Shown piece after piece: positions 1-34,786 of a stretch of DNA of 34,786 bases. Position 1 is the stretch's first letter. Every line of letters starts with the position of its first letter. The stretch covers positions 1-34,786 of the IMG/VR virus record IMGVR_UViG_3300020045_006313; one strand, given 5' to 3'. The stretch is from a virus (Duplodnaviria > Caudoviricetes). The notes beneath the pieces are model-generated. The model had not been told where the DNA came from. It did no database searches and saw nothing but the letters and a program-made list of their open reading frames with translations. A program made the position numbers and the translations under genes.

Positions 1-301
1 TGGTGTTCGTATAGTCCGTGCTGCTTGTTGCGCTTACGATCCTTGAGTGAACGTCACTGTAAGGACTTAGGGATGGGCTTGCGTCTGACGCTGATATTTG
101 TCTAGGTGCGGCTTCTTCGTCAACAAAGAATGTATTGGTTGGATCATACTCTGTGACGGTGATTGTAGATCCGCCCCCTGATTTACGGTACCCGTTGGCG
201 TAAGTTTGCCCTGCCCGATAAATAAGGTAATCAGCACCGCCTAGACTTGTAAGATCTTCATTGGCGGTACTGGGTATGATGATTGCGTTAATTGACGCCA
301 T
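1..301 (-). CDS. Virion/tail-associated protein, N-terminal part (runs off window; not in ORF track)
   Basis: Manual translation from ATG at 301: MASINAIIIPSTANEDLTSLGGADYLIYRAGQTYANGYRKSGGGSTITVTEYDPTNTFF... with no stop before position 1. Paralogous to a segment of the 932-aa protein. Confidence 0.85.
   Translation of the reverse strand, partial: MASINAIIIPSTANEDLTSLGGADYLIYRAGQTYANGYRKSGGGSTITVTEYDPTNTFFVDEEAAPRQISASDASPSLSPYSDVHSRIVSATSSTDYTNT
140..256 (-). repeat. Paralogous 39-codon segment, copy A (copy B at 6722-6838)
   Basis: DLTSLGGADYLIYRAGQTYANGYRKSGGGSTITVTEYDP vs DLTALGGADYLINRAGETPNNGHRKTGGGSTISVTEFDP; 30/39 aa identical by hand alignment. Confidence 0.9.
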
Positions 302-328
302 GATTTAACTCAGCTCATGGCTTATGGA

Positions 329-1054
329 TTAAAGTGAAGCCGAATAGCTAACTGAAAGTGTATCGCCGGTTGTTACTGACTTATTACCGCCCGAAAACGC
401 GCCTACGCTGTACAAAATGCCAGTGGTGCCGCCCTTAGTAGCCACGCTTGCTAAAAACGCGCCTGCGATCGTCTGTGTCGCTACATTGATCGAGAATGAC
501 AAGGCACTAGATAACGCTTTCGCCCCTGCGGACGCTGCACTAAATGCAGCCGTTGGGCGTGCGGATTGTGAATAACTTTGGTTTTCAGTCCAGCCAGCAT
601 GTGAGGCCATGGTATCGCCTGCCGCATAGGTTGGCGTACTGCCGCCGTCAACAATGCCAAGGTACCAAGCAGCGGTATAAGCTGATCCAGCAAGATACTT
701 GTCTAGTGCGTCATTCTTGCCGCCTGTAGTGACTAAGTTATCAAAGCCAAATTCGTCACGCACGTAAGTCATTGTGGCCATGCGCGCCTTGATCTCGTTG
801 ATCACTTTGGCCGGACTTTTAAACCCAAGTTTAGCCGTCAACATTAAACGTGATAAGCGGCCTTTTTTCATGGTGCGCTGCATCGTTTCTACATGATCGC
901 GTAACTCAACGAAGTACGGACGCAAATGCTCATACGGTGAAATGATTTGAAAGGTGTAATGGCCTTTGGCTTGCGCTTGTTCATCCATTCCCACGTTACG
1001 AATAATACTAGCGCCCATATTGGCCAGCGCGATTGCTTTTGCGTTGTTTTCCAT
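329..1054 (-). CDS. Conserved phage virion structural protein (tail-associated)
   Basis: Gly/Ser/Thr/Ala-rich beta-type C-terminal region (NLVTTGGKNDALDKYLAGSAYTAAWYLG...GDTLSVSYSASL) typical of phage structural proteins; late-operon position. Confidence 0.7.
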   Translation of the reverse strand: MENNAKAIALANMGASIIRNVGMDEQAQAKGHYTFQIISPYEHLRPYFVELRDHVETMQRTMKKGRLSRLMLTAKLGFKSPAKVINEIKARMATMTYVRDEFGFDNLVTTGGKNDALDKYLAGSAYTAAWYLGIVDGGSTPTYAAGDTMASHAGWTENQSYSQSARPTAAFSAASAGAKALSSALSFSINVATQTIAGAFLASVATKGGTTGILYSVGAFSGGNKSVTTGDTLSVSYSASL

Positions 1055-1057
1055 GAT

Positions 1058-1237
1058 CTACACCTTTTCCAATTGTGATTCTAAAAACCAGCGACTTGCA
1101 GGCTCGCCCGCTTCGTCTTTCCATATCAGCAAGTGTTTTAACTCGCCTGATTCTTTGTCAAATTCCGTGTCCTCAATGACGCCTTGGACGACTGGCTGCT
1201 TTAATTTGGCTTTTACGCCGATTTTGATACCCGCCAT
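1058..1237 (-). CDS. Small hypothetical protein, 59 aa, possible SH3-like fold (not in ORF track)
   Basis: MAGIKIGVKAKLKQPVVQGVIEDTEFDKESGELKHLLIWKDEAGEPASRWFLESQLEKV; AGGGAG SD upstream; fills the gap between two late genes. Confidence 0.8.
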   Translation of the reverse strand: MAGIKIGVKAKLKQPVVQGVIEDTEFDKESGELKHLLIWKDEAGEPASRWFLESQLEKV

Positions 1238-1250
1238 GATCTTGCTCCCT

Positions 1251-1871
1251 TTAAAAATACTGCCCTTCTACATACGATTGCTTGCGGCCATTCCCGCGGA
1301 AAAACCTCACGTTTTCATCGACGATCGCACGCTCAAACCTAGCGCCACTGACGGCCGCTAAATTTGGATCGCTCCAAGGTTTATCGCTTTGCATCATCAA
1401 AATTGACTTGGCACCGTCCGCGATCTGCAGCTTGTAGCGCTGGCCAAGAAAGTCCGGCAAGGCGGTTGCGTTTTCTTTTGGGATGATCCGCACGGTTGCC
1501 TTCATTGTTTCAGTGGCTTCCGGCTTGTAACCAATCACCAAATTTTGTGCATTGTCTAAAAAGTAATACTTTGGCGTGCCGTTAATTTCGTCATAGTTGC
1601 AAGAGTCAAAATTATCTTGTGAGGCTTGAAACATATCGCGTAAATCACTGGGCGTTAATGTCACGATCCGATCAACATAATTACCAGTGCTTACTAACGG
1701 GTACCGTGTCACGTTTGCTAACACGTTGACTGTGATCACTTCACGCGCTGATACCACGCGCTTGCAAAACTCAATACCCGCCCGCAATATGGCGTCTAAA
1801 ACCATCGGTTCGGGGCAGCCCGCAACATCGGGGCGCACGTAACGGGCAAATTCTGAAAGCGCGACGGCCAT
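1251..1871 (-). CDS. Head-tail adaptor (gatekeeper-like) protein
   Basis: VRPDVAGCPEPMVLDAILRAGIEFC N-terminus, GTPKYY and KPWSDPNLAA motifs of podovirus adaptor proteins; position after capsid genes. Confidence 0.75.
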   Translation of the reverse strand: MAVALSEFARYVRPDVAGCPEPMVLDAILRAGIEFCKRVVSAREVITVNVLANVTRYPLVSTGNYVDRIVTLTPSDLRDMFQASQDNFDSCNYDEINGTPKYYFLDNAQNLVIGYKPEATETMKATVRIIPKENATALPDFLGQRYKLQIADGAKSILMMQSDKPWSDPNLAAVSGARFERAIVDENVRFFRGNGRKQSYVEGQYF

Positions 1872-2506
1872 TATTTACTCAAGCGCTCGATTAAACGTTT
1901 TGTGCCAATCGTGTGCGGATCTTTAAAGCCTTTTTCTGTGGCCGCTGCGATCAATTCATCACGGGTTAGCGTTGCATAATCAATCTTTGCGGCCGGAGCT
2001 GCTGCTGTGACGACTTCTTTCACTTCGGGCGCTGGCTCTGCAACTGGCTCTAGCGCGTCTTTTAACTTTGCAGGCTCTTCTTGGTTTGCCTCGTCGTTGT
2101 CGTTTTCGTCGTCGTCGTCCAAGCTTGCAACAAATTCAGCGCCAAATGGCTTTTGTTCTGCCGGTGTCGCGGCTGCAGCGCCTTCATTGGCTGCGGCTTC
2201 TGCTTGGGCTGCGGCTAGATCTGCCGACTTTTTGGCTTCGGCTGCTTTCAATGCGGCCTCTTGTGCTTCTTTTTCAGCGATCGCTTTCTCTTCTAAAGCT
2301 TTGGCCACGCGTGCGGCCTGTGCGTCGCCTATTGGCTGTGCTTCTGCGAATGCTTCTTTAACGCGCAAAATTTTCGCTTGGTGATCTTCGTTTTCTACCG
2401 TGCTTAAATGGCGCGGATCTGATTCCGTCGGCTTAAAGTGGTAAACATTGGCGTCAAGCTCTACGGTTGATCCGTTGGCGCGTCTAATTAAACATTCGAT
2501 TAACAT
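1871..2506 (-). CDS. Conserved phage protein with acidic/Ala-rich linker and C-terminal HeH/Rho-N-like helix pair
   Basis: N-terminal MLIECLIRRANGSTVELDANVYHFKP; C-terminal YATLTRDELIAAATEKGFKDPHTIGTKRLIERL. Confidence 0.6.
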   Translation of the reverse strand: MLIECLIRRANGSTVELDANVYHFKPTESDPRHLSTVENEDHQAKILRVKEAFAEAQPIGDAQAARVAKALEEKAIAEKEAQEAALKAAEAKKSADLAAAQAEAAANEGAAAATPAEQKPFGAEFVASLDDDDENDNDEANQEEPAKLKDALEPVAEPAPEVKEVVTAAAPAAKIDYATLTRDELIAAATEKGFKDPHTIGTKRLIERLSK

Positions 2507-2552
2507 GATTAAAATCCTTGTGTGGTTTGGGATGGGATAAAGTGGTTAAGGT

Positions 2553-2578
2553 AAAGGGCGAGGCCGTTAAGCCCCGCC
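2553..2578 (-). terminator. GC-rich stem-loop after capsid decoration gene (weak terminator or attenuator)
   Basis: Minus strand GGCGGGGC-TTAACG-GCCTCGCC followed by CTTT. Confidence 0.5.
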
Positions 2579-2598
2579 AAATACCTCCCCCACAACAC

Positions 2599-3048
2599 TT
2601 ATGCTGCTTGGTAGAACAATTCCACTTCAATCGCGCCGGCTTGGCCGCCTGCGATTGCTGCGTGTGTAATACCGATCTTGCGATCCGCGCCTGTTTTTGG
2701 AATCGCGCCGATTGCATCGTATAAGGCTTTAGTATCTGTGCCTTTGATGATGCCGCCCGCTTGTGCGATCGTGTTACCTGTAAACAATGCGAGATCAATC
2801 GCGGTTTCGCCGGCGTTTAATGTGCCGAAGGTTAAAGTCGCGGTTGTGCCTGTGTCCAAGTCGGCTGCACTCACTACATAGTCAACAATGCGGCAATCTG
2901 CCGGTAAGACCACGAAGCTAAGTACGTTAGCCGCTTGCGCTTGTGGCGCTGTTAATGTGAGTTTTGCTTTAACTGACAAAACTTCTTGTGCGACTGGAAT
3001 GGGCGCTGGTAAGCGGCCTGTCGCGTATTGGGTTTCAATTTTAGCCAT
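2599..3048 (-). CDS. Capsid decoration/cement protein
   Basis: 149-aa beta-rich protein directly after the MCP; LPADCRIVD...DLDTGTTATLTFG motif. Confidence 0.7.
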   Translation of the reverse strand: MAKIETQYATGRLPAPIPVAQEVLSVKAKLTLTAPQAQAANVLSFVVLPADCRIVDYVVSAADLDTGTTATLTFGTLNAGETAIDLALFTGNTIAQAGGIIKGTDTKALYDAIGAIPKTGADRKIGITHAAIAGGQAGAIEVELFYQAA

Positions 3049-3082
3049 GATGTAATGCTCCTAAATATTCAAAATGTAAGGT

Positions 3083-3106
3083 TTAGCCGGCATTGCTGCC
3101 GACTAA
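3083..3106 (-). terminator. Stem-loop with GNRA tetraloop immediately after the MCP stop (mRNA stabiliser or attenuator)
   Basis: Minus strand TTAGTCGGCA-GCAA-TGCCGGCTAA (10 bp including one G-U); no strong U-tract. Confidence 0.55.
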
Positions 3107-3113
3107 TGGCCGG

Positions 3114-4232
3114 TTAAGATGGATCTTTGCAAGCGGTGTCTAAGGCCATAATGCCGAAGTCACGACTTGTACCGTTGATCGTGAAGGCTGTTTTCTTCAC
3201 ACCAAAAATAGAACCGGTAGTAATTACCACTTGGTTCCCGCGATCTTCCATTTCTTCCTGCCAGTCAAAGCGCAAACCGTCGCCTTTTGAACCGAAGGCC
3301 ACTACACCGGCCTGACGACCCATGAATAAAGCGCGTGCTGCCTCAACGTTGCCGCCTGCACCGTAATCACTAAAGCGGATTGTGCTGCGGTGTTTATGCA
3401 GAATCACGTTGTTATACATACCCAAGCCGCCCTTAAACATCGGGTTTTTTGCGCCTTCTGCGGCTGCTGCAGCTTTTTGAATGTCTAACCATCCACCGGT
3501 GCCAGTGCTACGGCGTAATGAATACTCTTGGAATGGATGCATCACTAAAACGAAATGCTCTTCGCCGTCGATCATGACCGGTTGAATTGAAGGGATGCCG
3601 GTTGTACCGCCGCCCATGGTTTCAGCGCGTGCTACTGCACGATCAATGATCGCCAAGTCCATCACGTCGGTTGCGTCTAAAGAAGCTTTTGACGTTGAAT
3701 CGTTGCCGTAAAGGATATGCTGATCATCCGGCGCTACTAACGCATTGCCTGCGTAACCTGTGAAGCTTGTATCTTCAATGTAATCAGTGTTTACGCCGCG
3801 TGCGCCTGATAGGTAGATGAAGAATGTTTCATCAAACAAGCGCGCCCACCATTCAGATTGACGCACGCGTGCAATTTTACGCATGTCGTGAATTGAACGT
3901 TTACGGCTCATTTTGCCGCCTGTGTTTACGCCGCCGCGTTGTTGATCAATCAAAAGACTGTCTGTGTAGAACTTCAAATCTTCTTCTTTGCCGCGCAAAG
4001 TCGAGTCGCCTTGGACTGGCTTCATCTTCAATTGCATGACGAGATCGTATGAAACTTTATCGCCGGCTTCATCTTCAAGCGCTGGAATGGTTTGTAACGG
4101 TGTTTGGGCTTCTTCGCCTACACCCATGAATTTCTTGTTGAAATAAGACTTGCGGTTAGTATCAACGGCTAAAAATTCTGAATAGCGTTGTACTGCTTTA
4201 GGATCGCCGACCCCAACGGTTGTACGTGACAT
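3114..4232 (-). CDS. Major capsid protein, N4-gp56 family (DUF4043-like)
   Basis: GDKVSYDLVMQL, LRGKEEDLKFYTDSLLIDQQRGGV, NPMFKGGLGMYNNVILHKH, ARALFMGRQAG and FGVKKTAF motifs. Confidence 0.93.
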   Translation of the reverse strand: MSRTTVGVGDPKAVQRYSEFLAVDTNRKSYFNKKFMGVGEEAQTPLQTIPALEDEAGDKVSYDLVMQLKMKPVQGDSTLRGKEEDLKFYTDSLLIDQQRGGVNTGGKMSRKRSIHDMRKIARVRQSEWWARLFDETFFIYLSGARGVNTDYIEDTSFTGYAGNALVAPDDQHILYGNDSTSKASLDATDVMDLAIIDRAVARAETMGGGTTGIPSIQPVMIDGEEHFVLVMHPFQEYSLRRSTGTGGWLDIQKAAAAAEGAKNPMFKGGLGMYNNVILHKHRSTIRFSDYGAGGNVEAARALFMGRQAGVVAFGSKGDGLRFDWQEEMEDRGNQVVITTGSIFGVKKTAFTINGTSRDFGIMALDTACKDPS

Positions 4233-4236
4233 AATA

Positions 4237-4307
4237 AGTACCTCATAAAAATTAAAAAATTATTTTCCGAGGCACTGATGCGCGTCAGTTAGCTAAACTC
4301 ACTAGCT
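4237..4307 (-). promoter_or_regulatory. Structured 5' leader of the MCP gene; hairpin occludes the Shine-Dalgarno
   Basis: mRNA AGUGCCUC (4276-4269) pairs with GAGGUACU (4244-4237, contains the SD). Upstream small hairpins: ACUGA/UCAGU (4289-4274) and AGCUA/UAGCU (4307-4291). Confidence 0.6.
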
Positions 4308-4325
4308 TGAAGCGTATTTAATCGT

Positions 4326-4343
4326 GACTAATTGCATTCACAA
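4326..4343 (-). promoter_or_regulatory. Conserved late-promoter motif copy 1 (TTGTGAATGCAATTAGTC)
   Basis: 18/18 identical to 12553-12570; 13-bp core also at 5511-5523; all copies intergenic and upstream of late genes. Confidence 0.75.
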
Positions 4344-4550
4344 TTAAGTATTTTTTGCTGTAAGTCCTTTTTGTGCATGATCCATAGAACTCATGGCACT
4401 TTTACGAAGTTGCACGACTACATCACTGTCTTTTGTAATGTCTAGCCGTGCAATTTGGCCGGACTTCTTCAACATGGTTATCACGATCCGACCATTATCT
4501 AAACTGATCGAGTCGCCCACTTTCAAGTCCTGCTTTATCGTCTGTTTCAT
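4344..4550 (-). CDS. CsrA/RsmA-like small protein
   Basis: 68 aa; LKVGDSISLDNGRIVITMLKKSGQIARLDI matches the CsrA pattern xKVGExIxIGxxIxVxVLxxxGxQVRIGI. CsrA-like genes are known in Bcep22/DC1-like phages. Confidence 0.7.
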   Translation of the reverse strand: MKQTIKQDLKVGDSISLDNGRIVITMLKKSGQIARLDITKDSDVVVQLRKSAMSSMDHAQKGLTAKNT

Positions 4551-4553
4551 TGA

Positions 4554-5462
4554 TTAATTTGCTCTTAAATAGCGCTCTTCTTGTTCCGGCGTGAATCGTG
4601 CGATTGCTTTTTCTTTCTCAATGCCGGTTAAGTTTTTAATGCCTGCAAATTCATCCGCATTGTTTTCGTCGTCGGCTGCAGCTGGCAAGCCTCCCAAGGT
4701 TTTAGGCACCAATTCAAGGTTAGGCTTACGATTGCCGCCCTTGGGAGCCGGTTTGCCTTGCTCTGATTTAAGCCCCATTAATTCGCGGACTTGTTTATCG
4801 GCTTCGGCCAGTACCCATGCGCCCGTTTTTGAAGCGTTTGCCGGATCTTTGGCAAGATCAATCACGGCCGTATTGAGCGCGGTGCTTAAAATCTTGTTTT
4901 CATAGATCTTGCTGGTTTGTTTTGTGAAAAATTCTTTTTGATCGTTTTCCCATGTTTGCGCGGCTTCTTGTGACTTACGCTTAATTTCAGTTTCCGCGAT
5001 CAGCTGCGTTGTTGTGAGCGTGGTTTCATCCTTGGTTAGCTGATCTCGTTGTGCAATAAAATCGCTCAATGAAATATCGCCGTTGTCTAGCTGCTCGCTT
5101 AAAGCTGCTTTCTTAGTCGCAAACTCTGCAATTTTTTCGTCATAATCTTCAACCAAAGCCGGCGCCACATAAGGCTTAAACTCTTCGGCTTCTGCCGGCG
5201 TGCCTTTATCCGCTGTATCTGCAGCCGCTTCCTGTGCGTCGCCTTCGTCCTGATCGCCGTCATCATCTTGATCGTCATCCTTTTCGTCCTGATCGTCGTC
5301 TGTGCTGCTTTCTGCCCCTTCATCAAAATCGTCGTCATCTACTTCGTTGCCGTCGTCGTCGAAGGTTGGATTTTCTTCGTCATAGTTGCCGTTCTCGTCA
5401 ACCATCTTTTCAATTTCCGCTGCGGAAAAGCCGGCCGCTTGTAAGTCGTCTGCTGTCATCAT
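4554..5462 (-). CDS. Capsid scaffolding protein
   Basis: Very acidic N-terminus, coiled-coil middle, PKTLGGLPAA C-terminal motif; upstream of the MCP; AGGAG SD at 5471-5475. Confidence 0.8.
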   Translation of the reverse strand: MMTADDLQAAGFSAAEIEKMVDENGNYDEENPTFDDDGNEVDDDDFDEGAESSTDDDQDEKDDDQDDDGDQDEGDAQEAAADTADKGTPAEAEEFKPYVAPALVEDYDEKIAEFATKKAALSEQLDNGDISLSDFIAQRDQLTKDETTLTTTQLIAETEIKRKSQEAAQTWENDQKEFFTKQTSKIYENKILSTALNTAVIDLAKDPANASKTGAWVLAEADKQVRELMGLKSEQGKPAPKGGNRKPNLELVPKTLGGLPAAADDENNADEFAGIKNLTGIEKEKAIARFTPEQEERYLRAN

Positions 5463-5510
5463 GATAAAAACTCCTGTTTTGTGGTGTGGTGAGGGCTAAT
5501 ATTAAGTTTG

Positions 5511-5523
5511 CTAATTGCATTCA
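5511..5523 (-). promoter_or_regulatory. Conserved late-promoter motif copy 2 (TGAATGCAATTAG core)
   Basis: 13-bp exact match to the core of 4326-4343 and 12553-12570; upstream of the scaffold gene. Confidence 0.7.
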
Positions 5524-5533
5524 TGGCGCGGGC

Positions 5534-8332
5534 TTAAAGCATTTGCGCGCACGTCACGCCGATGTTATTCATCTTTCTTGCTTGCACTGCCGCGGGATGA
5601 TCTGCAACCATTGAGTTTTGCACCAAGCCCCATGACGCGCCAAACCCATCATTCCAAGAACCGGCCTGCGTGTATAAGCTCACTTCGGCAAAGTACGGTC
5701 TAACCGTTACATTCCACCAATAAATGAAAAGCTTGCGTGCCATTTCTGACTCGGCAAAGTTACGCTGTAGATCCTCAAGCTGTCTTAGGCGTGTGACGTT
5801 GGCGCCTCTTACGTCGGATGCTGCTTTTAAATTAATGACATTCGCGCCGGCCGTTGCATCCGCTAACGATTTATGAAGCGTTAATTTATCGGTACTTAAT
5901 CGTCGTACATAGAGCTGGTTATCGACTAAATCGACCGTTGGGAATTGCGCATAGTAAATATGGTACCCATCCGGTTTATAGCCTGATCCGGTTTCGCCTT
6001 CGGGTACCGTGTCAACGTGCGCGATGTTGGTAAATTTAACGACGTCGCCCGTGTCAAACATTTCGTCACGCGTATAGCCGGAAAATTGCGTGTTCGTTTG
6101 TGGGTTATACGTCAATGCATTGTTTGCTAAATCGACGGTAAACAAGCTTCTCACGCCGTATGTGTCATCAATGATCAATGTGTTTGTATGGCGCCAACAC
6201 TCATAAGACATAAGCTGTGCTTGCGTTGCACCACGAACGGCTAGATCTGCCACGGTGTCTTGCAGGCCAGTCACTAGCGACGCGTCAATGTAGGCCTTGA
6301 TCCTGTCATAGTAGATTTGCATCGCATTGACGTTGTTGTAAAGCTTTTCGGCCATTAACATATCGGATCTTAATTCGCTACCGCGTGCGGACGTGCCAAG
6401 CTTCACATAGTTACCGACTGAGAAAATGTCCATTTTTTTAGCGACGGTATCTTCCGCGCCTAATTTTGTTGTTTTTGTGTCTAGTGAGTAAGCTGCAAAT
6501 GCCTGATAGCCTTGTTGGCCACTGATTACACGAAGCACACGCGGACGCCCGTAAATGGCTTCTGCCGTCACCCAACGATCAACGGCTTGGTGCGTCATCA
6601 TGCATTGCGCGATCTGCCATTCGGGGATCACTACGCCGGTCGATGTGACTGTAGGCGTGGCGTCTGTCGCGCTAAATGGTCTAGTTGATTTATCTTCATG
6701 ATCCAGCGTGTAAATGCCGCTTGGATCAAATTCAGTCACGGAAATCGTGCTGCCGCCGCCCGTTTTTCTATGGCCATTGTTTGGAGTTTCGCCGGCGCGA
6801 TTGATTAAATAATCTGCTCCGCCAAGCGCTGTTAGATCCACTGCGGACGAATTAACTGAAATTGATCCCGAAATGGTTGCCGCACCCGTTGCGCCTCCCG
6901 CACTTACCCATGCAGCGCCAAAGAATACGGCGCGGATTGTGCCGGTGCCGGAATAGTTTTTCATTTTCCATAATGCATTGAGCGTTTGGCCGCTTGATCC
7001 AGCGCGGTAAGTCAGATCCGCTACTAAAAAATTATCGTTTCCTATAGAGGTTAATGTGTAATTAATATTTAATGAAAAGCTGTTATCGCTTAGTGTGCAT
7101 TCAAGCGCGAATGCGGCCGCTTGTGCATCTTCGGCGGTTGTAAAGCCCATGAGGTAAAGTTTTGCCGTTCTTAACTGGGTACTGGCTGGCAATGCAATAT
7201 TTAAGCCGCCTTCTAATGATGCAGCGCTTGGGTTATAAAGCCGCGCGTTATCCGTCGTTGTGCTTGTGCCGCTGCCGGCTGCCTTGTAAATGTAACTGCC
7301 TAGTGATCCTTCAACAATGTAAGGCATAGGGTACTGAACCCCGCCGCCATTCCATACTGGGCGCTGATTACCATCGCCGCCGCTTTCTGCACCGCGGATG
7401 TAAACTTGGTTGTACCAATAACCCTGCCGAGAAAACGCTGCAAGGCTATTCCAAATTTCATTTCCTGCTTCGACTTTTAACTTACCGACTGGATGATTGT
7501 CATGCACACCTTGCACATACGCCGCCCAAGCTGCTTGATTCATGCGCACCGGCACCGGAATCCAAATGTCACATGGATCACCATTGTTATATGCGCTAAT
7601 CTCTGCGGCCATTTTCCCTAGCACTACAGCCGGCACGTTTTTCCAGTTAAAACTTGCTTGCGAAGGTAAGTCGCCCACACCAACAAAATCCGTAAGCGGG
7701 CGTACAAAATCGCCGAATGTCGTACCCCATCCCATCGTGGCGACTAAATCCAGCGCACGAAGGTTTTTACAGCCTTTGAATTTCTGCAAAGATACTTGAT
7801 TGATCACCTTGCCCGCATTCATATCCGCTTCGTCACTGGAATGGAACACTTTAAGATTGTTGACCGTAATGGGCGCGCCCGTATCGTTGGCCACGTTAAT
7901 TTGAAGGTAAAAGAGGCCAGTCGTACCGGTTGCAATTTGAATACGGTTTGCGGATGGGTTTGTGACGGTTACGCCACTGCCAAAATTTGCATTGACTGTA
8001 ACGTTTGCGCTGCCCGACCATGTGACAAAGAAAGTACCCTGTCTAAAAGTACGCACGGCGTTGACGTTGACCGGCGGCGGCGCTGCATAGATCGTTGAGG
8101 TTAAATCTCTGACAATGGTAAATACTGAACGGCCAGCGGGTAAGTTTGGCAGAAAGTCATCGACATAGCCGCCCGCCCGTCCATTCATGTAGCTATCAAA
8201 CTCAATGCTGCTCGCCCAGCCTGATCCCTGTAGCCAGCTTCGTGAGCCTTTCAGATAGTCGATAAAAACGTATTCCTCGGTGTAGTAAAAGCTCCAAGTC
8301 GAGTTAAATCCCAGTTTAGATGCAAAAGCCAT
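5534..8332 (-). CDS. Putative virion-associated glycoside hydrolase (clan GH-A-like TIM barrel) with inserted beta domains
   Basis: LRALDL, DIWIPVP, KLKVEAGNEIWN (acid/base NE), LMSYE (nucleophile-like YE) and terminal SWGL motifs of the 'cellulose-binding domain protein' GH-like family. Confidence 0.6.
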   Translation of the reverse strand: MAFASKLGFNSTWSFYYTEEYVFIDYLKGSRSWLQGSGWASSIEFDSYMNGRAGGYVDDFLPNLPAGRSVFTIVRDLTSTIYAAPPPVNVNAVRTFRQGTFFVTWSGSANVTVNANFGSGVTVTNPSANRIQIATGTTGLFYLQINVANDTGAPITVNNLKVFHSSDEADMNAGKVINQVSLQKFKGCKNLRALDLVATMGWGTTFGDFVRPLTDFVGVGDLPSQASFNWKNVPAVVLGKMAAEISAYNNGDPCDIWIPVPVRMNQAAWAAYVQGVHDNHPVGKLKVEAGNEIWNSLAAFSRQGYWYNQVYIRGAESGGDGNQRPVWNGGGVQYPMPYIVEGSLGSYIYKAAGSGTSTTTDNARLYNPSAASLEGGLNIALPASTQLRTAKLYLMGFTTAEDAQAAAFALECTLSDNSFSLNINYTLTSIGNDNFLVADLTYRAGSSGQTLNALWKMKNYSGTGTIRAVFFGAAWVSAGGATGAATISGSISVNSSAVDLTALGGADYLINRAGETPNNGHRKTGGGSTISVTEFDPSGIYTLDHEDKSTRPFSATDATPTVTSTGVVIPEWQIAQCMMTHQAVDRWVTAEAIYGRPRVLRVISGQQGYQAFAAYSLDTKTTKLGAEDTVAKKMDIFSVGNYVKLGTSARGSELRSDMLMAEKLYNNVNAMQIYYDRIKAYIDASLVTGLQDTVADLAVRGATQAQLMSYECWRHTNTLIIDDTYGVRSLFTVDLANNALTYNPQTNTQFSGYTRDEMFDTGDVVKFTNIAHVDTVPEGETGSGYKPDGYHIYYAQFPTVDLVDNQLYVRRLSTDKLTLHKSLADATAGANVINLKAASDVRGANVTRLRQLEDLQRNFAESEMARKLFIYWWNVTVRPYFAEVSLYTQAGSWNDGFGASWGLVQNSMVADHPAAVQARKMNNIGVTCAQML
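6722..6838 (-). repeat. Paralogous 39-codon segment, copy B (copy A at 140-256)
   Basis: 30/39 aa identity with the N-terminus of the ORF at 1-301. Confidence 0.9.
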
Positions 8333-8340
8333 GATGATTC

Positions 8341-9744
8341 CTATGCTACAAAGGTTATGTTAGATGAAACGATCGTGCCGCCAACGCCCGCAACTGCACG
8401 CAAGTTATAAGTAAGTCCTGTTTGTAAGCCATGCGGGGATAACAATGGATCTGTGTTTGACTCAAGCGTAATGCTGTGACTTGTTGCTGACGATCCAAAA
8501 TCTTCTACCACGGCCGTTCCGTATGCGGTTGTTAAGCCAAATTCCACGCCGGCACGAAGCGCGGTACTGGTTGTAAATGTCACGGTAATGAGCGAGCCTG
8601 ATTTTGTGACGGTTGGCGTGGTAATGGCTACTCCGCCCGACGCGTCGTTATCGTTGATCGTTCCTGTACCTGATATGCCGCCAATCGTATAGATCAGCGT
8701 TTCGCTTGATTCAACTAGACTGTCATCGACAATAGGCACGGAAATCGTAAAGGTTGTAACGCCTAGTGGTACCGTCATATTGCCGCCCGATACTGTCACG
8801 CCATTGCTGTAACTTGCCGTGCTTATATCCGCGCCGGCTGCCGTTCCTGACGTTGAGAAGGTAAACGATTGACCTATTGAGGCTGCATTTAAAGTGACGG
8901 TAAAGACAAGTGTGCCGCCTTCTGTCACAGTATTGGCCGCAATGGTGCTAACTGTGGCCGGCGGTGCGCTGTCATCGTTGTTGATTGTGCCGGTACCACT
9001 TACACCGCCTACGACAAGCGTATAGGTTTCATTGGTTTCGACGGTTGCATCTTGGCTGGTTGCAATCGACACGGTAAAGCTAGTCACGCCGCTTGGCACG
9101 GTGATTGTGTTGCCTAAAATAGTGACGCCGTTGCTAAACGTTGGCGGCAAGATGTAATCGCCTGCGGTTGCGGTACCGCTATTGACCACAAAGCTAAATG
9201 TTTGTGAATATGGCGTCGCCTTATTGAGTGTTACGGTATGAACGACGTTAGATCCTTCTGTCGCGGACGCATTTGATACCGTTGATACTGTGGCGGGCGT
9301 TGCCTCGACTGGCGGGTAATTCACTTTGTTGTCAATGACTGTGATCCCAGTTAATAACGCTTGAAGCAAATTATTTAAATCGTTTGTTTGCGTCGCGTTG
9401 ACCGTTTCAACTGCGTTAATCCTTGTGGCCAGCACGTTCACGCTGGTAATCACATTGCCGATACTGATCGTGATTGAATTAATACTGTCATTGATCGCGT
9501 TGATCGCGGCCGTTTGCGTATTGTTGACGGTTTCAACTGCGAATATGCGGCTGATTAATTCCGATAAATCCGGCGTCGCGCCGTTGCTAGTATCTTCTAT
9601 CCAAGCCGTACCATTTGAATAAAGCCGTCTGTTACCCTGATCAATTACATAAAGCGTTGCGCCTATGAATATGTTGGGCGCCGGTATATCTTCAAAGTTG
9701 CAATAAATTACCTTGCCGGCAAAGTCCTTTAGTGATTTTCCCAT
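8341..9744 (-). CDS. Putative head fibre/adhesin: N-terminal anchor, coiled coil, two Calx-beta repeats, C-terminal FN3-like domain
   Basis: LYSNGTAW N-terminal motif; duplicated RI(F/N)AVETVN(N/A)TQT segment; two ATEG..VFTVTLN..GTA.AGD..SNGVT..VP.GVT.FT..D..VE..ET..GG.SGTGTIN.DD repeats; VEFGLTTAYG..HSITL..GL..G.TYNLRAV FN3-like end. Confidence 0.8.
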   Translation of the reverse strand: MGKSLKDFAGKVIYCNFEDIPAPNIFIGATLYVIDQGNRRLYSNGTAWIEDTSNGATPDLSELISRIFAVETVNNTQTAAINAINDSINSITISIGNVITSVNVLATRINAVETVNATQTNDLNNLLQALLTGITVIDNKVNYPPVEATPATVSTVSNASATEGSNVVHTVTLNKATPYSQTFSFVVNSGTATAGDYILPPTFSNGVTILGNTITVPSGVTSFTVSIATSQDATVETNETYTLVVGGVSGTGTINNDDSAPPATVSTIAANTVTEGGTLVFTVTLNAASIGQSFTFSTSGTAAGADISTASYSNGVTVSGGNMTVPLGVTTFTISVPIVDDSLVESSETLIYTIGGISGTGTINDNDASGGVAITTPTVTKSGSLITVTFTTSTALRAGVEFGLTTAYGTAVVEDFGSSATSHSITLESNTDPLLSPHGLQTGLTYNLRAVAGVGGTIVSSNITFVA

Positions 9745-9755
9745 TTCGCTCTCTT

Positions 9756-12089
9756 TTAATTAACGCCGTCATTTTGTGGGGTTTCAATACCTTGCTGCAG
9801 GCCTTGCGCTGCACTGGCCAATTGCTGCGGTACTGCCTCTTGCATTTCTTGCTGTGCTGGCTCTTGCGGCTGCTCGATCATTTCTTGCTGCGGCGGCTCT
9901 TGCATTTGTGGTTCGACTTGCGCCGCTTGGGCTTCAAGATCTGCCGGCTTATTAAAGCCAGCGCCTTTCATGATCGCGTCCGCTACCGGTGCGGCCGCTG
10001 GTACCGCGCTAACAATTTGGCCAGCCTGCAATGCTTCATACATGGATTGAATGCGTTGGCTGATTGTTTTGGCGTCTAAATTGTCTTTTTCAGCAACAAG
10101 TTTGGCCAATTGGGTTTCAATCGTTTGCATTTGTAGCTGCTGCTGCGCGTCCGCCATGGCTTGCTGTTTCTGTTTAGCGGCTGCGACTTCCGGTGATTCC
10201 TCTTCATCGGGATCAGTTTGGCCGTTTAATTGGCGGATCCGCTGCACTAAGGCGTCGCGGTTTGGAATGTCGGCCATTTCAATGACAAGATCCAGCAAGT
10301 TAAGCGCGACTTGTGGATTCATTTGCGCTAGGCGGCCAACAATGTCGAATAAGCTTTCAAACATGGCTTGCCGTAAGCTTGATTTGTAGTCTTGCTCTGA
10401 CACAACAAAGTCCGCATGAAACTTGGTAATGTCGTTGATTAGCTCGCCGCCTTCGTCTATCTCGTTGATATTTTCATGCTTGGCGTTGCCCTTCTCGCCG
10501 GTGATCCTGATCGACTTCTCTTCGGTATAGAATTGCTCGACGTTGGAAAGCTCCATTTCGCCGACTAACTGCACCGCAAAGCGCAAGTTATCAAAGATCT
10601 GTGTCGTTGATATGCCGCCCTGTTCCTGCTTGGCAATGATTGCCTTGCCGCTGGTTGCGTTGGTATCACGGCCTAAATTCTCGGACGTAATGCCTGATAC
10701 GTTGCGAATATGCTCCATATCCTGCCCCATAAGCATTAAATGCTCTTCGGCTAGGGCAATGTCGCGCTTGATCTCAACCGTTGAGCCGCGTTTTTTAATG
10801 ATGTAAGGGTTAGGCTTGGCCACTTCATCGCGTAATGAGTCGTGGTCGTCCGTTGCATCATCGTCAACGATCGTCGTATTGGATGACAGAATGAATAAGG
10901 CTTTCGATTTACGTTTGTTTAGATCGTCCTGTGCGTCGCGTAAGTTACGGATATAGCCATAATGCGCACCATCGCGGCGGCGTTTGAATGCTGTTACCTT
11001 CACGAACGGAATGCGATTGTGATCATACGGCGATTTTGATTCGGCAATGATCCCGCCCTCGCAAAAGATCGCTACACGGATTTCCATTTGCAGGCGATCG
11101 TATAAGCTAACGCCGGCCTCTTTGAGCATTTCTAAATGTTCTTGGTTGCGGCTATCGAACGCCTCGTTTTGCAGATCACCGCTATTAAAGAAGCGTTTTA
11201 AGACTGGCTGCTTGTACCAACATTCGGTTAATTTGACGCGTGATCGTTTGTTGAACAGTGAAGCGTTTGAGTTGTACGGCAAATAACGGCCACTGGCGCC
11301 GCTTTGATAATCCTCGCCGGCCTTCGTGACGCGTGCGCCCATGTAATAAACTTCGTCCTCTTCGGAGTCCGTCAAATTGTTGCTAGTAGAACACGCGGCT
11401 TGGATCAGCTCGGCGCGATCAGGAAACATGGCCATGGCAATATCTTCGTCCAGCCAGCGCTTACGGAATAGATAACGGGCGTCTGATAGATCTAGCTCGT
11501 TGCCGCTGCTATCTTCAAGCACGTTTTTCCAGTCCTCGGAGCGTGTGAATAGCAATTCATCCGTCGGATCGCCACGAATGCCGGTTTCAATCCAGCCGAC
11601 GCCGGCCTTGGCTGCGGACTCAAATGCAAAGCTGCGGTGAAATGGTGTTTTGTTTACATCGGATAAATACTTGAGAAGGCTCGTTTTAACTTCGGCGTCT
11701 TTGACATACTCTTTAGCAGCCTTGCGCGGTAATACTCTGTGATCAATTCTAGTGCGGCGCTCGGTACCAATTAGCCAGTCAATCGTTGGTTTGATCTCGT
11801 TGAACACCAAAGGCGCTTGGCCACGCTCCATTAAAATGTCGGCCTCTTCTTGCGTCCATTGCATTGAGTCGTAATAATCTTCGTCTAGCGCCATTTGGTA
11901 CCGGTTGGCTGCCTGCTTTTCCCATTCTTGTTCGTACCATTCATTAAGCTTGCGATACAGCGTTTTATATTTAAGGCCGTCGTATTGATGCCTTACATTT
12001 TCCTCTTGTGGCTCTTCGCTGACGCCACCAAAACGACGCTTATCGTCCATATCCTTGCTTGATGTGAAATTGCCGACTTGATTATCCAT
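9756..12089 (-). CDS. Portal protein (P22-like)
   Basis: DEDYYDSMQW, RGQAPLVFNEIKPTIDWLIGTE, YGYIRNLRDAQDDLNKRKSK and TNATSGKAIIAKQEQG motifs; Gln-rich C-terminal barrel. Confidence 0.93.
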   Translation of the reverse strand: MDNQVGNFTSSKDMDDKRRFGGVSEEPQEENVRHQYDGLKYKTLYRKLNEWYEQEWEKQAANRYQMALDEDYYDSMQWTQEEADILMERGQAPLVFNEIKPTIDWLIGTERRTRIDHRVLPRKAAKEYVKDAEVKTSLLKYLSDVNKTPFHRSFAFESAAKAGVGWIETGIRGDPTDELLFTRSEDWKNVLEDSSGNELDLSDARYLFRKRWLDEDIAMAMFPDRAELIQAACSTSNNLTDSEEDEVYYMGARVTKAGEDYQSGASGRYLPYNSNASLFNKRSRVKLTECWYKQPVLKRFFNSGDLQNEAFDSRNQEHLEMLKEAGVSLYDRLQMEIRVAIFCEGGIIAESKSPYDHNRIPFVKVTAFKRRRDGAHYGYIRNLRDAQDDLNKRKSKALFILSSNTTIVDDDATDDHDSLRDEVAKPNPYIIKKRGSTVEIKRDIALAEEHLMLMGQDMEHIRNVSGITSENLGRDTNATSGKAIIAKQEQGGISTTQIFDNLRFAVQLVGEMELSNVEQFYTEEKSIRITGEKGNAKHENINEIDEGGELINDITKFHADFVVSEQDYKSSLRQAMFESLFDIVGRLAQMNPQVALNLLDLVIEMADIPNRDALVQRIRQLNGQTDPDEEESPEVAAAKQKQQAMADAQQQLQMQTIETQLAKLVAEKDNLDAKTISQRIQSMYEALQAGQIVSAVPAAAPVADAIMKGAGFNKPADLEAQAAQVEPQMQEPPQQEMIEQPQEPAQQEMQEAVPQQLASAAQGLQQGIETPQNDGVN

Positions 12090-12514
12090 TACGCGGTTAC
12101 TCCAAATTCGGGCATTGAAACTTCGTCGTGCATGATGGTCTGCCCGTCAACCTTAATCAGCATTTCGCCTACCATTTCTTTGTGCTTATCTTCGGCCGTG
12201 GGTTTAGCTGGCGGCATATCAATAAGATCCGGCAAGCCTTCAATGATCAGATCCGCGATTTGGTGCGCTGCGAACTTTGAATCGTCAAAGCCTAAAAACT
12301 TGGCCACTTCAAACGATTTCATAATTAAGTATTGCGGCTCGTTGTATAGGTAAGCATGGGATAACCCAAGCACAAAAGCGCCTTGAGTAAGCACGCGTTT
12401 AATTTTTGGCCAAATGATCATCGCGGGTTCGTCATTGATCCATTGATAAGAAACAACGAAGTCACCAATAACACGCTGCAAATGCGCTTGATCGCCACCA
12501 ATTAAAACCGGCAT
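12089..12514 (-). CDS. Conserved hypothetical protein upstream of portal (start revised to ATG 12514)
   Basis: GGGAGG SD upstream of ATG 12514; the longer ORF-track start (12568) lies inside the promoter motif; IIEGLPDLIDMPP motif. Confidence 0.75.
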   Translation of the reverse strand: MPVLIGGDQAHLQRVIGDFVVSYQWINDEPAMIIWPKIKRVLTQGAFVLGLSHAYLYNEPQYLIMKSFEVAKFLGFDDSKFAAHQIADLIIEGLPDLIDMPPAKPTAEDKHKEMVGEMLIKVDGQTIMHDEVSMPEFGVTA

Positions 12515-12552
12515 AGAAAACCCTCCCAAAGTAGTAAAGGGGATTTTTGCGC

Positions 12553-12570
12553 GACTAATTGCATTCACAA
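12553..12570 (-). promoter_or_regulatory. Conserved late-promoter motif copy 3 (TTGTGAATGCAATTAGTC)
   Basis: Identical to 4326-4343; heads the portal operon. Confidence 0.75.
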
Positions 12571-12668
12571 GCGTTTCTAGGAGCGATTTAAATTAGTTGG
12601 TTGATACCCTAGCCTTAGCCTGATCAATTTTAAATTGGCTTATTTACTGGGTTATATTGAATTATGTA

Positions 12669-12697
12669 TTGACAACATTCAAATGAATAACGATAAT
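12669..12697 (+). promoter_or_regulatory. Near-consensus sigma70 promoter for the opposite-strand cassette
   Basis: TTGACA (12669-12674), 17 bp, GATAAT (12692-12697); ATTCA-AA-TGAAT palindrome in the spacer. Confidence 0.8.
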
Positions 12698-12730
12698 GGA
12701 AACACCTCAACAAACTTTAAGGACTGGATC

Positions 12731-13075
12731 ATGAATAACGAACAAGTAATGACTATCGAACAAATGGAAATGGCGATCGCAAACAAATTGGTATCTGACG
12801 CGCTGGCTTTGAATTACACCGTGAGCGTGTATGACAGTGAAGTATGGACGGTTAAACGCTCAAGCAACCAAGAGGAAATTATCGCGGCGCTCAATAGCTC
12901 TGACTGGGATCAACTTAAATTTCGTAAAGCAAACGGCGACTATGTTGGCGTGGCTGCTTTAATTTGGGGTGAAACTGGCTATGACTTAATCAACGATTAC
13001 ACCGTAAGCGATGAAATGACAGCGTTAATGGAAGGCGTTGAAGCGCTTGCGGATCAGTTTCAAGAGTTGGTCTAA
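12731..13075 (+). CDS. Acidic hypothetical early protein (start revised to ATG 12731)
   Basis: AAGGA SD before ATG 12731, downstream of the promoter; 114 aa. Confidence 0.8.
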   Translation: MNNEQVMTIEQMEMAIANKLVSDALALNYTVSVYDSEVWTVKRSSNQEEIIAALNSSDWDQLKFRKANGDYVGVAALIWGETGYDLINDYTVSDEMTALMEGVEALADQFQELV

Positions 13076-13083
13076 GCAATTTC

Positions 13084-13102
13084 AAGGGGTGAAATTCCCC
13101 TT
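13084..13102 (+). terminator. Short stem-loop within the cassette
   Basis: AAGGGG-TGAAATT-CCCCTT right after the stop codon. Confidence 0.45.
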
Positions 13103-13131
13103 ATTCAACTAAATCAACGGGATATAACGAA

Positions 13132-13263
13132 ATGAAAATACTTGCTGCAATCATGCTAATTTTCATAACGATCGGTACAGTAAAGAAAATAGATCAAATA
13201 TTAAGTTACGCCGGCAATCCGTGCTTGACTGATACAGAATGCGAAAACAACGATTATTCATAA
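13132..13263 (+). CDS. Small membrane or secreted peptide with CxTDxEC motif, 43 aa (not in ORF track)
   Basis: MKILAAIMLIFITIGTVKKIDQILSYAGNPCLTDTECENNDYS; hydrophobic N-terminus; stop abuts the SD of the next gene. Confidence 0.65.
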   Translation: MKILAAIMLIFITIGTVKKIDQILSYAGNPCLTDTECENNDYS

Positions 13264-13274
13264 GGGGCTTGAAA

Positions 13275-13517
13275 ATGATCACATCAAAAATTATTGGGAA
13301 GATTAATAGCAGCGTTGAAGGCTCTGACGGCTTCGTGATGCTTAGTGATAAAGATGAAACACTCACGAAAGCGCGCGCGCTGCAGTATATGCAAGATAAG
13401 TATTTAACTGACGGAAGTCCTGCGGTTGGATCGTACTTTTGTCATAATGTCAGTGTTGTTGCTTCTGACTCGCCAAATGAATTTATTGGCATTGTTTATC
13501 ACCGGTATGACGTATAA
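13275..13517 (+). CDS. Hypothetical protein (start revised to ATG 13275)
   Basis: AAGGGG SD upstream; 80 aa. Confidence 0.7.
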   Translation: MITSKIIGKINSSVEGSDGFVMLSDKDETLTKARALQYMQDKYLTDGSPAVGSYFCHNVSVVASDSPNEFIGIVYHRYDV

Positions 13518-13526
13518 GGGAAAATC

Positions 13527-13880
13527 ATGAGTAACGATAAATCAATCGCCTACACGGCTGGCGTCGATGCAAGATCTAAAGGGCTATCGCTTGAAGATAC
13601 CGCTTTCATTAAGCTGCGTGAAGGATCTAAACAATACAATGACTTTTTAGATGGTTATAACGCGCTGTTAGAAGATCTATCAAGTCACGTAATGGATGCG
13701 CACAATTATTTAACGGTTAAACCTAAACGCGGCGGCGCTCGTAAAGGTGCCGGCGCTCCCAAGAAGGATGATCCGGCCGTGCGTCGCAGCATTCGACTCA
13801 ATAACGCCCATTGGATCAAGTTTAAGGCTATGGGCGGTGAGGAATGGTTAAGGCGTGCCATTGACGAAAGTAAACCTTAG
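13527..13880 (+). CDS. Putative DNA-binding protein (RGGARKGAG motif plus ribbon-helix-helix-like C-terminus)
   Basis: KRGGARKGAGAPKKDDPAVRRSIRLNNAHWIKFKAMGGEEWLRRAID. Confidence 0.7.
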   Translation: MSNDKSIAYTAGVDARSKGLSLEDTAFIKLREGSKQYNDFLDGYNALLEDLSSHVMDAHNYLTVKPKRGGARKGAGAPKKDDPAVRRSIRLNNAHWIKFKAMGGEEWLRRAIDESKP

Positions 13881-15496
13881 ACCGTGCGCCAATTGTTATC
13901 GCGTTTGGCTTTCTTGGCCGGTGCGCGGTATATATTGATTAGCCTATTATGTAACGCCTGTGCAAACTGGCGGAATGAGTCGGCGCCCTCGGCGTTAATA
14001 TCATGCAGCGGCGCATTGCTCCAACGTTGCTGCTTTTCATTCCATTGCTTTTTATAGTTATCTAGGCGGCTGATCCCAAGCTTGCAGCGCTCTACATCAA
14101 AGAAGCATTGCGGCATGACTTCACGCACCATTTGAATACCGGTTCCAATATCTTCAATGCGTGGCACGATCTGCGTGCGGCCAATTTTCTTATCCTTTAG
14201 CATTTCCTCAATGCTTTTATTATGATCAGATAGTCGTTTGTGATCCGCGTCATGCGGTAAGAAGTGAGTATCATAAATGTAATCACGATCCCGCAGCACT
14301 TTAGCGTAATGGTTAAGATCTTCGCCGTGGCCTTCTTCGTAATCAATAAACCGGTATTGCATTTGTATGTATTGCATAAACCAAATGCCGCAGCCGTCAC
14401 TATTCCCCACATCCCAAAATGTAAACACTGGCTCGTTTGCGATCGGAATATTTAAGATCTGCCCGCGCTTGCGTAACATGGCCATTTGTTTATTGTAGTA
14501 ATTGCCCTCGATCGACACTTCAAACGCTTCTTGTGGCGTGCTTGGATATTCCCTGTTCATCATTTCCTTTTCCCCTGAGAAATCGGTTTCCATCGTCACC
14601 ACGTACCAAGCGCGCTGCTCAAGATCAAGCGTGACATTCATTTTTGTTTCGATCTCGTCAAAATATTGGTGTTCTTTTTGTGTGATCGCTACGTTTGTAG
14701 GATCTAAGCGATATTCATCGGCTGCAAACCATGGGTAAAAATGTAGCTTGTAATCTTTAAGGTTAGCCAGTCGGCCGGACTCTTGGCGCTTCATGGCCAC
14801 TTTTACCTTGGCATGGTAGTCGCCCTCTTGACCTTCGGCCGTTGATTCGATCACGATGATCCCAGTAGGCGGTACCGCGGGAATTGATCCGGTTTTAACT
14901 TCGCGCGCTTTGAGTGGAAATATTGCGCAAATTTTTCCGTACTCTGATACATGCAGCCGGTGGATCGTACCGCCACGCATTGACGTTGATACGCGAACAC
15001 TAGAATTGTTATGTGCGAATAGGATCTCGCTTTTGTTAAACGTGGCCGTTGGAAACATCCATTTAAGCTGTTCCGGCAAATTATCGTAAGCAAACTTAAC
15101 CTTGTCACGGAATATGTTTTCTGCAGCCTCTTTGTTTTGTGCAATGATCCCGCAGCGTTGATTTGCATTAAATAGCGCGTGATCTAACCAAAGGATTGCG
15201 ATCAATGTCGTAAAGCCTAATTGACGGGCTTTAAGGATTAGATTGCGGCTCCACATGCGTTTGATAAATCGCCGTTGGTGCCGGTTTGGCATAAACGGTA
15301 AAACTTGATCCTCGCTAGTTTGCTCGCCGTTCTCGTCAACTTCGCCTTTAATGATGATCTTGTAAAGCTTGCCGCTGTTGATCCGCCACAATGGATCTTT
15401 GAGGTTTGCGTAAAGCGTGTCTAGCTCCGCCTTCTGTTCGGGCGTTAGCGCTTTATCCTCAAGCAATTCATCGGCTATTTTTACTGCAGCGGCCAT
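13877..15496 (-). CDS. terL: Terminase large subunit
   Basis: Walker A ILKARQLGFTT, Walker B LHVSEYG, coupling motif IESTAEG, nuclease FWDVG...LPHD...GADSFR. Confidence 0.95.
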   Translation of the reverse strand: MAAAVKIADELLEDKALTPEQKAELDTLYANLKDPLWRINSGKLYKIIIKGEVDENGEQTSEDQVLPFMPNRHQRRFIKRMWSRNLILKARQLGFTTLIAILWLDHALFNANQRCGIIAQNKEAAENIFRDKVKFAYDNLPEQLKWMFPTATFNKSEILFAHNNSSVRVSTSMRGGTIHRLHVSEYGKICAIFPLKAREVKTGSIPAVPPTGIIVIESTAEGQEGDYHAKVKVAMKRQESGRLANLKDYKLHFYPWFAADEYRLDPTNVAITQKEHQYFDEIETKMNVTLDLEQRAWYVVTMETDFSGEKEMMNREYPSTPQEAFEVSIEGNYYNKQMAMLRKRGQILNIPIANEPVFTFWDVGNSDGCGIWFMQYIQMQYRFIDYEEGHGEDLNHYAKVLRDRDYIYDTHFLPHDADHKRLSDHNKSIEEMLKDKKIGRTQIVPRIEDIGTGIQMVREVMPQCFFDVERCKLGISRLDNYKKQWNEKQQRWSNAPLHDINAEGADSFRQFAQALHNRLINIYRAPAKKAKRDNNWRTV

Positions 15497-16084
15497 TTAT
15501 TCATCATCATCATCGTCAAAATCTTCTACATCAATAATATTTGCGTTTGCGATCGGGAGCGCTGATCCTTGGAGCGATTGCATCAATAACACCAGCGGGT
15601 TCGTTTTCTGTTGGTTGTCTTTCTCATAGGCGCCTAGGTGTTTCATGAGCTTGTCGATCGCGGCGCCTTTATCCCAAAATTTGATTTCTTTCGTTTCGCC
15701 AATTTTTATTTTGGTACCGCCTGCATGGATAAAATCTTCATAGACTTTGATGCTAGATACCGCGCCCGCCATTGCCGGCGTCCAGTCCTTCATTGGCTTT
15801 AACTTATTGTTATCATCAAAGAATTGGCGAATGTCGGAAAAGGCGATCGTCATGTTTTCCCGCAGCACTTCTTCAAGCTGCAATTCAACCTTGGCGATCA
15901 CTGGCGCTTTGAGTTCTTTTAAGCGTGCCTGTATGTTTTTATTGCGTAACACGCGCGACGCGTTTTCATACACCGTCTTGTCTTTCATGTTGGCGCAACT
16001 GTAAACGGCTTTGTACGACTCAAAAGCATTCATTGAATGAATGTAATGATTGCAAAACTTCTCTTGTTTTTCAGTTAGGTTCAT
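15497..16084 (-). CDS. terS: Terminase small subunit
   Basis: LTEKQEKFCNHYI N-terminal HTH; IKFWDKGAAIDKLMKHLG motif; adjacent to terL. Confidence 0.92.
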   Translation of the reverse strand: MNLTEKQEKFCNHYIHSMNAFESYKAVYSCANMKDKTVYENASRVLRNKNIQARLKELKAPVIAKVELQLEEVLRENMTIAFSDIRQFFDDNNKLKPMKDWTPAMAGAVSSIKVYEDFIHAGGTKIKIGETKEIKFWDKGAAIDKLMKHLGAYEKDNQQKTNPLVLLMQSLQGSALPIANANIIDVEDFDDDDDE

Positions 16085-16347
16085 ATTGATAATTGAATTT
16101 TGTGTGTTTCTACCGTTACTTTTCTAAGCGTTAGTGACTCGGCTTCGCTTTCCGATAATCCCAATTTTTTTAAACGATCAACTTCGGCCGTGACTGATTC
16201 CTCTAGCCCAGTGTGAAAAGTTTTTAATAAATTGGCCAATTGTTTCTCAAACGGCAAAATTGCCGCGCCAGCCTCAAGATCTGCATTTTTTTTATCCCAG
16301 TATTCTTGGGTAAGTGGTGATAGTTTATTTATTTCAGTAGTTGTCAT
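16081..16347 (-). CDS. Hypothetical protein
   Basis: ORF with ATGA overlap to terS; GGAG SD. Confidence 0.65.
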   Translation of the reverse strand: MTTTEINKLSPLTQEYWDKKNADLEAGAAILPFEKQLANLLKTFHTGLEESVTAEVDRLKKLGLSESEAESLTLRKVTVETHKIQLSI

Positions 16348-16350
16348 GCA

Positions 16351-16581
16351 TTATCTCCATCTATTAGGGTTGCGTTTGCGCTTGGTATTTACTTTTACTT
16401 TTTTCGATACTATTAAATTATTTAGCGTCGGCATTGTTAAAGATTTTCTTAGTTCAATCCCGTTAATTCTGCCAGCGATTCCGCCTACTAACATCGTGCT
16501 TTCTATAACTTCATGGCCACAACTTTCAAACATTTCTCTAAAGTGATCGCATTCGCTAGGTGTTAAATAAATTTTGGCCAT
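16351..16581 (-). CDS. Hypothetical protein, basic C-terminus
   Basis: Coupled ORF in the (-) operon; GGAGG SD. Confidence 0.6.
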   Translation of the reverse strand: MAKIYLTPSECDHFREMFESCGHEVIESTMLVGGIAGRINGIELRKSLTMPTLNNLIVSKKVKVNTKRKRNPNRWR

Positions 16582-16772
16582 TACCGCGCCCTCCTCTGCT
16601 TTCGGCTTCTGCGTGATCCGCGCGTAAAACTGTTATTGATCATCGGCACACTGTTTGGCAGCGCGTCACGCTTAATCGGTGGCCGTTGTTTCTCTATGCC
16701 TAAATTCTGTGAAGGTGTGATAAACCCATACATTGATGCAACTAATAACATAATTTTTGTAACACCTTTCAT
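16581..16772 (-). CDS. Small hypothetical protein, hydrophobic N-terminus and Arg-rich tail
   Basis: Coupled ORF in the (-) operon. Confidence 0.55.
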   Translation of the reverse strand: MKGVTKIMLLVASMYGFITPSQNLGIEKQRPPIKRDALPNSVPMINNSFTRGSRRSRKQRRAR

Positions 16773-17149
16773 CTTGGCGCCTTTCTAAAAATAATATTCT
16801 GCAGTAACACGCCGCCGTCGTTTACGTCATCCCATTTCTGTACGTCACGCTCTTCGGGATCACGGCGCACGGTTCTAATCGGTAGCGGCTTGCCTGTGTA
16901 AATGTACAAATAAGCGTTATAGGTTTGCTCACGACCATCTTCATTGACTGATACACGCTTAACGGGCTTGTCGGCTTTGATCAAATAGCCGGCATAAACT
17001 AACCAAATGACAGCGGCGCGGACTGATCGCTCCGGTATGATCTTGTCATCTGAGGTTAAGGCGCCTGATATGCTGTATGTGTCGAGTGGCGCCTGCGATC
17101 GAATAATGTGATCCAATACCTTCTCGCGGTTGACTGTGACTTGCCCCAT
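16769..17149 (-). CDS. Winged-helix-like DNA-binding protein (candidate late-gene activator)
   Basis: REKVLDHI..APLDTYSISGAL..PERSVRAAVIWLVYAGYLIK wHTH pattern; Q-like position upstream of terS. Confidence 0.5.
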   Translation of the reverse strand: MGQVTVNREKVLDHIIRSQAPLDTYSISGALTSDDKIIPERSVRAAVIWLVYAGYLIKADKPVKRVSVNEDGREQTYNAYLYIYTGKPLPIRTVRRDPEERDVQKWDDVNDGGVLLQNIIFRKAPR

Positions 17150-17157
17150 GATTTCCC

Positions 17158-17436
17158 CTAGTAAGTTTTAAGCGATTCTTTGTAGTTGAGGCAATTGCTA
17201 AACGCGTCGCTAAAGGCCTGCTCTTCACTGTCGGATAAATAACCAATAGTTACGGACTGTCTTTTGAGTGGCGTTAATGGCTCGGCTTGCTTGAAAAATT
17301 CATCGCGGCTCATGGTGGTTTGAAAGCCATACCCTACCCGCCCCATATTGGCCGCTGATTTACACGCCATATCTAGGATCTCGCCGGCGTTGGCCGTTTG
17401 CATGGCCAGTAACATCACAATGATTATTTTGATCAT
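17158..17436 (-). CDS. Secreted/periplasmic small protein (start revised to ATG 17436)
   Basis: MIKIIIVMLLAMQTANA signal peptide with AxA site; two Cys; ATGA overlap with the upstream gene. Confidence 0.65.
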   Translation of the reverse strand: MIKIIIVMLLAMQTANAGEILDMACKSAANMGRVGYGFQTTMSRDEFFKQAEPLTPLKRQSVTIGYLSDSEEQAFSDAFSNCLNYKESLKTY

Positions 17437-17849
17437 CCCATTCCCCATATCAACATGGCCGCGTCGCGCTGCTCTTGGTTAGTCTTGCCTTTGATCTTGG
17501 TGAGCTTTTCAAACATTTCAGCCGTGTACTTTGCTGTCGTTGGTTTAACTAACACCACTTTTACGCCTTCGGCTTCAATGCACTGCTGCAGCAACTTACC
17601 GGACGCGTGATTCTCGCCAACATTTTTGCCAATTTTTGCGGCCACGCTCATATTGCTGGCGCCGTGCCAATTAGCTTTTTCATTGAGCCAGCCGGCTTCT
17701 AAAAACACCGCCTTAATAATCGGCTTATTCAGCTGCACAAACTTCACAACGTCCACAAAGTACAAATTGCTCATTTCCATGCGCTTGGTGTCTTGGTGCA
17801 ATACGGCTATGCCGCTTTTATCAATATCGGGATCTATGCCAATGATCAT
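17433..17849 (-). CDS. RuvC-like Holliday junction resolvase
   Basis: MIIGIDPD..SGIAVL, VFLE and QRDAAML RNase H-fold catalytic motifs. Confidence 0.8.
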   Translation of the reverse strand: MIIGIDPDIDKSGIAVLHQDTKRMEMSNLYFVDVVKFVQLNKPIIKAVFLEAGWLNEKANWHGASNMSVAAKIGKNVGENHASGKLLQQCIEAEGVKVVLVKPTTAKYTAEMFEKLTKIKGKTNQEQRDAAMLIWGMG

Positions 17850-18262
17850 GCTGCTTTCAACCTTTCCGCTGCCAAGTCATTCTCAAACAAGATCAGCTCT
17901 TTACGGGCGCGCTCGATCACGTCCGGCGCCTGCTCCCTGATAAAGTCGTCGTATTGCAAAACAAGATCCGTCAACGTGGCCAACCCGTCGGAATTTAACG
18001 TAAATGATTGCTTTGCTTGGTACCGGTTATAAATATCAGTAACAAACGTTTTAAGCTTTTCTGCCTGTGCCTGTATGTCACGATTGCCCTGCATGATTCC
18101 AAGCATCATGATCGTATTTACCATGCGCGTTAATTCGTCGTATTGATCTTTACCGGCTTGGCCGCGGCGGAACACTAGCAATAAAGCATGATCTTTGATG
18201 CGGTCTTTACGCGGTGGCACAAAGCGCGCAAATAACGGGTGAATGGTTTTTTTATGCTGCAT
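17846..18262 (-). CDS. Hypothetical phage protein
   Basis: Helical 138-aa ORF coupled in the operon. Confidence 0.7.
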   Translation of the reverse strand: MQHKKTIHPLFARFVPPRKDRIKDHALLLVFRRGQAGKDQYDELTRMVNTIMMLGIMQGNRDIQAQAEKLKTFVTDIYNRYQAKQSFTLNSDGLATLTDLVLQYDDFIREQAPDVIERARKELILFENDLAAERLKAA

Positions 18263-18263
18263 G

Positions 18264-18566
18264 CTATAACCCCAAGGCCGTCATAAATGCAGGCTTGCCG
18301 ACTGAAAGTGATTTAGGCGGCTCTACAATATTGACAAATCTTCTCATTGCTTTGTACTTCGTTTTTTTGTTTTCAGTGACACGCATTACCGCGCCAATGA
18401 TAATTAAGCGGCTTAAATTGCGATAAACCGGCGACACATGACGCCCTGATCGTTGCGCAACTTCTACAGCTGTTAGCGGTGCGGCCTGTAACAGATTGAG
18501 GATCTTTTGATTCGTACCGTTGATTGCTTCAATTGCTGCCGACTGTGGCGTTAATACTTGTGTCAT
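18264..18566 (-). CDS. Winged-HTH protein (start revised to ATG 18566)
   Basis: AAGGA SD at 18572-18576; NQKILNLLQAAPLTAVEVAQRSGRHVSPVYRNLSRL HTH. Confidence 0.7.
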   Translation of the reverse strand: MTQVLTPQSAAIEAINGTNQKILNLLQAAPLTAVEVAQRSGRHVSPVYRNLSRLIIIGAVMRVTENKKTKYKAMRRFVNIVEPPKSLSVGKPAFMTALGL

Positions 18567-18933
18567 ATACGTCCTTAATTTCATAAACTTCGTTAGTTGG
18601 ATAACCAATTTTTGCCAGCCATTTATTTTTTTGATATAGCGCCATGGTGCGGTTACGGCCACGCATGAATAAATTAAATTCTTGATCTTTTGGCAATAGG
18701 TGCGCGTCATAGTACAAATGGCATTTGCGGCATGACGCGACGACATAATCATCGCCCGCCTTAATGCCTGTGCCATGGCCGTGTTCTTCATGATTGCTAT
18801 GCGCCGGCTCGCAGCCGTGGGCGCTATACCCTTGGCATACGTTCACTATTTGAAACTGGCAATCATTGACGCGGTGCGCTAAATTCAACATGCGACGATT
18901 GCGGTAAATAATCTTCTTGGGTTGCGGGTTCAT
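18529..18933 (-). CDS. DUF1364/YbcO-like zinc-binding HNH-like nuclease (nin region)
   Basis: CQFQIVNVC..AHSN..HGTGIKAGD..ASCRKCH. Confidence 0.75.
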   Translation of the reverse strand: MNPQPKKIIYRNRRMLNLAHRVNDCQFQIVNVCQGYSAHGCEPAHSNHEEHGHGTGIKAGDDYVVASCRKCHLYYDAHLLPKDQEFNLFMRGRNRTMALYQKNKWLAKIGYPTNEVYEIKDVYDTSINATVGSN

Positions 18934-19451
18934 TCGCCAAAGCCTCCTAAAATTGTTTCCATCATTTCACTGCGTTGCATTGGATCTAAATGCCTCCAAA
19001 GCGCTTTTTGTGCGTACTCTTCACGTAAAAAATTAACCATGTTGATATGCACCTCTTCCATTTCTGCCTGCTCTAAATCCGCATAACTGATTGACTTCGG
19101 GATAGGCATGACGCCGCCCTTGGGTGCCGCGATCCATTCCACAAAACCAGCGCCAACTTTTAGCCAAGATCTGAACGTTTCAAATTCTTGGAATTTCTCT
19201 TGCGACTCAAATAACGCTTGTTCTAACGCCATGTGTTTGCGGTGTTTCCAGCCAATACGCTTTTGGTTTGTTTTGATCGTGATACATTCACCGGCTTCTA
19301 ATCGGAATAAGTTATTAAACAAGCGGCGCCATTGCTTTTTACCTTTTTCGCCCAGTCCGTCAATGTGGCCAAACAAAACACGGCGCGCGATCTCTTTGTC
19401 GCTTTCGCTAATCTGTACCTCATGCTGACGGACGATGACGATCTCGCTCAT
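18930..19451 (-). CDS. DUF1367-like nin-region protein
   Basis: HRKHMAL..FETFRSWLKVGAGF..PKSISYA.LEQ.E motif. Confidence 0.75.
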   Translation of the reverse strand: MSEIVIVRQHEVQISESDKEIARRVLFGHIDGLGEKGKKQWRRLFNNLFRLEAGECITIKTNQKRIGWKHRKHMALEQALFESQEKFQEFETFRSWLKVGAGFVEWIAAPKGGVMPIPKSISYADLEQAEMEEVHINMVNFLREEYAQKALWRHLDPMQRSEMMETILGGFGE

Positions 19452-19456
19452 TGCAA

Positions 19457-19663
19457 TTACATTCCGGCCAATTTGGTTTTTGCGTGGGCGATAACTTTGT
19501 CATAGTCCAAGCCTTCCCATTCCGCACGTTTTTTGATCGCTTCAACGTAACCGGTTAAAGTGGCTTTTACGCCTGCTTTTTCGCCGCCATTTGAAAATTT
19601 ACCGATTCCATCAATGAATCGAATTTCGTCTAGGGTTGTGTGCGCGCTATGCTTTTGGCTCAT
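19457..19663 (-). CDS. Hypothetical protein
   Basis: HTTLDEIRFIDGIG motif; operon context. Confidence 0.65.
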   Translation of the reverse strand: MSQKHSAHTTLDEIRFIDGIGKFSNGGEKAGVKATLTGYVEAIKKRAEWEGLDYDKVIAHAKTKLAGM

Positions 19664-19865
19664 TTGATTTTCCTAATCGTTTATAAAATAAATCAGTTAC
19701 TTTTTTCTTCAATTGCGTTACATCGTGCCGTTCGTTGCCTTCAATTAATTGCTTTCTGTCCAGCCTTGGCTGCTCTAAAATCCATCGAGCCGTGCAATCA
19801 ATACAGGCCATTTCATAAGATCCCATTTCATGCGCCGCGCTTGGGTAGCAGCTTTTGCAAGTCAT
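19647..19865 (-). CDS. Small Cys-rich (CxxC...CxxC) protein
   Basis: MTCKSC...CIDCTAR. Confidence 0.65.
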   Translation of the reverse strand: MTCKSCYPSAAHEMGSYEMACIDCTARWILEQPRLDRKQLIEGNERHDVTQLKKKVTDLFYKRLGKSNEPKA

Positions 19866-20137
19866 CGCGCCGGTGCGCTAAAATCCGTTGGCTTGTTGAT
19901 GTACCAACCGTCGTAAACCCTCCCGACGACGCGCCGCTTGGTAGCCGCCATTGATTTTGTAAATGGCGGCGGTAATTTAAAATGGCCGGCCGCTGCCAGC
20001 TCTTTCAAGCGATCGTAGCCGACGCCGGTTTTCTTGCGGATCTCGCCTATGCTTGGATATTTTGCCGTGGCCAAATAAGCGTTAATTGCAATAATTACTT
20101 GTTCGTCTGTTTTTTTGGTGCGTGTGGTTTTTTCCAT
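19862..20137 (-). CDS. Small HTH-like protein
   Basis: YPSIGEIRKKTGVGYDRLKEL. Confidence 0.6.
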   Translation of the reverse strand: MEKTTRTKKTDEQVIIAINAYLATAKYPSIGEIRKKTGVGYDRLKELAAAGHFKLPPPFTKSMAATKRRVVGRVYDGWYINKPTDFSAPAR

Positions 20138-20140
20138 TTT

Positions 20141-20620
20141 TTAAGCCTGTCTTAAATTTATTAATGCTTGTTCAGCTGAACGTAAAGAAATATTTGGCAG
20201 ATCTGTTGAATTTGCTGATAAGTTTTTCCAGTGCGCAACCCAGTCACGCGTAGGCTTGTTGTTAAATTTATTTTGAATTTCCTGTAACTTTTCTTGGGCT
20301 TTCTCAAATTCTTCATCGCTTATTTTTTTGGGTAACGCTTTGTGATCCTCATGCTGGACTTGTACACGGCAATTCATTACAAAATCATCAAGGCTAGGCG
20401 TGCTGTCGTATGTGTGATCTAGTGCGTTTTTTAAACGCTCTTTGCTCATACCGCCAAGGCGTGAAGCCCATACGCGCTTTGCGTTTTCAATACCCTTGTC
20501 TTTTCCATCTTCGGTTGTTTCACCTATGCGGAATTTATTAAAAAACGTATTCCCAAACCGTCCATGCAAATGCATGAAAATGAAATCAATCGTTTTAGTT
20601 TGCAATGGCGCGCTGTTCAT
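20141..20620 (-). CDS. Replication protein P-like (helicase loader)
   Basis: IDFIFMHLHGRFGNTF..AKRVWASRLGG..PSLDDFVMNCR; directly after the initiator. Confidence 0.7.
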   Translation of the reverse strand: MNSAPLQTKTIDFIFMHLHGRFGNTFFNKFRIGETTEDGKDKGIENAKRVWASRLGGMSKERLKNALDHTYDSTPSLDDFVMNCRVQVQHEDHKALPKKISDEEFEKAQEKLQEIQNKFNNKPTRDWVAHWKNLSANSTDLPNISLRSAEQALINLRQA

Positions 20621-21446
20621 GATCTACCTCGACAAGTGTTAAATTTGGTTGCAAATGCTGCGTGTTTTCTTCTGTAAAAATTGACTTTGCTGCGGACGCT
20701 ATCCCCTGCTCATAGCTTGATTTTGTTGACGGCATTGCGCCATTGTGTAGTTTTAATTCTGCGACTTCTTCGCGCTGGCTCTTCATGGTGCCAAGCACAT
20801 AACCAAACCCCTTGCCCCTTTCGGCTGCTTTTCTTGCGGCTTCTGCAAACTCTTGAGGCGTGGCTCCCGCTTCGATCAATGCGGTTAATGTTGGGTGCGC
20901 TTGCTGCAAGCCAATGCATTGCTTGTTCTGCAAATCAAATTCTCGTTTGATTGCAATGCACGCGCTGGCAATGGTTGCGACTTCAAAGCTATTACAATTC
21001 TCTACTGCGCGCCCTTGATTAATGGGTTTATATGGCTCTGGCTCTGGTGAGCTTTCGCCTTGGGTTCCATTTGGGTTATTTTCTGAAAACCCACTGGGTT
21101 TATTTTGGGTTTCATTTTTAGGCTTTTTGGGTCTGCCGCCTTTGGCTCCATTTAACCTAGCCGATACCATGGCCGGTTGCGCGTCGGATATTTCTTTTTC
21201 AGCTCTACCCTGCACATATCCGCTATCAGTTAATGTGAAAAATTGCTTCAAGATAGATGAAACGGATTTTCTTTCATCCTTGCTCATTGCCCTTGCGATC
21301 CTGCAGCATGCGTCAATGTCGTTTGGCAAGGCTGATTCCGTTGCGTAGTAATGATCTAGCAGCCTGTCATACGCGCCAAATTCAGCCAGCGACAAATGCC
21401 CCGTGTCGCGCTGAATATCGCCTATATAACGTTTATAAAAGTTCAT
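20595..21446 (-). CDS. Replication initiator, YdaU/DUF1376 family
   Basis: MNFYKRYIGDIQRDTGHLSLAEFGAYDRLLDHYY..NGAKGGRPKK; internal iterons. Confidence 0.88.
   Translation of the reverse strand: MNFYKRYIGDIQRDTGHLSLAEFGAYDRLLDHYYATESALPNDIDACCRIARAMSKDERKSVSSILKQFFTLTDSGYVQGRAEKEISDAQPAMVSARLNGAKGGRPKKPKNETQNKPSGFSENNPNGTQGESSPEPEPYKPINQGRAVENCNSFEVATIASACIAIKREFDLQNKQCIGLQQAHPTLTALIEAGATPQEFAEAARKAAERGKGFGYVLGTMKSQREEVAELKLHNGAMPSTKSSYEQGIASAAKSIFTEENTQHLQPNLTLVEVDHEQRAIAN
21023..21133. repeat. Probable replication origin iterons inside the initiator gene
   Basis: TGGGTT at 21023, 21061, 21072, 21095 and 21106, inverted AACCCA at 21088, TGGGTC at 21128; roughly 11-bp phasing with T-tracts. 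Confidence 0.7.
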
Positions 21447-21788
21447 CTAAGCAGCCTGCCACAACGCAGCATTAGCCATGTGCGCCCTTGGGTTTTCGAC
21501 TTGGCCATACCCTACTTTGATAATGATTTTTTCTTTAGCTGCACGTAAAAAAATACCGCCCCACGCTCTATTATTTGGCGGTAGCGGTAGCTCTAAAATT
21601 TCACTTGAAAACTGACGCACGGTTTCGCATAAAAAAGGCGCTTTATTTGTACGAATAAATGCTTCTAAAGCTTGGTAAGCCATTTCCGACCAACCATCAA
21701 AATGCTGATCCGCATTATTGGCTGCGACTAAAATCCCGCCATTTCTTAACTCGCGGCCAGTGAAAACTAATTCAGTTTGAATGCTCAT
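21447..21788 (-). CDS. Conserved phage hypothetical protein
   Basis: GRELRNGGI..W..A..F..E.VR..PPNNRAWGGIF..AAK..H..LW motif. Confidence 0.75.
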   Translation of the reverse strand: MSIQTELVFTGRELRNGGILVAANNADQHFDGWSEMAYQALEAFIRTNKAPFLCETVRQFSSEILELPLPPNNRAWGGIFLRAAKEKIIIKVGYGQVENPRAHMANAALWQAA

Positions 21789-22054
21789 TGCTTGCCCTCC
21801 GTAACTGTTGGATGGTTCTTTAAGACGTCATTAATTAAACTGGCTTCATCAATCTTGCTTTGGATATATTCGCCAATGATTCGCTCACAAATTTCACGCC
21901 TTGAAACAAACTCGCCGGACGTGCGCGTTTCAAATATTGCAAGCGCGTCCAGTACGTCCATTCTTGGCCGTGGCAACATAAAGCGTATTTCTGTTAATTG
22001 CTCGCCCGTGCGATTAACGCGCGAGTTAAGTGCATCTAAATTTTCGTCCGGCAA
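21785..22054 (-). CDS. CII-position regulator (RHH-like)
   Basis: TTG start with AGGAG SD 8 nt upstream; directly after cro; EIRFMLPRPRMDVLDALA..VSRREICERII. Confidence 0.6.
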   Translation of the reverse strand: MPDENLDALNSRVNRTGEQLTEIRFMLPRPRMDVLDALAIFETRTSGEFVSRREICERIIGEYIQSKIDEASLINDVLKNHPTVTEGKQ

Positions 22055-22090
22055 TTTATGCGCTCCTATTCAGTTAGGGTTATTTGATGA

Positions 22091-22324
22091 TTAAGCGGCT
22101 TTTGTATTGCGGATATAATTCCAGTCAACATCGCTGCGTAATAACTCACAGCGCACGACGCCGCGACTTTCACGCTCAATATTTATACAAAGTGATTCGC
22201 TCGGTGTTTTGTAGCCGTAATAAATATTTTGCAAATGTTTTAATGAAGTTCCGCAGCGTGTCGCAAAGTTTTCACGATCCGACATTGCTTCTATGCTTTG
22301 AATATACTTTTTTAGTTCTTCCAT
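22091..22324 (-). CDS. cro: Cro-like repressor (YdaS family HTH)
   Basis: RENFATRCGTSLKHLQNIYYGYKTPSESLCINIERESRGVVRCELLRSDVDW; divergent from cI. Confidence 0.88.
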   Translation of the reverse strand: MEELKKYIQSIEAMSDRENFATRCGTSLKHLQNIYYGYKTPSESLCINIERESRGVVRCELLRSDVDWNYIRNTKAA

Positions 22325-22332
22325 GGTGTAAG

Positions 22333-22361
22333 AGAATACACCGCACGGTGTACGTATGCAA
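22333..22361 (-). promoter_or_regulatory. PR-like promoter for cro
   Basis: Minus strand TTGCAT, 17 bp, TATTCT; operator in the spacer; ATG only 8 nt after the -10. Confidence 0.75.
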
Positions 22362-22376
22362 GCACTAAATGGTGAA
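22337..22376. promoter_or_regulatory. OR-like operators (CACC-N4-GGTG)
   Basis: TACACCGCACGGTGTA (22337-22352, perfect 7-bp arms) and AGCACTAAATGGTGAA (22361-22376); extra TGGTG half sites at 22324 and 22381. Confidence 0.8.
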
Positions 22377-22437
22377 TTTTTGGTGAATATATCTTTAATA
22401 GAAAAAATGGTTAAATTTGATGTTGAGGGGGAACTTT

Positions 22438-23124
22438 ATGAAAGACGCTGAATCGAGGCGCAAAGTGCTGGCTGATTTTGTGAAAAGTTATACATTAAGT
22501 GAAGCCAGTAAAATTTTAGGAAAGCCTGATCGTCAAGTTAATGACATGCTGGCTGGCCGGAAATCGTTTGGCTCAAAAGTAGCACGGGCAATGGAAAGAC
22601 ACGCAGTTGAAAATTTTGGTAAGTTGAATTTATTTTATTTTGAAGGGATTGATAAAGATCATGCGCCCCATGATGATGAAGTAGTACGTGACGGTTTAGA
22701 CGGTTACTTAAAAGTACCGTTTATTGGAAATAAAGAGCCAATTGGCAAAATTAACCAAGAAGCCGAGACAATTGCAAGCCTAATATGCCTTTCTAAGCAA
22801 TGGATTAATAAAAACCTACCATTAACAGGCGACATTCAAAAACTGGCATTCACTTATGTTGTAGGCGATTCGATGCAACCAACGCTTAATAACGGTGATA
22901 TGTTGTTAATTGATACCAGCATTAACACCACAATCGAAGATTCAATTTACGCTTTAGAAGTTAATGAAAAATTTATAATTAAAAGGGTTCGCCAACGTTT
23001 CGACGGATCATACGAGATTAGTTCAGATAACTTAGCGGTGAAAACTGTTGATATTCTCAACGATGAGTTTAAGATAAAAGTAGTCGGCCGCGCTGTTTGG
23101 GCGTGGCATGGTAAAAGAGTTTAG
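22438..23124 (+). CDS. cI: CI-like repressor with S24 peptidase domain (start revised to ATG 22438)
   Basis: N-terminal HTH; VVGDSMQPTLNNGDMLLID (Ser) and IIKRV (Lys); GAGGGGG SD. Confidence 0.9.
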   Translation: MKDAESRRKVLADFVKSYTLSEASKILGKPDRQVNDMLAGRKSFGSKVARAMERHAVENFGKLNLFYFEGIDKDHAPHDDEVVRDGLDGYLKVPFIGNKEPIGKINQEAETIASLICLSKQWINKNLPLTGDIQKLAFTYVVGDSMQPTLNNGDMLLIDTSINTTIEDSIYALEVNEKFIIKRVRQRFDGSYEISSDNLAVKTVDILNDEFKIKVVGRAVWAWHGKRV

Positions 23125-23195
23125 AATTACAATTGTTTATTTAAGATCATATAAACAATAAAAATACGCCCCTGCCCTGCGGATTTTCATTAAAT

Positions 23196-23219
23196 AACCT
23201 GCTTATGCGGGTTTTTTTT
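23196..23219 (+). terminator. Rho-independent terminator after cI
   Basis: AACCTGC-TTAT-GCGGGTT followed by a T-run. Confidence 0.85.
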
Positions 23220-23268
23220 CGTCCAAAAATACACCAAAATTCACCGCGTTTTAACTATTTTCATAATA

Positions 23269-23311
23269 TTCACCGTTTGGTGTTGCAATTTAATTCACCG
23301 TATGGTGTAAT
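23269..23311 (+). promoter_or_regulatory. PL-like promoter with two operators
   Basis: TTGCAA (23283-23288), 17 bp, TGTAAT (23306-23311); operators TTCACCGTTTGGTGTT (23269-23284) and TTCACCGTATGGTGTA (23294-23309); half sites at 23232 and 23242. Confidence 0.8.
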
Positions 23312-23355
23312 ACCACATCAACGCAATTTATCGCGGATCTGAAAAGGTGGAAATT

Positions 23356-23529
23356 ATGATCGGACTATTTGAACAAAACGCGCTACTCACAAAAGAAGTA
23401 TTAGCGCTCACAAAAAAAGTGATCCCTATCCCGACTGATCTTATGGCTAAGTCATTAGACGATCAAGGTTTGCGCATTGTGCATAAACCTAAATGTGGCG
23501 ATGACTACACCCCGCCGGAAGCAGCCTAA
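23356..23529 (+). CDS. Small early protein
   Basis: First ORF after PL; AAGGTGG SD before ATG 23356; ends PPEAA. Confidence 0.65.
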   Translation: MIGLFEQNALLTKEVLALTKKVIPIPTDLMAKSLDDQGLRIVHKPKCGDDYTPPEAA

Positions 23530-23531
23530 TC

Positions 23532-23783
23532 ATGATCTTACAGCGCAAAACTAAAGATCGCATTGCTGATATTGAGCAAGAGATACGCGGCGTTAAATCG
23601 CTTTACAACATTACCAGCTTTGAAACGCAAGTTATGGCCACGCTTAAAACGCAAGACTCAGCATCAGAAAAGCAATTCGCGGTACTTGATGGTATTGAGC
23701 GCAAGGTATTTGGTAAAACTCGCGCCCAGTATGAAGTTAAACAAACCGGTTCAGATCGTACAGAAACCATTTTGGAGTTTTGA
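23532..23783 (+). CDS. Hypothetical early protein
   Basis: SFETQVMATL..SASEKQFAVLDGIERKVF motif. Confidence 0.7.
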   Translation: MILQRKTKDRIADIEQEIRGVKSLYNITSFETQVMATLKTQDSASEKQFAVLDGIERKVFGKTRAQYEVKQTGSDRTETILEF

Positions 23784-23785
23784 TC

Positions 23786-24088
23786 ATGTTTAAAAATTTA
23801 TCCGTAAAAATGAAAGATGAAACCAAGGCGCACAGCATTGAAACGAAGGCCATGCGCGGCTGGACGCCATTATTTGAAAAGCCTGCAGCTGTATTTATTG
23901 AAGGCTTAAAGCCCGCAAATGATAGCGCGATCGCTGCGCAATTAATGCGCATGGAATTGACGCTGCAGCACAAAGCAAAAGAAGTAGATAACGCTAAATG
24001 GATGCGGTTGCAGGCTGACGAAGCCCGCGCAAAAGCTGAACAGATCGGTGCAATTTTTGCCTTGGCGCATTTGGAAGATGCGCTATGA
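23786..24088 (+). CDS. Hypothetical early protein
   Basis: GGAG SD before ATG 23786. Confidence 0.65.
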   Translation: MFKNLSVKMKDETKAHSIETKAMRGWTPLFEKPAAVFIEGLKPANDSAIAAQLMRMELTLQHKAKEVDNAKWMRLQADEARAKAEQIGAIFALAHLEDAL

Positions 24089-24219
24089 ACAGCGATCTAA
24101 AAATTATTTGCTGGATCCTTTTGGCTTCAACGATCTTGCTCACTTTTTTATTAGTTCAATCCGAGCAAAAAAACGACGTGCTAAATCAAAAATTAGTCAC
24201 GTTGAATTACAAAAATTAA
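24085..24219 (+). CDS. Small single-TM protein, 44 aa (not in ORF track)
   Basis: MNSDLKIICWILLASTILLTFLLVQSEQKNDVLNQKLVTLNYKN; ATGA overlap. Confidence 0.65.
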   Translation: MNSDLKIICWILLASTILLTFLLVQSEQKNDVLNQKLVTLNYKN

Positions 24220-24238
24220 CTTTATAAGGACTTCAAAA

Positions 24239-25249
24239 ATGGATCAATCCAACGTATTAAAAATGCCGGAAACCAACGAAGCGCTGGCCGTTGCCCCAAG
24301 CACAGAAAACTTATTATTAGATGTAGCGGCCATGAATCACATGATGAACGTCGCTAACTTTATGGCCGGCGGAACGCTTACCTTGCCGGAGCCATACCGC
24401 AAAAACCCTGCTAACTGCCTAGCTGTAATTATGCAAGCGGCACAGTGGAAAATGAACCCGTTTGCAGTGGCGCAAAAGACGCATTTTGTGAATGGCACAA
24501 TAGGTTATGAGGCGCAATTAGTCGCTGCAGCAATCAATCAATCAGGCGCGACTAAAGATAATTTCCATTTTGAATGGTACGGATCTTGGGAAAAGGTTTT
24601 GGGGAAATTCATCACAAAAGAAAGTCAAAAAAAGGACGATTACGGTAACGCAAAAAAATACAAAGTTACGGCTTGGGATGCAAAAGACGAGGAAGGTTTA
24701 GGGATCAAGGTATGGGCGACATTACGCGGTGAAAGCGAGCCGCGCGTACTGGATCTATTGCTTACCCAAGCCAATACACGTAACTCTACTTTATGGGCGG
24801 ATGATCCACGTCAACAACTCGCCTATTTAGCGCAAAAACGTTGGGCGCGCCTATATGCCCCCGGAGTCATCCTTGGCGTTTACACGATTGACGAGGCGGA
24901 AGAATTTGGCGTCGCAGAAAAAGACGTCACACCGCAATCACAAACCGGCGCCCAAGCTGCAGAAACTAACAAAAACAAGCCAGTGGATCAAACAAAAGAA
25001 CGTGAGGCGCTAATGGCCACGTTAAAAGTCGCAGCAGAAAAAGGTGTCGCAGCGTATCAGAAAGCGTGGGAATCGTTGGATAACGCACAGCGCTTACTTA
25101 TTGGTACCAAGTCACACCAAGAGTTTAAGAAAACAGCTACCACAGCGGATCAAACAGTTGACGCGCAAGTAGTCGAGCCGACTACATCATCCGCAGCCGT
25201 TGACGAATTTGCGGCCGCTTACGAACAAGCTGAACAAAACAATGCTTAA
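24239..25249 (+). CDS. recT: RecT-family single-strand annealing protein
   Basis: NPANCLAVIMQAAQWKMNPFAVAQKTHFVNGTIGYEAQLV..RNSTLWADDPRQQLAYLAQKRWARLYAPGVILGVYT. Confidence 0.88.
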   Translation: MDQSNVLKMPETNEALAVAPSTENLLLDVAAMNHMMNVANFMAGGTLTLPEPYRKNPANCLAVIMQAAQWKMNPFAVAQKTHFVNGTIGYEAQLVAAAINQSGATKDNFHFEWYGSWEKVLGKFITKESQKKDDYGNAKKYKVTAWDAKDEEGLGIKVWATLRGESEPRVLDLLLTQANTRNSTLWADDPRQQLAYLAQKRWARLYAPGVILGVYTIDEAEEFGVAEKDVTPQSQTGAQAAETNKNKPVDQTKEREALMATLKVAAEKGVAAYQKAWESLDNAQRLLIGTKSHQEFKKTATTADQTVDAQVVEPTTSSAAVDEFAAAYEQAEQNNA

Positions 25250-25904
25250 CGAAAACCTACTGTTAGCTGATCAACGCACCGAACAATGGTTTTTTGATCG
25301 CAGCGGCAAGTTTACTGGATCACGTTTTATTGACTTGCTATCTGATCCAACGACGAAAGCCTACAAAGATTTAATTAAAACAATTGTAGGCGATCGTTTA
25401 AGCGGCCAGTACCAAGATAAGGGCATTGATAGCAAGAGCTTGAAGCACGGCCGCGAAATGGAGCCTTACGCGGTTGAAGAGTACGAATTACAAACGGGTT
25501 TACTTGTTTCACCGGCGGCATTTATCAAGCATTCACTGATTCCATTTGTGGGCGCTTCACCGGATGGGTTGATCGGGTTAGACGGTGGGCTTGAAATCAA
25601 ATGCCCTTGGAATCGTGACATTCACCTAGCGCGCTTTGTGGACGGCATGGAGGCAGATCATTTGCCACAAGTGCAAGGCTGCATGTGGGTAACTGGCCGG
25701 AAATGGTGGGATTTTGTTAGTTTTGATTCGCGTGTATTGCCGCATTTAAGGTTCTACCGCCAAAGGATCTACCGCGATGAAGAATATATCGCCAAGTTAG
25801 AAAAGGCCGCCATGGTGGCCGAATTTGCAGTAAGGGAGCGCTTAAAAATGTATGACGAAAAGCGCATTCAAGAAATTTTAATCGAACGTGTAAAGGGAAA
25901 TTAA
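25242..25904 (+). CDS. YqaJ/lambda-exonuclease family protein (start revised to ATG 25242)
   Basis: QRTEQWFFDRSGKFTGS, GASPDGLI..GLEIKCP, PQVQGCMWV..WWDFVSFD. Confidence 0.92.
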   Translation: MLNENLLLADQRTEQWFFDRSGKFTGSRFIDLLSDPTTKAYKDLIKTIVGDRLSGQYQDKGIDSKSLKHGREMEPYAVEEYELQTGLLVSPAAFIKHSLIPFVGASPDGLIGLDGGLEIKCPWNRDIHLARFVDGMEADHLPQVQGCMWVTGRKWWDFVSFDSRVLPHLRFYRQRIYRDEEYIAKLEKAAMVAEFAVRERLKMYDEKRIQEILIERVKGN

Positions 25905-25906
25905 TC

Positions 25907-27061
25907 ATGGAAAACACAAAAGTTACAAAAAAAGTAAGCGCTGCATTAAAGACCATTGATCCGGTTGAATTTGTTGCGGCGGTATTTGATCCATTTGCGG
26001 AACGTTTAGCGCTGGCCATTAAAGAAACGGCCAATGTTGAGTTTGACATTACCACGACGGCCGGCATGGAGCTGGCCAAAAAATGCCGCGCAACATTCCG
26101 CGACATTCGGATCGAAGCCGACAAAGAACGTAAATTTCGCAAAGAGCCGCTATTGCTCATTGGCAAAATGTTAGAAGCGAAAAACACCGACATTGAAAAC
26201 GAAGCCAAGCCGCATGAAGATAAATTCGACGCAGTGATCAAGGCCGAAGAGGCACGCAAAGAAGAGGTCAAAGCCGCGATCATGCGTGAAATAGCAGCCA
26301 AAGAGGCGGCAATCAATGCGGCCATTGACGCGATCAAAAATAAACCGATTGAAGCGATCCATCTGACAGCTGAAAAAACACAAGTCATGCTAGATGAATT
26401 AATGAATCACGCGATCCAAGATGAATTTTTTGGCGATCGTTTAGTAGAGGCTGAATTATTGATTGATCAAACCGTGCAAACCCTTACCCAAATGATCGAC
26501 GGCAAGAAAGCACAAGAGCAGATCGCAGCGCAAGCCATGGCCGCACAAGCTGAAACTACACGCGTGGCCAGCATTAAAGACCGTATCAATAACATTAAAA
26601 CTGTCTTGATGGATGCAATGGACGTGAATCATTCAAGCGGATTTACCCAGTTAATCAATGCATTGAATGCGGTCGAGATCAATCAGGAAAACTTTGCGGA
26701 ATTTGTAGCCGAAGCCCAAGCGGCCAAAGAGGCGACATTGAAAGGCCTGTACCGCCAATTTGATGCAATGGTGTTTGCTGAAACTCAAGCGGCTGCAGCT
26801 GCAGAGCAAAAAACGACTGTGATCATTGGCGTAGATTGGGCTAAAAATGCAGACGTTAATGACAGCGTGCTTGGCGTACTTGAAGATCAATTTCAAGAAG
26901 TGTTTGAAGTAAGCGATGTAAGCACCATGCGTCGCACAATCAGCGCTAGAGATATTGTCAACGCAGTGGCCGCAACGTTCCTGATCAGCGATTTAGAAGC
27001 ACACAAAGTCATTATCGAAGCTGATTTTATGAATATGACATTTGAAAAGGCTGCAGCGTAA
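25907..27061 (+). CDS. Coiled-coil protein of the recombination module (DUF1351-like)
   Basis: Long heptad-rich ORF between exonuclease and SSB; internal duplicated FGD/FAE..AEA segment. Confidence 0.65.
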
Positions 27062-27546
27062 TGGCGTCGGTAAATAAAGTTATTTTGATGGGAAATTTAG
27101 GCCGTGATCCCGAAGTGCGTTACATGGCCAACGGTGAGGCGGTATGTAATTTTAGTATCGCCACAACGGATAGCTGGAAGGATAAAAGCGGCGCCAAGCA
27201 AGAGCGCACAGAATGGCACAGCATAGTGATTTATCGCAAGCTTGCTGAGATCGCCGGCGAGTATCTCAAAAAAGGCCGTCCGGTGTATGTCGAAGGCCGC
27301 CTTCAAACGCGCAAATGGCAAACCAAAGAAGGCCAAGATCGCTACTCAACGGAAATTATCGTTGACACGATGCAAATGCTAGGCGGCAAGGACGGCGATC
27401 GCAGCGCGGATGATACTGGGAGCTATCAAGCTAAACCAAGCAAGCCGGAGCGCCAAGCAGATCCGCAACCAAGGCCAAGCATTGACGAGTTCTCTGACGA
27501 CATTCCATTCATGAACCCATATAAATTTAACTGGCGAGTTGTTTAA
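27061..27546 (+). CDS. ssb: Single-stranded DNA-binding protein
   Basis: [48 protein letters not shown]. Confidence 0.97.
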
Positions 27547-27548
27547 CC

Positions 27549-27803
27549 ATGTACCGCCTGATTGTTGAAAAGTGTGAAAAGCCTCACAACTTTACTGGAC
27601 GAATTAGGTATCGCGTAATTAGTTGCAATATGACAGACATAAAAGAGGCGATTTTAATTACACAGAGTAAATCAAGATCAACCAATGCAACAAGATTATG
27701 GATGCCTTCTAACCGAATTTACAGATCAGGCGTTTTTATCAATCCAACAAAAGTATTAAAACAATTTTTAGCAGCAAAACCGGCCAATACGGCCATTAAC
27801 TGA
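27549..27803 (+). CDS. Hypothetical basic protein
   Basis: AT-rich ORF filling the operon gap. Confidence 0.55.
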   Translation: MYRLIVEKCEKPHNFTGRIRYRVISCNMTDIKEAILITQSKSRSTNATRLWMPSNRIYRSGVFINPTKVLKQFLAAKPANTAIN

Positions 27804-27817
27804 AAGGAGCAAGAAGC

Positions 27818-28180
27818 ATGAATAACGTACCCAGTCACAACGCTAGACCGTTTTTAAACATTGCTGCAGAGATCCGCCGCGGCTTGTTTTTAGATGAATG
27901 CACGGATGAATTGCAGCGCATTGTCGCAGCCGTTGAGGAAGCAGGCAAAGCCGGTAAATTGGTGATTGAGATCACAGTATCACCGGCCAGCAAAGGCCAA
28001 GGCGCCGTTAAAGTTTCAGACAAGATCAAAGCAGTATTGCCAGCATTCGCAGCTGGCGAAACGATCATGTTCGTGACGACTGATAACAACCTAGTGGCCA
28101 ATGATCCGCGCCAACAATCCCTAGAGCTTAGATCCGTGGCGCAGCCAAGCCAAGAACTTAAAACGCTGGCAAACGGCTAA
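27818..28180 (+). CDS. Conserved phage protein partnered with DUF2303 (YfdP-like)
   Basis: IRRGLFLDECTDEL..GKAGKLVIEITV..TIMFVT.DNNL..NDPRQ motif; AAGGAG SD. Confidence 0.8.
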   Translation: MNNVPSHNARPFLNIAAEIRRGLFLDECTDELQRIVAAVEEAGKAGKLVIEITVSPASKGQGAVKVSDKIKAVLPAFAAGETIMFVTTDNNLVANDPRQQSLELRSVAQPSQELKTLANG

Positions 28181-28214
28181 CCCATCCATTTAACCAAATT
28201 TTAGGAGTAATAAC

Positions 28215-29054
28215 GTGAGTGAAATTCAAAAAACCGAGGCCGAAGTGATCGCCTCATTAGTACACAAGCCGTTTGTTCAAGTGATTGAAGGCGTGCCATA
28301 TTTTTTCATTCAGAATGAAAATGGCGCATGGTTTTGTGAAGATAAACGATCATTATTGCCGGCGCCTGTTCGTAAATATGGATCAACAAACGTTCATGAG
28401 GTGGATAGCTTTGTTAAGTTTTGCAAAATTCACGGATCACTTGCAAATGCAATGATTTATCTTGATGTTAATTACCTCACCCAAGCGATTAAAGCCACTG
28501 CAGTTTTTAACGATCATGTTGCGGATAAAACAGGCTGGCGCGATCACACCGCCGTATTTGTACCGCGCAAAAGCGCCGAGTGGGAGCGTTGGAATAATTA
28601 CAACGGCAAAGCGCAAAGCCAAGAAGAATTTGCAACATTCCTCGTATCAATTATTGGCGACATTACTTCACCAGCTGGATCAAAACTCCCTACTGGATCC
28701 GATGTATTAACCTTCGTTTCACAGCTCCAAGAAACGCGTACCGTGAAGTATGGCAGCGCAATTAATCTACAAAATGGCACGGTGCAATTAGAGTTTACCG
28801 AAGATGGTGACAAAGGCACCAAGGGCAAATTAGAAGTGTTTAAAGAATTTGCCCTTGGGATCAAGCCATTTTTTGGCGGCGACGCTTATGAGTTGCGCGC
28901 ATTCTTGCGCTACCGCATTGATCGTAACAATGGCGCCATTAAATTTTGGTTTGATCTGCAGCGCCCTGATCGCGTGCTAGAGGATGCAGCCAAAGAGCTG
29001 ATCAACAAAATTAACACCGAAACTGGCTTACCGGTTATTTACGGCACGCCTTAA
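28215..29054 (+). CDS. DUF2303 (YfdQ-like) protein
   Basis: AVFNDH..GWRDHTA..SAEWERW..QEEFA.F..F.LGI.PF.GG..Y...A.LRYRI; TAGGAG SD with GTG start. Confidence 0.85.
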   Translation: MSEIQKTEAEVIASLVHKPFVQVIEGVPYFFIQNENGAWFCEDKRSLLPAPVRKYGSTNVHEVDSFVKFCKIHGSLANAMIYLDVNYLTQAIKATAVFNDHVADKTGWRDHTAVFVPRKSAEWERWNNYNGKAQSQEEFATFLVSIIGDITSPAGSKLPTGSDVLTFVSQLQETRTVKYGSAINLQNGTVQLEFTEDGDKGTKGKLEVFKEFALGIKPFFGGDAYELRAFLRYRIDRNNGAIKFWFDLQRPDRVLEDAAKELINKINTETGLPVIYGTP

Positions 29055-29070
29055 TTTTAAATTGAAGTAA

Positions 29071-29094
29071 GCGCCGGCGTTATGTCGCTGGCGC
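29071..29094 (+). terminator. GC-rich stem-loop after DUF2303
   Basis: GCGCCGGCG-TTATGT-CGCTGGCGC; no U-tract. Confidence 0.45.
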
Positions 29095-29113
29095 ATTAAC
29101 GGATGATTACGCA

Positions 29114-29320
29114 ATGAAAATTTTATCTATAAATTGGTCTAGCAATACAGACAATACAAAAATCACTTTTACGGATGATTTTTTGCAGGCTGACAGAATT
29201 ACAAAGCTGGACGTATTGCAAGATATAGGCGTAATGATTGACGAGATATATAGCGACACACTTGCGCAAATTGAAGAAGGCACGTCTTTTATTGATAAAA
29301 CTTATAAAAGGTATGAATAA
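29114..29320 (+). CDS. Hypothetical protein
   Basis: 68-aa ORF, AT-rich. Confidence 0.65.
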   Translation: MKILSINWSSNTDNTKITFTDDFLQADRITKLDVLQDIGVMIDEIYSDTLAQIEEGTSFIDKTYKRYE

Positions 29321-29322
29321 TC

Positions 29323-29406
29323 ATGGCTAAACAGAAAAAACCAAAAGGATCAGGACGCCGCGCACGTAAAGACGGCGCTGATCGTAAACGTAACCCCGAA
29401 TATTAA
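29323..29406 (+). CDS. Very basic 27-aa peptide (not in ORF track)
   Basis: MAKQKKPKGSGRRARKDGADRKRNPEY; ATG 2 nt after the upstream stop. Confidence 0.5.
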   Translation: MAKQKKPKGSGRRARKDGADRKRNPEY

Positions 29407-29412
29407 TCGCTT

Positions 29413-29501
29413 GGCTGGCTTAACCAGCCCCGTCAATGCAAGTCATTCAGTGTTTATATTGTTAATTGACCACTTTCAATAGAGTGACTTGCAATGACGG
29501 G
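29413..29501 (+). ncRNA. Structured RNA element: short hairpin plus long 20-bp hairpin
   Basis: GGCTGG/CCAGCC (29413-29429); CCCGTCAATGCAAGTCATTC (29429-29448) pairs with GAGTGACTTGCAATGACGGG (29482-29501), one mismatch and one G-U. Confidence 0.55.
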
Positions 29502-29532
29502 ATCTTAAAAATTTAAATTGGAGCAATAGAAA

Positions 29533-29709
29533 ATGGATTATTTAATAGTTGCAGTATTTAGCATGACCGTAACAGCGATGTTGTTTACATTTATCGTCAT
29601 GAAAATGAAGCATTTAGTGGCAGTTATTGAGCGTAATGGTAGGTTTGAAGTGACTTACTTGGGTAAAAATTACGAATTAAAGCCAGTTGATGAAATTGAG
29701 TTTTATTAA
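29533..29709 (+). CDS. Small single-TM protein, 58 aa (not in ORF track)
   Basis: MDYLIVAVFSMTVTAMLFTFIVMKMKHLVAVIERNGRFEVTYLGKNYELKPVDEIEFY; GGAG SD. Confidence 0.7.
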   Translation: MDYLIVAVFSMTVTAMLFTFIVMKMKHLVAVIERNGRFEVTYLGKNYELKPVDEIEFY

Positions 29710-29762
29710 ATTTGATACTTCGTTTGAAGATAAAAAACACTTAATAAATGATATTGGAGTGA

Positions 29763-29999
29763 ATGATGCAATTAACATTAATTAATAGATTGAAAATATG
29801 CTTTGAAGTTTTAACAATTAGAAGTGGACATAAACACCCTGCTTCTGAAAAACAACTTTCTACATTTTTGCATGGATATAGTTATGGATTTGACGATGGT
29901 GAAATTTACGAAAGAGAACATGGGCATAAATACAAAATAAATATTGAAGAATTTACATTGCCACCTGTGAATTTACCAGTTTTGGGGCGTGCGAAATGA
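29763..29999 (+). CDS. Hypothetical protein
   Basis: GGAG SD; ATGA overlap with the next gene. Confidence 0.65.
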   Translation: MMQLTLINRLKICFEVLTIRSGHKHPASEKQLSTFLHGYSYGFDDGEIYEREHGHKYKINIEEFTLPPVNLPVLGRAK

Positions 30000-30610
30000 C
30001 TGATCACAACATAACCCACGAATGGAAAGGCGAAGGCATAACGGCCACGGCCAAGCCGGTTTGCTCATGCGGCTGGCAAGGCTGGACTGAAAGCCAAAGT
30101 AACGATTATTTTCATTCTAATTTAGCGGATCAGGAACGGGATCACTTAAAAAACATTGCAGATATTCAGCGTAAATTTGGCGATCTTTTGCAAGAGGTTA
30201 AAAGTTTTGATTATGGCCAAACGCTGGATGCAGTTAATCGCTTTTTTAATAAACGAATCATGTTTTTAAAGGATCAAACCGACTATTTTCAAACGCTCAT
30301 AGAAACGCTTGAGCGCGGCGCTGGCGATTGTGAGGATTATGCGATCGCTAAATATAAAACGCTGCAGGGGCTTAACATTTACGATCTGCATTTAGCTTAC
30401 GTGCTAACGCCCTACGATCAGGCGCACATGGTTTGCATTTGCGGTGAGTACGTCCTAGACAATCTATGTGAAGGCGTTTATTACAAAGCGGATCTGTACC
30501 AATTAATTTATATGTTCGACGACGAGAATCTAATTATTGGCAATAGAGTAGAAAATGCGCGGCAACATTTAAGCCGTTGGGATGATGTTTTGAATAGGAT
30601 GACTGGGTAA
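29996..30610 (+). CDS. Transglutaminase-like cysteine protease (BTLCP/peptidase C93, LapG-like) with N-terminal CSCGW zinc-finger-like segment
   Basis: VNRFFN, GAGDCEDYAIAKY (Cys), AHMV (His), VLDNL (Asp); no signal peptide. Confidence 0.88.
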   Translation: MTDHNITHEWKGEGITATAKPVCSCGWQGWTESQSNDYFHSNLADQERDHLKNIADIQRKFGDLLQEVKSFDYGQTLDAVNRFFNKRIMFLKDQTDYFQTLIETLERGAGDCEDYAIAKYKTLQGLNIYDLHLAYVLTPYDQAHMVCICGEYVLDNLCEGVYYKADLYQLIYMFDDENLIIGNRVENARQHLSRWDDVLNRMTG

Positions 30611-30774
30611 TGAGCGAAAAAAACAAAATATCAGCGTCATCAAATGGCAGCCCGCCATTAAGCGGTGCTGAATTTTTTGCACGCTTGATTATCAGCATGG
30701 AATCAAAGCCAAAAGTTAAGCTCGTTTCCGAAACGGCACAATCGCATAAGATTGTATCGGAAAAGCGGGGATAA
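30610..30774 (+). CDS. 54-aa protein, candidate recombination directionality factor (not in ORF track)
   Basis: MSEKNKISASSNGSPPLSGAEFFARLIISMESKPKVKLVSETAQSHKIVSEKRG; TAATG coupling to the upstream gene; convergent overlap with int; stop inside attP. Confidence 0.6.
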   Translation: MSEKNKISASSNGSPPLSGAEFFARLIISMESKPKVKLVSETAQSHKIVSEKRG

Positions 30775-32272
30775 ACTCGCTTCCCCGTGGGGACGCCAGC
30801 TTATCCCCTGTTACGTTAGCAATTTTATATGTAACAGTGGCTTGCATCGTTGATTCATCTAATGTGATCAATTCAACGATACTGGCAATTGCTTCTTTCA
30901 ATAGCGGTGTATCATCGCCGCTTAGTTGATCCGTAATTATTCTAAGCATAGATTTAATGTCGCTTAGTTTTAAATCTCGTAATGTTTTACTGTTACTTTC
31001 CGATTCCCTAAATTCTTCGACTTGTTTTTTTAAGTCATCACGTTCATTTTCAATTTTTTCAATACTTCGCATTAAAGTTGCGTGCGCCGTTGTTTGCGTG
31101 AGTAATTCGGCTAGGCTATGCGCTTGACGATCTAATTCATTAATTCTTGAAGTTAATTTACTAAGCGTTTTATCTTTATTGGCCGGCTTGGCCATGGCTT
31201 GATAATGTTTTAATACGGCGCTTGCAAATAGATCACTTGAAATGTCATTCTTTATACAATCTAAGACCGCAGTTTCGACATTTTTGGCCAGCACGCGCTT
31301 ACCCTTACCAAGTCTATAAAATCCGTCACCGCTACCATGCCACATAAGCCCGTCGGGACTTTTCAACAAACCAGCCAATAGATACACATTAATCGCTTGC
31401 CTTGCCCGCGTTACCTTGCGCTCTTCGACTTGCTTTAATATGGCGTGGGCTTCTTCTTCGCTAATTAATGGTTCATGCGTATTGCGCTGAATTACCCATT
31501 CTTTTTGATCGCGGTATTTTTGGCCGCCAACATACCCGCCGCCTTCTGCTTTTTCAGCGTGACGATTCCAAACAGTATGGCCGGCATAGGTGAGCGCGTT
31601 GCGCTCCATGCTTAATAATGTAGTCACTGGCCAGTCTTGTTTAACGTAAGCCAATGACGCAGCTCGTGGTGCGCCTTTTGCGCGTTGCTGCATGTAGCCG
31701 CGTACCAATATTGCGTCGTCATTTGGTGCGAGCTTTGTTTTAGTCACTGCAATCCCTTCACGAATTGCACCGGTATTACTTGACTCTAATTTATAACCCT
31801 TGGGCGCGCTTCCGCCCGCCCTAAATCCTTGCTTAACGTTTTCGGCCATGCCGGATAAGCCTTTTGCCTTACTTGTTAAACTGTGCCATTCATCCATCGC
31901 CTGCAGGATCGACTTTAAAAGCATTTCTGTGATCGGATCTGATTCGGGCAGCGATTTATAAATCACTTTGATCCCGTTGCGCTTACATTCATGCTCTTCA
32001 AAAATAATTGAAATATGGCGGCGGCGGGCGATTCTTGAGGTGTCTAAAACTAATACGGTATTCCATCCCCGTTTTGGGTTGCGCATTTCTCGGAGCATGG
32101 CTTGAAAGCTTGGGCGATCGTCATCCTTGCCCGACTCTACGGCGTCGGCAAACTCTTTAATAATAAGAACGTCGCGGGCGATCGCAAGCTCGGCTAACTG
32201 CCTGCGTTGTGCGTCAATTGAAACGTCGGAACGGTCTTTACTTGACCTTAGATAGATAACGGCATTATTCAT
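30716..32272 (-). CDS. int: Large serine recombinase (phage integrase)
   Basis: AVIYLRSS catalytic motif, RPSFQAML, DTSRIARR, GFRAGGSAPKGY, HEPLISEE recombinase domain, coiled coil. Confidence 0.95.
   Translation of the reverse strand: MNNAVIYLRSSKDRSDVSIDAQRRQLAELAIARDVLIIKEFADAVESGKDDDRPSFQAMLREMRNPKRGWNTVLVLDTSRIARRRHISIIFEEHECKRNGIKVIYKSLPESDPITEMLLKSILQAMDEWHSLTSKAKGLSGMAENVKQGFRAGGSAPKGYKLESSNTGAIREGIAVTKTKLAPNDDAILVRGYMQQRAKGAPRAASLAYVKQDWPVTTLLSMERNALTYAGHTVWNRHAEKAEGGGYVGGQKYRDQKEWVIQRNTHEPLISEEEAHAILKQVEERKVTRARQAINVYLLAGLLKSPDGLMWHGSGDGFYRLGKGKRVLAKNVETAVLDCIKNDISSDLFASAVLKHYQAMAKPANKDKTLSKLTSRINELDRQAHSLAELLTQTTAHATLMRSIEKIENERDDLKKQVEEFRESESNSKTLRDLKLSDIKSMLRIITDQLSGDDTPLLKEAIASIVELITLDESTMQATVTYKIANVTGDKLASPRGSEFIPAFPIQSYAIVPFRKRA
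30767..30808. other. attP site (serine-integrase type) containing the tRNA-Glu 3' end
   Basis: GGGGATAAACTCGCTTCCCC-GT-GGGGACGCCAGCTTATCCCC: 20-bp arms match at 17/20 as an inverted repeat around GT (30787-30788). TCCCCGTGGGGACGCCA (30782-30798) matches the 3' end of proteobacterial tRNA-Glu. Confidence 0.88.
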
Positions 32273-32279
32273 GCTGCCA

Positions 32280-32309
32280 ATTATGTGAGTAGATGATCAA
32301 TTTTGTAAA
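32280..32309 (-). promoter_or_regulatory. Putative int promoter (leaderless mRNA)
   Basis: Minus strand TTTACA, 18 bp, CATAAT, 7 nt, ATG; no SD. Confidence 0.6.
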
Positions 32310-32342
32310 GCCGAATATGCTGTCCATAACTGTAGGATAGGT

Positions 32343-32387
32343 AAAAAAATACCCATGGCGTATAGTGCAGCCATGGGTAAAATTTTT
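32343..32387 (-). terminator. Terminator of the late transcript (possibly bidirectional)
   Basis: TACCCATGGC (32350-32359) / GCCATGGGTA (32370-32379) perfect 10-bp stem; T7 run follows on the minus strand and T5 nearby on the plus strand. Confidence 0.7.
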
Positions 32388-32462
32388 GCGTTTGTTGGTT
32401 GGTGCGTTTTAATCGTTTCGATCTTATGGCCAATTATTGAGAATTGGAACCGGCTTTTTTAA
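32373..32462 (+). CDS. Small hydrophobic peptide, 29 aa (35 aa from ATG 32355; not in ORF track)
   Basis: MGKIFAFVGWCVLIVSILWPIIENWNRLF; TATAGT 6 nt upstream of the ATG. Confidence 0.4.
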   Translation: MGKIFAFVGWCVLIVSILWPIIENWNRLF

Positions 32463-34786
32463 CCATGTTATTTAGTCGAAGCATTTGAGAAGTAATCCGT
32501 TCGTCGATCGCTGCGATTTCTTTACGCGATGCTTTGCGCTCAATTAGACCACGTTTGATTTTACGTTGACGTGATACATAGCGCGCTGAATTGTTAGCCG
32601 CCCAAATGATTTCACTCAATGGATTTTCTTTTTTAAATTCCTCTACTTCTAATCCATCTTCGCGGCGCCCTTTCAATTCCGTTTCAACTTTGTAAATTTC
32701 CTCAAGGTTTGAATAGAATTTAGCGGACTGTGAAGATTGCCCCGCAGCGTCGCCATAAAAACGGCCAACAAGCGGGATCTTATAAGTTGGTAAATCTTGG
32801 CCAGTAAACAATGCGCTCAATGTTTGATCAACCTTCATCGCCTCGCGCCCTACACCGCCAAATGTTTGGCCAATTAAATAATCAACTTGATCCGGCGTCG
32901 GGCTAAATATCCCCTTGGTGTAATCTGTACCAAATGACAAGTAATTAATTGCGTAAGATATACCGCGGCCTATTGAGCTTGCGCTGTCTTTCACGCGCGT
33001 ATGGCCAGCCGTTTCTTTCAGTGAATTAAAGTCTTTAATGGCAATGTTGCGGCCAGTAAAATCCGTGTTCATTGATAAATCGACGATTGGATCTGCAACC
33101 GTTGGCGCCATGATGTTAAGCGGTGATCCGCTGCCGCCTATCGGGTTGAGTACGTCCATCATCATTGTGATCAAATGCTCAAAACGTTTTGGTGAGTCCT
33201 CAAAGCCTGATAGCGCCCATTCGGTAATGATCCGGCCAAGGTTTGGGATCGCGTTATATCCTAAAGGCATGGGTACGGTTGCATATTTTCGATCAATGCC
33301 GACAAAATCAAGCGGGATCACAATATTGCGATCTTTGATAAATTCCGGCGGTTCGTCATCTTCATAGCCACTTAATGACAATGTTAAGGCCTGCAGCATA
33401 CCTAGTGCCAAGCCGCCGCCCACAATTTGCGCGCCACGGCGTCCTGTGAGCGTTTCAGCAATACGGACGGAGCCTTGCATCGCAGCATTAAAGAATGCAT
33501 ACAGTGAGCCAATGGTGCGGGCTTTATAGCCTTTACGATTAAAGTTGACTGAAATATTCTTGGCAAGGCTGGCCGCTTGCTGCTTAGATAATCCTTGCTC
33601 TTTCGCCACTTTGTACGCGGATAAACGCACCGCATTTTCAAGCGTTTCGTTATAGTCACTTAGCCAGTCAAATACCGGTTTAATGACTTTATCCATGGCG
33701 GCCTGCTCAACGTCGGCCACTTTGCCATTACCAAATGAAACTACCTTGCCGGCCGTCGTTTGTTTCCACCAAGTCGGATCTAGTGCCTTTTTCAATGCGT
33801 CCGTGCGATCGTCGGCATTTTTAAACATATCACGGTACCCAGTTTGTCCGCCCTCGTTTTGAAATTCCTCCCAAAGCTCAACCATTTCTTGCGCTTCTAG
33901 CTTTTGCTTCTGTGTGAATTTACCAAACTGCATAGGATTTTTAACGCCGTTTTGCTTTCTAACGGCCTGATAAATGCCTCTGAGCGCTGGCAGTGTATTT
34001 TTGGCGACTTCTTTTTGCTTGCCGGCGATCTGTGTCGTCGTTAAATTAAGCATTGAGCCTTGAATGTCGCGCGTGATGTTTAATATGCCAAAAATTGGAT
34101 TATATTGCGTGTTCACGCTTGAGAAATAACGCGTAAATTTAGATGCAATTTCTAGCCATTCCTCGGTGCGTGCTAACTCAAGGTTTTTGATCCCTGCGGC
34201 CGTACTCATTGCGCGCTTGTTAAATTCATTAAATACGACGGATTTTTCAACGATCTCGCCTTTTAAGTTTTTAACGCGCGCCACGACTACGTTTGGTTCC
34301 CCTTTGTAATTGCGATCGACAACGCGCTCCATGAGCCCAGTTTTAGGGTTCATTACTTTGATCATGGGTGGATTATCAACCTTCCAAAAATCATCGTTCG
34401 GGTTAAGCTTGGCCATGCCGACTAACGCCGTGGCCACGCGATTTTTTTCACCGCGCACGATGTTTGTTTCGCGCTGCTCAATGATATTGGCCAGTACGTT
34501 GACGACGTTGCGATTAGATCCGAATGCTTGCTTCATGGCGCCGCCACGGACGGAAAAGCCTTGGCCGGTACCATTCCCATATTCGCCGTCCATATCTTCA
34601 CGTTTCAATGGTACGTAATGCTTGTAAGTGCTTTCCCATTGTTTGATCGTGCCGGCGGACTCTAAATCATAGTCGATCAATACTTGATTGTTTTCTTTGT
34701 TCATCGCGTCAACGCGTTTGGCCAACGCTTCAAAGTCGCGCTTTTGATCTGCAGTTAAGCCGGCCAAATATTTGCGCGCGTCCTTG
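32434..34786 (-). CDS. Giant internal virion/DNA-ejection protein, C-terminal part (LPD38-type region); 5'-truncated by window
   Basis: Frame open to the window edge; YKHYVPLKR, YNPIF..NITRD, ENAVRLSAY..AKNISVNFNRKG..LYAFFNA, NTDFTGRNI, SPTPDQVDYLIGQ..GGVG, IPLVGRFY motifs. Confidence 0.8.
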   Translation of the reverse strand, partial: KDARKYLAGLTADQKRDFEALAKRVDAMNKENNQVLIDYDLESAGTIKQWESTYKHYVPLKREDMDGEYGNGTGQGFSVRGGAMKQAFGSNRNVVNVLANIIEQRETNIVRGEKNRVATALVGMAKLNPNDDFWKVDNPPMIKVMNPKTGLMERVVDRNYKGEPNVVVARVKNLKGEIVEKSVVFNEFNKRAMSTAAGIKNLELARTEEWLEIASKFTRYFSSVNTQYNPIFGILNITRDIQGSMLNLTTTQIAGKQKEVAKNTLPALRGIYQAVRKQNGVKNPMQFGKFTQKQKLEAQEMVELWEEFQNEGGQTGYRDMFKNADDRTDALKKALDPTWWKQTTAGKVVSFGNGKVADVEQAAMDKVIKPVFDWLSDYNETLENAVRLSAYKVAKEQGLSKQQAASLAKNISVNFNRKGYKARTIGSLYAFFNAAMQGSVRIAETLTGRRGAQIVGGGLALGMLQALTLSLSGYEDDEPPEFIKDRNIVIPLDFVGIDRKYATVPMPLGYNAIPNLGRIITEWALSGFEDSPKRFEHLITMMMDVLNPIGGSGSPLNIMAPTVADPIVDLSMNTDFTGRNIAIKDFNSLKETAGHTRVKDSASSIGRGISYAINYLSFGTDYTKGIFSPTPDQVDYLIGQTFGGVGREAMKVDQTLSALFTGQDLPTYKIPLVGRFYGDAAGQSSQSAKFYSNLEEIYKVETELKGRREDGLEVEEFKKENPLSEIIWAANNSARYVSRQRKIKRGLIERKASRKEIAAIDERITSQMLRLNNMVKKAGSNSQ

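Follow-up and report, generated by a model that had tools for sequence, protein, structure and literature searches.

The window analysed here (34,786 nucleotides) represents one 34.8-kb virus record. Its genes include those for terminase, portal and head proteins, RecT, an exonuclease, SSB and a repressor-like protein. The minus strand encodes, at 30716..32272, a large serine integrase of 518 amino acids (P0001) in the free-phage form, and the plus strand carries a 54-aa ORF (30610..30774) that overlaps the tail-encoding end of the integrase gene (int) by 59 nt. The start of this ORF overlaps the stop of a plus-strand gene for a transglutaminase-like cysteine proteinase (29996-30610, PF06035). 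On the other side of int lies a minus-strand gene for an LPD38-domain large polyvalent protein (32434-34786), which is cut by the contig end. A hairpin with A/T-rich flanks at about 32345-32385, between the LPD38 gene and int, pairs at 13 of 20 arm positions and is possibly a terminator, although the terminator scan did not call it. Promoter and terminator scans gave results at chance level (5 versus 5.0 and 2 versus 4.0), an Rfam scan of 29000-33000 returned only three matches, all at chance level, and no tRNA gene was found within the 34.8-kb window.

The integrase contains a Resolvase domain (PF00239, E 1e-17) and, at residues 211-285, a Recombinase domain (PF07508) that scored above the curated cut-off, showing that DBD1 is present after helix E. 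Residues Y7, R9 and S11, which form the Y-x-R-x-S catalytic serine motif, are invariant in 64 relatives, and the N-terminal region aligns with the catalytic domain of TP901-1. In the AlphaFold model, DBD2 consists of strands at 310-328 and 466-482 with an inserted coiled coil of long helices at 366-432. The PHROGs match of the protein was phrog_95 (integrase), and the top Foldseek matches of the full-length model were serine integrase-att complexes in the PDB (E 3e-16); structural alignments with canonical large serine integrases showed 15-17% identity. Zinc-binding cysteines in DBD2 are common among large serine integrases, though not universal. Neither a zinc-ribbon Pfam match in the integrase nor an invariant Cys in its DBD2 region was found here. 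An annotated phage collection contained 23 records matching the integrase, all at less than 60% identity.

The attP site inside the integrase gene

A preliminary description of this DNA had proposed a 42-bp site with inverted-repeat arms around a central GT that lies inside int and targets tRNA-Glu. The letters of the site are as quoted there, and 17 of 20 arm positions of the inverted repeat at 30767-30808 are complementary around GT 30787-30788. In a window-wide scan for 20-bp arms with a 2-bp spacer, this repeat scored highest (17, runner-up 14), and 20 base shuffles of the window gave maxima of 13-15. The site falls within the last 31 codons of the 518-aa minus-strand ORF, whose frame reads it as GDKLASPRGSEFIP. 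Because phage genes flank 30767-30808 on both sides, the window shows the unintegrated state. The symmetry axis and the covariation of the arms in 52 relatives suggest that attP extends over 30763..30812, approximately 24 bp per side; an attP of about 50 bp with inverted arms and a 2-bp centre shared with attB is found here. The repressor-like gene (22417-23124, PF00717) is located approximately 8 kb from attP.

The central GT (30787..30788, plus strand), the predicted crossover point, corresponds to positions 65-66 of tRNA-Glu in standard numbering. The following ten bases (30789..30798, plus strand) are a copy of the last ten bases of the tRNA-Glu genes that ARAGORN identified in related loci, and integration would restore the tRNA from this copy. 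By codon arithmetic, the GT spans codons P495 and R496, and R496 and G497 are unchanged on the tRNA side. Because these two residues are identical, the exchange would take out residues 498-518 (21 aa) and put 7 residues in their place. Codons 498-518 with the stop (30716..30781, minus strand) therefore constitute the swappable tail, with a strand predicted by AlphaFold at 507-511 and a basic, Ala-ending terminus (...AIVPFRKRA). The stretch 30716-30774 has a triple use as int tail, as C-terminus of the 54-aa ORF on the opposite strand and as part of the attP arm.

Two tail states among relatives

We read the tails in the best 120 of 1258 homologous proteins. Following ASPR, these have either a short tail of the GFEPRxPP type or a long one, mostly ending in RRRA, RRAA or RRAL. 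At the DNA level, we compiled 240 loci by taking the 80 best from each of three collections: viral (94 confirmed candidates), genome (139) and metagenome (224). The int frame ended antisense inside an ARAGORN tRNA-Glu gene in 61 genome, 32 metagenome and 12 viral loci (80 of each), and the proposed tRNA-Glu target is thereby upheld in 105 of 240 related loci. The overlapped gene was tRNA-Glu in all 105, with the anticodon TTC in 101 and CTC in 4, and the overlap measured 41 nt in 98 loci, 57 nt in 4, 32 nt in 2 and 40 nt in 1. Many further viral contigs stop precisely at the stop codon of the short tail.

For the tail statistics, we used 208 loci, including the window, in which the match reached residue 480 and a stop. 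The core was in the frame of the window in 187 of these, and 21 loci with flipped cores, other frames or breaks were omitted. The in-frame loci comprised 117 of the integrated form and 70 of the free form, the latter reduced to 52 by dereplication. It had been predicted that integration replaces the tail with approximately FEPRLPP-stop; all 117 integrated-form loci have tRNA-derived tails, and 15 of them carry exactly RGFEPRLPP. The three closest proteins (72-74% identity, among the best 120 of 1258) end in FEPRSPP. Because these end in FEPRSPP and not in FEPRLPP, the exact tail depends on the host allele. Alleles of the tRNA encoding FEPRSPP were found in Methylotenera and Methylophilaceae loci and in one Silanimonas locus, and the host of the window phage is only suggested by this distribution.

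On a FastTree tree of 162 integrase bodies, free and integrated forms interleave, requiring 41 changes (shuffles: mean 52, minimum 42), and the nearest neighbours of the window are one free-form and one integrated-form locus. Within the family of genome G001, 70 of 101 genomes had the GT-type tRNA-Glu end, and 5 of 301 had a relative of the integrase.

Far ends of integrated elements and the crossover point

A second core on the same contig and on the side of the element was detected in 13 of the 25 genomes searched and was absent there in the other 12. Twelve of the 13 elements are in the orientation of the window and span 4.9-101 kb, and the 13th has a flipped core. In all 12 (12/12), the dinucleotide was identical at both ends and the tail codons were in frame at the far end. 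Between the far-end arm and the integrase-side arm, 12-20 of 26 positions paired, compared with 7-12 for the tRNA side. Six of the 12 attR tails end in Ala, and one reads through beyond KRKAA. Body and tail of int are thus split between the two ends of the element in relatives, in agreement with the proposal that attP lies inside int. Far-end candidates on other contigs for loci L035 and L044 had an unconvincing arm or tail, and the two candidates for L048 are probably parts of other elements; these were kept outside the 12. The same integrase system moves islands of 4.9-9.9 kb (L034, L033, L076 and L085) besides phage-sized elements of 30-50 kb. Carriers available in culture are Nitrosospira multiformis Nl18 (L063), Ampullimonas aquatilis LMG 28208 (L039) and Lysobacter brunescens CCUG 55585 (L082).

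In the 52 free-form sites, the axis of symmetry coincided with the dinucleotide, with 7.9 of 13 outer pairs compared with at most 5.4 for other axes, and the dinucleotide axis was best or tied in 33 of 52 sites. Outer arms paired with their own partner at 8.3 of 14 positions and with those of other sites at 5.4 (0 of 10,000 permutations, not corrected for kinship). The site and the tRNA have in common ten bases on one side and roughly two on the other, so that identity by itself confines the crossover to 14 bases; we placed it at the GT because of the symmetry and the 2-nt overhang mechanism of serine integrases (10.1101/2025.01.03.631226). Comparison of the relatives' sequences showed two tail states, a body and tail split across the element ends, a restored tRNA and, as judged from these, tails that are reversibly exchanged. 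This family-wide anatomy of the tail swap is well supported, and attP, the tRNA-Glu target and the tail swap can, through the relatives, be assigned to the window phage with near certainty. A search for sequencing runs with junction reads gave none.

A candidate RDF gene next to the integrase gene

The 54-aa ORF ends with its stop inside the attP arm. No relatives of it turned up in searches with tblastn, phmmer, Pfam, PHROGs and the ESM Atlas, and blastp clustering of ORFs near int, a method that proved too insensitive, gave no family present in more than 9 of 142 loci. In many relatives, a short ORF with a strand-Gly-x-Pro-helix pattern lies directly upstream of int, and we built a profile HMM from 45 such hand-picked ORFs, excluding the window. 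The 54-aa ORF ranked first among 762 six-frame segments with 31 bits (E 1e-8), whereas the next segment scored 6 and shuffles reached at most 10.8. This profile match overturned the reading of the ORF as non-conserved, which the blank pairwise searches had suggested. In 191 of 229 loci (146 of 184 outside the seed), a family match of at least 18 bits was located immediately upstream of int, and a single match lay away from int in 1.67 Mb. In a large library, 141 clusters at 50% identity matched the profile, while Pfam gave three single-member weak matches and the PDB none.

In the window and in loci L005, L161 and L167, the gene converges on the int tail and ends with RG-stop in the att arm. 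In genome G324, it is located at attR, with an arm matching that of L007, and overlaps a tail ending NKRRA, with the tRNA-Asp of the host further out. In G006, 39.9 kb separate it from int, and the restored tRNA is next to it. Both genomes show the convergent layout split as expected on integration. The family was not found near int or at the far end in profile searches of G001, G024, G266, G277, G010, G014 and G023, and eight genome searches besides G324 and G006 gave weak matches or none. Large serine integrases recombine attP with attB in one direction, which a recombination directionality factor (RDF) reverses. Linkage, size and position make it probable that the 54-aa ORF encodes an RDF. 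In the free phage, transcripts of the early genes that run on would be antisense to int.

Composition of the tail and its possible role as a degron

Free-form tails are 16-37 residues long, counted from the core. Their last residue is Ala in 33 of 52 cases and their last two are Ala-Ala in 22 of 52, compared with 395 and 75 of 2682 control ends, respectively, the controls being stop-ended frames of at least 150 codons from the same loci, spurious frames included. None of the 117 integrated-form tails ends in Ala. Of the locus tails, 31 of 52 have at least two basic residues before a non-polar end, as do 50 of 68 protein-database tails (controls 177 of 2682), and acidic residues are depleted from the last five positions (4 of 52 tails versus 877 of 2682 controls). 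Among the protein-database tails, 45 of 68 end in Ala and only 3 of 68 in Ala-Ala; 19 of the 52 locus tails lack a terminal Ala. When the tails were thinned by tree distance, 20 of 31, 14 of 24 and 7 of 10 clusters had a majority of Ala ends. The endings RRAA, RRA and KVA are also kept in the WRPHG-frame subgroup and in flipped-core elements (see below).

The free-form tails resemble the ssrA and MuA tags (PMC8138137, PMC12723719) and, like the ClpX C-motif 1 and 2 degrons, have a free C-terminus in which basic residues are followed by a non-polar end, often Ala. The preliminary description had likened the basic FRKRA end to ClpX tags, and the composition of the tails fits such a tag. In the AlphaFold model of the 518-aa form, the last seven residues are coil. 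We slightly favour the view that the tail works mainly as a degron. Against it, the tail is not merely a free end if the predicted strand at 507-511 forms; the KRA ending of the window and the RRRA of most close relatives are not Ala-Ala; and the control ends include spurious frames and the tails are related by descent.

The Mu transpososome is remodelled by ClpX. The integrase tail might likewise be a MuA-like handle with which ClpX dismantles or remodels the integrase on product DNA, instead of setting its steady-state level. The frequency of basic residues before a non-polar end, as in the MuA C-motif 2 tag, is consistent with this idea, but according to PMC12884075 serine integrases work without host factors, and we regard it as improbable.

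Whether the tail matters at all bears on a further explanation, in which attP drifted into the end of int, both forms of the protein are alike, and the tail is a tolerated by-product kept as an ordinary terminus or through the overlapping att or ORF sequence. The att arm indeed fixes the first eight tail codons, and because the tail DNA in the subgroup of the window also codes for the 54-aa ORF, the tail sequence is constrained. The integrated tail is predicted to be disordered and may be harmless, and a trivial reading was listed for dsiB by McMurdie et al. (PMC3146451). Beyond the att arm, however, differences between the tails of 11 related pairs, two of them nearly duplicate, fell on codon positions 1, 2 and 3 in the numbers 24/19/67, with 52 synonymous versus 28 non-synonymous codons. 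This third-position bias argues against a by-product, as do the Ala-ending, basic and acid-poor ends that persist whatever the tail length, reading frame or core orientation. Free-form tails are, judged from their codons, under protein-level selection, and a mere by-product is highly improbable.

A structural alternative to the degron

The tail could instead be mainly a structural switch, with its strand packing on DBD2 at or near the RDF pocket, so that the free form would be integration-competent and RDF-resistant and the tail-less prophage form less active or biased towards excision. AlphaFold predicts the strand at 507-511 in the free-form tail (block pLDDT approximately 70), whereas the short tail of the integrated-form relative P0002 had a pLDDT below 50 over 487-504, indicating disorder. 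When the tail (489-518) was folded against residues 288-486, the score was 0.32, which is weak support, and the best of three controls reached 0.04. The tail-domain runs had a contact agreement of at least 57% and a partner pLDDT of at least 43, but one of the three scored only 0.02. Of 157 solved pairs, 116 reached the mark used for complexes, as did 2 of 215 mismatched pairs; with values of 0.60 or below, only 18 of the 157 and both mismatched pairs did so. This was a split-protein test, which two pieces of one protein may pass by likeness.

Because the extreme C-terminus of the SPbeta integrase (530-545, F532) borders the RDF pocket and excision depends on it (10.1101/2025.01.03.631226), a structural role stays a live rival. 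The shortened form of the Mx8 integrase is less active (PMC4701971), which would also fit. Because int directly follows the RDF-like gene in most loci, their co-expression would moreover need another switch, although an internal promoter might let int be expressed independently of the upstream gene. Against a structural switch, tails of such different lengths show little positional conservation beyond the att-coded Pro, their last residues being the conserved part, and comparison with the RDF-family profile showed no resemblance (best E 0.3). We consider this alternative rather unlikely, if worth keeping in view.

A proposed mechanism

The explanation that we prefer combines the tail swap with removal of a degron and an RDF encoded by the 54-aa ORF, and as a whole we give it a little better than an even chance. 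The integrase would cut at the central GT of attP and join it to the 3' end of the host tRNA-Glu gene; integration would restore the tRNA and swap the last 21 residues of the integrase for approximately 7 antisense-tRNA residues, a swap that likely removes a ClpXP-type degradation tag. The free phage would make a tagged, short-lived integrase, and the prophage an untagged, more stable one. Because the free-phage integrase would be short-lived, we propose that lysogeny is protease-sensitive and that re-integration after excision is damped. The 54-aa protein would be encoded by the last gene of a rightward early run and left at attR after integration. On induction, the early genes would supply it as the RDF, turning the prophage integrase to excision, and excision would give the tag back. 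We infer that the tail swap may act in this way as a switch of stability or directionality. In a more far-reaching version, which is speculative and which we doubt, a widespread proteobacterial serine-integrase family would carry the direction of recombination in the enzyme itself: the free tail would both block a new kind of RDF and serve as a ClpX tag; an RDF co-transcribed with int would act only on the tail-less form, and excision would restore the tail and thereby stop excision.

Comparison with known systems

Location of attP inside an integrase gene is already published for Mx8, DsiB and the rumA ICEs. In Mx8, attP is within the int coding sequence and integration gives a short new C-terminus (PMC6070905, PMC4701971), as for the window integrase. 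Mx8 Int is a tyrosine recombinase that loses 112 residues for 13, whereas the serine integrase of the window exchanges 21 for 7; in addition, the new tail comes here from the antisense strand of tRNA-Glu, and the end that is lost resembles a degron. The window integrase works like Mx8 Int but is no member of its group, being a serine and not a tyrosine recombinase. The large serine integrase DsiB of Dehalococcoides has a 3' end that always overlaps attL at the tmRNA gene, and a regulatory role of this arrangement was suggested (PMC3146451). It resembles the family of the window in that the 3' end of a serine integrase gene overlaps attL at a structural RNA gene, but its target is tmRNA, in contrast to tRNA-Glu in all 105 overlaps. 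In PMC3146451, the C-terminal part of DsiB is described as divergent, with no conserved tail or degron named. The ssrA islands of DsiB carry a six-gene integration module with dsiA, parB and mom; the window has the gene set of a tailed phage.

In streptococcal rumA ICEs, the att site is inside the serine integrase gene and the excised form differs at the C-terminus (PMC4701971). Unlike in the family of the window, their target is a protein gene, which is disrupted without restoration of a tRNA, and the passage in PMC4701971 mentions neither a degron nor a linked small factor. In mycobacteriophage BPs, recombination removes a C-terminal proteolysis tag of the repressor that is encoded beyond attP (PMC3694055). 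In BPs, the repressor gene contains attP, and the Int, a tyrosine recombinase, retains its own tag (PMC3694055); here, the integrase itself is edited, with attP in int and not in the repressor-like gene. SPbeta SprA/SprB, phiC31, Bxb1 and LI share with the window the domain order, a short inverted-repeat attP with a 2-bp centre and a small RDF, which is putative in the window. The window differs from these canonical serine integrases by the attP inside int, the tRNA target and a candidate RDF without a PDB chain or Pfam match.

A search of mostly open-access literature found no description of a tRNA-Glu serine-integrase family with a swappable tail, although mining tables may list such elements; the relevant parts of PMC12884075 and PMC7426155 contained nothing on it. 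The Islander paper (PMC4383910) says of serine integrases that tRNA genes are not among their known targets, a statement that the present family counters. Because serine integrases target a tRNA gene here, tRNA-based island finders limited to tyrosine integrases miss such elements. The family offers a natural case of recombination editing its own catalyst, with two isoforms, a mapped attP/attB pair and a candidate RDF, at a size suited to plasmid assays. For tool builders, it provides integrases aimed at a conserved tRNA-Glu site that is not disrupted; as a caution, int genes mined from prophage ends represent the truncated form.

Variant members of the integrase family

In a second orientation, the core of approximately 20 bp alone is flipped and the element inserts the other way round (loci L006/L244, L096, L097, L099, L101, L103, L134, L158, L174, L208, L212 and L222). 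In these elements, the int body runs into host DNA at attR and the tail is located behind the restored tRNA. Nine flipped-core tips, one of them frameshifted, need 6 changes on the tree, which suggests repeated flips. Hosts often have tRNA-Ala, Glu and Asp genes in a row, and insertion displaces the Asp gene to attR (L251, L274). Phage-form members with flipped cores carry a tRNA-Asp(GTC) gene 5-25 nt past the int stop (L096:3064-3140, L097:4362-4438, L101:4186-4262 and L222:1880-1956), and this phage copy may refill the host tRNA operon, reminiscent of the tRNA-dependent lysogeny described in PMC10865867.

In another subgroup, the int frame reads the core shifted by one base, giving WRPHG (L003, L004, L032, L175, L176 and L238; P0088, P0091, P0098-P0100, P0103 and P0105-P0107). 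Its members have a 57-nt tRNA overlap when integrated, and most of their free-form tails end in NRRAA.
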